From Blastocatellia bacterium (GTDB lineage Bacteria > Acidobacteriota > Blastocatellia > UBA7656 > JADIYM01): DNA of 64,000 nucleotides. Shown piece by piece: positions 1-64,000 of the stretch (the stretch's first letter is position 1; the number at the start of each line of letters is the position of its first letter). The notes below the pieces were generated by a model. The model saw only the letters and a list, made by a program, of their open reading frames with translations. It was not told the DNA's origin and did not search any database. The stretch lies in the NCBI GenBank assembly GCA_021463145.1, contig JAJTWZ010000006.1:17485-81484 (forward strand), written 5' to 3'. The translations under genes were made by a program, and so were the position numbers.

Positions 1-1
1 C

Positions 2-910
2 GACGGCACGGCGGAACGACGGCTGCTGGAAACGATTCGGTTGGACGTGGAATTTCGAATCCGCAGCATCCGGTATGCGATGAAGGCCTGGAATCCGGAC
101 GTCGTCTTCCACTACACGTCGACAACGGACGGCGCGGGACACACGTGGATCGGCGCGCTCGATCCGGCTGGCCGCAACTACGATCCGAAACTGGCGGAGA
201 AACTGTGGCCGTTCTACGAAGAAGTATTCCAGTTGGAGGACATGTGGCTCGGGCACCTGATCGAAGCGGCGGGTCAGGAGGGCGTCGTTTGTCTCGTGAG
301 CGATCACGGAATGGCGGCCACGGACACGCTTTTCTATCCGAACACGGTGTTGCAGCAGGCCGGTCTCCTCGTCGCAGACGGCAGGAAGATCCGTCTGGAG
401 CAGACCGAGGTGTGCGTGCCGCCGTTCAGCGATTTTTTCCTGACCGTCAACGGGGTGGACCGGAAGGGCGGGATCGTCAAACCGGCGGATCGTGAAGCCG
501 CGCTGCGGCGGGCGGAGGACGCGTTGCTGGCTGCGCGAGATCCGCGCGACGGCAGGCGGATCGTGAGGGCGGTGTTTCGGCCCGGCGAGACGCTTGGCCT
601 GGGAATTGACGGCGATTCGTGCGGCGACCTCTACTTCGAATTGATGCCGGGTTACTACCCGATGTCGAGATTGTCGCCGAACGTCGTGGAGCCCGACGAT
701 CCGCCAATCGGTTCCGGAAACCACGGGTTCTTTCCGTTTCGCCGCTCGATGCAGGCGATTTTCATTCTTGGAGGTGGGGGAGTTTCGGCGGGCAGATCGA
801 TCGGGCCGATTCGTCAGATCGACATCGCTCCTACTCTGGCCCGGTTGATCGGGGTACCCGCGCCAGGGAACGCGTACGGACATGCGATCTGGGATGTCGC
901 GCCGGAGTGA
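2..910 (+). CDS. AlkP-superfamily type I phosphodiesterase / nucleotide pyrophosphatase-like protein (C-terminal part). It is 5'-truncated by the window edge.
   Basis: The frame is open from base 2. The VCLVSDHGM motif and overall composition are typical of the PF01663 phosphodiesterase family. The gene ends at TGA 908-910. Confidence 0.55.
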   Translation, partial: DGTAERRLLETIRLDVEFRIRSIRYAMKAWNPDVVFHYTSTTDGAGHTWIGALDPAGRNYDPKLAEKLWPFYEEVFQLEDMWLGHLIEAAGQEGVVCLVSDHGMAATDTLFYPNTVLQQAGLLVADGRKIRLEQTEVCVPPFSDFFLTVNGVDRKGGIVKPADREAALRRAEDALLAARDPRDGRRIVRAVFRPGETLGLGIDGDSCGDLYFELMPGYYPMSRLSPNVVEPDDPPIGSGNHGFFPFRRSMQAIFILGGGGVSAGRSIGPIRQIDIAPTLARLIGVPAPGNAYGHAIWDVAPE

Positions 911-1040
911 GGTGTCTCGAGTCGCAGGTTGGATTCAGGTTGAAGCCAGGAGGGGAAGGCCGCCGAAGCGGCCTGAATCGGGAATCGGGGGCCTGAACAT
1001 GACGACGGGAGGTGCGACCGCTCCGCGGCCGGGATCCCAT

Positions 1041-1250
1041 TGGGGTGCGTACCCGGCTACGGCGGTGAGCGTAGCGATCCGCCGTAGCCCCGGCTATCGT
1101 CTGTGACCGCTTCGCGGACCAGTCGATCCGGAGCGGTCGATGAAATAGCCGTGGGTCGCGCGCAGGCGAGGGTAACGAGCCTCCGCGCGCGACCCCGCGG
1201 AACCGCCGGCCTTGTCGCGCCGACCGCGGAGCGGTCGCACCGTTTGGCAG
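1041..1250. repeat. GC-rich palindromic structured repeat, copy A. It has a perfect 11-bp stem hairpin (1055-1089) followed by a core hairpin flanked by GACCGC-N3-GCGGTC motifs.
   Basis: About 85% nucleotide identity to 38237-38346. The ggctatcgtctgtgaccgcttcgcgg segment is also shared with 38484-38512 and 50926-50955. Internal inverted repeats include gggtcgcgcgc/gcgcgcgaccc. Confidence 0.8.
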
Positions 1251-1796
1251 CACCGGCACCGGGGTACAGCCCGTGCACCGTCTGGATCGGGACGCCGAGG
1301 TGGAGACCAATCAACTGTCGCAGCCGATGACCCGGGACCTGCGCCAGACGACTCGAATCGTCGCCCCCCAGGAATGCCGGTCCTCCGGCCCAATCCGAAA
1401 ATTCGTTCGCGCACGCGATGCGCCTCGTACACGAACTCCCTGCCGCCGTCACCCGAACGTGACAAATCGGTAAAGGAACGTAAAACCTCTCTCGCACGAC
1501 GGCGACTTTGCCGGCCGATCGCGGCTCGGCGCGCCCCCAACCGGCTAGTCCGCGAACGGGTTTTCCGAGACTTCGTAACCAACTTCCGAAGTCCCGAAAT
1601 TTCGAGCGCATTCGATTCGACTACCGGCCGCCGAATCGCGAACTCGAGGATCTTCTCGTTCCACGCGACCCATTGCAAATCCCGAAAGCCCCGATTTTCC
1701 GTCCGATTCTCACGCTTTACGATCGGGCACGGCGCTTGCACTCCTGCTATTCGGCCGGCTGAAGGCCGATCCATCCGAATAGGAGGAGAGATAGTC

Positions 1797-4700
1797 ATGA
1801 GATCACGAAAGCGCAGAGGCGCGACGAGGGCAGCGAGCATCCTGCTTGCAGTCCTGGTCGCGACGACCGCCGTCTTCCAAAGCTCCGTCTCCGCGCAGAC
1901 CGAGACGGGTCAGATATCCGGAACCGTGACCGATCCACAGGGCGCCGTAGTCGCCGGTGCGACGATCACGATTCAATCGAAGGGAACGGGTGCAGTTCGC
2001 ACGCAGCGTTCGACCGGCGATGGTTCCTACATCGTCTCGAATCTGCAACCCGGCGACTACGAGGTGAAGGTCGAAGGCAGCGGCTTTGGCGTCAAGACCG
2101 TTCCGGTCCGCGTTACCGTCGGCACGAGGACCACGGTCGACGTGACGCTCGAAGTCAGCGGCTCCGGTGACGTCGTCGACGTCGTCGCCGGCGACCAGGG
2201 CGTCCAGGTGAATACCGAAAACCAGGTGCTCTCGACCGTTGTCAGCGAAAAGCAGATCAAGGAACTGCCGACGATCACGCGCAATCCGTACGCGCTCGTT
2301 CAACTAGCGGGAACGGCCGTCGCGGTCGATCCGGAAGCCCAGGATCCGAACACGACGACGTCCGACCGCGGCGCTGGCTTCAACATCAACGGTCAGCGTT
2401 CCTCGAGCACCAATGTCATGCTAGACGGCGCGGACAACAACGACACGTACGCGTCGGACATCGGCAATGCGGTTCCGCTGGACTCGGTCCAGGAATTCAC
2501 CGTGCTGACGAACAACTTCTCGGCCGAATTCGGCCGTGCCGGTGGAGGAGTCGTGAACGTTGCGACCAAGTCGGGCACGAACGATTTTCACGGCACCGTC
2601 TACGAGTTCAACCGGATTTCGGCGCTCGCCTCCGAGAGCGCGAACCTCAAGGGACAGTTCGTTCCAACCAAGAAGGGCGTGTTCACACGCAACCAGTTCG
2701 GTTACTCGGTTGGCGGCCCGGTCATCAGGGACAAGGTCCATTTCTTCCAGTCGACGGAATGGCTGCGGGTCCGCAGCCGCGACACGGGTATCGCGCTCGT
2801 GGCTACGCCGGAACTGCTCTCCAGAACGCCTGCGAACGTGCAGCAGTTCTTCGCGCCGTTCGGGCTCGTCGAGTCGTCCCTTGGCCGCGTTTTCACCGTT
2901 GGCGACATCGGCGGTACTCCCGGCGGACCGTTCAACTCGCTCGATCCGAACCTGCCGGCTTTCCAGGAGGTGTTCTACTCGGTGCCTGCGGATGCCGGCG
3001 GCGGCTTCCCGCAGGACCAATACCAGATCGTCGGCCGCGGCGACTGGAACATCAGCGACCGCACGTCGATGTACGGACGCTACGCTTACCAGAACGTAAA
3101 CTTCGAACAGGGGGCACTCTCGTTCAGCCCGTACGCGGGCTTCAACACTCCGGCGCTCACTCGTAACCACAACTTCCTCGTTTCGATGACGCACGTGTGG
3201 AGCGACAGTCTCGTCTCGCAGTCGAAGTTCGCCTACAGCAGGGTTGCAAACGACCAGCCGCTCGCAGAGCAGCCGGCCACGCCGTCGCTTTACCTGCAGC
3301 AGAACATCAAGTCCACTCTCCTCGGCCGCGACGTCGCGCTGCCGGGTTACTTCCCGTTTTCTCCATCGGCGGCGATTCCCGCCGGCGGCCCGGCGAACAT
3401 GTTCCAGTTCTACCAGGACCAGACCTGGACGCTGGGCTCGCACGCGGTCCGCTTCGGCGGTTCGTTCATAAGGATTCACGACGACCACTTCTTCGGAGCA
3501 TTCCAGTCGGCCGTCGAAGAACTCGGTGGCAGCGCGTTTGCCGGCCTGGACAACCTCGTCCTCGGTCAGACGGCCCGCTTCCGCGTTGCCATCGATCCCG
3601 ATGGCGCCTACCCGGGCGGAACCGTGCAGTATCCGGTGAGTGCGCCGCAGTTCCTGCGAAACAACCGTTACAACGAAGGCGCGCTCTACGTGAACGATTC
3701 GTGGAAGATCCATCCGCGCGTCACGCTCAACCTGGGCCTTCGCTGGGACTACTTCGGCGTGCAGCACAGCACGGATCCGAGCCTCGATTCGAACTTCCAC
3801 CTCGGCAGCGGCGGTTCGATTTACGAGCAGATCCGCAACGGACAGGTGTTCGTTTCCGAAGACAACCCGGCTGGCGGACTCTGGAACAAGGACAACAACA
3901 ACTTCGGACCGCGCGTCGGTATCGCGTGGGACGTGTTCGGCGATGGAAAGACGTCGCTTCGCGGCGGCTACGGCATCTCCTACGAGCGCAATTTCGGCAA
4001 CGTGACGTTCAACGTCATCCAGAATCCGCCTAACTACGCGGTGCTCGACCTCATCAACACGGTTCCGATCACAATCGGCAACTTCGGTCCCGCATCGGGA
4101 GGCGACGGCTCGTTCACGCTTCCGCGGACCAGTCTCAGGTACGTCGACGAGAACATCAAGACGGCGTATGCCCACTTCTGGAGCGCTTCGATAGATCACG
4201 AGCTCCTCGGCGGCCTCGTCGGTTCGATCGAGTATTCCGGTTCGAAAGGCGTCGACCTCTACTCGCTCGAGGACCTCAACGGTCCGGCGTCGGCAATTCA
4301 CTACGGTCTGCCGCTGAGCCCCGGGTCCAACGGACGGCTCAACGAGCAGTATTCGGGCATCAATGCGCGCCGGAACGGCGGCTTCTCGACTTACAACGGC
4401 CTCACGTTCGGCGTCCAGTCGCGTCACTTCAACACGACCGGGTTGCAGTTCATGGCGAAGTACACTTGGTCGCACGCGATCGACAACCTGTCGTCTACTT
4501 TCAGCGACGGTTCCAACCTCTTCAACCTTGGCCTGCTCGATCCGTTCAATCCGGAACTGGACAAGGGCAACGCCGACTTCGACGTCCGCCACCGCTTCAT
4601 CTCGAGCGGTATCTGGGAAGTGCCCTTCGCAAAGGACACGGACGGATGGCAGAAGCACCTGCTCGACGGATGGCAGGTGAGCTACATCTTCAATGCTCGA

Positions 4701-5165
4701 ACGGGCGCACCGTTCACGATCTTCGACTGCACGAACGGGTTCTTCCGCTGCAACCGCCTGCTGCAGGCGGGTCCGATCGACATCGACGGGCAGGGAACTT
4801 CCGCTCCGCAGTCGGGACAGGGCAACACGTTCAACTACATCGACCTGACGAATCAGCTTTCGCAGGCGGGCGGCTACGCCGATCCGTTGACGGGGATTGC
4901 GGACTACGGTCCGTATCCGTCGAACATGACGGCTCGCAACAACTTCCGGCGCCCAGGCTACTGGAACCTCGACGGAGGGCTCTACAAGAACATCGAGCTA
5001 ACGGAGCGCCATTCGATACAGCTCCGCGGCGAGTTCTACAACTTCTTCAACCACGCGAACCTGTTCATCAACGACGGACAGACCGACATATCCGCGTCGC
5101 CTTACATTACGGCGTACAAGGAGGGCCGGCGTCAGGTCCAGTTGGCGATCAAGTTCATCTTCTAA
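1797..5165 (+). CDS. TonB-dependent outer-membrane receptor with a carboxypeptidase-regulatory-like N-terminal domain
   Basis: ATG 1797 sits after RBS aggagga (1781-1790). It has a signal peptide, and its QTETGQISGTVTDPQGAVVAGATITI N-domain is CarbopepD_reg-like and typical of Acidobacteria. Plug/barrel motifs are present and the protein ends in a C-terminal aromatic residue (…KFIF). The listed ORF start at 1212 is an in-frame upstream extension with no RBS. Confidence 0.9.
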   Translation: MRSRKRRGATRAASILLAVLVATTAVFQSSVSAQTETGQISGTVTDPQGAVVAGATITIQSKGTGAVRTQRSTGDGSYIVSNLQPGDYEVKVEGSGFGVKTVPVRVTVGTRTTVDVTLEVSGSGDVVDVVAGDQGVQVNTENQVLSTVVSEKQIKELPTITRNPYALVQLAGTAVAVDPEAQDPNTTTSDRGAGFNINGQRSSSTNVMLDGADNNDTYASDIGNAVPLDSVQEFTVLTNNFSAEFGRAGGGVVNVATKSGTNDFHGTVYEFNRISALASESANLKGQFVPTKKGVFTRNQFGYSVGGPVIRDKVHFFQSTEWLRVRSRDTGIALVATPELLSRTPANVQQFFAPFGLVESSLGRVFTVGDIGGTPGGPFNSLDPNLPAFQEVFYSVPADAGGGFPQDQYQIVGRGDWNISDRTSMYGRYAYQNVNFEQGALSFSPYAGFNTPALTRNHNFLVSMTHVWSDSLVSQSKFAYSRVANDQPLAEQPATPSLYLQQNIKSTLLGRDVALPGYFPFSPSAAIPAGGPANMFQFYQDQTWTLGSHAVRFGGSFIRIHDDHFFGAFQSAVEELGGSAFAGLDNLVLGQTARFRVAIDPDGAYPGGTVQYPVSAPQFLRNNRYNEGALYVNDSWKIHPRVTLNLGLRWDYFGVQHSTDPSLDSNFHLGSGGSIYEQIRNGQVFVSEDNPAGGLWNKDNNNFGPRVGIAWDVFGDGKTSLRGGYGISYERNFGNVTFNVIQNPPNYAVLDLINTVPITIGNFGPASGGDGSFTLPRTSLRYVDENIKTAYAHFWSASIDHELLGGLVGSIEYSGSKGVDLYSLEDLNGPASAIHYGLPLSPGSNGRLNEQYSGINARRNGGFSTYNGLTFGVQSRHFNTTGLQFMAKYTWSHAIDNLSSTFSDGSNLFNLGLLDPFNPELDKGNADFDVRHRFISSGIWEVPFAKDTDGWQKHLLDGWQVSYIFNARTGAPFTIFDCTNGFFRCNRLLQAGPIDIDGQGTSAPQSGQGNTFNYIDLTNQLSQAGGYADPLTGIADYGPYPSNMTARNNFRRPGYWNLDGGLYKNIELTERHSIQLRGEFYNFFNHANLFINDGQTDISASPYITAYKEGRRQVQLAIKFIF

Positions 5166-5397
5166 CCATCGAAACGGGGCCGCTTCGGGTGGTGGGTCCC
5201 CGTTCGAACGCAGCGCGACTGCGGTGACGTCGGCCCCCGCGGGATCCCCTCCCGCGGGGCCGTCGCACGTTCAAGCGGACTGGAGCAGCCGGATTTCAGG
5301 ATGACTCGAGGGAAGGCGGGATGGTCTGGCGGCACGAGACCGATGCTGCGGAAATCGGCCGAGGGTCCCGACAATCCTGTCCACTCTCCCTCTCCTC

Positions 5398-6408
5398 GTG
5401 GTAGAAACGCACCCCGTGACTGCAGACAACGCAATCCCGGCCACCGAGCTCGTCGCCCGCGTCAGAAAGAGCATGGAGAGCGTGATCGTCGGCAAACCCG
5501 ACGTGATCGAGTTGACGCTCATCGCCATGTTGAGCGAGGGCCACCTCCTGATCGAGGACGTCCCGGGCACCGGCAAGACAATGCTGGCCCGCGCTCTCGC
5601 CGGCAGTCTCGCGCTGCATTTCAAACGCATCCAGTTCACACCGGACCTGCTGCCGTCCGACGTGACCGGACTGACGGTCTATCACCAGAAGACTGAAGAA
5701 TTCGTATTCCGTCCGGGCCCGGTCTTTACGAACATACTGCTCGCCGACGAGATCAATCGCGCCACGCCGCGAACACAGTCCTCGTTGCTCGAGTGCATGG
5801 CCGAGACGCAGGTCACCGTGGACGGAAACACATACGCGCTGCCCGGCACCTTCTTCGTCATCGCGACCCAGAATCCCATCGAGTCGCAGGGGACGTTCCC
5901 GCTGCCTGAAGCCCAGCTGGATCGCTTCCTCATGAAGATCAGCGTCGGATATCCGGCCCGGGCAGAGGAAGTGTCCATCCTCTTCGCGCAGCAGCACGAG
6001 CATCCGATCAATCACGTCGCGCGTGTTCTAGGTGAGGCAGAGGTCTCGGCAATGCGCCGCGCCGTAAAAGACGTGCACGTCGATCCCGCGATCGGCGACT
6101 ACATCGTCGACATCGTCGGCGCGACCAGGAAGCATCCGTCGCTGGTGGCCGGGGCGAGCCCTCGGGGTTCGCTGGCGCTGATGCGCGCTTGTCAGGCGGC
6201 CGCGTACGTCCGTGGCGAGGGGTATGTGAGGCCGCACGTCGTCAAGCGAATCGCTCCGTTCGTGCTGTCGCATCGCCTGATGCTGCATCCGCAGGTGAGA
6301 ATCTCGGGCCTGACCGCCGAGCGAATCGTGGCCGAGATCCTGAACAGGGTTCCGGTGCCGACCCTGCTTCAGGACAACTACCGGATGGAGCCCAGCCGAA
6401 AGATGTGA
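5398..6408 (+). CDS. MoxR-family AAA+ ATPase
   Basis: Walker A PGTGKT, Walker B LLADEINR and sensor/Arg-finger regions are present. The length (336 aa) is typical of MoxR. The start codon is GTG at 5398. Confidence 0.9.
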   Translation: MVETHPVTADNAIPATELVARVRKSMESVIVGKPDVIELTLIAMLSEGHLLIEDVPGTGKTMLARALAGSLALHFKRIQFTPDLLPSDVTGLTVYHQKTEEFVFRPGPVFTNILLADEINRATPRTQSSLLECMAETQVTVDGNTYALPGTFFVIATQNPIESQGTFPLPEAQLDRFLMKISVGYPARAEEVSILFAQQHEHPINHVARVLGEAEVSAMRRAVKDVHVDPAIGDYIVDIVGATRKHPSLVAGASPRGSLALMRACQAAAYVRGEGYVRPHVVKRIAPFVLSHRLMLHPQVRISGLTAERIVAEILNRVPVPTLLQDNYRMEPSRKM

Positions 6409-6453
6409 TCGGTTGGCGGGCAGCGTCCCCGGAGGCGCGGATCGGGAACGGCA

Positions 6454-7719
6454 ATGGCTGCACGGACGTCGGTAACGGTCACACCAACAGCGGTCGTCGT
6501 GGCGTTCACGGCGCTGGTCGCCTTCATTCTGGCGTTCGCGTTCAAGTCGATGCTCGCGCATCTGGTGGGAGCGCTGACTCTGTCGGTACTGGCGACCTCG
6601 ATCGTTCTGGCGATCTTTGCCGTGCGCGGCCTCACCGTCACGCGCACGATTGCGGCGACGGCCTTCGACGGCGATTCGCTGAAGATGGAGTTCGAGATCC
6701 GCAACGGCGGCCGCACCGCCAGGCGGCTTGTCGAGGTTGCGTGCGGCTACTACGCGACTCATATGGTCAGCGGCCGCCTCTCCGCCTTCGTGCCCGAGAT
6801 TCCTGCGGGGGGCTCGGCATTGCTCACGGCTACGATCGAGGACATGCGGCGCGGCGAGTACGTGTTCCAGCCGCCCACCTTGATGTCCGGAGATCCCTTC
6901 GGACTCATCGTGGTCGCGCGCACGGCCGACGAGCTCGAGGAGCCGACCCTGCGCGTTACGGTCTACCCGTTGACGTTTCCGATCGACAGGATGTCGATGT
7001 TGAGCGACATGTCCTGGTCGTTCACGGGCGTGGAGCCGACGAACAGGCCGGGCCACGGCGGAGAGATCCTCGGCACGCGAGAGTACCGCTGGGGAGACAG
7101 CGTGCGGGCCATCCACTGGCCGCTCTCGGCTCGCATGGGCGAGCTGATCGTCAAGGAATTCGAGCGAAGCGCTTCGACCGAGGTGACGATCTTCGTAGAT
7201 CTGGACGCAAAGGCAGCTTGGGGATCCGGGCGCGACCAGACGCTCGAGTACTCGATCCGGATTGCCGCTTCCGCGGCCGAGTACGCCATCCGCCGCGGCA
7301 ACAGCGTGCGGCTCGCGGCGTACGGCACTCAATGGATCGTCGTGCCGCCCGGGAAGGGCACGCTCCACCAGCAGATGCTGATGGGCTACCTGGCGTCGTT
7401 TCAGTCGATGGGTCAGACGCCGTTCAACTACGTAATTGGCCAGATGGCGCCGAGGCTGCGCGAGGGATCGAGCGCGGTGGTGGTCTTTCCGAACGAGCAT
7501 CTCCATCTGGACCTGTTCGGCCCGGCTCTCGAAGCGTTGTGGGCAAGGCGTATTCGCCTCACTGCTATACTGCTCAACGTGGAGAGCTTCCTGGAAGGCT
7601 CCGTAGCGAACTTGAAGCCCGACCTGAGAGCCGCGGCGTATCTCAGCGGGCGCGGCGCAACCGTCTACATGGTTTCGAAGGGCGACGATCTCGGTCGCCG
7701 TCTGAGCGTTCCGCTTTGA
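6454..7719 (+). CDS. DUF58 domain protein (MoxR-associated, VWA-like fold) with N-terminal TM helices
   Basis: It carries the DUF58 signature YRWGDSVRAIHWPLSARMGELIVKEFE. It lies immediately downstream of the MoxR gene. Confidence 0.85.
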   Translation: MAARTSVTVTPTAVVVAFTALVAFILAFAFKSMLAHLVGALTLSVLATSIVLAIFAVRGLTVTRTIAATAFDGDSLKMEFEIRNGGRTARRLVEVACGYYATHMVSGRLSAFVPEIPAGGSALLTATIEDMRRGEYVFQPPTLMSGDPFGLIVVARTADELEEPTLRVTVYPLTFPIDRMSMLSDMSWSFTGVEPTNRPGHGGEILGTREYRWGDSVRAIHWPLSARMGELIVKEFERSASTEVTIFVDLDAKAAWGSGRDQTLEYSIRIAASAAEYAIRRGNSVRLAAYGTQWIVVPPGKGTLHQQMLMGYLASFQSMGQTPFNYVIGQMAPRLREGSSAVVVFPNEHLHLDLFGPALEALWARRIRLTAILLNVESFLEGSVANLKPDLRAAAYLSGRGATVYMVSKGDDLGRRLSVPL

Positions 7720-7738
7720 GAGCACAAAGGATCCGGTC

Positions 7739-10411
7739 ATGAGCGTCGGCCCCTCGCACAAGCCCTACTCCCGCCTTCCGGAAACGTTTGCGCTGATGGC
7801 GCTGATCGTCGGGCTCGGCCTGATTGCAATTGCGTGGCCGTTGTCCAGCGTGCCCGACCTGACAATCAGGCTCGCGGGCTATTCGATCATGCTCGTCACG
7901 GCCGCGGCGCACTCGTGGTTCTATGCGCAGCGCGCGTTGTGGTCGAACTCTCCGAACGCAGTGGCGACGACGTTCCTCTGGCTCGTCGTGCTTGCGCTGG
8001 GAGTGTTTGCGGTCGAGTGGTACGCCGGCAGTGCGTTGCTTGGCTGGGTCGCGTTCGCCGAACTGGTCCTCTGCTCGTTCCTCTTCAATCACGCCACGTT
8101 CCGAATGACGCATTTCGTCGCGTTTCTCGTGATGATCCTCGCTTCCACGCGGCTGCCGCTCGGGATCGGCGGCGCGGCCTGGGTGGCATTCGCCGCACTG
8201 TCGCTGCTCGTCCTGGCGTATGGCCGGACGGCGCGAAAGTCGGGACCTTCCGGTTATGACCGGGGCGAGTTCCGATGGCCAATACAGCGCATAGGAGCGG
8301 TATCGGCTGTCGCAGTCTTCTCGGCGTTGCTCTTTCTGGTGACCCCGCTCCTGCGATGGCCGGATATCGACCTTACTCCCAAGCCGTTATCGAAGCCGCC
8401 GCGGCAGGGAGGGCAATGGGGCTCGGCGTCCGATCCTTTCCGGATTGGTGGCGACACTTCGGTGCCGGATCCGCAGAACGACCGGCTTCCCGTGATGCAG
8501 GTGAGGCTGCAGCCTGCCGTTGGCTCGCCGCTCTACGTTCGCGGACAGTCCTTCGACACGTTCGACGGAGTGGCCTGGTCGAACGAGGACACCGACCTTC
8601 AGACCCTTGACGTCGCAGACGGCGGGTGGACCCGGTTGCCTGTCGAGCAGCCGTCGATAGCTCCGGCATCGGTGCAGCCGATCCGCCAGAACTACGAAAT
8701 GCTCGTCGACCTCGAGGGCGTGGTCTTCACGGCGTTCCGCCCTGCGAGTCTCCGCTTTTCGGACGGCAACGTCGGCAGTGTCAAGGTCGATACGGGCGGT
8801 CGCACGGTGTTCGTCGACGGTGCACTCGCGGCGAGGAGCCAATACGAAGTCGACGGTTTCCAGGACATCTTCGCATCAGGGAGCCTGCGAAGACCGCCGT
8901 CGGCCTATTGCGCTTATCGCGACCTCAGTATTCCGTCGGGAATTGATCAGCGGGTACTCCAGATCGCGCTCGAGCAGACGGCAAGCGCGACAACGGCTTA
9001 CGACAAGGCAATTGCTCTCGAGCGATACCTGCGGCGCTCGTTCTATTACTCACTCTCGCACGACGTCGGCGGCCGACAGGTCGTCAACGACTTCATGCTG
9101 CGAGCGAAGCGCGGCCACTGCGCGCTCTTCGCTTCCTCGATGGTCGTGATGGCGCGCAGTATCGGATTGCCGGCGCGATACGTGACGGGCTTTCTCGCGC
9201 AGGAGCGCACGCGCGACGGATTCCTTGTCCGCGGTTCCGACGGCCACGCGTGGGTCGAGGTCTACATCGATGGGGCGGGCTGGCTGAGCTTCGATCCGAC
9301 GTCTGGAATCGTCGATCCGAAAGACACAAGAACGCGGGCACAGACGGTCGCGAACGGCCGCGAAGACGTCCGGGTAGCAGATCGCGACGGTCGCAGTGGC
9401 GGCACGGGTGGCGGACTTTACGGCCGGGGCGACCGGGACCGCGACGGCGGCGATCCGCGCGGCGGCGACATCGCACGCAACGACAGCGCGCCTGGCGGTG
9501 GCGTTCCGATCGGGGATCCTTCGGGAGGATCGGGCGGGACGTCCGGTGATTCGAGTGGCGACGGATCTGGAGGCGGCGCGAATGGCGGCAACGGTGGCGC
9601 CGGAGGAGACAGCGGCGATTCCGGCAACGGCGGTGCGGGAACCGGCGGTGCGGGCAACGGCGGAGGTACGGGAGGAAGCAGCGCCGGCAGTGGTGACGAC
9701 AGGCAGTCCGGAAGCGCCGGAACATCTGACGGCGGATCGACGCGGGTAATTCCGCCGGGCGGTGACACCAATCTTCCGGGTGGATCGGGTGGGGGCCAGG
9801 GAGGCTCCGGCCAGGGATCTCCGGGAGGCGGCAGCGGATCGGGCGGAGCGCCTGGCGAGTCGGCATCCGGGAGCTCGGATGGCGGGTCCGCAGGCGGCGG
9901 GGCGCCGTCGGCCGGGTCCACGAAGCCATTCGAGTCGAAGCCCACCCCCAGGCCCGAGCAGCCTCCGGATCCGAAGGCCGACGAGCGCGACTGGAGCATT
10001 CTGGTCTACCTGCTTGCCGGGCTCGGTCTCATCGGCCTTGCGGTGCTGGGGATCTGGACATTTGGCGTGAGGCGCGTCGTGGAGAAGCGGACGATCCGCG
10101 AGGCATTGCCGTTGTCGGTTGACGACGATCCGGACCCGAGACGACTTGTCGTGAAGCTCTATCACGCGATGGTGGGCGGACTTGGAAAGGTGGGCTTCAT
10201 CCGGAAGGACGGAACGACGCCGGCGGAATACGCCGAGTCAGTGGCGGCGCGCGAACCGGGCCTCGGGGAGCCGGTCGGGCAACTGACCGAGCTCTTCCAC
10301 GATGCGCGATACGATCACATTCCGGTGACGCGCGCTCAGGCCGATGAGGCGCGGTCGGTCTGGAGGAAGATCGCTGCGTCGGTGAAGAGAGTGGAAACCC
10401 CGGTGGAGTAG
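7739..10411 (+). CDS. TgpA-like transglutaminase-domain membrane protein (DUF3488-like N-terminal TM region, transglutaminase core, Gly/Ser-rich linker, DUF4129-like C-terminus)
   Basis: The Cys-His-Asp core is present (GHCALFAS … DGHAWVEVY … SFDPT). The N-terminus has multiple TM helices, and RBS aaagga precedes ATG 7739. A low-complexity GGSGG-type segment is encoded by about 9400-9930, followed by a TM helix and a DUF4129-like tail. Confidence 0.85.
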   Translation: MSVGPSHKPYSRLPETFALMALIVGLGLIAIAWPLSSVPDLTIRLAGYSIMLVTAAAHSWFYAQRALWSNSPNAVATTFLWLVVLALGVFAVEWYAGSALLGWVAFAELVLCSFLFNHATFRMTHFVAFLVMILASTRLPLGIGGAAWVAFAALSLLVLAYGRTARKSGPSGYDRGEFRWPIQRIGAVSAVAVFSALLFLVTPLLRWPDIDLTPKPLSKPPRQGGQWGSASDPFRIGGDTSVPDPQNDRLPVMQVRLQPAVGSPLYVRGQSFDTFDGVAWSNEDTDLQTLDVADGGWTRLPVEQPSIAPASVQPIRQNYEMLVDLEGVVFTAFRPASLRFSDGNVGSVKVDTGGRTVFVDGALAARSQYEVDGFQDIFASGSLRRPPSAYCAYRDLSIPSGIDQRVLQIALEQTASATTAYDKAIALERYLRRSFYYSLSHDVGGRQVVNDFMLRAKRGHCALFASSMVVMARSIGLPARYVTGFLAQERTRDGFLVRGSDGHAWVEVYIDGAGWLSFDPTSGIVDPKDTRTRAQTVANGREDVRVADRDGRSGGTGGGLYGRGDRDRDGGDPRGGDIARNDSAPGGGVPIGDPSGGSGGTSGDSSGDGSGGGANGGNGGAGGDSGDSGNGGAGTGGAGNGGGTGGSSAGSGDDRQSGSAGTSDGGSTRVIPPGGDTNLPGGSGGGQGGSGQGSPGGGSGSGGAPGESASGSSDGGSAGGGAPSAGSTKPFESKPTPRPEQPPDPKADERDWSILVYLLAGLGLIGLAVLGIWTFGVRRVVEKRTIREALPLSVDDDPDPRRLVVKLYHAMVGGLGKVGFIRKDGTTPAEYAESVAAREPGLGEPVGQLTELFHDARYDHIPVTRAQADEARSVWRKIAASVKRVETPVE

Positions 10412-10437
10412 TCTGCAGCTGGTTGCTGCGCGAGTCG

Positions 10438-11712
<1,275 letters not shown>

Positions 11713-11725
11713 CGGCCAGGCCCCC

Positions 11726-12970
11726 CTAGTTCTTCTGCAGCGCCACGATCGGGTCGAGTTTCGACGCCTTGTAGGCCGGGAAAATGCCGAACAACATGCC
11801 GATGCCGCCCGAGACTGCCAGTGACAGCACCACGTAGCCCAGGGTGATCGTCATCGGCACGGGAGTCGTCACGGTGATGAGCCAGGCGATTCCCCAGGCC
11901 AGAATCAATCCGAACATTCCACCGAACGCCGACAGCAGCGAGGACTCGATCAGGAACTGCAACAGGATCTGGGCGCGCTTGGCGCCGAGCGCTTTCCGCA
12001 GTCCAATCTCGAAGGTCCGCTCGGTGACAGACACGAGCATGATGTTCATGACAACGATGCCGCCGACGAGCAGCGACAGCATGGTGATCGGCGTGACGAC
12101 GAGGGCGATCGCTCCCGTGAACTGATCGATGGTGTTGTTCAATTCCTCGACGTTGACGAGGCCAAAATTGTCGGGTTGGTCGCTCGTGAGCTTGCGCCGC
12201 GCACGCATCGTGGCGCGAGCTTCGTCGATCACGGCCTGAAACTGTTCGCGTGCTTCGGCTTTCCCGTGCAGCTGCAGGCTCTGTCGGCGGCCGAGTATTC
12301 TCGTCGCCGTGGTAATTGGCACGTAAACGTGCTTGTCGAGCGACTGCCCGAACATCGACCCGCGAGACTCTTCGACTCCGATGACGGTCATTGGAATATC
12401 GCGCACCCGGAGCGTGCGGCCAATTGGGTCCAATCCGGGGAAGTACTTTTCGCGGACATCGGCGCCCAGCACGCAGACCAGGTCGGCCGAGTCGACTTCG
12501 TGTTGGGCGAAGAAGCGGCCATCCGAGATTGTCTTGTCCTCGATGATCGCCATGTTCGCGGTCACGCCTGACATCTCGACGCCCTTCATCTCGATGCCAT
12601 CCTGGTTCAGGTCGACTGTCGTATCCAACTGCGCGCCGACTTCGGAACAGCTTTCGCACTGGGACTTGAGCCACTCATAGTCGTCCCACGTGAGGCGCTT
12701 GTTGCGCCGGCTCATCTCTACCCACTCTTCCTCGGTCATCTCGCCGTGATGGGCCATGCGCGAGATCATGAAGTGGTTGGCGCCGAGAACCTTCTCCACT
12801 TTCGCAACGACGTAGCTGTTCAGGCCGCTGATCGATGCGCCGACCACCACGACCGATGCCACGCCGATGATGATTCCGATGAGGGTGAGAAACGATCGCA
12901 GTTTGTGCGCGAAGATGGACTGCAGGGCTATCCGCAGGGCGTCGGTATAGAACGAGACGACTGGCTTCAT
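11726..12970 (-). CDS. ABC transporter permease, MacB/FtsX family (second paralog)
   Basis: It has the same architecture as 10438-11712 and is separated from it by a 13-bp gap. No ATPase gene is adjacent. Confidence 0.85.
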
Positions 12971-13258
12971 GCGATCCGGGGCAAACCTTGGGCTTGGAAT
13001 TCTGTGGGTATACGGAGCCGGGAGGGATTACGTTCGAACTGTTTCCCGAGGGTTCGGGCCAAAGTGTGCCGTGGGCATTCCGCTGGCCATGGATGCCGCG
13101 TGCTTCGAGCGCCGAAGCGCTCCCGTAGAAGGCGGCGCCAAGGCGCTCATCGGAAAACCACGCTCGACGCGCGCCGAACGGCTGCCGGTGGCCCATCGCT
13201 TCGACGTGCGTGCGCCAACCCGCGAGGAACCGACGAAGATCAATGTCGATGAAGCGAT

Positions 13259-14365
13259 CTAACTGGCGGCCAGGGCGTTCACGGTCCTTCGAATCCGGGT
13301 CATTGGCGGCGCGGCATAAACGGGGTGCGTCCGATTGGTCATGAGCGCCACGACCCTTTCAGCTTGCGGGTCCACCCAGACACTGGTTCCCGTGAACCCG
13401 GTGTGGCCGAAAGCGTCGGCCGGCATCGCCGGTCCGGCACTGCATTCCGGCGTGGAGCCGAGGATCCATCCAAGCGATCGGTGCTCCTCGAGGCCCGGCG
13501 TAAGGTTCTCCCTGACCATTGCAAACGTCGCCGGTTCACTCAGAAGCGTGCCGCCAGGCAGGAACTGTTCGGCGATCAGCGCAGCCTCGCCAGCCGTGCC
13601 GAACAACCCGGCGTGGCCCGCAACACCACCCAGGAAAAATGCATTGCCGTCGTGAACCTCTCCCCAGATGACGTCCGTCCGCCACTTGCGATATGTCGCG
13701 GCGACGTCGCCGGCGAGCTCACGTTCGTAAACGTTGCCTGTTTCTGACGCCGCAATGCGCGGGCGAAGCGCCTGATCCGGGCGAAAGCCGGCCGTGCGCA
13801 ACCCGAGCGGCGCCGCAATTCGTCCGGCGAATAGCCGATCCAGCGACGCTCCGCCGATCCGTTCGATCGCAAATCCGAGCGCGAGGAAGCCCGGATCGCT
13901 ATAGACGACACGCGAGCCCGGGACATAGGCCAGGTTCAGCGACGCAATCGCTTCGAGAGCTTTTTCGGGGTTCCGCGCCGTCGCGTAGAGCGGCACCCAC
14001 TTAGGCAGTCCCGAGGTGTGGGTGAGCAGATCGCGAAACCTCATCGCGCGTTTGTCGTCGCGATCGAACTCGGAGAGGACGGATAAAACCGGCGTGTCCA
14101 TCGCAATGTCGCCGGATTCCATCGCCTGACAGAAAAGCAGGGCCGTGACGAGTTGCTTCGTCAGTGACGCGAGATCGAAGACCGTCTCGACCGTCGCCGG
14201 GATTCGTTCCGGAACGACGACGGCATCGCCGCAAGCGACCGACGCCACCTCGCGCCCACGTTCCCTGACGACCGCGACCGCTCCTGGGAAGTGTCCCGCG
14301 GCAACACACTCCTCCAGATATGCCGCGATCGATTCAGCTCTCTCAGCCGGGGACATTGGCCGCAC
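13259..14365 (-). CDS. Serine hydrolase of the beta-lactamase/transpeptidase fold (class C beta-lactamase-related)
   Basis: The SxxK motif is present (DLASLTKQ), and the length and composition fit the beta-lactamase family. Confidence 0.85.
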   Translation of the reverse strand: MRPMSPAERAESIAAYLEECVAAGHFPGAVAVVRERGREVASVACGDAVVVPERIPATVETVFDLASLTKQLVTALLFCQAMESGDIAMDTPVLSVLSEFDRDDKRAMRFRDLLTHTSGLPKWVPLYATARNPEKALEAIASLNLAYVPGSRVVYSDPGFLALGFAIERIGGASLDRLFAGRIAAPLGLRTAGFRPDQALRPRIAASETGNVYERELAGDVAATYRKWRTDVIWGEVHDGNAFFLGGVAGHAGLFGTAGEAALIAEQFLPGGTLLSEPATFAMVRENLTPGLEEHRSLGWILGSTPECSAGPAMPADAFGHTGFTGTSVWVDPQAERVVALMTNRTHPVYAAPPMTRIRRTVNALAAS

Positions 14366-15320
14366 TGTGAGGCACGCCGGCGCGTCCCGCGTGCTCCGCT
14401 ATCGAGTCGAGGATGCGGACGGCCACGACGAGCGCGCGACGGCCGTCCTCGCCGCTGACGACGGGCGGGTGCTCGCCTCGAACGGCCTCGAGGAATGACA
14501 CGATCTCGGCTTTGAGCGGTTCGACGTCGTCGATGTCGAGCATCGTGGCCGCAATCGCCGGCCGGACATCGCCGTCCTTCGGAGGCAGCACGCTGATGCG
14601 TTGAACCTCCTTGCCCGCCGTGTCGATCGAAATGTAGTCGCGCGGTTGGAAGAGCCGCAGCTTTCTGACGCGCTCCGCCGATACACGGCTGGCGGTGACG
14701 TTCGCGATGCAGCCGTTCGTGAACTCGAGCCGCGCGTTCGCAATGTCGATACGAGGTGTCAACACGCCGATTCCCGCCGCACGAACATCGGCGACGTCCG
14801 CGCCGACGAGCGAGAGGATGATGTCGATGTCGTGGATCATCAGGTCCATCACGACGTCGATGTCCAGACTGCGAGGCGTGAATTCGGCCAGCCGGTGGCA
14901 TTCGATGAAGCGTGGCGTCGTTATGACATTTGCGGCAGCGACCACGGCGGGATTGAACCGCTCGATATGGCCAACCTGGAGTACCGCATTGCCGGACTTC
15001 GCGGCCGCCATCAGCCGGTCGGCTTCGTCGAGTGTCGAGGCGATCGGCTTTTCGATCAGGCACGCGATACCCGCCTCGAGCAGTGCGCAGCCGATCGATG
15101 CGTGATCGACAGTCGGAGCCGCCACGCTGACGGCGTCGACGCGGCCGGCGAGCGACTCGATTCCGGTAAGCGCCTCGCACCCGAACCGGCCGGCGTACTC
15201 CTCGGCGCGGGCGCGATCCGAATCGACTACGGCCACGAGGTGGGCGTCGTCCAGTTCGTGGTGAATTCGAGCGTGATGTCTGCCAAGGCTGCCGACGCCG
15301 ATGACGGCCGTTCTGAGCAT
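14343..15320 (-). CDS. Gfo/Idh/MocA-family NAD(P)-dependent oxidoreductase
   Basis: The N-terminal Rossmann motif VIGVGSLGRHHA and the EKP motif (CLIEKPIA) are present. The start is taken at MLRTAV (15320); the listed ORF extends further upstream. Confidence 0.8.
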   Translation of the reverse strand: MLRTAVIGVGSLGRHHARIHHELDDAHLVAVVDSDRARAEEYAGRFGCEALTGIESLAGRVDAVSVAAPTVDHASIGCALLEAGIACLIEKPIASTLDEADRLMAAAKSGNAVLQVGHIERFNPAVVAAANVITTPRFIECHRLAEFTPRSLDIDVVMDLMIHDIDIILSLVGADVADVRAAGIGVLTPRIDIANARLEFTNGCIANVTASRVSAERVRKLRLFQPRDYISIDTAGKEVQRISVLPPKDGDVRPAIAATMLDIDDVEPLKAEIVSFLEAVRGEHPPVVSGEDGRRALVVAVRILDSIAEHAGRAGVPHSAANVPG

Positions 15321-15453
15321 TCGGGTTCTCCAATGCGGCCCGTTGCCGCGTGTCCGCTGTTGTATCGCGCCCGGCACTGGGCCGCCAAGTGGCACGGCAC
15401 CCGGGCCGGGCCTTTACGCGCGGTGGCGTGGTGGGCTCTACTGCGAACTTCGC

Positions 15454-17106
15454 ATGCGATGGTTTTCCAGAATGGACCGCCGTGAGCGCCTCGCACTGGC
15501 GGGTCTTGTCTCGCTGGCAGCCGTGTGCTTCTGCTTTCGGCTGGGCGGAGTGCCTCTGCTCGGAAAGGACGAGCCTCGTTATGCCGAGGTCGCTCGTGAG
15601 ATGGTCGTCGCGGGCGATTGGATCACTCCCCGGCTGGCCGGTCACACGTGGTTCGAGAAGCCGGCACTCCCTTACTGGCTGATGGCGGCGGGATTCTCCG
15701 TGTTCGGCATCAACGAGTTTGCCGCCCGGCTTGGGTCGGCCTTGCTAGCGGCCGTCGCGGCCGGAGCGGTCTATGCCGTTTCACGACGGGTGGGCGGACC
15801 TGACCGCGCTGCCTACTCGGCGATGGTTCTGATCACGTCGGGGCTCTGGCTTGCTTTCGCGCGGGGAGCGAGCTTCGACATGCCGCTGGCTGCGACGATG
15901 GCGCTTGCGATCGCGGCTTTCGCGTTCTACGAGCTCCAGGAAGGAGCACGCGATCGGCTCGTGTGGTCGCTCGTTTTCGGGGCCGCCACGGGTGCTGCGA
16001 TGCTCGCGAAGGGACTGGCCGGTCCGTTGCTGCTCGGCCTGATCGTCGTGTTTTCCATGTTGACCTGCGGATCCTGGCGTCGCGTGCGGATCGTCGAGGC
16101 CGCTGCTGCCGCGGCCGCTGCACTTGCCATCGCCGGAACCTGGTATGTGCCGGTCATGGCGATCAACGGCTGGCCGTTCGTGCAGGAGTTCTTCATCGAC
16201 CATCACTTCCGCCGCTACCTCACGAACCGATTCTCGCATCCGCAGCCCTTCTACTTTTTCATCCTCGTAATTCTCGGCGGACTGTTGCCGTGGACGTTCG
16301 TGTTTCTGGCAGGATTGAAGAGCCTAGTGCCGCTGGTCCGCAGAGGGCCGCAGACCGGCGAAGACCGTTTGCTGTGGATCGCCGGATGGTCCGTGGTGGT
16401 TCCGCTCGTGTTCTTTTCGCTGTCGACCTCGAAACTGCCGGGTTACATCCTTCCGGCATTTCCCGGGCTCGCGTTGCTGACTGGCTGGTCCGCCCATCGA
16501 ATCGAAGCCGAAGGCAGCCGACGATGGGCGATCGTGGCGTCAGCGTTGTCGCTTGTCGCCGTTGGCGTCGGGTTGGCTCTTTACGGCGGCCGTTATTTGG
16601 ACGCTTCGACTCGCGACGTTGCGTTACTCGCGTTCCTGCCGGCAAGCGCTGCGATGTCTATAATTGCCGCGCTTCGATGGCGGAGAATCCGCACGGCCTT
16701 GTGGACAGTCGCAGCCGGAGGCGCGGGTATTGCGGCGCTCATATCGATTTTTCTCTTCGGCGAGATCGGAGTCCGCGAGTCGTTACCCGCGCTCATGGCG
16801 AAAGCGAACGCATCGCTCGGCGCCGGTGAGCGCGTGCTCTGCTTCGGAGTCGTGGAGTACTCGCCCGTGTTCTACGTGCAGGGCCGGGTCGTCGTGGACG
16901 GCGCGGGAGACGTCCTCATTGCCGCCAGTCGCGACGAAGTGGCGAACGCATTGCGCTCGGCGCCGGACGAGTCGGTACTGGTAATCACCGACGGACAGCG
17001 AGCCTACGAGCTCTCGATCGATCCCGAACTCGACATGGAGATTCTCGAGCGGGAACGCAACAGGGTGCTGCTGCGCGTCACCTACCGCGATTCGGCCCCG
17101 ACGTGA
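15454..17106 (+). CDS. ArnT/PMT-family (GT39/GT83-like) membrane glycosyltransferase
   Basis: It has multiple TM helices and the GKDEPRYAEVAREM motif typical of ArnT/PMT_2. The start is chosen at ATG 15454 to avoid overlap with the divergent gene. Confidence 0.8.
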   Translation: MRWFSRMDRRERLALAGLVSLAAVCFCFRLGGVPLLGKDEPRYAEVAREMVVAGDWITPRLAGHTWFEKPALPYWLMAAGFSVFGINEFAARLGSALLAAVAAGAVYAVSRRVGGPDRAAYSAMVLITSGLWLAFARGASFDMPLAATMALAIAAFAFYELQEGARDRLVWSLVFGAATGAAMLAKGLAGPLLLGLIVVFSMLTCGSWRRVRIVEAAAAAAAALAIAGTWYVPVMAINGWPFVQEFFIDHHFRRYLTNRFSHPQPFYFFILVILGGLLPWTFVFLAGLKSLVPLVRRGPQTGEDRLLWIAGWSVVVPLVFFSLSTSKLPGYILPAFPGLALLTGWSAHRIEAEGSRRWAIVASALSLVAVGVGLALYGGRYLDASTRDVALLAFLPASAAMSIIAALRWRRIRTALWTVAAGGAGIAALISIFLFGEIGVRESLPALMAKANASLGAGERVLCFGVVEYSPVFYVQGRVVVDGAGDVLIAASRDEVANALRSAPDESVLVITDGQRAYELSIDPELDMEILERERNRVLLRVTYRDSAPT

Positions 17107-18153
17107 TCACTTGTTCGGCGCTGGCTTGGCGCCGCTCTTGGCCGCAGTGGGATTCTCACCCGGCCTCACGTAATTCGGCCTTGCGGCAGGAGCGAAGTCC
17201 GGGGCCTCGAGAAAGAACGCGACGATCGCGTCATCGTAGACCACGCCGTCCTGCTTGATGAGGGACGATCCCGCGCGCGTACGGTCGAGTTCGAGCACCT
17301 TGGCCTTCGGGGCCAGGGCCGCCGCCGCCCGGGAATAGACGGCGAGCGGGGACGCCTTGCTGGTAACGATCAGGACCGCACGGTCGCCCAGCTTCTGAAA
17401 AGCTTCTGCCGCAGGCATCGGAGTCGTTCCACGTACGCCGAAGAAGCCGAGCGTCATCGAGATCAGGCTCTGAAAAGCACCGATCTCGACGAGCGACGAT
17501 CCCGGCGTCGTCGCGGATCCGAGTTGTGCTTTCGTCAGGTAACGGTACCACTCTTCCTGCGACTCATAGATCGTGTCGACCGCGACGGCCTTCACGGCTG
17601 GATCGTTGGCCGCTGCCGAGAGCGATATGAATCCGCCCATGTCGATGCCATACAGCCCGATCCGGCCGTCCGAGATTGCCACGCCTGCATCGTTCTTCAG
17701 CGTCTTTGCATACTCAATCGTCGCCACCAGGTCATCGAGTTCGCTAAGACCGAGAGTCGTACGCGCTTCGCTGCTGTTGCCGTGGCCGCGAAGGTCGTAC
17801 GCAATGACGTTGTAGCCCTGATCCCAGAGGCGGAAGCTCGTGCTCAGCAACTCTTCGCGATTCGAGCCGAAGGAGTGCGACAGAATTATGGTAGGCGAAG
17901 GCTGTTCCTGATAGATCAGCCAACCGGACATCGTCGAACCGCGCGCACCTGGCCACGTCTTTTCGTCCCAGATCGGCTTCTGGAGGATCTGTTCGTAGCC
18001 CTGCGGCGTGTTGATCACGGCGCGCCGCTCCTGGTTGACCATTCGATAGGAGAGGTAAACGTCCGCTCCCACGATGCTGGTCGTCAGGAATACGACGAGC
18101 GGGACGAAAACTGCCATGGCGCGCTTGAGCAGGGCCTTCTGTCGACGATCCAT
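17107..18153 (-). CDS. Membrane-anchored alpha/beta-fold hydrolase
   Basis: It has an N-terminal TM anchor, a nucleophile-elbow-like segment GIDMGG, and an HG-containing oxyanion region (RGHGNS). Confidence 0.7.
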   Translation of the reverse strand: MDRRQKALLKRAMAVFVPLVVFLTTSIVGADVYLSYRMVNQERRAVINTPQGYEQILQKPIWDEKTWPGARGSTMSGWLIYQEQPSPTIILSHSFGSNREELLSTSFRLWDQGYNVIAYDLRGHGNSSEARTTLGLSELDDLVATIEYAKTLKNDAGVAISDGRIGLYGIDMGGFISLSAAANDPAVKAVAVDTIYESQEEWYRYLTKAQLGSATTPGSSLVEIGAFQSLISMTLGFFGVRGTTPMPAAEAFQKLGDRAVLIVTSKASPLAVYSRAAAALAPKAKVLELDRTRAGSSLIKQDGVVYDDAIVAFFLEAPDFAPAARPNYVRPGENPTAAKSGAKPAPNK

Positions 18154-18339
18154 CTTGCTCTTTCTCGCTGTGTAAGAGTCGTGAAACGGGGCCGGTCGTG
18201 ATCGCTGGGAAGCGGCGCCATAATAAGTCGCGGTCCAGTCAAATGCAATAAGCGCGTACGCCGAAGCTGAGACGCGCCAATCGGTTGCGCGCACCAGACG
18301 CTGCGCGGCGCGACCCGCATCCTCATCCGCGAGGAGCGG

Positions 18340-18942
18340 CTAGGAAGACTGCCACCCTCCAGCGATCCGCTCCGCGAGCGACAGGTCTGCGGGTGTGTTC
18401 ACGTTCCGGAGAAGGTCGGCGGCCCCGTCCAGTTGGGAGTAGTCGGCGAACGGAACCAGATCGGCCTCGATTCGAACGAGCAGCGCCCGCGGCGTGCGTT
18501 CGCCGGCGTCGAGAAGCTCTGTAACGAGCGGCAGGGCCGAGCCGGGATAGATCGCGCAAAGCGGCGACACGCGGCCGTCTGAGTCCAGCGGTACGATTGC
18601 AGCCGCCGGACGCGCCTCGCTTCGAGCAAGAAGCAAGGCCAGGAAATCGGTGGTAACGAAGGGTAAGTCGCAAGCCACCACGAGTGCACGTTCGGACCCG
18701 CAGATCGACAGCGCCGTTTCTATGCCGGCGAGCGGACCGAGGCCCCCGCGAAGATCGGGCACTGCGGGAAGGCCTTCTATTGCCGACTCGCGTCCGATCA
18801 GCGTGACAGACGGCGCGACCGGAAGAATGGCCGCGACGACCCGCTCGAGAAACGTCCGGCCCTCCAGTTCGACCAGCACCTTGTCGGTGCCCATTCGCGA
18901 GCTGCGGCCGCCGCCAAACACAAAGGCTTCTGTAGGTTTCAC
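18340..18942 (-). CDS. mobA: Molybdenum cofactor guanylyltransferase MobA
   Basis: The N-terminal motif is GGGRSSRMGTDK. The start is taken at GTG 18942 and the length is about 200 aa. The listed ORF (to 19755) is an upstream extension antisense to pyrE. Confidence 0.75.
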   Translation of the reverse strand: MKPTEAFVFGGGRSSRMGTDKVLVELEGRTFLERVVAAILPVAPSVTLIGRESAIEGLPAVPDLRGGLGPLAGIETALSICGSERALVVACDLPFVTTDFLALLLARSEARPAAAIVPLDSDGRVSPLCAIYPGSALPLVTELLDAGERTPRALLVRIEADLVPFADYSQLDGAADLLRNVNTPADLSLAERIAGGWQSS

Positions 18943-19056
18943 GGCACAACTCGGAAGGAATCGGGTGCGTCCGGGGACTCCCGCGTCGATGTGGTACCAT
19001 CCGCGCACCAGAACGAGATGCGCATGAATTGTCGTGCGGAATTGGAGCGTACGAGC

Positions 19057-19662
19057 ATGACCGACGATGTTAGCAGTGCCGGAGGGATCGACCAAAACGG
19101 GGTCATGGAGTTGTTCGAAGAGACCGGAGCGTTGCTGCGGGGCCACTTCGTCCTGACATCCGGACTGCACAGCCCGAACTATCTGCAATGCGCCCGGGTG
19201 CTCCAGTTCCCAAGGATTGCGGAACGGCTTGGCCAGGCAATTGCCAGCGGCTTCCGCGACCAGCGCATCTCCTGCGTGGTCGCGCCGGCGATCGGGGGAA
19301 TCGTGATCGGATACGAGGTTGCGCGCGCGCTTGGGGCCACAAGCGTGTTCACGGAGCGCGACGGGAACGGCGAGATGACCCTTCGCCGGGGATTCACATT
19401 GTCTGAGGACGAGCGCGTTCTCGTCGTAGAAGACGTCATTACGACTGGCGGCTCGACCCGCGAGACGATTGATGCCGTCATCGCCGCGGGTGGGAAGGTC
19501 ATCGCCGCCGCGTCCGTAATCGACCGATCGGGTGGCACGGCGGATGTCGGAGTTGCGCGCGCCGCCCTGGCGACTCTTCAGGTCGAGACCTATGACCCGG
19601 CGAAATGCCCGCTCTGCGCGGACGGGTCGCAGCCGGTCAAGCCGGGGAGCCGGAAGCGTTAG
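19057..19662 (+). CDS. pyrE: Orotate phosphoribosyltransferase
   Basis: The PRPP-binding motif VLVVEDVITTGGS is present and the length is about 200 aa. Confidence 0.85.
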   Translation: MTDDVSSAGGIDQNGVMELFEETGALLRGHFVLTSGLHSPNYLQCARVLQFPRIAERLGQAIASGFRDQRISCVVAPAIGGIVIGYEVARALGATSVFTERDGNGEMTLRRGFTLSEDERVLVVEDVITTGGSTRETIDAVIAAGGKVIAAASVIDRSGGTADVGVARAALATLQVETYDPAKCPLCADGSQPVKPGSRKR

Positions 19663-19681
19663 AACACTCCGAGGCGCGTTC

Positions 19682-20413
19682 GTGCGGCTGAAGCTCACGA
19701 TCCAGTACGACGGCACGGGCTTCCGCGGCTGGCAATCGCAGCCCGGCGAACTCACGGTGCAGGACGCGCTGGAGTCCGCGTTGCTCTCGTTCGATTGCGG
19801 GCGCGTTGCGGTTCATGGAGCGGGGCGCACCGACGCGGGCGTGCATGCTCTTGGGCAGGTCGCGCACTTCGATATCGACAAGTCTCTCGAAGCCGGGACA
19901 TGGATACGCGCGATCAACGTCAAATTGCCGGCGGACATTCGAGTCGTTGGCGTCGAACGGGTCAACGAGGACTTTCACGCTCGCATGGGCGCGAAAGGAA
20001 AGTTGTACCGCTACCGGGCCGCAACGGGCGATGTGCTCAGTCCGTTCGTTCGCCGTTACGTCGCGCACGCTCCGTACGATCACGATCTGGACAGGATGCG
20101 CGATGCCGCGGCCGTTCTTTTGGGACGACACGACTTCGAGGCGTTCACGGTCAAGGACCGTGAAACGCTCACGACGACACGCGATCTGCGCCGTCTCGAC
20201 GTGGTGCGGCAGGGCGACGAGATCTGGATCGAGGCGGAGGCCAATGGGTTCCTCCGGGCCATGGTTCGCACTCTTGCCGGCACGCTTCTGGCTGTAGGAG
20301 ACGGGCGGATGCCGGTCGGGCAAGTAGCCGAGGCGCTCGAGGCGAAGCAGCGCGATCTGGCCGGTCCAACCGCTCCGGCACGAGGGTTGACTCTCGTTCG
20401 CGTCGACTACTAA
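19682..20413 (+). CDS. truA: tRNA pseudouridine(38-40) synthase TruA
   Basis: The motifs LKLTIQYDGTGFRGWQ and GRTDAGVHA are present. The start is taken at GTG 19682, downstream of the pyrE stop; the ORF extends upstream across pyrE's 3' end. Confidence 0.85.
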   Translation: MRLKLTIQYDGTGFRGWQSQPGELTVQDALESALLSFDCGRVAVHGAGRTDAGVHALGQVAHFDIDKSLEAGTWIRAINVKLPADIRVVGVERVNEDFHARMGAKGKLYRYRAATGDVLSPFVRRYVAHAPYDHDLDRMRDAAAVLLGRHDFEAFTVKDRETLTTTRDLRRLDVVRQGDEIWIEAEANGFLRAMVRTLAGTLLAVGDGRMPVGQVAEALEAKQRDLAGPTAPARGLTLVRVDY

Positions 20414-20451
20414 CATCGGCCGTCACGCCTGCGCACTGCCTCGGAGGATTC

Positions 20452-21285
20452 ATGATCGACGCGTTCGAGGGCCTCGTGGAACGGGGCTCTCCGGAGGAGT
20501 TTCTGCTGAGGCAGATAGACCGGGACCGGCTTCCCCGGCACATCGCAGTGATCATGGACGGGAACGGCCGGTGGGCCAACAACCGCAGCAAGCCCCGGGT
20601 ATCCGGACACCGGGCCGGCGCGATATCGGTTCGAGAAACGGTGGAGACGGCAGCCCGGCTTGGGATCGGATACCTGACTCTTTACGCGTTCTCGACGGAG
20701 AACTGGAAGCGGCCGCGCCTGGAAGTCGAGACACTCATGAGGCTGCTCAGGGAGTATCTGGGCAAGGAACTGGAAACACTCGCGCGAAACCGCATCCGTT
20801 TCCGCGCGATGGGGCGTCGCGACGAGCTCTCGGGGGGCGTCCGCCGGGACATCGAGCGGGCCGAGCGCGAAACCGCACATTTCGACGGTATGGTTCTTAC
20901 GGTCGCACTCAACTACAGCGGCCGGACCGAGATCGTGGATGCGTGCAGGCGTATCGCCACGCACCTCGTGACGTCGGGCGGCGATCCGTCACGGATCACG
21001 GAGGCGGATATCGGGCGAAACCTCTACGAGCCAGAGTTGCCCGATCCTGATCTTCTCATCCGCACGAGCGGAGAATTGAGGGTCAGCAACTTCATGCTCT
21101 GGCAGATCGCATACACGGAAATTCACGTGACGGAAACGCTGTGGCCCGATTTCCGTCGCGCGAACCTTTTCGAGGCCATCGTCGAGTTCCAGAAGCGCGA
21201 CCGGCGCTTTGGCGGAGCGATCGATCGGATCGGCGATGCCGGGACGCCAATGACCACGGCTGGAAGCGGTCAGGTCGGTCGATGA
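20452..21285 (+). CDS. uppS: Isoprenyl transferase (undecaprenyl diphosphate synthase)
   Basis: The motifs HIAVIMDGNGRWA and YLTLYAFSTENWKRP are present. RBS ggagga precedes the start. Confidence 0.9.
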   Translation: MIDAFEGLVERGSPEEFLLRQIDRDRLPRHIAVIMDGNGRWANNRSKPRVSGHRAGAISVRETVETAARLGIGYLTLYAFSTENWKRPRLEVETLMRLLREYLGKELETLARNRIRFRAMGRRDELSGGVRRDIERAERETAHFDGMVLTVALNYSGRTEIVDACRRIATHLVTSGGDPSRITEADIGRNLYEPELPDPDLLIRTSGELRVSNFMLWQIAYTEIHVTETLWPDFRRANLFEAIVEFQKRDRRFGGAIDRIGDAGTPMTTAGSGQVGR

Positions 21286-22097
21286 CGCGAGTTCTTACGG
21301 CGCTCGTGGCATTGCCGGTGCTGCTTGTTGCGACCTGGTGGTCCAATCCTTACCTCTTCGTCGCTATCGCTGCTCTTGCGATACTTGCTGCGCTTCACGA
21401 GTTCTACGTCATCGCCGACAGGGCGGGAGCGCCGCCATTCCGGATCGCCGGGCTTGCGTCGGGCGTCGTGTCGATTGCGGTCGCCGCGGGCGTCGGGCCC
21501 GAGTGGAACTCGTACGTGCTGGCCGCGACGACGGTCGTGGTAATGATCGCAACGCTTGGCCGCGTGGATGACAAGAGCAGAATCCTCGCGTCCGTTGGAT
21601 CGACAATGGCCGGCGTCCTGTACGTTGCGACGCTCGGCAGTTATCTGGTTGCGGTGAGGATGCTTACGGCGCCGCCGCAGATTGCGTCGAAGCTGATCAC
21701 GCTCTTCCTTGTAATCGTGATGATGAGCGATACGGCCGCCTATTACACCGGGAAGACGTTCGGGAAGCGCAAGCTGGCGCCGCGGGTGAGTCCTGCCAAG
21801 ACGGTGGAGGGCTCGATTGGAGGCCTGGTTGGAAGCACGGCCGCGGCTGTCGCTGCGAAGTACGTCTTCTTTCCCGAACTGCCGATCGTCCACGCGATTG
21901 CGCTCGGCGCCGGGATGGGAGTGATGGGACAGGTAGGGGACCTCGTCGAATCTCTGCTGAAACGTGGATCGGATGTGAAGGATGCGGCGTCGATCCTGCC
22001 CGGTCACGGTGGATTCCTCGACCGCCTGGACAGCATGCTGCTCAATGCGCCGATCCTGTACGCATACGGGGTGCTCGTGCTCGGGGCCAGGCCGTAG
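21282..22097 (+). CDS. cdsA: Phosphatidate cytidylyltransferase
   Basis: TM helices and the C-terminal CTP-transferase motif [11 protein letters not shown] are present. The ATGA overlap with the uppS stop indicates translational coupling. Confidence 0.85.
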
Positions 22098-22185
22098 CTG
22101 TCGATGTCGAGAGGCCGGCGATCGGATTGCCGGGTTGCCGTCTCTCCAGGCGCCGATCGCCGGCCGCGGCATTGCCGGTCATGGG

Positions 22186-22214
22186 TTGACAGTGCCTGAG
22201 GCGGTGCGTATTGT
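22186..22214 (+). promoter_or_regulatory. Sigma70-like promoter for rplM-rpsI (TTGACA, 17-nt spacer, TATTGT)
   Basis: A -35 TTGACA at 22186-22191 and a -10 TATTGT at 22209-22214 lie about 40 nt upstream of the rplM ATG. Confidence 0.5.
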
Positions 22215-22254
22215 GCTCGCTTGCGTTCAGCACACGTTTTGCGGAGATAGAGTT

Positions 22255-22689
22255 ATGAGCACGTATATTCCGAGTGGAGCCAACCTCGAAGCGCAGCGCG
22301 CCTGGTACATCGTCGACGCCACCGGTCAGACCGTCGGGCGGATGGCGACCCGCGTCGCGATGATCCTGCGGGGAAAGCACAAACCGACCTACACGCCGTT
22401 CATCGACATGGGCGATCACGTCGTGATCGTCAATGCCGAGAAGATCGTATTCACGGGCAACAAACTCGAAGACAAGTTCTATCGCCATCATTCGGGCTGG
22501 CCGGGTGGGCTCAAGGAGATCGCCGCGCGCGACCTTCTGGCGAGGTACCCCGAGCGGATTCTCGAGCAGGCCATCCGCGGCATGCTCCCGAAGAACACCC
22601 TCGGACGTGCAATGGGCCGCAAGTTGAAGGTTTACGCTGGACCAGAGCATCCGCATTCGGCTCAAAAGCCGGAGCCTCTGGCCGTCTAA
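22255..22689 (+). CDS. rplM: 50S ribosomal protein L13
   Basis: The translation matches the L13 family along its full length (144 aa). Confidence 0.95.
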
Positions 22690-22704
22690 AGTGAGGACTC
22701 ACAG

Positions 22705-23100
22705 GTGAGCAGCGACATTCAGTATTACGCAACAGGACGCCGCAAGACATCGACGGCGCGCGTGTACCTTCGGCCCGGAACGGGTGAGATCACTGTCAAC
22801 AAGCGTGCTTTCGAGAACTACTTCCCGAACGAAACGCTTCAGATGGTGATTCGCCAGCCGCTTCAGCTGACCGAAACCGCGAACAAATTCAGCATTTTCG
22901 TGAACGTTTCGGGAGGCGGCATTGCCGGTCAGGCCGGCGCGGTCAGGCACGGAATCACGCGGGCGCTGATGGAGTTCAACACGGATCTGCGGACGCGCCT
23001 CAAGCGTGCCGGATTCGTGACGCGCGATCAGCGGCAGAAGGAGCGCAAGAAGTACGGCCAGAAGGGCGCACGCGCTCGGTTCCAGTTCTCGAAGCGCTAA
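22705..23100 (+). CDS. rpsI: 30S ribosomal protein S9
   Basis: GTG start. The [10 protein letters not shown] motif and the C-terminal …ARFQFSKR tail are present. Confidence 0.95.
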
Positions 23101-23277
23101 GGCGTCGTGGGTTTCGGCTCGATGGCCAGCGATCGGCGCGGATTGCGTTCGATCCTGGCCATTGGCCGCGAATGCCCGTTTCTCAATCCATTGCCGTTCC
23201 CGAGTTGGTTGCCGGCGTCGAAATCGCGGGCCTCGGAGCGGTGAGTACACAAACCGATTCAGCGAAGGAGAATTCCA

Positions 23278-24264
23278 TTGGTCAACGTTACGATGAAGGA
23301 ATTGCTGGAAGCTGGCGTCCACTTCGGGCACCAGGTTCGCCGTTGGAATCCGAAGATGAAGGAGTACATCTTCGGCGAGCGGAACGGGATCTACATCATC
23401 GATCTTCAGAAGACGCAGCGTCTGTTCAAGGAAGCCGTCAAGTTCGTTACTGCCGAGTCCGTCAACGGCCGGAAGTTTCTTTTCGTCGGCACCAAGCGCC
23501 AGGCACAGGATGCGATTCAGGAAGAGGCCGAGCGCTGCGGAATGTTCTATGTCAATCAGCGCTGGCTTGGCGGGCTACTGACCAACTTCCAGACGATCCA
23601 GAAGTCGATCGCCCGCTTGCGCGATCTGGAGGCGATGAAGACCGACGGCCGCTACGACTCGATGACCAAGAAGGAGCGCATCGGCCTCGATCGTGAACAG
23701 GATGGCCTCTCGCGCAACCTTTCCGGCATCAGGAACATGGGCGGGCTGCCCGACGTGATGTTCGTCATCGACTCCAACAAGGAAGAGATTGCGGTCAAGG
23801 AGGCCAACCGGCTTGGCATCCCGATAGTCTCGATCGTCGACACGAACTGCGACCCGGACCTGATCGACTATGTAGTGCCCGGCAACGACGACGCACTGCG
23901 GGCGATCCGGTTGTTCCTCCAGAAGATGGCCGATGCGATCATCGAGGGACGCGAACTGACCAAGGACGCCGCCGCCGACGAAGCGGAGGCCTCAGCGGCG
24001 GAAGGCGATCGCGAGAGCCGTCCGCGTCGCGACGACCGTGAGCGTCGTCCGCGTCGCGACGACCGTCCGCGCCGTGAGGACCGCGTTCCGCGCGCCGATG
24101 CGCCTGCGTCCGACGACATCCGGGCCTACCGTTCCGCGGACGGCCGTCCCGAGCCCGAGCTTCCGGAGGCGGACGCCCCGGATGCGGGAACCGAATCGGT
24201 TGCAGCTCCCGCAGCGGACGCGGCAACGGCTGAAGCAGCTCCGGCCGGCGACGCCCAGGCGTAG
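23278..24264 (+). CDS. rpsB: 30S ribosomal protein S2 with a roughly 110-aa charged C-terminal extension
   Basis: A TTG start follows RBS aaggag by 7 nt. The S2 core is present (GVHFGHQ…). The C-terminal [22 protein letters not shown] repeat is followed by an Ala/Asp-rich tail. Confidence 0.9.
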
Positions 24265-24358
24265 CCGATCCGGCAAGAAATATGTCGCGCCGGTCGTAGA
24301 GTTCCGCCTGCCGGAACCGCGAGCCGGCGCCCGGTAGAGAAAAGGTACGAGGGAGAGC

Positions 24359-25024
24359 ATGGCTGAGATCACAGCAACCGCGGTCAAGGAACTGCGCGAG
24401 AAGACTGGCGCCGGAATGATGGAGTGCAAGAAGGCGCTCACCGAGGCCGATGGCAATGAGGACAGGGCAGTCGAGATCCTGCGGACTCGTGGTCTTGCAG
24501 GTGCCGAAAAGAAGGCCGGCCGAATCGCAGCTGAAGGCGCCGTTGGAAGCTACATCCATATGGGCGGAAAGGTCGGCGTGCTCGTAGAAGTGAACTGCGA
24601 GACGGACTTTGTCGCTCGTGGCGACGACTTCCAGACGTTTTTGAAGGACATCGCGATGCACATCGCGGCGATGTCGCCGCAGTACATTTCGAAGGAGGAC
24701 GTTCCCGAGTCCGCGCTCGCCAAAGAGCGAGAGATCGAGCTCGAGCGACTCAAGAACGACGAGGCTATGGCGAAGAAGCCGGCCGACGTTCTGTCTAAAA
24801 TCGTCGATGGCCGGGTTTCGAAGTATTACGAGACAGCGTGCCTGCTCGAGCAGCCATTCGTGAAGGACCAGAGCTCGACGGTCGGCGAACTTGTTAAAGG
24901 TCTTACCGCCAGGATTGGAGAAAAGATCGCCATTCGCCGTTTTACGCGGTACAAGATGGGTGAGGGGCTCGAAAAGAAGGAAGGTGACTTCGGAGCCGAA
25001 GTCGCCGAGATGCTTGGTCGATAG
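24359..25024 (+). CDS. tsf: Elongation factor Ts
   Basis: The N-terminal UBA-like motif [18 protein letters not shown] is present. It is a short-form EF-Ts of about 220 aa. Confidence 0.95.
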
Positions 25025-25030
25025 CAGGTA

Positions 25031-25060
25031 GAAGGCCCCGGTAACGGGGCCTTTTGTTTT
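25031..25060 (+). terminator. Rho-independent terminator after tsf
   Basis: The stem ggccccgg/ccggggcc is followed by a T-rich tract, ttttgttttt. Confidence 0.7.
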
Positions 25061-25110
25061 TCCCGTCCGAGGACTGGATCTGGAGGTCGATCGTGAATGC
25101 TGGAGGCGCT

Positions 25111-25848
25111 GTGAGCGAAGCGACATCGGGCACGCCGGCTTTTCGCCGGATCCTTCTCAAGATCAGCGGCGAAGCGCTCATGGGCGCCGGCAAGTTCGGC
25201 ATCGACCCCGCCGTCGTCAATGAAATCGCGGAAGAGATCAAGCAGGTCCACGACCTCGGCGTCGAAGTGGCGGTTGTAGTCGGTGGCGGAAACATCTTCC
25301 GGGGTATTGCAGCAAGCACGCAGGGAATGGACCGCGCGGCGGCGGATTACATGGGAATGCTCGCTACGGTGATGAACTCGGTGGCCGTACAAGACGCTCT
25401 CGAGAAGATTGCCGTGCCGACTCGCGTTCAGACCGCTGTCGAAATGCGTCAGATCGCCGAGCCGTTCATCCTGCGGCGCGCGCTCAGGCATCTCGAAAAG
25501 GGCCGAGTGGTCATTTTTGCCGCCGGCACTGGCAATCCCTACTTCACGACGGATTCGGCCGCGGTCCTTCGCGCGCTCGAGATCGGCGCCGACTGCATCC
25601 TCAAGGCGACGAAGGTGCAGGGAATCTACTCGGCGGATCCAATGACGGACGAATCGGCCGAGTTTCTCGAGTCGGTCACTTATGACGACGTGCTGAATCG
25701 CCATCTGAAGGTGATGGATGCTTCGGCGATTTCACTCAGTCGCGACAACAAGCTGCCGATAGTGGTCTTTAATCTGCGCACCCGCGGGAACATTCTCAGG
25801 GTCGTCACCGGCGAGCGCATCGGCTCGCGCGTTGGCCCAAAGTCCTGA
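25111..25848 (+). CDS. pyrH: UMP kinase
   Basis: The motifs [11 protein letters not shown] and [10 protein letters not shown] are present. The start is chosen at GTG 25111 after RBS ggagg; the frame is open from 25054. Confidence 0.85.
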
Positions 25849-25907
25849 GAGTGACTCATCGAGCCCCCGGTACGGTTTAGAACCGGTCGGGTGAATTGAG
25901 AGAAATC

Positions 25908-26468
25908 ATGGAACTCAATCAACTGAAGTCCGACACAGACGCCCACATGAAGGCCACGCTTGAAGACGCCCGGCGCAAGTTCCAGCATATCCGGACCGGC
26001 CGCGCATCCGTGAACCTGCTCGACACGATCATGGTCGACTACTACGGGTCGATGACGCCTCTATCCCAGGTCGCCGCGATCAGCGCGCCTGAGCCGTCGC
26101 TGTTGACTGTGCAGCCTTGGGATCCTTCGGTGATCAAGGCGATCGAGAAAGCCATTCTCACTTCGGACCTCAATCTGAATCCATCGAACGACGGCAAGAT
26201 GGTGCGAATACCGATTCCGCAACTAACCGAGGAACGCCGAAAGCAACTCGTCCGGGTCGTTCACGACATAACGGAAGAGCATCGCACTGCCATCCGGAAC
26301 ATTCGGCGGGACGCAAACGACAAGCTCAAAGCTGCGTTGAAAGACAAGACCATCTCGGAGGACGACGAGCGTCGAGCGCTTGAAGAGGTCCAGAAAATGA
26401 CGGACAGCTACATCGCAAAGCTCAACGATCTCGGCAAGCAGCGCGAGAACGAGGTTATGACGGTCTGA
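25908..26468 (+). CDS. frr: Ribosome recycling factor
   Basis: RRF family along its full length. The start is taken at ATG 25908; an in-frame TTG at 25896 is also possible. Confidence 0.85.
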   Translation: MELNQLKSDTDAHMKATLEDARRKFQHIRTGRASVNLLDTIMVDYYGSMTPLSQVAAISAPEPSLLTVQPWDPSVIKAIEKAILTSDLNLNPSNDGKMVRIPIPQLTEERRKQLVRVVHDITEEHRTAIRNIRRDANDKLKAALKDKTISEDDERRALEEVQKMTDSYIAKLNDLGKQRENEVMTV

Positions 26469-26502
26469 TTGCGGCCTGGGGTTCGCCGAAGCCGTGCAGG
26501 CC

Positions 26503-26527
26503 CGAGCCCGATGCTAATCGGGCCTTT
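26503..26527 (+). terminator. Rho-independent terminator after frr
   Basis: The cccga…tcggg stem is followed by ccttttgt. Confidence 0.6.
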
Positions 26528-26754
26528 TGTCCCGCGGTGAAGGCATGAATGAATCGGATCGGTGCGCTGCGACCGTAGTATCGCAGCGTGATCGTGTCGG
26601 TGCCGCCGCGGACGAGGCAGCGATTCATTACACCCTGACTTGTAAACAAGTGCAAAAAGAGCCCCGTAGAAGCTAACGGACAGGCCCTTCCGAGCGACTT
26701 ATGCGTATGAGTGGACACATACGCGAGTTGAAGAACGGACCTTCCGGAGAGTCG

Positions 26755-29187
26755 ATGAAAGCAAGACTGCAGAGAATGGCGTTGTGCCTGTTAGTACTGA
26801 GTACGGCCGTGCCGGCAGGCGTTCAGGCTGGAGGGGGGGATGAGACGGCCGCTTCGTTGTTCGAGGCGCGGAATGCGTCGCCCGCCAAACTCGGGTTTCT
26901 CGAGTCGGCGCCGGTTATCGACGGAAAACTCGACGACGAAGTCTGGAGCAAGGCCGTCGTCCTCAAGGATTTTCTGCAGCTTCAACCGGGCGACAACATC
27001 GCCCCGTCCCAGCGAACCGAGGTGCTACTTGCCCACGATGGCAGGAACCTGTACATGGCGTTTCGTTGTTTCGACGACGAGCCGGACCGGATTCGGGCGA
27101 CGATTTCCAAGCGAGACCAGATTTTCGACGACGACAATGTAGGGGTGTACCTCGACACCTTCAACGACCAGCGCCGCGCGTATGTGTTCTATTTCAATCC
27201 GCTCGGAATTCAGGCCGACGGCATATACACCGAGACGCGCGGGGAAGACTACAGCGTCGACGTCGTGCTTGAGTCGAAGGGAGCTACGACGCCCGACGGG
27301 TACGTCGTCGAGGCCGCGATTCCGTTCAAGTCTCTGCGCTATGAAGCCGGAGAGGGAAAGCTCTGGGGGATTCACGTGTTCCGTCGAGTGAAGCGCGATG
27401 CGAACGAATTGACGTCGTGGATGCCGCTCAAGCGTGATTCGTCGGGAACCCTCATCCAGGAAGGCAAGATCACCGGGTTCGAATCGATCGTCGAGGAGCG
27501 CACCCTGGAGGTCATCCCAAGTCTGACGATTTCGCAGAACGGATTGCGCAGGCCGTCGCCATCTCCATTCGGCGACCCGTTCCAGGACTCGACAAAGTTC
27601 GTGAACAAGCCCATCGGCTTCGACGCCGGTCTCACGTTGAAGTACAGCATCACGCCGACGATCACGCTGGACTTTGCCGCCAATCCCGACTTTGCCCAGG
27701 TGGAGGCGGATGCGCTTGTCGTTACGGCCAACCAGAGATTTCCGATATTTTTTCCCGAGAAGCGGCCCTTCTTTCTCGAGGGCATCGACATATTCCAGAC
27801 ACCGTTGCAGGTCGTTAATACCCGGACCATCGTCGATCCGGATGTCGCCGTGAAGATATCGGGCAAGCAGGGAAGGACGGCGTTCGGACTTATGCTGGCG
27901 TCGGATGCCGCGCCGGGCAATTTCACGGAAGAAGAGCGCGAGGACCCGTTCCTCCGGCCGTTCATCGAGCCCTTCGTCGACAAGAATGCGTATGTCGGGG
28001 TGCTCAGGGCGAGGCGCGACATTGGTCAGGAGTCGAACCTCGGATTCTTTGCCACGACTTACAACTTTCCGCAGCAGCACAACGATCTTGGCGGCTTCGA
28101 TGGCCGGTTCAAGCTCGATTCGAAGACGGTGCTCAGTTTCCAGACTCTGGCGACCACCACTAGAGGCTTCTTCTACGACCCGAACACCGATTCGTCATCC
28201 TATGGAACGGGAAACGGATTCGGCTATCACATCAACTACGACTACACGGACAGGAACTTCGGTTATTCCGTCCAGACCGAGGGACGTACGCAGAACTATC
28301 GGGCCGATGTCGGGTTCACCCGCCGGACAGGCACTAACCAGACGAATCTCTTCACTCGCTGGAGCACCGATCCCAGGCCGGAGGGGTTTTTCACGAACTG
28401 GCGGCTGTCGAATTTTGCAGCGGCGAGTTACGACTGGATGGGCCGGATGCAGCAGGTCTCCGACGACGTACAGTTGCAGCTCAACTTCAAGAAGGAAACC
28501 TTCTTTGCTGTCAGCTACGAAGGCGGGCACGAACGGCTGTTCGAAGAGGAGTTCGGGGCGAAGCGGAACGAGTCGCAGCAGGGGGCGTTTTTCGGTCCGC
28601 ACGGCGAGCGATCCTCCAACTATCACGAACTCTCCGCCCGCGGCGGATCGACGCTTAGCAAGAAGTTTTCGTTCTTCCAGTTCTTCAGCATCGTGCACGG
28701 TGCGTTCGACTTCGACTTCGGCAATGGCTCGAAGTATCCGCGCGTAAGTCCAGCTGCGATGGCGAATCCGTTCGCACCGCTCGATCCCGGGCGCGGCACG
28801 GAGTTGTTCCTCGAGACTGAACTGACGTTTCAGCCGACGGAAGCACTGAGAACGAGCGTTAACTATGTGAAGAACCGGCTGCGCCGCTACGATGTGGACA
28901 AGGTCGCGTTCGACTCGAATCTCGTTTCGTTGCGGGCGACGTACCAGTTTTCGCGGTTCACTTTCGTCCGCGCACGTTTCGACTACGATTCGCTCAGCTC
29001 TCGGGCATTCGGGCAGTACCTTTTCGGATGGACGCCCAACCCGGGCACGTCCTTTTACGTCGGCTACAACGACGATCTGAACGTCAACGGCTTCAACCCG
29101 ATAAGCGGGCGCGTTGAAGATGGAGTTCGCCTGAACGGACGGACGTTTTTCATCAAGATGTCTTATCTGTTCCGGAAGAGCTTCTGA
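26755..29187 (+). CDS. Exported DUF5916-type protein with a CBM9-like N-terminal domain and a probable C-terminal beta-barrel
   Basis: A signal peptide MKARLQRMALCLLVLSTAVPAGVQA follows RBS ggagag. The N-domain resembles carbohydrate-binding family 9 (DGKLDDEVW… NLYMAF). The C-terminus is rich in aromatic/Gly alternation and ends …RKSF. Confidence 0.65.
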   Translation: MKARLQRMALCLLVLSTAVPAGVQAGGGDETAASLFEARNASPAKLGFLESAPVIDGKLDDEVWSKAVVLKDFLQLQPGDNIAPSQRTEVLLAHDGRNLYMAFRCFDDEPDRIRATISKRDQIFDDDNVGVYLDTFNDQRRAYVFYFNPLGIQADGIYTETRGEDYSVDVVLESKGATTPDGYVVEAAIPFKSLRYEAGEGKLWGIHVFRRVKRDANELTSWMPLKRDSSGTLIQEGKITGFESIVEERTLEVIPSLTISQNGLRRPSPSPFGDPFQDSTKFVNKPIGFDAGLTLKYSITPTITLDFAANPDFAQVEADALVVTANQRFPIFFPEKRPFFLEGIDIFQTPLQVVNTRTIVDPDVAVKISGKQGRTAFGLMLASDAAPGNFTEEEREDPFLRPFIEPFVDKNAYVGVLRARRDIGQESNLGFFATTYNFPQQHNDLGGFDGRFKLDSKTVLSFQTLATTTRGFFYDPNTDSSSYGTGNGFGYHINYDYTDRNFGYSVQTEGRTQNYRADVGFTRRTGTNQTNLFTRWSTDPRPEGFFTNWRLSNFAAASYDWMGRMQQVSDDVQLQLNFKKETFFAVSYEGGHERLFEEEFGAKRNESQQGAFFGPHGERSSNYHELSARGGSTLSKKFSFFQFFSIVHGAFDFDFGNGSKYPRVSPAAMANPFAPLDPGRGTELFLETELTFQPTEALRTSVNYVKNRLRRYDVDKVAFDSNLVSLRATYQFSRFTFVRARFDYDSLSSRAFGQYLFGWTPNPGTSFYVGYNDDLNVNGFNPISGRVEDGVRLNGRTFFIKMSYLFRKSF

Positions 29188-29322
29188 GGCGTCGATTGCT
29201 CGTGAGGACGGGCTGCGCGGCCGCCGCAACAGCCCGCCCCGCGGCGGGGTCTAGCGTGAGCGCATCGGAGGAGCTCTGGACCCACTGTCGTTCGGGGTTA
29301 CGGTTGGCGTAGACTCGGCGCC

Positions 29323-31374
29323 GTGGCCGATTCGTCGCTCGACAGCTTGCTTGCCCGGGAGTGGCTGGAGACTAACGGACTGGGTTCGTACGCGTCCGGC
29401 ACGGTAGCCGGCGCTGCGACGCGGCGGTACCACGGACTGCTGGTCGCGGCGCTCGACCCGCCTTCGGGCCGACACGTTCTGCTTTCGCGAGTAGACGACG
29501 AGATAGTCGTTGGCGACAAGGTCTACCCCCTGGGGACGAATCTCTACCGCGACGCCGTGCACCCGGAGGGCTATCGGTTGCTGGACCACTTCGAAGCCCG
29601 TCCGGTGGCAACCTGGGTCTTTCGGGCGGGCGGAGTGGAAGTTGAACGACGCGTCTGGATGCCGCAAGGGCAGCAGACCACGGCTGTCACCTATCGTATT
29701 TTGGCTCCGAAGCACGCTGCCGGAGCGGATCGTGTGTCGCTCTCGATCCGGCCGATGGTGTCGTTTCGCGACTTTCATTCTCTCGCGTCCAGCGACGATC
29801 CTGTCGACGCCGGAACGGCCGTTGCGCTCGGTATCGTGGTCATAAAGCCGCGCCGCGAGCTCCCGGCGCTGGCGCTCCATCACAGTGCGTCACGCTTCGA
29901 GCCGTCTCCGCTCCGGTGTCTGGACGTCGAACTGCCCGAGGAGGACGCGCGCGGCTATCCTTCGCTCGAGGACCTGTATTCTCACGGCGTCATGACCTTC
30001 GACGTCGAACCGGGAGTGGAGTGCTTCCACTACCTGATTGCGTCGCTTGACCGGTTCGATGGTTTCAGCGAATCCGAGGCGCGCGTGCTCGAGCGCTCCG
30101 AGCTCAAACGCAGGGAGGACCGATCGTCAAGAGCCCGTGCTTCCTGGCGGAGCGGCGTACCGGCGAACCTGGGCGATACGCGCCTCGAACCGCTCGACCG
30201 TTGGAGCGAGACATTCGCGATCCGACTCGCCGAAGCATCGGAGCAGTTCCTCGTCTCACGCGAAGACGGATCACGAAGCGTGATTGCAGGATATCCCTGG
30301 TTCGGCGACTGGGGACGCGATGCGTGTGCCGCCCTGCCCGGGCTCGCGCTGGCCACCGGCCGATGGCCGTTGATGCACGAAGTGCTCAAGACCTTCGCGG
30401 CGTCGCTCGCGCACGGATTGATCCCGAATCGGTTTTCGGACGAGGGAGCGCTCCCGGAATACAACTCGGTCGATGCGTCGCTGTGGTTCGTCGATGCAAG
30501 CCGGGCCGCACTCGCGGCGTCCGGCGACCTGGACTTCGCCAGGTGGACTTTGTATCCGGCTATCGAGAGCATCCTGGACGCTTACTCGGCCGGGACGTGG
30601 TTCGGGATCGGCGTCGATCCAACGGACGGACTACTTCACGCTGGCGACGAGCGCGTTGCGCTGACGTGGATGGACTCCATCGTCGACGGAGTTGCCGTCA
30701 CGCCGAGGCGTGGAAAGCCGGTCGAGATCAACGCCCTCTGGTACAACGCACTGCAGTCGGGAGCCGACGTGGCCGAAGCGCTCGGGCTCGACGCCCACGC
30801 GCGCGTCTGGCGGCACGATGCAAAAACCGCGCGCGCTTCATTCAACGAGAGATTCTGGAACCCCGAGACGCAGTGGCTTTACGACGTAGTTGACGGTCCG
30901 GATGGCGACGACGCCGCCTGCCGGCCGAATCAGGTTTTTGCGATTTCTTTGCGCTACGACGTTCTCGATGTTGCAAGGCGAGGGAGCGTGATCGAAGCGG
31001 TTCGCTCGCGCCTGCTCACGCCGGTAGGTCTGCGCACGCTGGATCCCCGCGACTGCAGATACCGCGGACGCTGCACCGGCAATATCGCCGAGCGCGATGC
31101 CGCTTACCACAACGGAACCGTCTGGCCCTGGCTGCTCGGCAGCTTCTGTACGGCGTACCTGAAGACGCACGGCCGGTCGGCTGCAGCGCGAACTACGGTC
31201 CTCGAATGGATCGCGCCCTTGTCGCGCCATCTCGGCACTGAGGGCTGCCTCGGCTCTATCAGCGAGATCTTCGACGGTGACGAGCCTCACTTGCCTCGCG
31301 GTTGCATCGCACAGGCGTGGAGCGTCGCGGAACTGTCGCGTGTCCTGCTCGACGAGCTTCGAAGGCCGGACTGA
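29323..31374 (+). CDS. Amylo-alpha-1,6-glucosidase / glycogen debranching enzyme (GDE family, archaeal type)
   Basis: A GDE_N-like N-terminus (NGLGSYASGTVAGAATRRYHGLLVAA) and a GDE_C (alpha/alpha)6-barrel with GYPWFGDWGRD are present. The start codon is GTG. Confidence 0.85.
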   Translation: MADSSLDSLLAREWLETNGLGSYASGTVAGAATRRYHGLLVAALDPPSGRHVLLSRVDDEIVVGDKVYPLGTNLYRDAVHPEGYRLLDHFEARPVATWVFRAGGVEVERRVWMPQGQQTTAVTYRILAPKHAAGADRVSLSIRPMVSFRDFHSLASSDDPVDAGTAVALGIVVIKPRRELPALALHHSASRFEPSPLRCLDVELPEEDARGYPSLEDLYSHGVMTFDVEPGVECFHYLIASLDRFDGFSESEARVLERSELKRREDRSSRARASWRSGVPANLGDTRLEPLDRWSETFAIRLAEASEQFLVSREDGSRSVIAGYPWFGDWGRDACAALPGLALATGRWPLMHEVLKTFAASLAHGLIPNRFSDEGALPEYNSVDASLWFVDASRAALAASGDLDFARWTLYPAIESILDAYSAGTWFGIGVDPTDGLLHAGDERVALTWMDSIVDGVAVTPRRGKPVEINALWYNALQSGADVAEALGLDAHARVWRHDAKTARASFNERFWNPETQWLYDVVDGPDGDDAACRPNQVFAISLRYDVLDVARRGSVIEAVRSRLLTPVGLRTLDPRDCRYRGRCTGNIAERDAAYHNGTVWPWLLGSFCTAYLKTHGRSAAARTTVLEWIAPLSRHLGTEGCLGSISEIFDGDEPHLPRGCIAQAWSVAELSRVLLDELRRPD

Positions 31375-31381
31375 AGCGTAG

Positions 31382-32119
31382 TTACTGACCGAAGCGGAAC
31401 CCCGCCTGTTTAACCGTCCGGCGATAGTCGTCGCCCGTCAGCACGATCATCTTGCACATCTCGTGCAGCCTCGATCGAAGTCTTGCTCCGACTCGCTCCG
31501 TGAGTGTCTCGTCGTTCGGCAGGATCTTCGTATCGAGATAGTTCGAAGTGAAGATCGTAACCTTCCGGTCGTTGTAACGCTTGTTGATGATATGGGTCAT
31601 CGTGTCCTTGACCCACTCGGTCGGTTTCGAGGCGCCGAGCTCGTCCAGCACCAGAACCTCCGCTTCGTAGACCGGCGCGAGAATGTCCATCTCCGACGTC
31701 TGCGTCTGCGTATTCCAGCTCTCCTGGATCTCTTTCAGCAGATCGCGGAAATCATAGAACAAACAGGGGATGTTCTTTTCGAGCAGCGCGTGCAGAATGG
31801 CCACCGACAGGTGCGTCTTGCCGATGCCGCACGTTCCCATGAACAGCAGGCCGATATCCAGGTTCGGGACTTCGTTCGCGACGCGACGTGCGAACATCGT
31901 AGCGGCTTCCTGGGACGGGTTGAGAGGATAGTAGGTGTCGAAGTTGCAGTCCTCGTATCGTCGCGGAATACGAGCCGAGGCCACGAGAGACGTCGCCCGC
32001 CCGCTCGATCGGCAAGGACAACGGCGGACCTTGGAATCTTCAACCCGTTCCCAGCCCGAACCGTCGCAGCGCGGACAGGACTCGGCAACGCGCAGACCGA
32101 TTTTTTTCTCTGGGACCAT
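31382..32119 (-). CDS. DnaC/IstB-family AAA+ ATP-binding protein with an N-terminal CxxC…CxC zinc ribbon (helicase-loader-like)
   Basis: Walker [11 protein letters not shown] and Walker B VLVLDELG are present. The N-terminus carries [22 protein letters not shown]. The start is uncertain: 32119 is chosen, and in-frame ATGs exist up to 32290. Confidence 0.7.
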
Positions 32120-32368
32120 GATGTTTCGAACCCGACCGGAAGATTTGCACGGCGAAGGAACCCGTGCGGAGTCATGGGGCTGACATGCGGCCTGCTCGCC
32201 GTATTCGGCTCGCATTCCGGTCATGTCGTACGCAACCTCGCCCTTCCGCAACCCGCCACCCTTATAGCAGACGGTCATGAGGCAGTGCAAGCATCTCGTT
32301 CATGACGGCGCAAATCATTTGTTTTCAATGATCATGAGGCTTGACACACCTCCGGAGCGGCCCGTCAA

Positions 32369-33100
32369 ATGCGGCCCATGCTCGAGCGACTCCGAGCCTA
32401 CGTGCTATTCGCGGTCTGGGGCGGCACGCTCGCCGTCCTCGGACCTGTCTGCATCACCCTGACAGCGATCACGGGTAAGCCCGAGTTTGTCTCGATTCCG
32501 ACTGCCGTCACCATCCGCATTGGACTTCTGCTTGCAGGCGTTCGCTACTCGGTAGCCGGACGTGAACGGGTCGACCCGGCCGGCACATACGTCTACGTTT
32601 CAAATCATCAGAGCACGCTCGACCCTCCGATGATATGGATGTCTCTCGGAACCGTGCGCCGCCGCGTCGGCTACCTGTTCAAGACTCAGGTCGAGAAGGT
32701 GCCGCTGCTCGGAGCCGGCGCGAAGTCAATAGGAATGATTCCCGTGGACCGGTCGAACCGCGACCTGGCGGTCGAAAGCGTGCGTCGAGCCACCCAGAGT
32801 CTGAAGAACGGTCAGTCTTTCGGCGTATTTGCCGAAGGAACACGGACGCGGACCGGTGAGCTGCTGCCATTCAAGAAGGGCGCGTTCCATATGGCGATCG
32901 CCGCCGGCGTGCCGATCGTGCCGGTATCCATCGACGGCGCGTTCGAAGCGATGCCGCCAGGCGCGGCCCGGCTTCGCAGTGTGCCAATCCGCATAGAGAT
33001 CCACGATCCGATCCCGACGGCGGGAATGACAGAGGAGGATGTCGACACATTGCTTGATCGAACGCGCCGGGTCATATCCGATGCTCTCGAGCAGGCTTGA
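32369..33100 (+). CDS. plsC: 1-acyl-sn-glycerol-3-phosphate acyltransferase
   Basis: The HX4D motif (SNHQSTLD), FAEGTR and the PIVPV block are present, with an N-terminal TM helix. Confidence 0.85.
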   Translation: MRPMLERLRAYVLFAVWGGTLAVLGPVCITLTAITGKPEFVSIPTAVTIRIGLLLAGVRYSVAGRERVDPAGTYVYVSNHQSTLDPPMIWMSLGTVRRRVGYLFKTQVEKVPLLGAGAKSIGMIPVDRSNRDLAVESVRRATQSLKNGQSFGVFAEGTRTRTGELLPFKKGAFHMAIAAGVPIVPVSIDGAFEAMPPGAARLRSVPIRIEIHDPIPTAGMTEEDVDTLLDRTRRVISDALEQA

Positions 33101-33200
33101 TTGTTTCGGGGCATCCGGCAACCTGAACACTGCGAACTGCATCACTACGGCGCCGCAGCGGGCAATCCGTCCGCCCCGTCCACGTGTCGGGACCCCTGAA

Positions 33201-33229
33201 TTGACAGCTTTTGAACCCCGGCCTATAGT
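33201..33229 (+). promoter_or_regulatory. Sigma70-like promoter (TTGACA, 17-nt spacer, TATAGT) upstream of the CsgG-like operon
   Basis: A -35 TTGACA at 33201-33206 and a -10 TATAGT at 33224-33229 are about 150 nt upstream of the start. Confidence 0.55.
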
Positions 33230-33377
33230 GCCAGAAGCAGCTATGGTCGGCCTGCTCGCCGTCCAGATCCAAGTAACGACAGTATTCCGATGTTCCCGCC
33301 AAGTGCACTGGTAGCCCGTGCGTTCGATACGGACGCCAGTCGGCGCTTGCGCGTCGAAAAGGAGCCTTCGACTTCCC

Positions 33378-34400
33378 ATGAACAGCCGTAAGTTTGTTGT
33401 TTCCATTCTAGCGGTCTTCGTCTTTGCGTCGACTGCATTGGCCGCGACTCCGCAGCGCAAGACTGGCGGTGGCGTCGACGAAAAGGCCACCCCAGCGTCC
33501 GAGATGAAGGCCGGTGGAAAGCCGCGACTCTTCGTCGCGACGTCGGCCGAGACGAACGAGACGTGGGCGAATCCCGTCACGCGACAGGCGCTCGAGAACG
33601 CGCTCGTAAACAGTGGCCGCTTCGAGGTGATCGCCGGTGCGCAGCGCGACAACCTTCTGAAGGAACAGGGATTTGCGAACTCCGACGTCGTCAGTCCTAC
33701 CGACAGCGTGAAGGTTGGCCAGATGCTTGCGGCCAAGTACGTCGTGTCGGGAACGTGCCAGAGCGTCACCGTTGATTCGACTCGCACTGGAGGCGTCGGT
33801 GGGGCTATCGGTGGCAGATTCGGGATGGGTGGCGACCGGGAGTTGAGCTCTAAGGTCGTCGCCAAGGTCCAGATTCAGCTGCTCGACCTCGAGAAGGGAA
33901 CCGTCGTGCTTTCACGCGAATACGAGGAGACTGGCGGCGGGAGTTCGATGGGGACGAAGTCGTCCACCAACAAGGAAGAAGCCGCCTATCGCGACATCAT
34001 TACCCGCGTTGCCGAACGCTTCGTCGCCGAGCTCGGTGACTCGGTTCCGATCGAGGCCCTGATTGCGCTCGTCGAGGGGAATCGCGTCGCACTGACAGCC
34101 GGACAGGCGGCCGGTGTGAAGCCGGGTATGCGTTTCGAGATTTACGGCGAGGGCGAAGCGATCAAGCATCCGGTTACCGGCAAGGTCATCTCGCGCAAGA
34201 CTTACAAGTACGCCGTGGTCATCGTCGAATCGGTCGAGGAAGAGCTGGCCTGGGCGACGATCAAGCGGACGTTCGACGATGCCGGAACGGAAGATGCGGT
34301 TCCGAATCCGGGACGGCTGTCGGCCGAAATGTCGGCGCGTTCTACCGGGATGGTGACCGTTGGATCCGGAGAAGGCGGCAAGCGAAAGAAGGACAAGTAG
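33378..34400 (+). CDS. CsgG-family (curli-secretion-channel-like) exported protein with an extra C-terminal domain of about 110 aa (possibly DUF4384-like)
   Basis: A signal peptide follows RBS aaaagga. The core aligns with E. coli CsgG blocks (GK.RLFVA…ETG… ; LENAL.NSGRFEV…R..LLKEQ ; VGQML.AKYVVSG ; GGVGGA.GG ; VAKVQIQLLDLEKGTVV). Confidence 0.75.
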   Translation: MNSRKFVVSILAVFVFASTALAATPQRKTGGGVDEKATPASEMKAGGKPRLFVATSAETNETWANPVTRQALENALVNSGRFEVIAGAQRDNLLKEQGFANSDVVSPTDSVKVGQMLAAKYVVSGTCQSVTVDSTRTGGVGGAIGGRFGMGGDRELSSKVVAKVQIQLLDLEKGTVVLSREYEETGGGSSMGTKSSTNKEEAAYRDIITRVAERFVAELGDSVPIEALIALVEGNRVALTAGQAAGVKPGMRFEIYGEGEAIKHPVTGKVISRKTYKYAVVIVESVEEELAWATIKRTFDDAGTEDAVPNPGRLSAEMSARSTGMVTVGSGEGGKRKKDK

Positions 34401-34490
34401 CAAGACGATTTGCTACCGCCAGGTTAGGTAGGGTTGCCGGAGTGCGTGGCCGGCAAGCCGCGCACTTCGGCCGATCCGTCGGCCGGTCCG

Positions 34491-35858
34491 ATGCACTCCA
34501 AGGAGTTTCCCGTGAAGACATCCACTATTCGCGCTTTGCTGGCCGTCGCGATACTCGCTTGTGTAGCCATGACTTGCGAGGCCGAGGTCAAGAGAAAACG
34601 CTACACGTTCGAGTTGAATCCGAGACTGCGCGGTTCGTCACTTCAGAAGGCCCGTAATCAGGCAAAGCTGGCGTTCCTGCGCGACTATCTCGGCTCCAAG
34701 TTTTCGCCCGAGATCGTCAACCGCTATGCGGAAGACATCGACATCGCGCTGACCCCGCCCGACAGGTTTCTGACCAAGTTTGACATCATCGCCGAGGACG
34801 AGGACTCGCGTCCGGGCGAGGTCGTCCTGACCGTCGAAGGTACGGTCGATCTCGCTGCCATGGTCAATGCACTCGTAATGGGCGACGTGCTGTCGTTCGG
34901 GGACGACGCACCGAAGATCATGCTCATGCCGAGTCCGCGGTTCACTTCCGACACCCCGATCGAGCCGGTCCGCGCCCTGATTTACAACGACGTCAAGCAG
35001 GCCGGCCTGCGGCCCGTCGACTACACTCAGATCAAGGAAAATGTCTCGGTCCAGATTCGGAAGGGCGGGCAGCTCGCTCCCGACGCGATCAAGATTCTGG
35101 CGCGGCAGGCACAGGTTTACAACGCCGACTTCCTGATCTACGTCGACATCGATCCGCAGGTGAAGCCGTTCAGTCAGGGCGGCTACATTGCGGATCCCGA
35201 CCTGCTGTATACGATCGTTCGGCCGAACGCGAACGAGATCCTCGGCGAGGGTGTCATCACCGCTCGCGGCAGCGGCTCGTCGCCCAAGCTTGCCTACAAC
35301 GCTGCAATTGACGACATCGCCCCGGTACTGTCATCTGACATGGTCGGTCATCTGTACGAATCGATCTATTCTCAGAGCGACGTAATCACCGATACGGTTC
35401 AACTGAAGAACCAGATCGAACTGACGATCGACGAAGCCAAACCCGAGCAGATCCAGGCGATTCTCGGCAAGCTGCGTGGGATGGGAGCGAACGTCGATAT
35501 TGCGGCCGGAAGCGGAAGCGGAATGGTGAGCCGCTTCAACCTCGAGATCGCCATGGACGACACGGCGCTCTACGAGATGTTCAACGGCCTTCGTCTCTCC
35601 GCCGGTGGCCGTGAGTTCAAGACGCCCGTCGTCTTTTTCGCCGAGAACCGGGTCGAGATCGAGGCAGTGCCGCTTGCGGGAACGTCGCGCAAGGCGGCGG
35701 CGCCACGGCCGAAGCCTCGTCCCAATGGCGGGCTTGCCAGAAGCGGTGGCAACTACGGCGGTGGGCGCGGTTCGGGTGGCGGGACCGGTGGTACACAACT
35801 GGCGGCGAAGGCGAAGATCACCCTCCAGCTGAAAAAGGCCAAGTTCAGTCCTAACTGA
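34491..35858 (+). CDS. Hypothetical exported protein (455 aa) with a Gly-rich basic C-terminal tail, co-transcribed with the CsgG-like gene
   Basis: A signal peptide MHSKEFPVKTSTIRALLAVAILACVAMTCEA is present. No confident family assignment is possible from sequence. The protein ends in GGNYGGGRGSGGGTGG… and KAKITLQLKKAKFSPN. Confidence 0.6.
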   Translation: MHSKEFPVKTSTIRALLAVAILACVAMTCEAEVKRKRYTFELNPRLRGSSLQKARNQAKLAFLRDYLGSKFSPEIVNRYAEDIDIALTPPDRFLTKFDIIAEDEDSRPGEVVLTVEGTVDLAAMVNALVMGDVLSFGDDAPKIMLMPSPRFTSDTPIEPVRALIYNDVKQAGLRPVDYTQIKENVSVQIRKGGQLAPDAIKILARQAQVYNADFLIYVDIDPQVKPFSQGGYIADPDLLYTIVRPNANEILGEGVITARGSGSSPKLAYNAAIDDIAPVLSSDMVGHLYESIYSQSDVITDTVQLKNQIELTIDEAKPEQIQAILGKLRGMGANVDIAAGSGSGMVSRFNLEIAMDDTALYEMFNGLRLSAGGREFKTPVVFFAENRVEIEAVPLAGTSRKAAAPRPKPRPNGGLARSGGNYGGGRGSGGGTGGTQLAAKAKITLQLKKAKFSPN

Positions 35859-35901
35859 GGCCACTCCAGTCAGCAGGTATGACGACGATCCGAAGCTAAC
35901 G

Positions 35902-35943
35902 AAGAGGCGCGAAGGGCACGGCCCATCGCGCCTCTTGTTCGTT
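35902..35943 (+). terminator. Rho-independent terminator (10-bp perfect stem aagaggcgcg/cgcgcctctt followed by gttcgtt)
   Basis: A perfect inverted repeat has a 15-nt loop and a T-rich downstream tract. Confidence 0.6.
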
Positions 35944-36016
35944 GAGCCAACGTGGCGTTCTGGCCTACACTCACTGATCTCGCGATCGATTTCCCAACGG
36001 AGTTGACGACAAATAG

Positions 36017-38002
<1,986 letters not shown>

Positions 38003-38214
38003 CCTTCTGGTGGAATCGTGGAGATGTCGGCCATATCGCGTGGACCCCAGGTCGCCGGCAGGCGCTACTTCTTGAAATACCGGATGGTATTTCCGTCCGG
38101 AAGCACAAGATGACACGGCCATCTTGAAGCACCGGATCGCCCTGCCGCTTTGCAGCACCGGATCTCCCTGCCATTCTTCAAGTTCCAAAGAGGCGAAAGT
38201 ACCGGAGCCAGCCG

Positions 38215-38600
38215 TGGGGCGTGCGCGGACGAGTCCGCGACCGCGGAGCGGTCGATAAAATAGCCGTGGGTCGCGCGCGGCGAGTGCAACGAGCCGCAGC
38301 GCGACCCGCGGAACCGCAGTCCCAACCGCGCCGACCGCGGAGCGGTCGCACTTTCACCATCGTGACGAACACGCTGGAACTCGCATCCTTCGAGAATCAA
38401 TGCGACCGCTCCGCGGTCGGAATCCTCCTTGGTGTGCGAACCGGGGGTGACGGCGGATCGCTTCGCTCACCGCCGTGACCCCCGGCTATCGTCTGTGACC
38501 GCTACGCGGTCCAGGCGTCGCCGGGATCCTCCGCGACCGCGGAGCGGTCGATAAACCAGCCGTGGGTCGCGTGCGGCGAGTGCAGCGAGCCGCAGCGCGT
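38215..38600. repeat. Composite tandem copy (copy B) of the palindromic structured repeat family. It has a full core, the reverse-complement terminal motif, a second hairpin module and a truncated core.
   Basis: 38237-38346 is about 85% identical to 1126-1247. 38433-38512 is shared with 1055-1120 and 50876-50955. It contains five GACCGC-N3-GCGGTC palindromes. Confidence 0.85.
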
Positions 38601-38626
38601 CTGGCGAGACGGCCTTTCATCTTTCG

Positions 38627-39463
38627 TCACGGTTCGACTGCAGGAGGCGCCTGGACCGGTGGAGGCTTGTCATCGGCACCGGACTCGGGCGGAGAACCTC
38701 CATCGTCGGGCAGAACCGTGATGTTGCCGGTGAACTGCTTGTAGTCCATGTACTTGACCACCAATCGCACGGGTATGTCCGACTCTTCGAACGCGAGCAC
38801 GTCGTCGGCATAGGTGTACGTGGGAAACCAGTACTTGCCGTCGATGTTCTCGCGGTAGGTCTCGAAGCGCGGATAGCGGTTGTTGTCGATCTCCGGTCCC
38901 GCCTTTCCCGCGGCCTTTACGATCATGAAGTCCTGATCCTCGACCCACACCCGCCCCACGAAATAACGCTCCCTTCTCTTGGCCAGTCCGTTAGGATCCT
39001 TCGGCGCAACGCTGAAAACGTAGGTATCGATGTCGTCGATCTTCTCGCGGCCGACCATCTGGACGTTGTATTTCGGTAGTTCCTCAGCAGTCAGGGCAAA
39101 CGGCTGGATGATGCCCAGATCCTCGAGGTCGGTCTGGGTGAAGACGAGTCCCCTCAAAGTCGAAGGAGGGAAATAGGTGATCCGTTCGGTACGCTGGCCG
39201 GTGTCGGTGAAGATGATCTCCGACACCCGGTGGAACACCCCGGTCACGCTCGGGCCGGCCATCGTCTGCAGGAGCACGTCCTGCCTGAACGTATAATTCG
39301 TTCGCGCGTCGCGCAACCGCGACTCCGCCTGCGTGAATCGCCGGATGACGTCGGCCTCGTTGGGCGTGATCCCGCCTCGTTGCTGCGCCGAACTGACCGC
39401 GCCGGCAATGGCGACGCACGAAACCACGACGAAAACTCTTCGAATGCGATGAGACAAACACAT
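38627..39463 (-). CDS. Exported LolA-like (outer-membrane lipoprotein-sorting family) protein with a Pro-rich C-terminal tail (tentative)
   Basis: A signal peptide MCLSHRIRRVFVVVSCVAIAGAVSSAQ is present. The C-terminal region YFVGRVWVEDQDFMIVKAAGK… resembles LolA-like fold proteins. The assignment is weak. Confidence 0.5.
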   Translation of the reverse strand: MCLSHRIRRVFVVVSCVAIAGAVSSAQQRGGITPNEADVIRRFTQAESRLRDARTNYTFRQDVLLQTMAGPSVTGVFHRVSEIIFTDTGQRTERITYFPPSTLRGLVFTQTDLEDLGIIQPFALTAEELPKYNVQMVGREKIDDIDTYVFSVAPKDPNGLAKRRERYFVGRVWVEDQDFMIVKAAGKAGPEIDNNRYPRFETYRENIDGKYWFPTYTYADDVLAFEESDIPVRLVVKYMDYKQFTGNITVLPDDGGSPPESGADDKPPPVQAPPAVEP

Positions 39464-39534
39464 CTGACCGATCCCCCCATTCCTGGCACGAAACGTCCGG
39501 ACGCCGATGACCTTGCGCGATGCCCGCGTTGCAA

Positions 39535-40383
39535 TCACACGCTCTTCGACGGATACGGCGACAATAGATAGCTGCAAACGGCAATCTTCTGACCCGGTTC
39601 GACGGCCGCCGACTCGCCCGTGTAGACCTCGACGTCATCGACGAAAATTGAATTCCGGCCTTCGCACGTGACAACGAAAGCATCTCCCTGCCGTTCAAGT
39701 GACGCGTGATGGCGGCTGACTTCCAGATCGCCTTCCAGCCGGAGGTCCACGGCCGTCTGCTTGGAACCACGTCCGATCGTTATGCGGCCTTTGAAGAACT
39801 CGCGCTCGTCTCTCGGATGAGGTGACGTCGTTGCTTCCCGCGTCACCGATACCGTGAAAAGCGGCGTCCTGGAAATCGGGGAGCAACGCGGCCTGACGAT
39901 CGTAGCGTCCTCCTCGGCGGCCGGTTCCGGACCTCGCGCAGCCTTCGAAGGCCGTGCCTTCACCGTGGTCCGGTCCGAGGACTTGTCCCAGACGGGCTGT
40001 ACTCTGAAAGCGTTACGCTCGAGCGTGCCGTCGGTGCGCAACTCGATGACGAAGGAGGAAGTCTGAAACTCAGTGGTGCCGGACAGCTGGGCCGCACGGT
40101 GACTGAGGACGTAGTGAAGTCCGCGCTCCAGTCCCTCGCGCTTCTCGCCCTGCCAGTCCGTGTCGTCGTCAGGACTCAGGAAGACAATGTACTCGCGAGG
40201 AATGTAGGTTGGCCCGCCCGGGGGCGTAAACATCTCGCGCTGCATCACGCCCTCGACCTCACGCGCGATCTGCACCATGAAGTCTTCCCACTTGCTTCGG
40301 GGGCGCGGTTCGTCGTTTGCCTGAGTCGCCTCTTCGCCGTCCAGCCATCGCCGAAATCCCTCGACGAGATCCTGAAGTCCCAT
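39535..40383 (-). CDS. FhaA-like protein (DUF3662 N-domain plus C-terminal FHA phosphothreonine-binding domain)
   Basis: The N-terminus MGLQDLVEGFRRWLDG is DUF3662-like. The C-terminal FHA block is ITIGRGSKQTAVDLRLEGDLEVSRHHASLERQGDAFVVTCEGRNSIFVD. RBS ggagga is present. Confidence 0.8.
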   Translation of the reverse strand: MGLQDLVEGFRRWLDGEEATQANDEPRPRSKWEDFMVQIAREVEGVMQREMFTPPGGPTYIPREYIVFLSPDDDTDWQGEKREGLERGLHYVLSHRAAQLSGTTEFQTSSFVIELRTDGTLERNAFRVQPVWDKSSDRTTVKARPSKAARGPEPAAEEDATIVRPRCSPISRTPLFTVSVTREATTSPHPRDEREFFKGRITIGRGSKQTAVDLRLEGDLEVSRHHASLERQGDAFVVTCEGRNSIFVDDVEVYTGESAAVEPGQKIAVCSYLLSPYPSKSV

Positions 40384-40514
40384 GCCGCTCCTCCGTGACG
40401 ACTGCAACCGATCGGGAGTATAACAGAGGGAGACGGGCTCGCCCGTTCGGCGCGGCGCAGCGCCTGTGAAACATAAAGGTAACATCCACGCGATATACAG
40501 CGGCCCCTAAGGTT

Positions 40515-41444
40515 ATGCCGAAAAACTCACGCAATAGATCCAGGTCGAAACCAGCCCAGCCACGCAAGCGCGCCCTCGTCGACTACGAAGTCGAAATCAA
40601 GCTGCCGTGCGACGAACTCACGCGGCTGACTGAGTCGGGACTTGCACTCGAGCGGACGCGAGCAAAGCACTTCGAAGACAATTGGGTATTCAAGCTGCCG
40701 GACGGCAAGCTGAGAAAGGGGCAATACCTCCGCGTTCGGCATACAGGTAACGGCGATGGCGCCGGCCGCCGTCACGCCGGTGTGCTGACCTACAAAGGCA
40801 AGTCAAGACGGACGAGTGCCGACGCGAAGGGAAAGTACAAAGGAAAGAAGGTCAGAGAGGAAGTCGAGACGGCGGTCGGACAGCCGGCCAAGACCGTAAA
40901 GATCCTCAAGAGACTCGGCTTCCAGCGCAGTTTCCGCTATCAGAAATGGCGAACGTGCTTTGTCGTCAGGCTCGACGATGGCCGGACGATCCAGGCGATG
41001 TTCGACGAAACCCCGATCGGCAATTTCATCGAACTGGAAGGGGACGCCGCGGCTATCGAGACGGTTGCGCACCAGCTTGGTTACCCGTCGTCCGCGTTCA
41101 TCTCGGAGAGTTACGTCGAGATGCAGGTCGCGAGATGCGCCGGGAAGGGCGAACCACTGTCCGATATGGTGTTCCCCAAGCCGAAGCGGCAGAGAAAGGC
41201 CCACCTGCGGAAGTCGGCTCCGGACTCCGAGCCCACTACTGACTCGCCGAAACCGAAAGCCGGGTCGAAGTCCAAGGCCAAAGATGCAACTAAGGCCGCA
41301 TCCGGATTGCGGAAGCGCTCGCGGCGAGCGAAATCCGGCCGCCGGCATCACGAAGCCGACACGTCGCCCGTTCTTCCAGACGACGTGAAGTCCGCGGATT
41401 CCTCAGAGCCGGAAGCCATCTCGTCCGGGGCCGCTGCGGGCTGA
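40515..41444 (+). CDS. CYTH-domain (triphosphate tunnel metalloenzyme / CyaB-like) protein with Lys/Arg-rich disordered N- and C-terminal tails
   Basis: The ExExK motif YEVEIKL and a CYTH-like core of about 190 aa are present. About 100 residues of basic Ser/Lys-rich tail follow. Confidence 0.75.
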   Translation: MPKNSRNRSRSKPAQPRKRALVDYEVEIKLPCDELTRLTESGLALERTRAKHFEDNWVFKLPDGKLRKGQYLRVRHTGNGDGAGRRHAGVLTYKGKSRRTSADAKGKYKGKKVREEVETAVGQPAKTVKILKRLGFQRSFRYQKWRTCFVVRLDDGRTIQAMFDETPIGNFIELEGDAAAIETVAHQLGYPSSAFISESYVEMQVARCAGKGEPLSDMVFPKPKRQRKAHLRKSAPDSEPTTDSPKPKAGSKSKAKDATKAASGLRKRSRRAKSGRRHHEADTSPVLPDDVKSADSSEPEAISSGAAAG

Positions 41445-41486
41445 ATTCGGCTGAAATCCACCGGATTCGTCCGGTTGACACTCCCA

Positions 41487-41518
41487 GGACCGTGAGATAG
41501 CCTAGCGGTCCTTTTTGT
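41487..41518 (+). terminator. Rho-independent terminator after the CYTH gene
   Basis: The stem ggaccg…cggtcc is followed by tttttgt. Confidence 0.6.
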
Positions 41519-41592
41519 CCGGATGCCGCTCTAGCGATGCGCCGGACGTCGGTGCCCGGCATCGGCATTCATATCCCTTGGAGGACTCCGCA

Positions 41593-42600
41593 ATGGCAAT
41601 CAAGGTCGGCATCAATGGATTCGGCCGCATCGGCCGGAACATCCTCAGGACTGCACTCGGCAACAGGGAATTCGACTTCGTCGCCGTCAACGACATCACC
41701 GATACGAACACGTTGGCGCACCTGCTCAAGTACGACTCGATTCTCGGGAATCTCGATGCCGACATCTCGGCGTCCGAGGGCGGAATCACGGTCAATGGCG
41801 ACTCGTTCAAAGTGTTCTCCGAGCGTGACCCGTCGAAGATCGACTGGGAGTCGGTCGGTGCGGAAGTAGTGATCGAGTCTACCGGTCTTTTCACGAAGCG
41901 CGAGGACGCGGCAAAGCATCTTCGAGGACCGGTCAAGAAGGTGATCATCAGCGCCCCTGCGAAGGGCGAGGACATCACTATCGTCCTTGGCGTCAACGAG
42001 GAGTCCTACGACGCGGGCAGCCACCAGGTAATCTCGAATGCTTCCTGCACCACGAACTGCCTTGCTCCGGTGACCAAGGTGCTCCACGAGTCGTTCGGGA
42101 TCGTCAACGGTCAGATGACGACGATCCATTCGTACACGAACGACCAGAAGATCCTCGACCTGCCGCACAAGGACCTGAGGCGCGCACGGGCCGCTGCGGT
42201 CTCGATGATTCCAACTTCTACCGGCGCGGCCAAGGCCATTGGCCTCGTAATGCCAGCGTTGAAGGGCAAGATCGACGGCTACGCGATGCGGGTTCCGACG
42301 CCGAACGTCTCGGTCGTCGACTTCACCGCCACGCTTTCGAAGTCCGTCACGGATTCGGAGGTCAACGACGCCTTCAAGGCCGCTGCGGCTGGCCCGCTCA
42401 AGGGCATTCTTGCCGTCGAAGACGCGCCACTCGTTTCCATCGATTACCGCGCCAATTCGAACTCGTCGATCGTCGATTCGGCGTTCACGAAGGTCGTGGA
42501 CGGCAACCTGGTGAAGGTGCTGTCGTGGTACGACAACGAGTGGGGCTACAGCTGTCGCGTCCGGGATCTCATTTCGTACATCGCCGGAAAGGGACTGTAG
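41593..42600 (+). CDS. gap: Glyceraldehyde-3-phosphate dehydrogenase (type I)
   Basis: RBS ggagga. The motifs INGFGRIGR and [10 protein letters not shown] are present. Confidence 0.95.
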
Positions 42601-42701
42601 GAACCGTCTCGTTCCCTCAACCTGTCTGATCGGGCGCGCCCTGGCTTCGGCCCGTGGTGCGCCCCGATCTTTCGCGATTCTCCTTCCTGAGGATTTCGAT
42701 C

Positions 42702-43892
42702 ATGAATGTGCTCTCGATTCGCGACCTCGACCTCGAGGGTAAGCGCGTGCTCATGCGCGTGGATTTCAACGTGCCGATTGCCGATGGCCAGGTCGCTGAC
42801 GACACGCGCATAGAAGCCGCGCTTCCGTCTATAAGGCTCGCGCTCGACGGCGGCGCGCGCCTGGTCCTCTGCTCGCACCTCGGGAGGCCAAAGGGAGAAC
42901 GTAACGAGAAGTATTCGCTGGCGCCCGTCGCGGTGCGGCTCGGTGTCCTGCTGGGCAGGGATGTAGCGTTTGCGCGCGACTGCGTGGGCGACGAAGTCGA
43001 AAGCGCCGCGGCATCGCTTTCGAACGGGGAAGTGCTCCTGTTAGAGAACCTCAGGTTTCACGCCGAGGAAGAGAAGAATGACCCAGCCTTTGCGTCCAGG
43101 CTCGCGGCGCTGGCCGACGTGTACGTCAACGACGCGTTTGGAACCGCGCACCGTGCTCACGCGTCGACGGAAGGCGTGACGAAGCACGTCGACGTGTCGG
43201 CGGCCGGACTGCTGATGGAAAAGGAGCTCGAGTACCTCGGGCGCGCGGTGACGAGTCCGGAGCGGCCGTTCGTGGTGGTTCTCGGCGGTGCGAAGGTCTC
43301 CGACAAGATTGAAGTAATCGACAACCTTCTCGGGAAGGCCGACACGATCCTGATCGGCGGGGCCATGGCCTACACGTTTCTGAAGTCGCAGGGGAAGAAC
43401 GTCGGCAAGTCGCTCGTCGAGGACGAAAAACTCGATGTCGCGCGTGCTGTGGAGCGCGATGCGGCCGCGGCTGGCGTTGGGCTGTTCCTGCCATCCGACC
43501 ACGTCTGTGTCAGCCGCGCGGACGCCAGTCTGCCGCCTCGGACCCTGGGTGTCGAAGAGACAGGCGATGACGACGCCGGACTCGACATCGGGCCGGGCAC
43601 GATTGCGCGTTACTCCGGTGTCGTAGCGAACGCCCGTACCGTTCTCTGGAACGGGCCGATGGGTATGTTCGAGACGAAACCCTTCGACGAAGGAACCGTG
43701 GCAATCGCACAGGCAGTCGCGGCCTCCGGAGCGACGTCGATAGTTGGCGGAGGAGATTCAGTCGCTGCGATCGGTCAGGCGGGGCTCACGGATCGAATCA
43801 CGCACATCTCGACAGGCGGCGGCGCGTCTCTGGAATTCCTGTCTGGCCGCGAACTGCCGGGAGTCGCGGCCCTGGGCCGGAAAAGCGCCTGA
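42702..43892 (+). CDS. pgk: Phosphoglycerate kinase
   Basis: PGK family along its full length (RVDFNVP…, …GGGASLEFL). Confidence 0.95.
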
Positions 43893-43904
43893 GGGAGGTT
43901 CTGC

Positions 43905-44663
43905 ATGCGACGACCAGTCATTGCCGGAAACTGGAAAATGTTCAAAACGGTCGACGAAGCTGTCGAGACGGTTGCCTCGCTCGCGACATTGGTCGACGGA
44001 GTTTCGGATCGCGAGGTGATTGTCGCGCCGACATTCGTGGGTCTGGCGGCCGTAGCACGCGCCGCTCGGGGGACAAACGTGTCCATCGCGGCGCAGGACT
44101 GCGCGCCGGAACCCGGCCAGGGGGCGTTTACGGGTGAGGTTTCGGCGGAGATGCTCGCGGATGCCGGCGCCACTCACGTCATCGTTGGCCACTCGGAACG
44201 ACGGCAGTTCTTCGGTGAGACGGATGACACGGTTAACGCGAAGGCGAAAGCGGCCCTGGGAGCGGGTTTGACACCGATCGTCTGTGTTGGCGAGCAACTG
44301 TCGGACCGGGATGCCGGAAGGGCGGAAGTGGTTGTGGAAGGCCAGATTTGTGGATCTTTATCGGGGTTGACAGCCGAAGAGGTCGTCCGTACTATCGTCG
44401 CTTACGAACCCGTCTGGGCTATCGGCACGGGCCGAAGCGCAACGCCGGAGATAGCGCAGCAGATGCACCGGCTGATTCGCGAGACGATCGCGAAACTAGT
44501 CGGGGCCGATGTTTCAGAAGCGATCCGGATACTGTACGGCGGGAGCGTCAAGGCCGAGAACATCTCGGCACTGATGAAGGAGCCGGACATCGACGGGGGA
44601 CTCGTCGGCGGCGCCAGTCTCGACGCCGAAAGCTTCGCCCGGATCGTCCGGTACGGATATTAA
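43905..44663 (+). CDS. tpiA: Triosephosphate isomerase
   Basis: The motifs AGNWKM, VGHSERR and [11 protein letters not shown] are present. Confidence 0.95.
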
Positions 44664-44684
44664 TAAAGGATACGGCAGGTCGCA

Positions 44685-45161
44685 GTGCTCAGTTACATTC
44701 TCTACACGCTCTTTATCATCGCGTGCTTCGTGCTCATCCTCGTCGTGCTGTTGCAGCCCGGCAAGGGAGACGTTGCCTCGGCTCTAGGCGGTGGCGTCAG
44801 CGGCGCGGCGTTTGGCCCGCGAGGCACGACCACGCTTCTGGCCAAGATCACGATCGGCGCGGCGATCACGTTCATGGGGATCGGGTTCATGCTTTCGGTG
44901 CCTGGCCTCGTGACCGATCGTTCGGTGACCGCTGGCGTATCGACGCCTGTCGTCCCGGCCGATCAGCCCGCTGATGGCAGCACGCCTGCGCCGGAGGGCT
45001 CGACGCCGGCTGGCCAGATTCAGCTCGATCCCAATGGGCAGGTTGTTACCGAGCAGCCGGCTGGAACGCCGGAGCCGGTTCCTGCGGCCGCCGATTCCAA
45101 ACCGGCCGACGAAAAGCCGGCGGAATCTAAGCCCGCCGCGCCGGCCGAAGCGCCCAAGTAG
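44685..45161 (+). CDS. secG: Preprotein translocase subunit SecG with a Pro/Ala/Glu-rich C-terminal extension
   Basis: GTG start. The LLQPGKG motif and two TM helices are present, followed by a tail of about 80 aa (PAPEGSTPAGQ… KPADEKPAESKPAAPAEAPK). Confidence 0.85.
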   Translation: MLSYILYTLFIIACFVLILVVLLQPGKGDVASALGGGVSGAAFGPRGTTTLLAKITIGAAITFMGIGFMLSVPGLVTDRSVTAGVSTPVVPADQPADGSTPAPEGSTPAGQIQLDPNGQVVTEQPAGTPEPVPAAADSKPADEKPAESKPAAPAEAPK

Positions 45162-45175
45162 TTCTTTTCAAGTTT

Positions 45176-45260
<85 letters not shown>

Positions 45261-45270
45261 GTTGGCGAAA

Positions 45271-45310
45271 GCGGCGCCAGGAGTCTTCTCCTGGCGCCGC
45301 TTTCGATTTT
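45271..45310. terminator. Rho-independent terminator after tRNA-Leu (12-bp stem plus tttcgatttt). It may also terminate the convergent lysR gene.
   Basis: The stem gcggcgccagga/tcctggcgccgc has a 6-nt loop and is followed by a T-rich tract. Confidence 0.7.
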
Positions 45311-45327
45311 CCGGAGACCTCCCCGGT

Positions 45328-46245
45328 TCAGTCCGCGACCGCCGTTGCGGCGCTGGTGCCGATCGACGATTTGAACTGTCGGCAGAAATCCGTGAAGGTC
45401 CGCACCGACGACGTGTGCTTCTTCAGATAGATCATGTTGACGTCCCGGACCAGCCGGTGCGAACCAAGCGTCAGTACCCGAAGCCTGCCAGCGGAAACTT
45501 CACGGGCGACTGCCCACCTGGGCACGAGCGCGATGCCCAGGCCGATCTCGATCAGGCTCTTGACCATCTGAGGATCGTTGGTCTCGGAGACGATCCGTGG
45601 CGAGACACCGATCTCGGTGAACAGGTTGTCCATCGTCCGTCTGTGGCTCATTCCGCGCTCGAACGCCACCATCGGCTGGCCTTCCAACTCGAGCGGATCG
45701 ATCGACGTGCGGTCCGACCACGGATGCTCCGGTCCCACGACGAGCACGACTTCGTCAGTAGCAACGGCCTCGACGACCAGTGAACTGTGCGACGCGGGAA
45801 CGGCAATGAATCCCACGTCGATTTCGCCCGACATTACCTGACGTATCGTTTCCTCGGTCGTCGTCGTCGATCGAACGAGTAGCTGAATGTCCGGGTGAGT
45901 GGCGATGAACCTCTCGTAGAGGGGCGCGAATAGGTAGGCGGTCGCCATGGATGCGGCTCCGGCACGCAGCCGGCCCCTGGCCGGCCGGCCGGCTACCTTG
46001 AAGGACGCCGCGATCTCGTCGAGAGCATCGAGGATGATGCGCGCCCGGGGAAGCAGATGCTCGCCCGCATCGGTCAAGCGAACCCCTCGCCCCCCACGCA
46101 CGAACAGCGCTTCCCCCAGATCCTCCTCGAGCGCCTTGATCTGCTGGCTGACTGTCGACTGCGTCAGGCTTACTCTTTCCGCCGCCGCCGTGAAACTCCC
46201 TGTTTCGGCGATTGCGACGAACGCCTCGAATTGCCGAATCTCCAT
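45328..46245 (-). CDS. LysR-family transcriptional regulator
   Basis: An N-terminal HTH (MEIRQFEAFVAIAETGSFTAAAERVSLTQSTVSQQIKALEEDLG) is followed by a C-terminal substrate-binding domain. Confidence 0.9.
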   Translation of the reverse strand: MEIRQFEAFVAIAETGSFTAAAERVSLTQSTVSQQIKALEEDLGEALFVRGGRGVRLTDAGEHLLPRARIILDALDEIAASFKVAGRPARGRLRAGAASMATAYLFAPLYERFIATHPDIQLLVRSTTTTEETIRQVMSGEIDVGFIAVPASHSSLVVEAVATDEVVLVVGPEHPWSDRTSIDPLELEGQPMVAFERGMSHRRTMDNLFTEIGVSPRIVSETNDPQMVKSLIEIGLGIALVPRWAVAREVSAGRLRVLTLGSHRLVRDVNMIYLKKHTSSVRTFTDFCRQFKSSIGTSAATAVAD

Positions 46246-46493
46246 AGGAATTGCCTGTTGGTATTCGAAAAAACGATTGTGCCTATTTTAACAAGTAATT
46301 TGACAAATAATTGGCTCGGGATTAGTCTCCTCGTTCCGGCCTGAGATATCGCTGCTGGCGGTTCGCCGGAGATCTTTGACAGAAAAGTTGCGGACCCCAA
46401 AATCCGCAGCCAATGCCCGGACGGCGGAACCCAGCCTTTCTTACCCTACCGAGAACCCAGTGTAGTGACTCCGCTTCCGGGCTTTTCTGTTCT

Positions 46494-46730
46494 TCATCCA
46501 GCCGATCCGGCCTTGTCGCCCTCCAGCAGAACCCATTTCGAGTCCCACGAATTGATGTGAGCGACACCCCACCTGGATCCGCACGCCGGACATTCCCGGA
46601 CGTATTTCTTAGGAAAGTGCGGATTCGAATCACCGAGACGCTTTTCCGGCGTCAGGTGCTTGAGAAGCGCATCCGGCGGCAGCCCGTCCTGACGCTGCGG
46701 CAATTGCCTACACTTTTCGCACAACTCCAT
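46494..46730 (-). CDS. Hypothetical small zinc-ribbon protein (78 aa, CxxC…CxxC)
   Basis: The ATG is preceded by GGAGGT with an 8-nt spacer, and the codon usage is plausible. The protein carries MELCEKC…ECPACG. No homology is asserted. Confidence 0.35.
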   Translation of the reverse strand: MELCEKCRQLPQRQDGLPPDALLKHLTPEKRLGDSNPHFPKKYVRECPACGSRWGVAHINSWDSKWVLLEGDKAGSAG

Positions 46731-46857
46731 ACCTGGTGACCTCCATCTGTGAATCCCGGCGAGTCTACTCCCGGGCAGCCGGCACAACCAAGCCAGTGTC
46801 GAAATCCATACTTCGATCCCTGAATCTTGCGATTGTCTTGCATTGCGGACAGGCCGG

Positions 46858-46913
46858 TTGACAAGGCCGATGCGAAGTCACTAGTATTAGCACTCGCTGC
46901 AGGAGAGTGCTAA
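46858..46913 (+). promoter_or_regulatory. groESL promoter (TTGACA … TAGTAT) overlapped by a perfect CIRCE operator TTAGCACTC-N9-GAGTGCTAA (HrcA site, 46887-46913)
   Basis: The CIRCE inverted repeat matches the consensus exactly. It lies about 80 nt upstream of the groES ATG. Confidence 0.85.
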
Positions 46914-46993
46914 TTTGGCGACTCTTGCAACTTATTGTTCGACAGGCTTTTAACTCAATTGCCGAAAGGCAGACAGCAGGGAGGGATGGAAAG

Positions 46994-48965
<1,972 letters not shown>

Positions 48966-48994
48966 ACCGCATCGAACCTGAAGAGGTTACCTTC

Positions 48995-49040
48995 GGGCAG
49001 CGAACGGCCAGCGTGCCATTCGCTGCCCGGTTTCTTTTCG
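48995..49040 (+). terminator. Rho-independent terminator after groEL
   Basis: The stem gggcagcgaa/ttcgctgccc is followed by ggtttcttttcg. Confidence 0.7.
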
Positions 49041-49111
49041 CGGCGGTGAACATCGCCGGTGGACACTTCTACGGTTGCTGCTGCTATCATCGATCCCGTG
49101 GAGATCACGCC

Positions 49112-50758
49112 ATGAAAGTCGTCGATCGCGCATTCCTGGGGTTCGGAGTCGCATCGCTGGTCACGGCGGTACTCTTCGGGGGCTTCTGGGAGCGCCAGGC
49201 GCGCGCGACGTCCTCGCCGGGTGCGTTGTCGGACGACGCTGGCGTTCAGGAGGCGTATTCCGAGGCCCTCGACGTCGTCAAAGCGAACTATGCTGGCGCA
49301 CCTGAGATCGAGACGGTCAACAAGTACGCGATTCTCGGTATGCTGCGGGTGCTCGACCCGCATTCGTCATTTCTCGACAGCCGTGAATTCAGCGAACTGC
49401 GCAACGAGCAGCAGAGCCAGTTGATCGGCATCGGCGTCACCATAAACCCACGCAACGGCCGCGTCTACATACTGTCGGCCGTGCCGGGAACGCCGGCCGA
49501 AAAGGCCGGACTGCGATACGGGGATGCAATCGTGGCGGTCGACGGCAAGTCGACCGAAGATCTTTCATACGGACAGGTCGTCGCTGCCGTCCGTGGAGAG
49601 CGCGGCAAGTCGGTCGACATTTCGGTCGAACGAGTGGGCGTACCGGACCCGGTTACGGTCACGATCGTCCGCCAGTCGGTGCCGCTACCGTCGATTCGCA
49701 ACCATTTCATGATAGGTCCATCGGTTGGCTACGTCGGTCTGACGGCCGGATTCTCGAGCACGACGGATTCGGAGTTGGGCCAGGCGATCCTGGACCTGCA
49801 GTCGCAGGGGATGCAGCAGCTCGTTCTCGACCTGCGGCGAAATCCGGGCGGACTGCTCGACGAAGCCATAAAGGTAGCTCAGCGCTTTCTGCCGGAGGGT
49901 GAACGGATTCTTGTCGTGCGCGGCCGTGAAGGTGGATCGCGTGAAGAGCGCATTTACACCTCGAAGAACGGGTCGCCAGAGACGATGCCGCTCGTAGTGC
50001 TAATCGATGACGGAACGGCCTCGGCTTCAGAAGTCGTCACTGGCGCGTTGCAGGACCACGATCGTGCGCTCGTCGTCGGACAGACCAGTTTCGGAAAAGG
50101 ACTCGTCCAGACGGTATTCGACCTGAATTACGAGACGGGTCTCACGTTGACGACGGCCAAGTACTACACGCCAACCGGGCGATCCATTCAGAGGGACTAC
50201 TCCGGCACGTCGCTTTACGACTATTTCCTTCATCGGACGAAGACCTTGCCGGACACCGATGCAACGGTTGGGGAGCCGGTGCTCACGGACCTCGGCCGGC
50301 AGGTTTTTGGCGGTGGCGGCATCCGTCCCGACATTCGGGTGGACGAACCGGCCGGGACGGCGCTTCGGGGCCGGTTGTTTGGGTCGACGTTCGAGTTCGC
50401 CAGGTATCTGGTCGCCGGACAGTTCCCGAACCTACGACAGTTTCGCGTCGAGTCGGTGACCTTCAACCACGTTTTCAAGGGCGACGAGTACCGGATTACG
50501 GATGACGTGATCGCGGCATACCGCCAGTTTCTTTCGACCCGCCAGAAGGATTTCCCTGTAACGGATGCGCAAGTCACGGCGAACCTCGAGTACGTCCGCA
50601 ACCGGATTCGCGAGGAGGTGGTGACGGCCGCGTACGGAACCGATGTTGGCGGGCAACTCAACATTCTCAACGACGTGGTTGCGCAGAGGGCTGTCGAAGT
50701 AATGAGCCAGGCGAGCGAAATGGCGGAGAACGCGCGCGCACTCAGGGATCGGCAGTAG
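49112..50758 (+). CDS. S41-family carboxyl-terminal processing peptidase (Ctp-like) with an N-terminal TM anchor and a PDZ domain
   Basis: A PDZ block (GIGVTINPRNGRVYILSAVPGTPAEKAGLRYGDAIVAVDG) is present. The S41 core includes LVLDLRRNPGG. Confidence 0.85.
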   Translation: MKVVDRAFLGFGVASLVTAVLFGGFWERQARATSSPGALSDDAGVQEAYSEALDVVKANYAGAPEIETVNKYAILGMLRVLDPHSSFLDSREFSELRNEQQSQLIGIGVTINPRNGRVYILSAVPGTPAEKAGLRYGDAIVAVDGKSTEDLSYGQVVAAVRGERGKSVDISVERVGVPDPVTVTIVRQSVPLPSIRNHFMIGPSVGYVGLTAGFSSTTDSELGQAILDLQSQGMQQLVLDLRRNPGGLLDEAIKVAQRFLPEGERILVVRGREGGSREERIYTSKNGSPETMPLVVLIDDGTASASEVVTGALQDHDRALVVGQTSFGKGLVQTVFDLNYETGLTLTTAKYYTPTGRSIQRDYSGTSLYDYFLHRTKTLPDTDATVGEPVLTDLGRQVFGGGGIRPDIRVDEPAGTALRGRLFGSTFEFARYLVAGQFPNLRQFRVESVTFNHVFKGDEYRITDDVIAAYRQFLSTRQKDFPVTDAQVTANLEYVRNRIREEVVTAAYGTDVGGQLNILNDVVAQRAVEVMSQASEMAENARALRDRQ

Positions 50759-50824
50759 CGGGTAGTCGTTTCGCGCCGGCCGCCTGGCGGTCGCCCGGTC
50801 ATTCTCGCGATGAGCACGGTGGAA

Positions 50825-50960
50825 GCTGGTTCCGATCAAAGATCGGTGCGACCGCTCCGCGGTTGGGATGGTGGCGGGCGAGTTCCGGGGGTGACGGCGG
50901 AGCGCTTCGCTCACCGTCGTGCCCCCCGGCTATCGTATGTGACCGCTTCGCGGTCCAGTC
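50825..50960. repeat. Palindromic structured repeat family, copy C (reverse-complement terminal motif plus hairpin module)
   Basis: 50841-50955 aligns to 38400-38512 and to 1055-1120. It contains gcgaccgctccgcgg and gaccgcttcgcggtc palindromes. Confidence 0.8.
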
Positions 50961-51016
50961 GAGTCTGGCCCGCCAGCGGCTGAGCGGTCGATCCGTTGCC
51001 GGCGCGCCTTGCCGGT

Positions 51017-51334
51017 CTATCGTTGCCGGTCGAGCCGTCGACCCGATTCCTCATCGCCGGGCGAGACGTCCGCGTCCGGATCGTCGATGACCGAGACGAC
51101 CTCGTACAACTCCGCCGCCTGCGCTTTGGAAGGCGGCCGATCAGCCACGCCTAGCACGCGGACCGTCACGATCCGTCCCCGCTGCCGGATCTTCAGCGTG
51201 TCGCCAGCCGCAACTTCACGTCCCGGCTTTCCGCGCGAGCCGTTGACGGTCACGGCGCCCGCGTCGCACATCGCCTGGGCCACCGGACGCCTGACCACAA
51301 GCCGGCTGTGCTTCAGAAACAGGTCGAGTCGCAT
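51017..51334 (-). CDS. S4-domain RNA-binding protein (Hsp15/YlmH-like)
   Basis: An S4 domain MRLDLFLKHSRLVVRRPVAQAMCDAGAVTVNG is present. GGAGGG lies 9 nt upstream of the chosen ATG 51334; the listed ORF extends to 51511. Confidence 0.7.
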   Translation of the reverse strand: MRLDLFLKHSRLVVRRPVAQAMCDAGAVTVNGSRGKPGREVAAGDTLKIRQRGRIVTVRVLGVADRPPSKAQAAELYEVVSVIDDPDADVSPGDEESGRRLDRQR

Positions 51335-51554
51335 TCGTAGCACCCTCCGGAACCGAGTCACGAACATCCCGGCGTCATCATGTTGCCTCGTCAAGAGCGT
51401 CGCACGCGCGAAATCGCGCGAACCCCCGACGTGAGCCGCTAGTACCCTAACCGGTCTACACAATCCCTTCGAGGGGCGGCAACCGGCAATCGATCCGGGC
51501 CAACGGGCCAAGCGCTACTTCTCGGCCCGGATCGAATGCGAAAAGCCGTACAGG

Positions 51555-52601
51555 CTATGGCTTCGCTTCGGCGCCCGATGACGGCGCCGTCGTCGCCACA
51601 GCCGTCTTGTAAGCGTCGGAGATCTTGACGTACGCCTCGTCGCGCAGTTTCTGAATGTACTTGCGTTCCGCTTCCTGGCTTCGCGTGTAGGTCAGCGCCA
51701 GGGCCACGTCGTTCTCGACCTCTTCGTACTTCTTCGGCGCTGCGTCGCGCCGTTCGTCGACGCGCAGAACAATCACGCCATCGGCGACCCGAATGGGATC
51801 CGTCAGTTCGCCAGTCCGAAGATTCTTTATGGCAGCCGAGAGCGGAGCAGCCACCTCGTCGACCGACGCGAACGAGCCGATCGATCCGCCGTTCGCGTAT
51901 GACGGACGATTCGCATCCCCGTTCTTCTTGACCAGGTCGATGAACGAAGATCCGGCGCGGGCCTGCGACACGAGTTCCCGCGCCTTGGTCTCGATTTCGG
52001 AGAACGATCGGCCCTCGACCGCAAGGAACAGTTCCGAGAGCTTCAGTTCGCCCGGAAGCATGAATTTGTCCGCGTTCTTGTCGTAATACTCGTGCTTCTC
52101 TTTGTCGGTCAGACCGCGATAGACAGCGCCAAGCACCTCCTGATTCATCACCGCATCGCGCATGAGACGCTCGCGGAGCCGATTCCGCGTCTCGGCCGGA
52201 TCCACGCCGCTCCGGCGCATCGCATCCTCGAACTCGGTAATCGTCATATTCTCCCGACGTGCCGCTTCGGTCATCTGCCGATTGATGTTCGCTTCGACGT
52301 CTATGCCAAGGTCCTGGCCCTTCTGGACGAGCAGGATGTTTTCGATCATGAGATCGAGCAGTCGCGGCTTCAGATCCTTCAGAATTCGCTCGGCTTCTTC
52401 CGGTGAACGATTCTGACGGGCGTCGGTCTCGGTCTGCTGCAGAACGTCGAGGTACTGTGACCGGGTAATGATCTCGTTGTTCACGCGAGCGACGACTTCC
52501 TCGACCAGCCGCTGCTCCTGGGCAAACGCGGTTCCAACTGACACCAGCAGCGCGGTCATCGCGGCCATAGCGGCTCGCGCCGCCGAAGCTCGGTACATCA
52601 T
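51555..52601 (-). CDS. SurA-like periplasmic peptidyl-prolyl cis-trans isomerase (SurA N-domain plus a single parvulin/PpiC domain)
   Basis: It has a signal peptide, a SurA_N-like helical region, and a parvulin block GELKLSELFLAVEGRS…GGSIGSFASVDEVAAPLSAAIKNLRTGELTDPIRVADGVIVLRVDERRD. Confidence 0.8.
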   Translation of the reverse strand: MMYRASAARAAMAAMTALLVSVGTAFAQEQRLVEEVVARVNNEIITRSQYLDVLQQTETDARQNRSPEEAERILKDLKPRLLDLMIENILLVQKGQDLGIDVEANINRQMTEAARRENMTITEFEDAMRRSGVDPAETRNRLRERLMRDAVMNQEVLGAVYRGLTDKEKHEYYDKNADKFMLPGELKLSELFLAVEGRSFSEIETKARELVSQARAGSSFIDLVKKNGDANRPSYANGGSIGSFASVDEVAAPLSAAIKNLRTGELTDPIRVADGVIVLRVDERRDAAPKKYEEVENDVALALTYTRSQEAERKYIQKLRDEAYVKISDAYKTAVATTAPSSGAEAKP

Positions 52602-52826
52602 TCGATCAACTCCTTCCTGTTACTTCCCGATTGCAGTGCGCCTGCTGCCGTGGAACGACCTCGAGCCAGCCCGATTCCGTACATAGGTTCCTGCATCGGA
52701 TCCCGAATCGGACGATTCCCAAGCCGGATATGCGCACGCCGTCGCCGAGCTGCCGACCGCCAGGACCGGAACCAACAAGAGAAGACTTTGCGCTCGCATG
52801 ACCACTGAAGCCAGCCAGCCGAGAGT

Positions 52827-55800
52827 CTAATCTGCGATTTCGAACTGCCGCAAGAGGCTCTCCACGATGGCGATCGCATCGCGCTCGTCCGCTGCCGGCT
52901 CGTCGAGCGTGACTCGAAGCATACCGCCCGGCGTGAAGACGGCAGCACTGCGGCTTTCGTCAACAAACGCGAGCAGACGCTCGGGTGCGATCCGGGTGCG
53001 CTCGTCGAGCTTCAACGAGACGCGAAGCCGATCCAGGTCTATCGACGCGATACCCAGCGACGTGGCCAGGTTCCTCACTCTGGCGTAGCCGAACAGATTG
53101 TCGACGGAGGATGGAATGGGACCGTATCTGTCCGACAATTCGGCGCGCACCTCGTTCAGCCTGGCCTCGGTATCCGCGGTCGAAATGCGTTTGTAGGTCC
53201 GAAGCCGTTGATTGACGTCGGAAATGAACTCATCCGGAATCCGCACGTCTATGCCGAGGTTCACCACCGTCGTCGGTACGTCGCTGTCGACCTTCTCGCC
53301 CCGTAGTTCACGCACGGCGCGATCGAGCATCTGGCAGTACATGTCGAATCCGACGGCGCTGATGAATCCCGACTGTTGTCCGCCGAGCATGTTTCCGGCG
53401 CCACGCAGCTCGAGGTCGAGCGCGGCGACGCGGAACCCGGCGCCCAGGTCGGCGAACTCGCGAATGGCGGTCAATCGCTTCCGCGCGATCGTCGTCAGTT
53501 CGGCTTCGCTCGGAATGAGCAGGTAGGCGTACGCCTGCCGGTTCGATCGTCCAACTCGACCGCGCAGCTGGTAGAGCTGCGACAGCCCGAACGCATCGGC
53601 GCGATTGATGACGATGGTGTTTGCGAGCGGGATGTCGATCCCGTTCTCCACGATCGTCGTCGAGATGAGCACGTCTGCGTGGTGATGGACGAACTGGAAC
53701 ATCACGTCTTCCAGCATCTTCTCCGACATCTGCCCGTGTCCCACCGCCAGCCGCGCCGAAGGGACGATCCGCGCGATGAGCTCCGCGATCGTAAAGATCG
53801 TTTCGACCCGGTTGTGCACGAAGAACACCTGGCCCCCGCGCGACAGTTCCTGTTCGATGGCGCTTCGGACGACGTGTTCCGAGAAGGGAACGACGACAGT
53901 CTGTATCGCGAGCCGGTCGCGGGGCGGCGTTTCGATCACCGACATGTCGCGCAGGCCCGCAAGCGACATGTTCAGCGTTCGCGGGATCGGCGTCGCCGAC
54001 ATCGTGAGCACGTCGACGCGCTTCCGGAGATGCTTCAACCGCTCCTTGTGCGCGACCCCGAAGCGCTGCTCTTCGTCGACGACCACGAGGCCAAGGTCGC
54101 GGAACGCCACGTCCTTCGAAAGAAGGCGATGAGTGCCCACGACGATGTCGACCTCACCTCGCTCGACCGCGCCGACGGTTGCTTTCAGCTCCTTCGCCGA
54201 GCGGAATCGCGAGAGCATCTCTACCTTCACCGGAAATGCCGCGAATCGCTGGCGCAGGGTCATGAAATGCTGGAAGACGAGGACGGTCGTCGGCGCGAGC
54301 ACGGCTACCTGCTTGCCCTCCATGACCGCCTTGAACATTGCGCGCATCGCGACCTCGGTCTTTCCGTACCCGACGTCACCGCAGAGCAGGCGGTCCATCG
54401 GAACGCCGTTCTCCATGTCAGCCTTCACGTCACGCACGGCCGTTTCCTGGTCGGGCGTGAGCTGATACTCGAAAGCCTCCTCGAATTCGCGCTGCCACGG
54501 TCCGTCGGTCTGATAGGCGTGACCGCCGACGAGCCTGCGCTCGGCGTACAGCTTGAGCAGTTCCTCGGCCATGTCGCGCATCGCGCGCGTCGTCTTGGCC
54601 TTCGTCTTCTCCCACGCGACGCCGCCGAGCCGGTCGATTTTCGGCTCGTGGCCCTCGCCGGCCGAATACTTCTGCACGAGGTCGAGCCGTTCGACCGGAA
54701 CGTACAGCTTCGCCGCGTCGGCATAGGTGAGGAGCATGAACTCGCGGGTCCCCGCCTTACCGTCCCCAATCGGAAGCTGGAACAGGCCCTGGAATCGTCC
54801 GATGCCGTGGTCGACATGAACGACGAAATCGCCGTGCTTCAGGTCGCGGAAATCGGAGAGGAATGCGCCGAGCGCCGAACGGTTTCGCCGCGCCGAACGC
54901 CGCTGTTCGATCGGGCGATCGACCAGAGCGAAGATGTCCGATTCGACGAGTACGGTCAGATCGTTGCCCGGCAATCTAAATCCGGTTCCGAGCTGGCCGA
55001 CGCCAACGACCGGTTCCTGCAAATCACCGTCGACCTCGAAGTCGACTGCGAGCCGTACAGATACTTCGTATTCGCGTAGCATCTCCGCCACTCGCTCGGC
55101 CACGCCAGGGCTCGGCATGACCAGCAGTCGCGGCGACCCGGTCTTTGCCGCCTTCGTAAGCTCGTCGGCGAGCTCCGGAATCCGGCCGTGGTAACGAGGC
55201 GGCGACTGCGACGCAATGCGCGCTTCCGGAGCGTCGTGTGGAAGGGGAAAAGCGAAGGTGGGAGGCCTGTCGCCGTCCGCTTCCACCTCGGCGTCAAGTC
55301 GCGCCGCGGCCGAGCCGAGAACGCGAAAATCGACGCGTTGGAACACGTCGAGCCGTTCGCGCAGCTCGTCCACTGTCGAGTAGATTCGATCCGGCTCGAG
55401 CGCGACTTCGCCCGTCTCCTCGGCTTCGGCATAACGCGCGGCCAGCCGGTCGGCCACCTTCGCGGCGTGCCGCTCCACATCGATCGGCTCGTCGACGATT
55501 ACGAGCGTGTCGGCCGCAAGGTAGTCGACGGCCGAACCGTCGAGCGGATCGACTAGTGGCAGGAGGTACTCCCAGCCGGGGAACGATTCACCGCGCTCGG
55601 AGGCCGCGATTTTCGGCTTGAGGTCGGCATTGAATCGAAGGGCGTTCCATCGTCCTGGTGCGGCGCCGGACCAGTCGACGAGGGTTCGGCGGCGGTCGGG
55701 TACCTCGCGCATCGGCGGGATCAAAATGTCGCGCAGCCGCTCGACGGAACGCTGCGTCTCGGGATCGAAGGCGCGAATCGAATCGGCCGTGTCTCCGAAG

Positions 55801-56432
55801 AACTCGATCCGAACCGGGGTCTCACGCCCGGGAGGGAACACGTCGAGAATTCCCCCGCGAAGCGAGAACTCGCCGATGGCGCCCACAGGGTCTTCTCGCA
55901 CGTAACCGGCGGCGATGAGCGTATCGACGATCGACTCGAGCCGGTAGTTGGTTTCGAGCGCGATTTCGACAGCGAGATCTACCAGTCGCTCCGGCGAGAC
56001 GGTGCGTCGCAGCATTCCCCGCATCGTGGCGAGGAGTATTGGGACCGTCCCTCGCGCCAGATGGAGCAGGGCGTTTGCACGCTCTTCGAGGATCTCGGCG
56101 TGAGGTGACGTGCCGTCGTAGGGATCGGCCTCGGAATCTGGAAGCGACAGAACGGACCTCGCGGCCGTGCCGTCGCCGTAGAGAGCGTCGACGAAGAACG
56201 ACAGGTCTCTACGGATCGATTCGAGCGCCGCGAGATCCGGGACGACCGCGAGCACCGGCCGCGAGAGTTCCTGATGAAGCCGGGCTATCGTCAGAGCACG
56301 CGCCGGTCCGATGAGGCCGGACGCAACGACGACACGGGCGCCTGCCCGGACGTGTCCAAAGAGCAAAGCGGCCTCGGGCGTCTCGAAAGCTCGCCGGAAT
56401 GCCGCCGCGGCGGCTGACGATCGCGAACTCAT
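52827..56432 (-). CDS. mfd: Transcription-repair coupling factor
   Basis: This 1201-aa protein has a UvrB-homology N-region, an RNAP-interacting domain and a superfamily-2 helicase core ([22 protein letters not shown]). The TRCF C-domain is present. Confidence 0.95.
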
Positions 56433-56917
56433 GGCGCCGGCGACGCGTCTCTGATGCGGCTCACGATGTCGGACGTGGAAACACCGTCGACGAACGGAAG
56501 CGACAGTACCTGTCCGCCAGCGGCTTCGACGACGTCGCGGCCTATTATGGCGTCGACGCCCCAGTCGCCGCCCTTGACGAGTACGTCGGGCAGGATCGCG
56601 GTAATGGTATCGAGCGGCGACACGTCGTCAAAGATGGTCACGAAGGTCACGGAGGCAAGTGCGGCCATGACCTCGGCACGCTCGTCCTCGAGCAGAATGG
56701 GGCGCGACGGTCCTTTGAGTTGGCGAACGGCGCGATCGGAGTTGAGCGCCACGACGAGCACGTCACCCAGCGCGCGGGCCTGCTCGAGGTAGCGTACGTG
56801 GCCAGGATGAAGCAGGTCGAAGCAGCCGTTCGTAAAGACGATGGTGCGTCCACGACGCCGGAGGTCGGCGCGTTCGGCGGCAAGCGCTTCGATGGACAGG
56901 ATCTTCTCGCGACTCAC
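56429..56917 (-). CDS. Cytidylyltransferase-like protein resembling HldE domain II (D-beta-D-heptose 1-phosphate adenylyltransferase)
   Basis: The motifs [16 protein letters not shown] and VVALNSD are present. Its stop overlaps the mfd start by 3 nt (TCA/CAT). Confidence 0.8.
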
Positions 56918-57230
56918 GAGCGGGGTTTATAGCACAGCAGGTCGAGCGACAGGGCGGACTTGCACATCGGCGCCGTGGCATCGCTTTCATTCAGGGCGAG
57001 ACGAAAGGGCCGGCGTTGCGCCACGCTCCCCGACTCGCGTCCCGCGATCGCAGCCTCTCGGCCGGCCGTCGTCAGGTCGCGGTAAAAAGCGTCTATTCGC
57101 AATCACATACAGCCTTTATAACTCGGTTACAAATTCACTAGACCGTTCAAAAGATCTAAATGCGCCTGCCGGGGTACTTCTCTTGTCGAAGCACGACACT
57201 GCTTCGAATTCCGTAGCGAGGTAACCCCCG

Positions 57231-60101
57231 ATGAACGCGACATCAACCCTTTCGAATCGGTTTCTGGCCGTTGCCGTAACCGCACTCGTGGCCCTTCCGC
57301 TCATTCCGACCGCGATGCCCGCATCAGCGTCGGTTTCGTCGCACGTCCACACCGCGTCCGCTTCGATCGACGCCGCCGTCGAGACCTCGACCCGGCGCCG
57401 CGACGGCCTTCCGCTGGCCTACGAAACGAATCGTGGCCAGGCCGACGCCTCGGCCCTCTTCGTTGGCCGCGGCAACCGCGTCCGCGTCGCGCTCACGCGC
57501 ACGTCGGCCGTTTACACGGTGACGGACGGCGACGTCGACGCCTCGGTCGCGATGTCGTTCGGTGCCACGAACACCACGACAGTGGCCCCGGAAGGCGAGC
57601 CCGTCGGCATGGCGAACTACTTCCGCGGCCCGCGCGAGTCGTGGATGACCGAAGTCCCGTCGTTCGGCCGCATCCGCTACAACAGGGTCGCCGACGGCAT
57701 CGACGCGGTGTTTCACGGCGTCCGCAACGCGCCGGAGTTCGACTTTCTCGTCGCGCCGGGCGCGGACCCGTCCGCCATCGCGATGATCTTCGACGGCGCC
57801 GGGTCGGTGACGCTCGATGCGAACGGCGCGCTGAGCCTCGCGACGGCCGCGGGCGACATCGTCCTGAACGCGCCGGTCCTCTATCAGGTTATCGACGGCG
57901 AGCGCCGGCCGGTCGACGGTGCATTCCGTCTCGACGACGGCCGCGTGCGGCTCGACGTCGGCCCTTACGACGCGTCGCACCAGCTCGTGATCGATCCGGT
58001 CATCGACTATGCGACCTACGTCGGCGGCAATGGCGACGACCGTGTCGAGGACACGAAGATCGACTCGAACGGCAGCCTCGTCCTCACCGGCTCGACGCTC
58101 TCGTCAAACTTTCCGGTCATCGGCGGCGTGAGCAACAACCTGTCGGGCATGGACGCCTTCGTCACGAAGATCGGCCCCGGCGGCGTCGACTTCGCCTTCT
58201 CGACGTACCTCGGCGGCAACGGCACCGACAACACGAACGGACTCGCCCTCGACGGCGGCAAGATCTACCTCGCCGGATCGACGTCGTCGGGTGACTTCCC
58301 GACGGTCAACGCGTACGACAACAACCCGAACGGGCTCGACGCATTCCTGACGGTGCTCAACGGAACGGCCTCGTCGATCCTGTACTCGACCGTGATCGGC
58401 GGCGGCAACAACGACATCGGCAACGCCGTGGCGGTCGACGTGAACGGCAACGCGTTCCTCGCGGGCGAGACGCTCGAAACCGGGCTCTTTGGTGACTTCC
58501 CGACGAAGAGCCCCTCGAGCCTCGATCCGTTCCAGAAGAACTTCGGCGGCGGCCGCTCCGACGCGTTCGTCTGCAAGTTCGATCCGGACGAGTCCGGTAA
58601 CACGTCGCTCGTGTATTCGACGCTGCTCGGCGGCTCGGAGGGTGAAGGCGTCGAAGACATCGCCGTAGACGCGAACGAGCGCGCGTACGTCTGCGGCTAC
58701 ACCGAGTCGCCGGACTTCGACCGGCTGAACGCGGTGCAGAACACCTACGGCGGCGGAACGACGGACGGCTTCGTCACGAAGTTCAACGCGGACGGCACGA
58801 CGGTCTTCTATTCGACGTTCATCGGCGGCAGCGCCAGTGACGAGATGCTCGGCATCGCCCTCGATCCGGCGAACCCAACGCTGCCGACGATCGCCGGGTT
58901 CACAACCTCGACGAACTTCCCGACGAACTCGCCGGTGCAGTCTGCAAAGAACGGTCCCCAGGACATGACCATCACGAAGCTCAACGATGCCGGAACGGTC
59001 CGCACGTTCTCGACATACTGGGGAGGCCCCGGAAACGATGCGGCGAACGACGTCTCGTTCGACTCGCTCGGAAACGCGTACGCCGTCGGCTTCAGCAACA
59101 ACGCCTTCCCGCAGGTCAATGCGCTCAGCTTCAGCACAGGGACGGGCGTTGCCTTCGTCCAGATCAGTCCCGCGAATGCGGTCGCCGTTTCGTCGACGAT
59201 CGGGATTTCCGGAAACGGGTTCGGCATTGGCGTCGATGCCGGTGGCGACCTCTACTTCGGCGGCACGACGAGCGCCACGAACCTGCCGACCACCATCGGC
59301 GCGGCCCAGCCGTCGTTCGGCGGCGCGCCGAACGACGGATTCGCCGTTCGCGTCGACCGCGTGAACGACGACACGGTCGGGGTCTTCCGCGCAAGCACGG
59401 ACCTCTACACGCTGAAGAACGCGAACATCGTCGCGACGCCTCCGGTGTCGGCGACGCTTCAGGCCTCGCCAGATCTGCCCGTGGCCGGCGACTGGGACGG
59501 CGACGGCATCGACACGATCGGCGGCTACAACAGCGCGACCGGCCAGTTCCAGCTTCGCAACTCGAACGACACGGGCTCGCCCGACATTTCGTTCGTCTTC
59601 GGCGCCGGCAGCCAGATTCCGATTGCGGGCGACTGGGATGGCGACGGCACGGACACGATCGGAGTCTTCGATCCGGTAAACATGGCGTTCTTCCTGAAGA
59701 ACTCGTTCACGAAGGGCAACGCCGACATCGCGTTGAACTTCGGCGCGGCGGGTCAGGGTGCGGTTCCGGTCGCCGGTGACTGGAACGGCGACGGCATCGA
59801 CACGATCGGCCTGTTCATTCCGGGCACGAAGACGTTCCAGCTGCGCAATTCGAACACGAATGGCGGCGCCGACCTGACGTTCGTCTACAGCGCGTTCGGC
59901 GGCGGCGGCTTCCTGAAGCCGGTCACGGGTGACTGGAACGGCGACGGCGTCGACACGGTCGGCCTGATGGTCCGTGCGTTCATCGGAACGTCGACGCGGT
60001 TCTCGCTCCGGAACTCGAACTCGGCCGGTCCGGAGAATCTGTCGGTGGCGCTTGGAACGATCTCGGATTTGCCGGTCATCGGCAACTTCGACGGCCGATA
60101 G
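57231..60101 (+). CDS. Large secreted SBBP (beta-propeller repeat, PF06739-like) protein with C-terminal FG-GAP/VCBS-like GDWDGDG repeats
   Basis: A signal peptide is present. The SBBP motif recurs (DAF[VL]TK… [FY]STY[LI]GG…D). There are five C-terminal repeats of about 45 aa (GDW[DN]GDGxDT[IV]G… F.LRNSN). Confidence 0.8.
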   Translation: MNATSTLSNRFLAVAVTALVALPLIPTAMPASASVSSHVHTASASIDAAVETSTRRRDGLPLAYETNRGQADASALFVGRGNRVRVALTRTSAVYTVTDGDVDASVAMSFGATNTTTVAPEGEPVGMANYFRGPRESWMTEVPSFGRIRYNRVADGIDAVFHGVRNAPEFDFLVAPGADPSAIAMIFDGAGSVTLDANGALSLATAAGDIVLNAPVLYQVIDGERRPVDGAFRLDDGRVRLDVGPYDASHQLVIDPVIDYATYVGGNGDDRVEDTKIDSNGSLVLTGSTLSSNFPVIGGVSNNLSGMDAFVTKIGPGGVDFAFSTYLGGNGTDNTNGLALDGGKIYLAGSTSSGDFPTVNAYDNNPNGLDAFLTVLNGTASSILYSTVIGGGNNDIGNAVAVDVNGNAFLAGETLETGLFGDFPTKSPSSLDPFQKNFGGGRSDAFVCKFDPDESGNTSLVYSTLLGGSEGEGVEDIAVDANERAYVCGYTESPDFDRLNAVQNTYGGGTTDGFVTKFNADGTTVFYSTFIGGSASDEMLGIALDPANPTLPTIAGFTTSTNFPTNSPVQSAKNGPQDMTITKLNDAGTVRTFSTYWGGPGNDAANDVSFDSLGNAYAVGFSNNAFPQVNALSFSTGTGVAFVQISPANAVAVSSTIGISGNGFGIGVDAGGDLYFGGTTSATNLPTTIGAAQPSFGGAPNDGFAVRVDRVNDDTVGVFRASTDLYTLKNANIVATPPVSATLQASPDLPVAGDWDGDGIDTIGGYNSATGQFQLRNSNDTGSPDISFVFGAGSQIPIAGDWDGDGTDTIGVFDPVNMAFFLKNSFTKGNADIALNFGAAGQGAVPVAGDWNGDGIDTIGLFIPGTKTFQLRNSNTNGGADLTFVYSAFGGGGFLKPVTGDWNGDGVDTVGLMVRAFIGTSTRFSLRNSNSAGPENLSVALGTISDLPVIGNFDGR

Positions 60102-60606
60102 GCCGGGGGGAGAAGGTACGGGATCACGGGGACGTGAAGCGGACTTTCGGAACACCGAGCGTGACTACCTCGCCACGCCCGTTGCGTCCGGTCCACTCCA
60201 CTTTCCCGCGGTCCCGTTTCCTCGATTTAGAACAGAAGTTGCGCGATAGAGATTCGTAAGCGGCCCGGACTCGCCGAATTCGAATGTTGGGAGAAGGTGG
60301 GTGCGCCGGCAAGCCCGTGACCCCGCAACCACTACGCTACACGTTCCGCGTGCTGCACGCAGAAGCACGTGCGGCATCCCGACGTGCCGGGGGAAGGCTG
60401 TGTACCGGCCGATGGAACCGCGTCGCTCGCGCACCACGTAGTACGGGTGGCGTCGCGAGGAGATGCCTGATTTTCACCCGCCGCGAGCGCGTACGCGCCG
60501 GCTGGACACCAGTCCTGTCCTCGCGCCTTCGCCGTAGGTGCACCCGATCACGGGAGTCAATTCAGGTTGACGGTATCCGCGCTGGCGGAACCGCCAGGGA
60601 ACTGCA

Positions 60607-61434
60607 ATGGCATTCGACCTAGAGCACTATCTCGACAACTCGCGGGCATTGCGCGTGTCGGACATCGACTGGAAACAGGCGTCAGCCGTCGCAGTGCCCC
60701 CCGAACACGTCCGCTGCCTCAAATACATGATGGATATCGAGTCGCACACCATAATGTATTTGCGCGATCTGCTGAACAGCAGGGCCGTGGCCGATCCCGA
60801 TATCTCGGCGTTTCTCGCGTGCTGGGTCTACGAGGAGACCTTTCATGGCCGTGCGTTCGAGCGGTTCCTGAGGGAAATAGGCGTCGAGGTGGCGGCCGGC
60901 CGGGTGGAGGAGTTGCGCACCTCGACGAACTGGCGCGCCACCGTGGACCTCGCCGGTACGTTCGTAGTGTCGCGCCTGTCGCGCCACTTTCCCGCCGCGT
61001 ATCTCACGTGGGGCGCCATCAACGAACTGACCACACATTCCGGCTACCGGCTGCTGCTCGAGCGGACCGAGAACCCCGTGCTGGCAGTCCTGCTGCGCCG
61101 CGTCATGCGCGACGAATCCCGTCACTTCGCCTTCTATTACCACGAAGCGGGCAAACGCCTCGCCGAGCCAGGCGCGCAGCGGCTCACCCGCTTCCTGCTC
61201 GAACGCTTCTGGGGACCGGTAGGAAGTTCTGTGAAGTCCGCTGACGACGTGGCGTTCATCACCGCTTATCTCTTTGCGGGCCCCCAGGGCGAATCCGCCG
61301 TCGAGCACATAGAGCAGACCATCCGGCGGCTCCCAGGACTGGAATGGTTCGACCTCCTTGGCCGCGCGAGGGAGTCGGCGGTGACGCGCTATGGCGATTC
61401 CTGGGGGGAGACTGCGGCTGCTGGCGTCTCGTGA
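60607..61434 (+). CDS. Ferritin-like diiron-carboxylate protein (acyl-ACP desaturase/DesA-like or AurF-like fold)
   Basis: Two ExxH motifs (YEETFHGRAF; RDESRHFAFY) are each preceded by a helix carrying a single Glu, which is the classic four-helix diiron pattern. The family assignment is tentative. Confidence 0.65.
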   Translation: MAFDLEHYLDNSRALRVSDIDWKQASAVAVPPEHVRCLKYMMDIESHTIMYLRDLLNSRAVADPDISAFLACWVYEETFHGRAFERFLREIGVEVAAGRVEELRTSTNWRATVDLAGTFVVSRLSRHFPAAYLTWGAINELTTHSGYRLLLERTENPVLAVLLRRVMRDESRHFAFYYHEAGKRLAEPGAQRLTRFLLERFWGPVGSSVKSADDVAFITAYLFAGPQGESAVEHIEQTIRRLPGLEWFDLLGRARESAVTRYGDSWGETAAAGVS

Positions 61435-61510
61435 CCGGATAATATTCCCTGTAAATATTTTCGAAGCCCATTGCAACCGTCGCGGAGTTCGCTTATGTAG
61501 TAACGGACCG

Positions 61511-62056
61511 ATGATCCTGAACCGACGGGTACTGCTGCTGAACGCCTCTTACGAGCCGCTCGGGCTCGTATCGATCCCGCGCGCCGTAAGACTTGTATTC
61601 AAGGGCGCGGCCCACATGGTCGAAGCAGACGGAGATCGTGTGCTCCGTTCGGTGCACGCTTCTTATCCGGTTCCGGGGGTCATCCGGCTGTCGCGATACA
61701 TCCGCGGGCGGCACCGCCGGTCGTCAGGCAGCCTACGGTCAAAGGTGTTGTTTCGCGACAGATTCGTCTGCCAGTACTGCGGTGTGCACGGATCGGCGAA
61801 ATCGCTTACGCTCGATCACATCCTGCCGAGGTCGCGAGGGGGCCATTCGGTGCCGGAGAATCTCGCCGCCGCCTGCGTGCCCTGCAATTCGCGTAAAGGA
61901 AACAGGACGCCTCTCGAGGCCCGGATGCCGCTGCTGGCGGAACCGGCGGCTTTCATGTACGACCTCGACCTGGCCATACTCGAAGGCGCTTCCGAAGGCC
62001 GTCCCGAGTGGCGCAAGTACCTGTTTCGGAACGAGCCGATTTCTGCATCCGCCTGA
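61511..62056 (+). CDS. HNH endonuclease (McrA/COG1403-like, 181 aa)
   Basis: The HNH motif is CQYCGVHGSAKSLTLDHILPRSRGGHSVPENLAAACVPCNSRKGN. Confidence 0.8.
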   Translation: MILNRRVLLLNASYEPLGLVSIPRAVRLVFKGAAHMVEADGDRVLRSVHASYPVPGVIRLSRYIRGRHRRSSGSLRSKVLFRDRFVCQYCGVHGSAKSLTLDHILPRSRGGHSVPENLAAACVPCNSRKGNRTPLEARMPLLAEPAAFMYDLDLAILEGASEGRPEWRKYLFRNEPISASA

Positions 62057-62238
62057 CTTCGTTCCACCGCCGCCATTCGAGAGCGAGGATCGGGCGGACA
62101 CACGGCGAGCGCGGACGTGCTCCTAGCTATCTTTCCGGCAACTTGCTATAACGGGACCACTTCACGCTCAGGCACATTCGGTTGAAGACGAGTTTTCACG
62201 CCGGTGATGGCTCGCGATTCAGGAGGATTTCCTCGGTC

Positions 62239-64000
62239 ATGTCGAACCTGGATGCATCCAGGCGCGAGGCGGCGACTGCTTCGAAGCCCGTCGCTCTCGC
62301 CTGCGCGCTTGCCATCGCCCTGCTCGCATTCATCGGAGCGTGGATTCTCTGGAGTGCGCCCGGCCGCGTCGATAGCGCTCTCTCCGACTGGATCGATCCG
62401 CTCTATTCCCAGGCGAGCATAGTCGAGCGCGACATAGCGGATGCCGACCGGTTGTTGCGGCTCTTCGTCCTTCAGGGACGCGCTGCGGACTCGAAGTCCT
62501 TCGAAGACAAGCGTGCAGAAGTCGCCAAGTCGATCGGCGACCTCCGGGCGATAGCCCAGCGCGCCGACAGGGTTCCGAAAGAGGCGGCCGAGACATTCGC
62601 CGTTGCCGCCGAGAAGTGGGCCGGATTTGCGGATGAGTGGTTCAAGGCGGCCCGCAGCGAGACTGCCGACGCAAACCGTACCGCTGTCATGGCGCGGATG
62701 GGGCCGGAAGACCCGTTGGCGGACATGATCAAGGAGCGTAAGTCGCTCGAGGCCGCCGTCAAGGAAGCGCGGCAGGCGCACCTCGCAACTGCTGCGTCTG
62801 CCGAAGGGACGCGGCCCGTGCGAATGTTCCTCGGATTTGGCCTGGTCGCGGCAGGCTGCATCGTGGGGCTCTTCCTTGCACTCAGGTCAGGTTCGCGAGG
62901 AGCGAGTGCCGCGCCTGGTATCGATACGGGCCTGATCCGCGCCGTCCTCGACCAGATTCCCGACGCGGTGGCCATTTTCGGCGAGGACGGCAAGCTGGTT
63001 GTATCGAATCTGGCGGCGTCGCGTGTCGTCGAGTCGGTGGACCTCGGCGAACAGGGTCAGCGCTCACGTCTCGCGCTTTTCGGCGCCGACGACGAACAGA
63101 TCGAGGATGGCGATTCGCCACTCACACTCGCGCTCGCAGGCCACCACGTCCACGAGCGCAACATGTTTGCGACCAGCTACGACGGATCGCGGGCTCCAGT
63201 GGAAGTTCACGCCGACCCGGTCCTCGACAACGGCCGCGCGACCGCGGCAGTCGTCGTCGTCCGCGACAAGTCTTCCGAAATGCGCTTCGAGTCCGACGTC
63301 CAGGCTGCAAATGCGCGCGCCGAGTCGCTCGAGGCGAACGTGGCGGAACTGACCCGTCAGCTCCGCAAGTCCGACCAGTCCCTTGCTTCCGCGACTGCAA
63401 CGGTCCAGGAACTCAGCACTGCGGCCGAGTCGAACCGCCTGGAGGCCGAATCGAAGGCCGAGCGCTTCCGCCGTCTCATCGAGGGCTCGGGAACCGTCGG
63501 CGTCGCGCTCTTCGACGTCGGCGAGTTCGTTCTGCTCGACGCGAACGTGCCCGCGCTCGAACTGCTTGGGGAACGGCGGCGCGCTCGCGACGTCAGGGGT
63601 TCGAAGCTGATCGAGCTGGCGCCGGGTTGCGAATCCTCGGGCCTTGCGGATCTTTTCCGCAAAGTCGCGGCAAGCGGCGAGCCGTATTCGAGTGAGGAGT
63701 ACTACGCGCAAGGGCTTCGGCACGGGGCCGCGTACTGGAGCTTCTCGCTGATTCCAATGGCGGCGACCGCGGGCGGCCCGGCGGAGGAAATCGTCCTGAT
63801 CGGCAACAACATCACGGAGGCCGTCGAATCTCGGGCCGAGGTCGCGGCCACTGCGGCGGCGCGCGGCGACTGGAAGATCGAAGACGTCCTGCTTGCGCTC
63901 GCTAACGACCTCAGGACGCCGATACTTTCCATTCAGGGAATGATCGAGCTCTTCCGGGCGAAGTATGCCGAGGCGGTGCCCGACGTCACGGCACTGCATT
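62239..64000 (+). CDS. Sensor histidine kinase-like protein (two TM helices flanking a helical sensor domain, two PAS domains, a coiled coil, HisKA H-box). It is 3'-truncated by the window edge.
   Basis: RBS aggagga lies 11 nt upstream of ATG 62239, and the frame has no stop through 64000, which is why it is absent from the ORF track. PAS blocks IRAVLDQIPDAVAIFGEDGKLVVSN and FRRLIEGSGTVGVALFD are present. The H-box reads LALANDLRTPILSIQGM, with Asn where the phospho-accepting His is expected. Confidence 0.8.
   Translation, partial: MSNLDASRREAATASKPVALACALAIALLAFIGAWILWSAPGRVDSALSDWIDPLYSQASIVERDIADADRLLRLFVLQGRAADSKSFEDKRAEVAKSIGDLRAIAQRADRVPKEAAETFAVAAEKWAGFADEWFKAARSETADANRTAVMARMGPEDPLADMIKERKSLEAAVKEARQAHLATAASAEGTRPVRMFLGFGLVAAGCIVGLFLALRSGSRGASAAPGIDTGLIRAVLDQIPDAVAIFGEDGKLVVSNLAASRVVESVDLGEQGQRSRLALFGADDEQIEDGDSPLTLALAGHHVHERNMFATSYDGSRAPVEVHADPVLDNGRATAAVVVVRDKSSEMRFESDVQAANARAESLEANVAELTRQLRKSDQSLASATATVQELSTAAESNRLEAESKAERFRRLIEGSGTVGVALFDVGEFVLLDANVPALELLGERRRARDVRGSKLIELAPGCESSGLADLFRKVAASGEPYSSEEYYAQGLRHGAAYWSFSLIPMAATAGGPAEEIVLIGNNITEAVESRAEVAATAAARGDWKIEDVLLALANDLRTPILSIQGMIELFRAKYAEAVPDVTALH

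Follow-up and report, generated by a model that had tools for sequence, protein, structure and literature searches.

A palindromic repeat family in an acidobacterial genome, with a probable origin in the structured termini of an IS200-like Y1 transposase unit

Introduction

To our knowledge, the REP/REPIN–RAYT system is the main bacterial example of a vertically inherited, domesticated partnership between a transposase and a repeat, and nearly all work on it concerns Proteobacteria and class-2 RAYTs. Among the IS200/IS605 elements, IS608 has a different hairpin at each end, both on one strand, and its ends are not inverted repeats. The TnpA protein of ISHp608 binds hairpins in single-stranded DNA. 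Hosts of REPtrons (REP sequences with their RAYT genes) named in the relevant passages of PMC3116915, PMC3733652 and PMC8266576 are E. coli, Pseudomonas and Stenotrophomonas. TIRtrons, as presented in the corresponding part of Di Nocera et al. (2013; PMC3733652), are Y1 genes (TIRYTs) flanked by long inverted repeats, some of them self-complementary; they form moderately abundant families found as dimers or clusters, and Acidobacteria are included. The section of Quentin et al. (2018; PMC6006769) that treats these proteins places 20 of 26 TIRYTs in subclass 2.1, with HTH C-terminal domains. The same survey, in its treatment of TnpA-Y1 subclass 1.2, gives the signature DH[IV]H, WQ and YIxNQxEHH, a length of ~148–150 aa and a conserved C-terminal tail of ~30 aa, and records the members as orphan, low-copy IS200 relatives without flanking structures or REPs.

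Here a family of GC-rich palindromes in a 64-kb stretch of DNA (the window) was analyzed. Its three loci probably represent a REP/REPIN-like non-autonomous repeat whose source was an IS200-like Y1 (HUH) transposase unit with structured ends. The repeats are most likely gene-less copies of three-hairpin modules flanking a small IS200-like Y1 gene in many phyla. By itself, the feature in the window is an ordinary selfish repeat. Its wider interest lies in tying an acidobacterial repeat family to a Y1 subclass surveyed as lacking flanking structures and REPs.

Results

Palindromic sites are confined to three intergenic loci

The exact palindrome GACCGC-N3-GCGGTC occurs seven times in the window against 0.06 expected, a count reached in none of 100 shuffles. 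All seven sites are intergenic and confined to three loci. With up to one mismatch, 11 sites were found (1.3 expected), 10 of them within the same loci. The five sites counted in locus 2 by a preliminary description of the sequence were recovered at 38239, 38333, 38404, 38497 and 38535. Three of them have a GGA loop and the other two TCC or TAC; both orientations are therefore present, as had been stated.

Within the 64 kb of the window alone, the three loci hold seven copies or fragments of one module of ~105–110 nt, in two subtypes and both orientations, every one of them intergenic. The ~110-nt core at 38239–38347 has further copies at 1129–1240 and, truncated, at 38535–~38600; the module at 38404–38511 recurs at 50850–50955 and 1016–1119. 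These two had been taken for distinct modules, whereas on nhmmer and our reading of the copies the second is an inverted, diverged homologue of the first. The remaining sequence statements of the preliminary description, on palindromes, recurrence and folding, were all borne out by site counts, copy comparisons and DNA folds. Short-read contigs of the same genome end ~20 nt into the first module, which is consistent with the repeat being multi-copy in this genome.

Of the three loci, all described as lying at gene ends, loci 2 and 3 fall between convergent genes, but locus 1 does not. The neighbors of locus 1 are co-directional: a phosphodiesterase-like ORF precedes it, and the ORF of a TonB-type outer-membrane protein follows. 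Convergence around locus 2 had been described correctly; the gap there, put at ~390 bp, is 624 bp (38003–38626), of which the repeat occupies ~370 bp. Similarity of the third module of this locus ends at ~38600, 27 nt before the stop of the ORF at 38627–39577. The name 'LolA-like' for this ORF had no Pfam support at E ≤ 1e-5.

Module architecture

Three hairpins make up each module. The small H1 (the "15-mer palindrome") is followed by ~10 nt that end in an AG tag (ATAGCC), then by the long H2, a spacer and the small H3 (Table 1). Read on the top strand, the module measures ~85–110 nt, with a purine triloop in H1 (here GACCGC-GNA-GCGGTC) and an H2–H3 spacer of ~20 nt. Tags in the window copies are ATAG or CCAG. 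The modules are ordered → ← → in locus 2 and ← → in loci 1 and 3.

The modules at 38239–38347 and 38404–38511 make up a 273-bp gene-less inverted doublet, which is REPIN-like. At locus 1, the modules at 1016–1119 and 1129–1240 are joined H1-to-H1; the resulting unit is 228 bp long and has TGCGACCGCTCCGCGG and CCGCGGAGCGGTCGCA as its terminal inverted repeats. The H2 apex of the 1016–1119 module is inverted relative to the B copies of loci 2 and 3. At locus 3, an 11-nt fragment, so short that it is weak evidence, may be the last remnant of an A-type module that shared an H1-to-H1 junction with the B module, like those at loci 1 and 2.

Table 1. Repeat modules and associated features in the window. 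Parts are given in + strand coordinates; R1 is the covariance model described in the text.
Feature	Position	Strand	Parts	Evidence or remark
Module, B subtype, complete	1016..1119	-	H3 1016-1030 (GACCGCTCCGCGGCC), H2 1053-1093, GGCTAT tag 1092-1097, H1 1105-1119 (GACCGCTTCGCGGAC)	R1 10.1 bits, E 0.82, 4th best window match; DNA fold z = -3.7
Module, A subtype	1129..1240	+	H1 truncated to GGAGCGGTC (1130-1138), ATAGCC tag 1145-1150, H2 1149-1200, H3 1222-1236, then GCA	nhmmer E 1e-25
Two direct copies of GCACCGGATC(G/T)CCCTGCC, 26 nt apart	38129..38172	+		2 matches vs 0.03 expected, none elsewhere in window
Module, A subtype, complete	38239..38347	+	H1 38239-38253, ATAGCC tag 38260-38265, H2 38264-38311, H3 38333-38347	R1 12.9 bits, E 0.19, 3rd best window match, full-length alignment
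56-nt spacer between two facing H3 hairpins	38348..38403	.		Place of Y1 transposase gene/pseudogene in relatives
Module, B subtype, complete	38404..38511	-	H3 38404-38418, H2 38441-38485, GGCTAT tag 38484-38489, H1 38497-38511	R1 29.8 bits, E 3.2e-5; DNA fold is exactly three hairpins, z = -4.8
Module, A subtype, truncated inside H2 3' arm	38535..38600	+	H1 38535-38549, CCAGCC tag 38556-38561	88% over 84 nt
Module, B subtype, complete	50850..50955	-	H3 50850-50864, H2 50885-50929, GGCTAT tag 50928-50933, H1 50941-50955	R1 33.2 bits, E 5.6e-6, best window match; 92% identity
11-nt fragment GAGCGGTCGAT	50982..50992	+		By-eye comparison with 1130-1141 and 38244-38254

The structure is conserved

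Folding as DNA gave the hairpins as previously described, with z values down to -5.7 (38239–38347, -45.9 kcal/mol). A covariation check on the aligned copies of the close family showed that pairing is kept: 97.6% of cells are paired, and compensatory cells number 18 against 4.7 in shuffles. A set of 78 modules from gene flanks gave the same picture on a wider scale. Their three stems are 96% paired, a figure inflated by the hairpin-finding script with which these training modules were chosen; that choice does not inflate the positional enrichment or the inverted-flank result given below. Double-sided changes numbered 286, against 84 in shuffles. The covariation score was 0.584 against 0.196 for shuffled alignments, none of 500 shuffles reached it, and slid controls stayed at or below 0.12.

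The AG of the tag and the first C of the stem are invariant in 78 of 78 modules, while the two bases before AG vary (AT, AC, CC, TT and others). The exact GACCGC motif is present in 5 of 80 gene loci, so that the conserved feature is the structure and not that sequence. The motif was accordingly rejected as a universal partner of the Y1 gene.

The window repeats are homologous in architecture to the modules that flank transposase genes. Covariance model R1, trained solely on gene-flanking modules from metagenome loci, was run over the window (64 kb, 128 kb searched). Its top four matches are four of the window modules, each aligned over the full length H1–tag–H2–H3; two of the matches are significant and two marginal (E 0.19 and 0.82). 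The copy at 1129–1240 was unmatched in this search.

Related modules bracket Y1 transposase genes and pseudogenes

Among the matches listed, the closest relatives were the Blastocatellia MAG JADIYM01 and the MAGs CAZQBW01 and CAZXLQ01, with units 80–90% identical. In these relatives, inverted pairs of A units surround IS200-like Y1 transposase pseudogenes that carry internal deletions. One of them (L078) reads RLIEVYLHIVF followed by RRVSYGEEFVSLLEKHGVAYDARYLWD and a stop, another (L066) retains the HUH region as ENHVHTL, and those of L034 and L014 are similar. A single MAG holds at least four decayed gene copies (L014, L034, L078 and L088). The fetched loci of the closest relatives contained pseudogenes only, and the family may therefore be immobile at present.

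One and the same ~70-nt internal-deletion derivative, which makes a 300-bp doublet, recurs in two genomes (L095 and L055; L088) at separate loci whose flanks are unrelated, and doublets were seen in L015, L019, L088, L095 and others. The CAZQBW01 and CAZXLQ01 assemblies are broken by at least dozens of copies of the repeat; pattern matches in MAG CAZQBW01 also number at least dozens. Around ten doublets, no target-site duplication or common target was detected. A spread of this close (80–90%) family across phyla was considered and rejected as a labeling artifact: the 'uncultured Clostridia' MAGs have 64% GC, and the 'Hydrogenedentota' and 'Frigidibacter' matches are contigs of 1.2–2.5 kb that are probably mis-binned.

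Intact genes were found outside the closest relatives. In L015 (Pirellulaceae), a pattern scan placed the conserved part of the motif, GGCTAT-N7-GACCGCTNCGCGG, beside an intact Y1 gene; in L028 (Verrucomicrobiota) and L040 (Fimbriimonadaceae), its neighbors are homologues that are frameshifted or interrupted. Of 69 unrelated metagenome loci with intact homologues of the gene, 61 have 200-nt upstream and downstream flanks that form inverted repeats, with scores higher than in any shuffle. Median scores were 65 for inverted, 23 for direct, 16 for shuffled and 19 for cross-locus comparisons; the last exceeded the threshold in 7 of 69 loci, so each locus carries its own matching flank pair. Three-hairpin modules cluster at the gene: 55% of gene-proximal 160-nt flanks contain one, compared with 1.8% of windows farther out and 0.9% of shuffled sequences, and H3 lies at a median distance of 18 nt from the gene. 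Hosts named for these loci belong to Planctomycetota, Verrucomicrobiota, Acidobacteriota and Armatimonadota.

Neither a Y1 gene nor a remnant of one turned up when the 64-kb window was searched by tblastn with the L015 protein and 80 metagenome homologues, which leaves the cognate enzyme of this genome unseen. Local alignment of the 56-nt spacer of locus 2 with the pseudogene remnants of the relatives gave scores of 23 or less, at noise level. A match of this spacer to the 5'-UTR of the L078 remnant, noted by eye, fell away on alignment.

The Y1 protein

The protein encoded beside the modules matches Pfam Y1_Tnp (8e-23, 81 bits); among solved structures it comes closest to ISHp608 TnpA (E 6e-4). 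It scores below the cut-offs of both NCBIfam REP_Tyr_transpos (23.2 bits, cut-off 80) and the IS200 equivalog NF033573 (49.9 bits, cut-off 55). Its length is ~148–150 aa and its tyrosine motif is YIxNQEEHH (Y...Q..HH), not the YxxxNP of RAYTs. An alignment of 17 homologues gave D55 H56 V57 H58, W95 Q96 and Y115 I116 Q119 H122 H123, with a C-terminal tail F128...Y139 G140...E145 R146. Judged by motif, the protein fits TnpA-Y1 subclass 1.2.

Discussion

Comparison with described systems

The repeats share with REP/BIME and REPIN units and their RAYTs, on the points treated in the pertinent passages of PMC3116915, PMC3733652 and PMC8266576, an extragenic palindromic unit with an unpaired, AG-ending tag at the 5' foot of the stem. 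The tag is GTAG in classical REPs and NNAG here, its first two bases (GT) not being conserved. The two subtypes, arranged in inverted doublets and alternating arrays, recall the Y and Z REPs of BIMEs. As in REPtrons, inverted units bracket a Y1/HUH gene (here in the relatives and metagenome loci), and gene-less doublets are amplified. In contrast, the unit is a three-hairpin composite of ~85–110 nt instead of a single stem-loop of 20–40 nt, the protein is IS200-like and below the REP_Tyr_transpos cut-off, and several decayed gene copies occur per relative genome.

IS200/IS605 elements (IS608, ISDra2 and the gene-less PATEs) resemble the present family in their Y1 HUH transposase, subterminal hairpins, lack of target-site duplication and internal-deletion derivatives. 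They differ in that the flanks here are mutually inverted and the protein falls below the IS200 cut-off; nor was a tnpB gene noticed in passing in the loci retrieved. Such inverted ends also depart from those of the canonical IS608 single-strand 'peel and paste' pathway. TIRtrons, on the account in the passages of PMC3733652 devoted to them, likewise have Y1 genes with long inverted flanking repeats that form dimers or clusters. They were rejected as the same family on the subclass assignments in the relevant section of PMC6006769, by which their proteins are mostly subclass 2.1 with HTH tails. The TIR motif GGGGWSAS, as quoted in the TIRtron passages, was not noticed in the modules when compared by eye alone. 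MITEs, ERIC and Correia elements are alike in being non-coding, intergenic sequences of 100–300 bp with TIRs (here TGCGACCGCTCCGCGG...) that fold into long hairpins. Unlike MITEs, the present repeats show no target-site duplication, have a Y1/HUH unit and not a DDE transposase as parent, and keep their internal architecture as structure across phyla.

The reading of the locus as a non-coding, multi-copy, structured palindromic family of REP/MITE type, put forward in the preliminary description, is thus supported and is now tied to modules flanking Y1 genes. That description had treated known IS terminal repeats as grounds for discarding the family. The modules do prove to be terminal structures of a Y1-transposase unit, and the repeat family is thereby explained, not removed.

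The protein signature is that of subclass 1.2; unlike what the survey states in its entry for this subclass (PMC6006769), structured inverted flanks accompany most of the metagenome loci. It is possible, at slightly under even chances, that the 150-aa subclass 1.2 Y1/HUH proteins are partners of a distinct class of three-hairpin repeats, expanded in REPIN-like fashion in some Blastocatellia. That class may span several phyla (Planctomycetota, Verrucomicrobiota, Acidobacteriota, Armatimonadota and probably Bacteroidota), the module being kept as structure and partly as sequence (GGCTAT-N7-GACCGCTTCGCGGTC). If true, it would be a second, independent partnership of REP–RAYT type alongside the classical class-2 RAYTs. 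The function of an orphan HUH subclass is now directly testable, and the covariance-model definition of the module (H1, AG tag, H2, H3) can be searched in any genome. The repeats also explain the fragmentation of short-read assemblies of these genomes, and why spurious small ORFs and 'palindrome arrays' would be called at such loci.

Proposed origin and alternatives

In the parental arrangement that we envisage, two inverted modules would bracket the transposase gene, with H3 beside the gene. Loss of the gene would leave inverted doublets such as 38239–38511, and later events could produce truncated copies, arrays of alternating orientation (→ ← →) and dimers joined H1-to-H1, of which 1016–1240 is one. 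If IS608 TnpA and E. coli TnpA-REP are a guide, a Y1 enzyme encoded elsewhere in the genome may act on the repeats in trans. It would recognize the hairpins together with the unpaired tag in DNA that is single-stranded, such as the template of the lagging strand, the choice of strand being a presumption from the same analogy. Cutting at a putative site and rejoining through a 5'-phosphotyrosine would then spread the doublets.

The modules could instead be inert relics, that is, isolated ends and internally deleted remains of an IS200-like IS that once moved whole, with no trans-mobilization and no present activity. This would suit the finding of pseudogenes only inside the doublets of the closest relatives, and the four or more decayed gene copies in one MAG resemble an insertion sequence rather than a single-copy domesticated transposase. 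The private flank pair of each metagenome locus, with few cross-locus scores above threshold, points the same way. The gene-less 300-bp derivative, however, occurs at several unrelated sites in two species, alternating-orientation arrays and H1-to-H1 dimers recur across the three window loci, and at least dozens of copies break the CAZQBW01 and CAZXLQ01 assemblies. Together these observations indicate amplification after gene loss, and the relic reading is considered unlikely.

An RNA-level role was also weighed, either as 3'-end hairpins that terminate transcription or shield mRNAs from exonucleases, or as a small structured RNA family; termination, mRNA stability and an RNA family had all been suggested in the preliminary description. 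The hairpins are stable, two of the loci separate convergent genes, and effects on mRNA turnover have been reported for E. coli REPs (in passages of PMC3479197 and PMC3733652). The terminator scan nevertheless stood at chance, with one site against 0.8 expected in shuffles (tail CATTGATTCT) and no T-runs; no terminator or promoter signature exceeded chance. At the gathering threshold, Rfam gave a single tRNA for the window and no match for 19 related loci. At E ≤ 10, locus 2 gave sub-threshold matches only (mostly microRNA precursors, plus VA RNA and two sRNAs), which are consistent with generic long hairpins. A single locus holds modules of both orientations, locus 1 has a gene downstream of it, and the same architecture brackets the transposase gene on both sides in inverted pairs. 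A primary RNA role is therefore quite improbable; the modules may have a secondary, exapted RNA effect.

The 15-mers might form an operator array for a dimeric regulator that binds double-stranded DNA at the half-sites GACCGC/GCGGTC, as had also been proposed. The 6-N3-6 dyad symmetry is perfect and five sites fall within 310 bp. Homologous modules, however, carry hairpins of unrelated sequence with compensatory changes at this position: H1 stems vary across lineages as GCGCC/GGCGC, GCCCT/AGGGC and ACCGC/GCGGT, with GC in 44 and AU in 24 modules at the closing pair and CG in 38 and GC in 32 at the third. The H1 and H3 loops are 90–94% purine on the tag strand, mostly GAA, a bias that is strand-specific, and the spacing to the tag and long hairpin is fixed. 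No linked regulator gene was found, and an operator array is very improbable.

Small Arg-rich proteins such as the ...ATHGYFIDRS... peptide can be dismissed almost entirely, as the preliminary description had done, for although ORFs of 64–111 aa can be drawn across the locus, the copies lie in both orientations, are truncated at arbitrary points and outside every large ORF, and vary so as to keep base pairs, not codons.

Derivation from the ends of a Y1 unit thus remains the probable origin of the repeats. In a full-text literature search, the 15-mers in DNA and RNA spelling were unmatched. Two observations concern the surroundings of the modules. The eleventh site of the one-mismatch count, GGCCGCCTGGCGGTC, lies at 50778–50792, ~50 nt upstream of locus 3. 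The pair of direct copies listed in Table 1 sits between the stop of the kinase gene and the first module of locus 2, and is a candidate part of the element.

Palindromic repeats in the window

The 15-mer palindrome GACCGC-N3-GCGGTC occurs seven times exactly in the 64-kb window (0.06 expected) and 11 times with at most one mismatch (1.3 expected). Exact copies are confined to 1016-1240, 38239-38600 and 50850-50992 (loci 1, 2 and 3), and an extra one-mismatch site lies at 50778-50792, about 50 nt upstream of locus 3. A repeat finder recovered both modules of the preliminary description, with 88-97% inter-locus identity, and the Rfam search suggested there, run on the window and on locus 2, matched no family. 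The palindromic repeat is therefore genuine and far beyond chance.

Of the non-coding repeat put at about 390 bp, a repeat part of about 370 bp stands, within an intergenic gap that measures 624 bp; the neighboring gene taken as LolA-like has no Pfam match. The second module is not a separate kind but the first one in inverted and diverged form; an nhmmer search with the A unit hits B units on the other strand. Terminator-like features in the window scan were at chance level. The stretch from the kinase stop codon to the first module holds, at 38129-38172, a direct repeat of GCACCGGATC(G/T)CCCTGCC whose two copies are 26 nt apart; the rest of the window lacks it (0.03 expected).

Modules of subtypes A and B share one reading: hairpin, CC(A)CGGCTAT, 6-7 nt, GACCGC-N3-GCGGTC. 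DNA folding predicted exactly three hairpins for the B copy at 38400-38517, and the five modules folded gave z-scores of -1.7 to -5.7.

Module parts, locus layouts and covariance-model (R1) matches
Feature	Position	Description
H1 (module top strand)		15-mer; 6-bp stem, GNA loop
Tag region (module top strand)	3' of H1	about 8 nt, then ATAGCC
H2 (module top strand)		long hairpin, 45-50 nt
H2-H3 spacer (module top strand)		about 21 nt
H3 (module top strand)		15-mer as in H1, then GCA
Locus 1		B(-) then A(+), H1 ends joined; 228-bp unit with terminal inverted repeats
Locus 2		A(+), 56-nt spacer, B(-), then A(+) truncated inside H2
Locus 3		B(-) and 11-nt stub of A
R1 match	50955-50850	33.2 bits, E 5.6e-6
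R1 match	38511-38404	29.8 bits, E 3.2e-5
R1 match	38239-38347	12.9 bits, E 0.19; marginal taken alone
R1 match	1119-1016	10.1 bits, E 0.82; marginal taken alone
Second CAZQBW01 module family	L070 4876-4958; L032 7403-7606; L038 150-231	
Second CAZQBW01 module family	L043 7384-7468; L016 491-574; L095 4738-4821	

The H2 apex of the locus-1 B module (1059-1091) is the reverse complement of the apices at 38444-38476 and 50888-50920 (33 nt, 91% complementary), whereas its stem and flanks are not inverted. The hairpin top has thus flipped, as template switching or recombination across the stem would be expected to produce, and the flip puts a GCGAAGC-type mini-hairpin on the other strand. At 38231-38253 and 38527-38549, TCCGCG-AC-CGCGGA overlaps H1 (GACCGC-GGA-GCGGTC), so the outer end of an A-type module could form either of two small hairpins but not both at once. 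The same TCCGC prefix is kept in several relatives (loci L034, L059 and L014). Purine GNA triloops closed by C-G reportedly form unusually stable DNA mini-hairpins, as in the d(GCGAAGC) of Hirao and co-workers; the window's GGA, GAA and GTA loops would fit this type.

Association with a Y1 transposase

Scanning GTDB species genomes with the pattern GGCTAT-N6,7-GACCGCTNCGCGG gave at least 95 loci, the L-numbers used here. Among the matches listed, units 80-90% identical to the window A unit (class i) were found in the Blastocatellia MAG JADIYM01 and two MAGs titled 'uncultured Clostridia', whose 64% GC makes that title doubtful; these units were frequently at contig ends and in inverted pairs. 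Also among the matches listed, class ii has the same 3' motif after a hairpin of different sequence, in Pirellulaceae, Planctomycetaceae, several Verrucomicrobiota, Acidobacteriota, Armatimonadota and one Muribaculaceae MAG.

In Pirellulaceae SH449 (L015), a 150-aa ORF between two doublets (inverted module pairs) matched Pfam Y1_Tnp (8e-23). The protein fell below both NCBI cut-offs, with 49.9 vs 55 bits for IS200 and 23 vs 80 bits for REP-associated tyrosine transposase; at E<=1e-10 it has 2,907 homologues, almost all 150-151 aa long. A frameshifted Y1 copy ending ...AFDERYFWD* abuts a module in L028, and a Y1 homologue without a single intact reading frame adjoins modules in L040. Translating the stretches enclosed by inverted A units in class-i genomes gives the L015-type protein with internal deletions: RLIEVYLHIVF|RRVSYGEEFVSLLEKHGVAYDARYLWD* in L078, with ...AVNGTENHVHTLVSLGRT... 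retained in L066 and ...NEHRRRVSYDEEF...YDARYLWD in L034. A shorter derivative, a 300-bp doublet with about 70 nt left, is found repeatedly, at separate loci in CAZQBW01 (L095, L055) and JADIYM01 (L088), and thus the gene-less doublet was amplified. L093 (CAZQBW01), cut by a contig end, is probably the same derivative. The window spacer 38348-38403 sits where the gene stands in relatives; alignment to their remnants detected no Y1 remnant in it, and tblastn found no Y1 homologue anywhere in the 64 kb.

Metagenome contigs yielded at least 80 loci with a Y1 gene, 69 of which were used for flank comparison. Upstream 200-nt flanks against reverse-complemented downstream flanks gave a median score of 65, with 61/69 beating every shuffle (control medians: direct 23, shuffled 16, cross-locus 19). 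A three-hairpin module finder (AG and H2 stem >=6; H1 and H3 stems >=5) was positive in 81/148 gene-proximal flanks vs 31/1,764 distal windows and 7/740 shuffles, with a median H3-to-gene distance of 18 nt. In alignment A2 (78 modules), 96.3% of cells were paired vs 75.3% shuffled. The modules had been picked by a hairpin finder, which inflates the paired percentage but biases neither the positional enrichment nor the inverted-flank comparison. A2 contained 286 compensatory cells vs 84 shuffled, and its covariation score was 0.584 vs 0.196 shuffled (0/500) and <=0.12 when slid. AGC is invariant throughout, and the H1 and H3 loops are 90-94% purine on the tag strand (GAA in 31 and 60 of 78). 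In the close family A3 (36 units), 97.6% of cells pair, with 18 compensatory cells vs 4.7 in shuffles.

R1 was built from A2 alone, which holds no window-lineage sequence, and was searched unfiltered against both strands of the window. Its top four matches were window modules, and every alignment spanned the full H1-tag-H2-H3 structure; the search missed 1129-1240, a copy with truncated H1.

On the favored reading, the core of about 110 nt is one end-module of a Y1-transposase unit, and composite locus 2 is a BIME/REPIN-like module cluster with the gene lost. The protein-binding palindrome array raised earlier as an alternative is disfavored: the 15-mer is one lineage's version of the small hairpin, not a double-stranded operator.

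Mechanism and relation to known systems

The nearest solved structure to the Y1 protein is IS608 TnpA (E 6e-4). By analogy with it and with E. coli TnpA-REP (PMC3479197, PMC8266576), the enzyme would recognize hairpin and tag on single-stranded DNA and would cut and rejoin via phosphotyrosine. In its inverted module ends the system resembles REPtrons, not IS608; in having several decayed copies of the gene per genome it is like an insertion sequence and unlike a domesticated RAYT, which is single-copy. It is therefore intermediate between REPtrons/RAYT and insertion sequences.

The protein motifs (DHVH, WQ, YIxNQEEHH, 150 aa, conserved C-tail) match, by motif comparison, 'subclass 1.2' of Quentin et al. 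2018 (PMC6006769), described as low-copy, mainly cyanobacterial and Bacteroidetes, without typical IS200 terminal structures and 'REP: no'. Di Nocera et al. 2013 (PMC3733652) report REPs with a GTAG tag in Planctomycetes and Verrucomicrobia. They also describe 'TIRtrons', in which Y1 genes bounded by long inverted repeats make up families of repeats, Acidobacteria included. TIRtron transposases are mostly of subclass 2.1 according to Quentin et al., which, on the published text, sets them apart from the family here. Full-text literature search by sequence found no paper giving the window 15-mer sequences. REP/REPIN with a Y1 partner is already known as a kind; the three-hairpin module and its tie to a subclass-1.2-like Y1 appear new.

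Related genomes and other features

The window organism is itself acidobacterial: its phosphoglycerate kinase shares 79% identity with Blastocatellia MAG proteins and 63-66% with Pyrinomonadaceae proteins. Short-read contigs with the kinase gene beside locus 2 break off about 20 nt inside the first module, the behavior expected of a multi-copy repeat. CAZQBW01 and CAZXLQ01 (among loci L002-L095; GTDB species-representative MAGs titled 'uncultured Clostridia bacterium') have 63-69% GC. Repeats at 80-90% identity and transposase pseudogenes are common to them and a Blastocatellia MAG, and the Clostridia label therefore looks wrong. Two short contigs bearing the same repeat, L059 (1.2 kb, labelled Hydrogenedentota) and L067 (2.6 kb, labelled Frigidibacter), are probably mis-binned.

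CAZQBW01, a GACCGC-type carrier, also holds a second, more canonical module family (R1 scores 30-53 bits); several module lineages therefore coexist in one genome. At L014 6737-7271, two A units follow one another in tandem, oriented alike and with a 134-nt period. Both have a degenerate 15-mer, GACCGCGGAGCGGTT, in front of them, and the pair lies upstream of a doublet that contains a pseudogene, so arrays also grow by tandem duplication. In the Fimbriimonadaceae MAG DATJYD01 (L040 650-1772), the interrupted Y1 gene (about 880-1337) has two modules before it and three after in one orientation; small hairpins read CACCGC-N3-GCGGTG, and the array is traversed by a spurious ORF of 269 aa that encodes a repetitive peptide. 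The 300-bp doublet of L095 is bordered on both sides (4300-4347, 4648-4680) by copies of another small hairpin repeat, GAGCCCACGGCGTAAGCCGTGGGACT, perhaps another kind of REP or a favored landing site.

The window has a single 82-nt tRNA gene at 45176-45257 (Rfam tRNA, 50.6 bits; length fitting class II), with no module beside it. Four direct repeats of about 48 nt at 59478-59966 (141-153-nt spacing) encode ...GDW(D/N)GDG(I/V)DT(I/V)G... within ORF 57231-60101. They look like FG-GAP/VCBS-type protein repeats and are ordinary coding repetition, unrelated to the module family.
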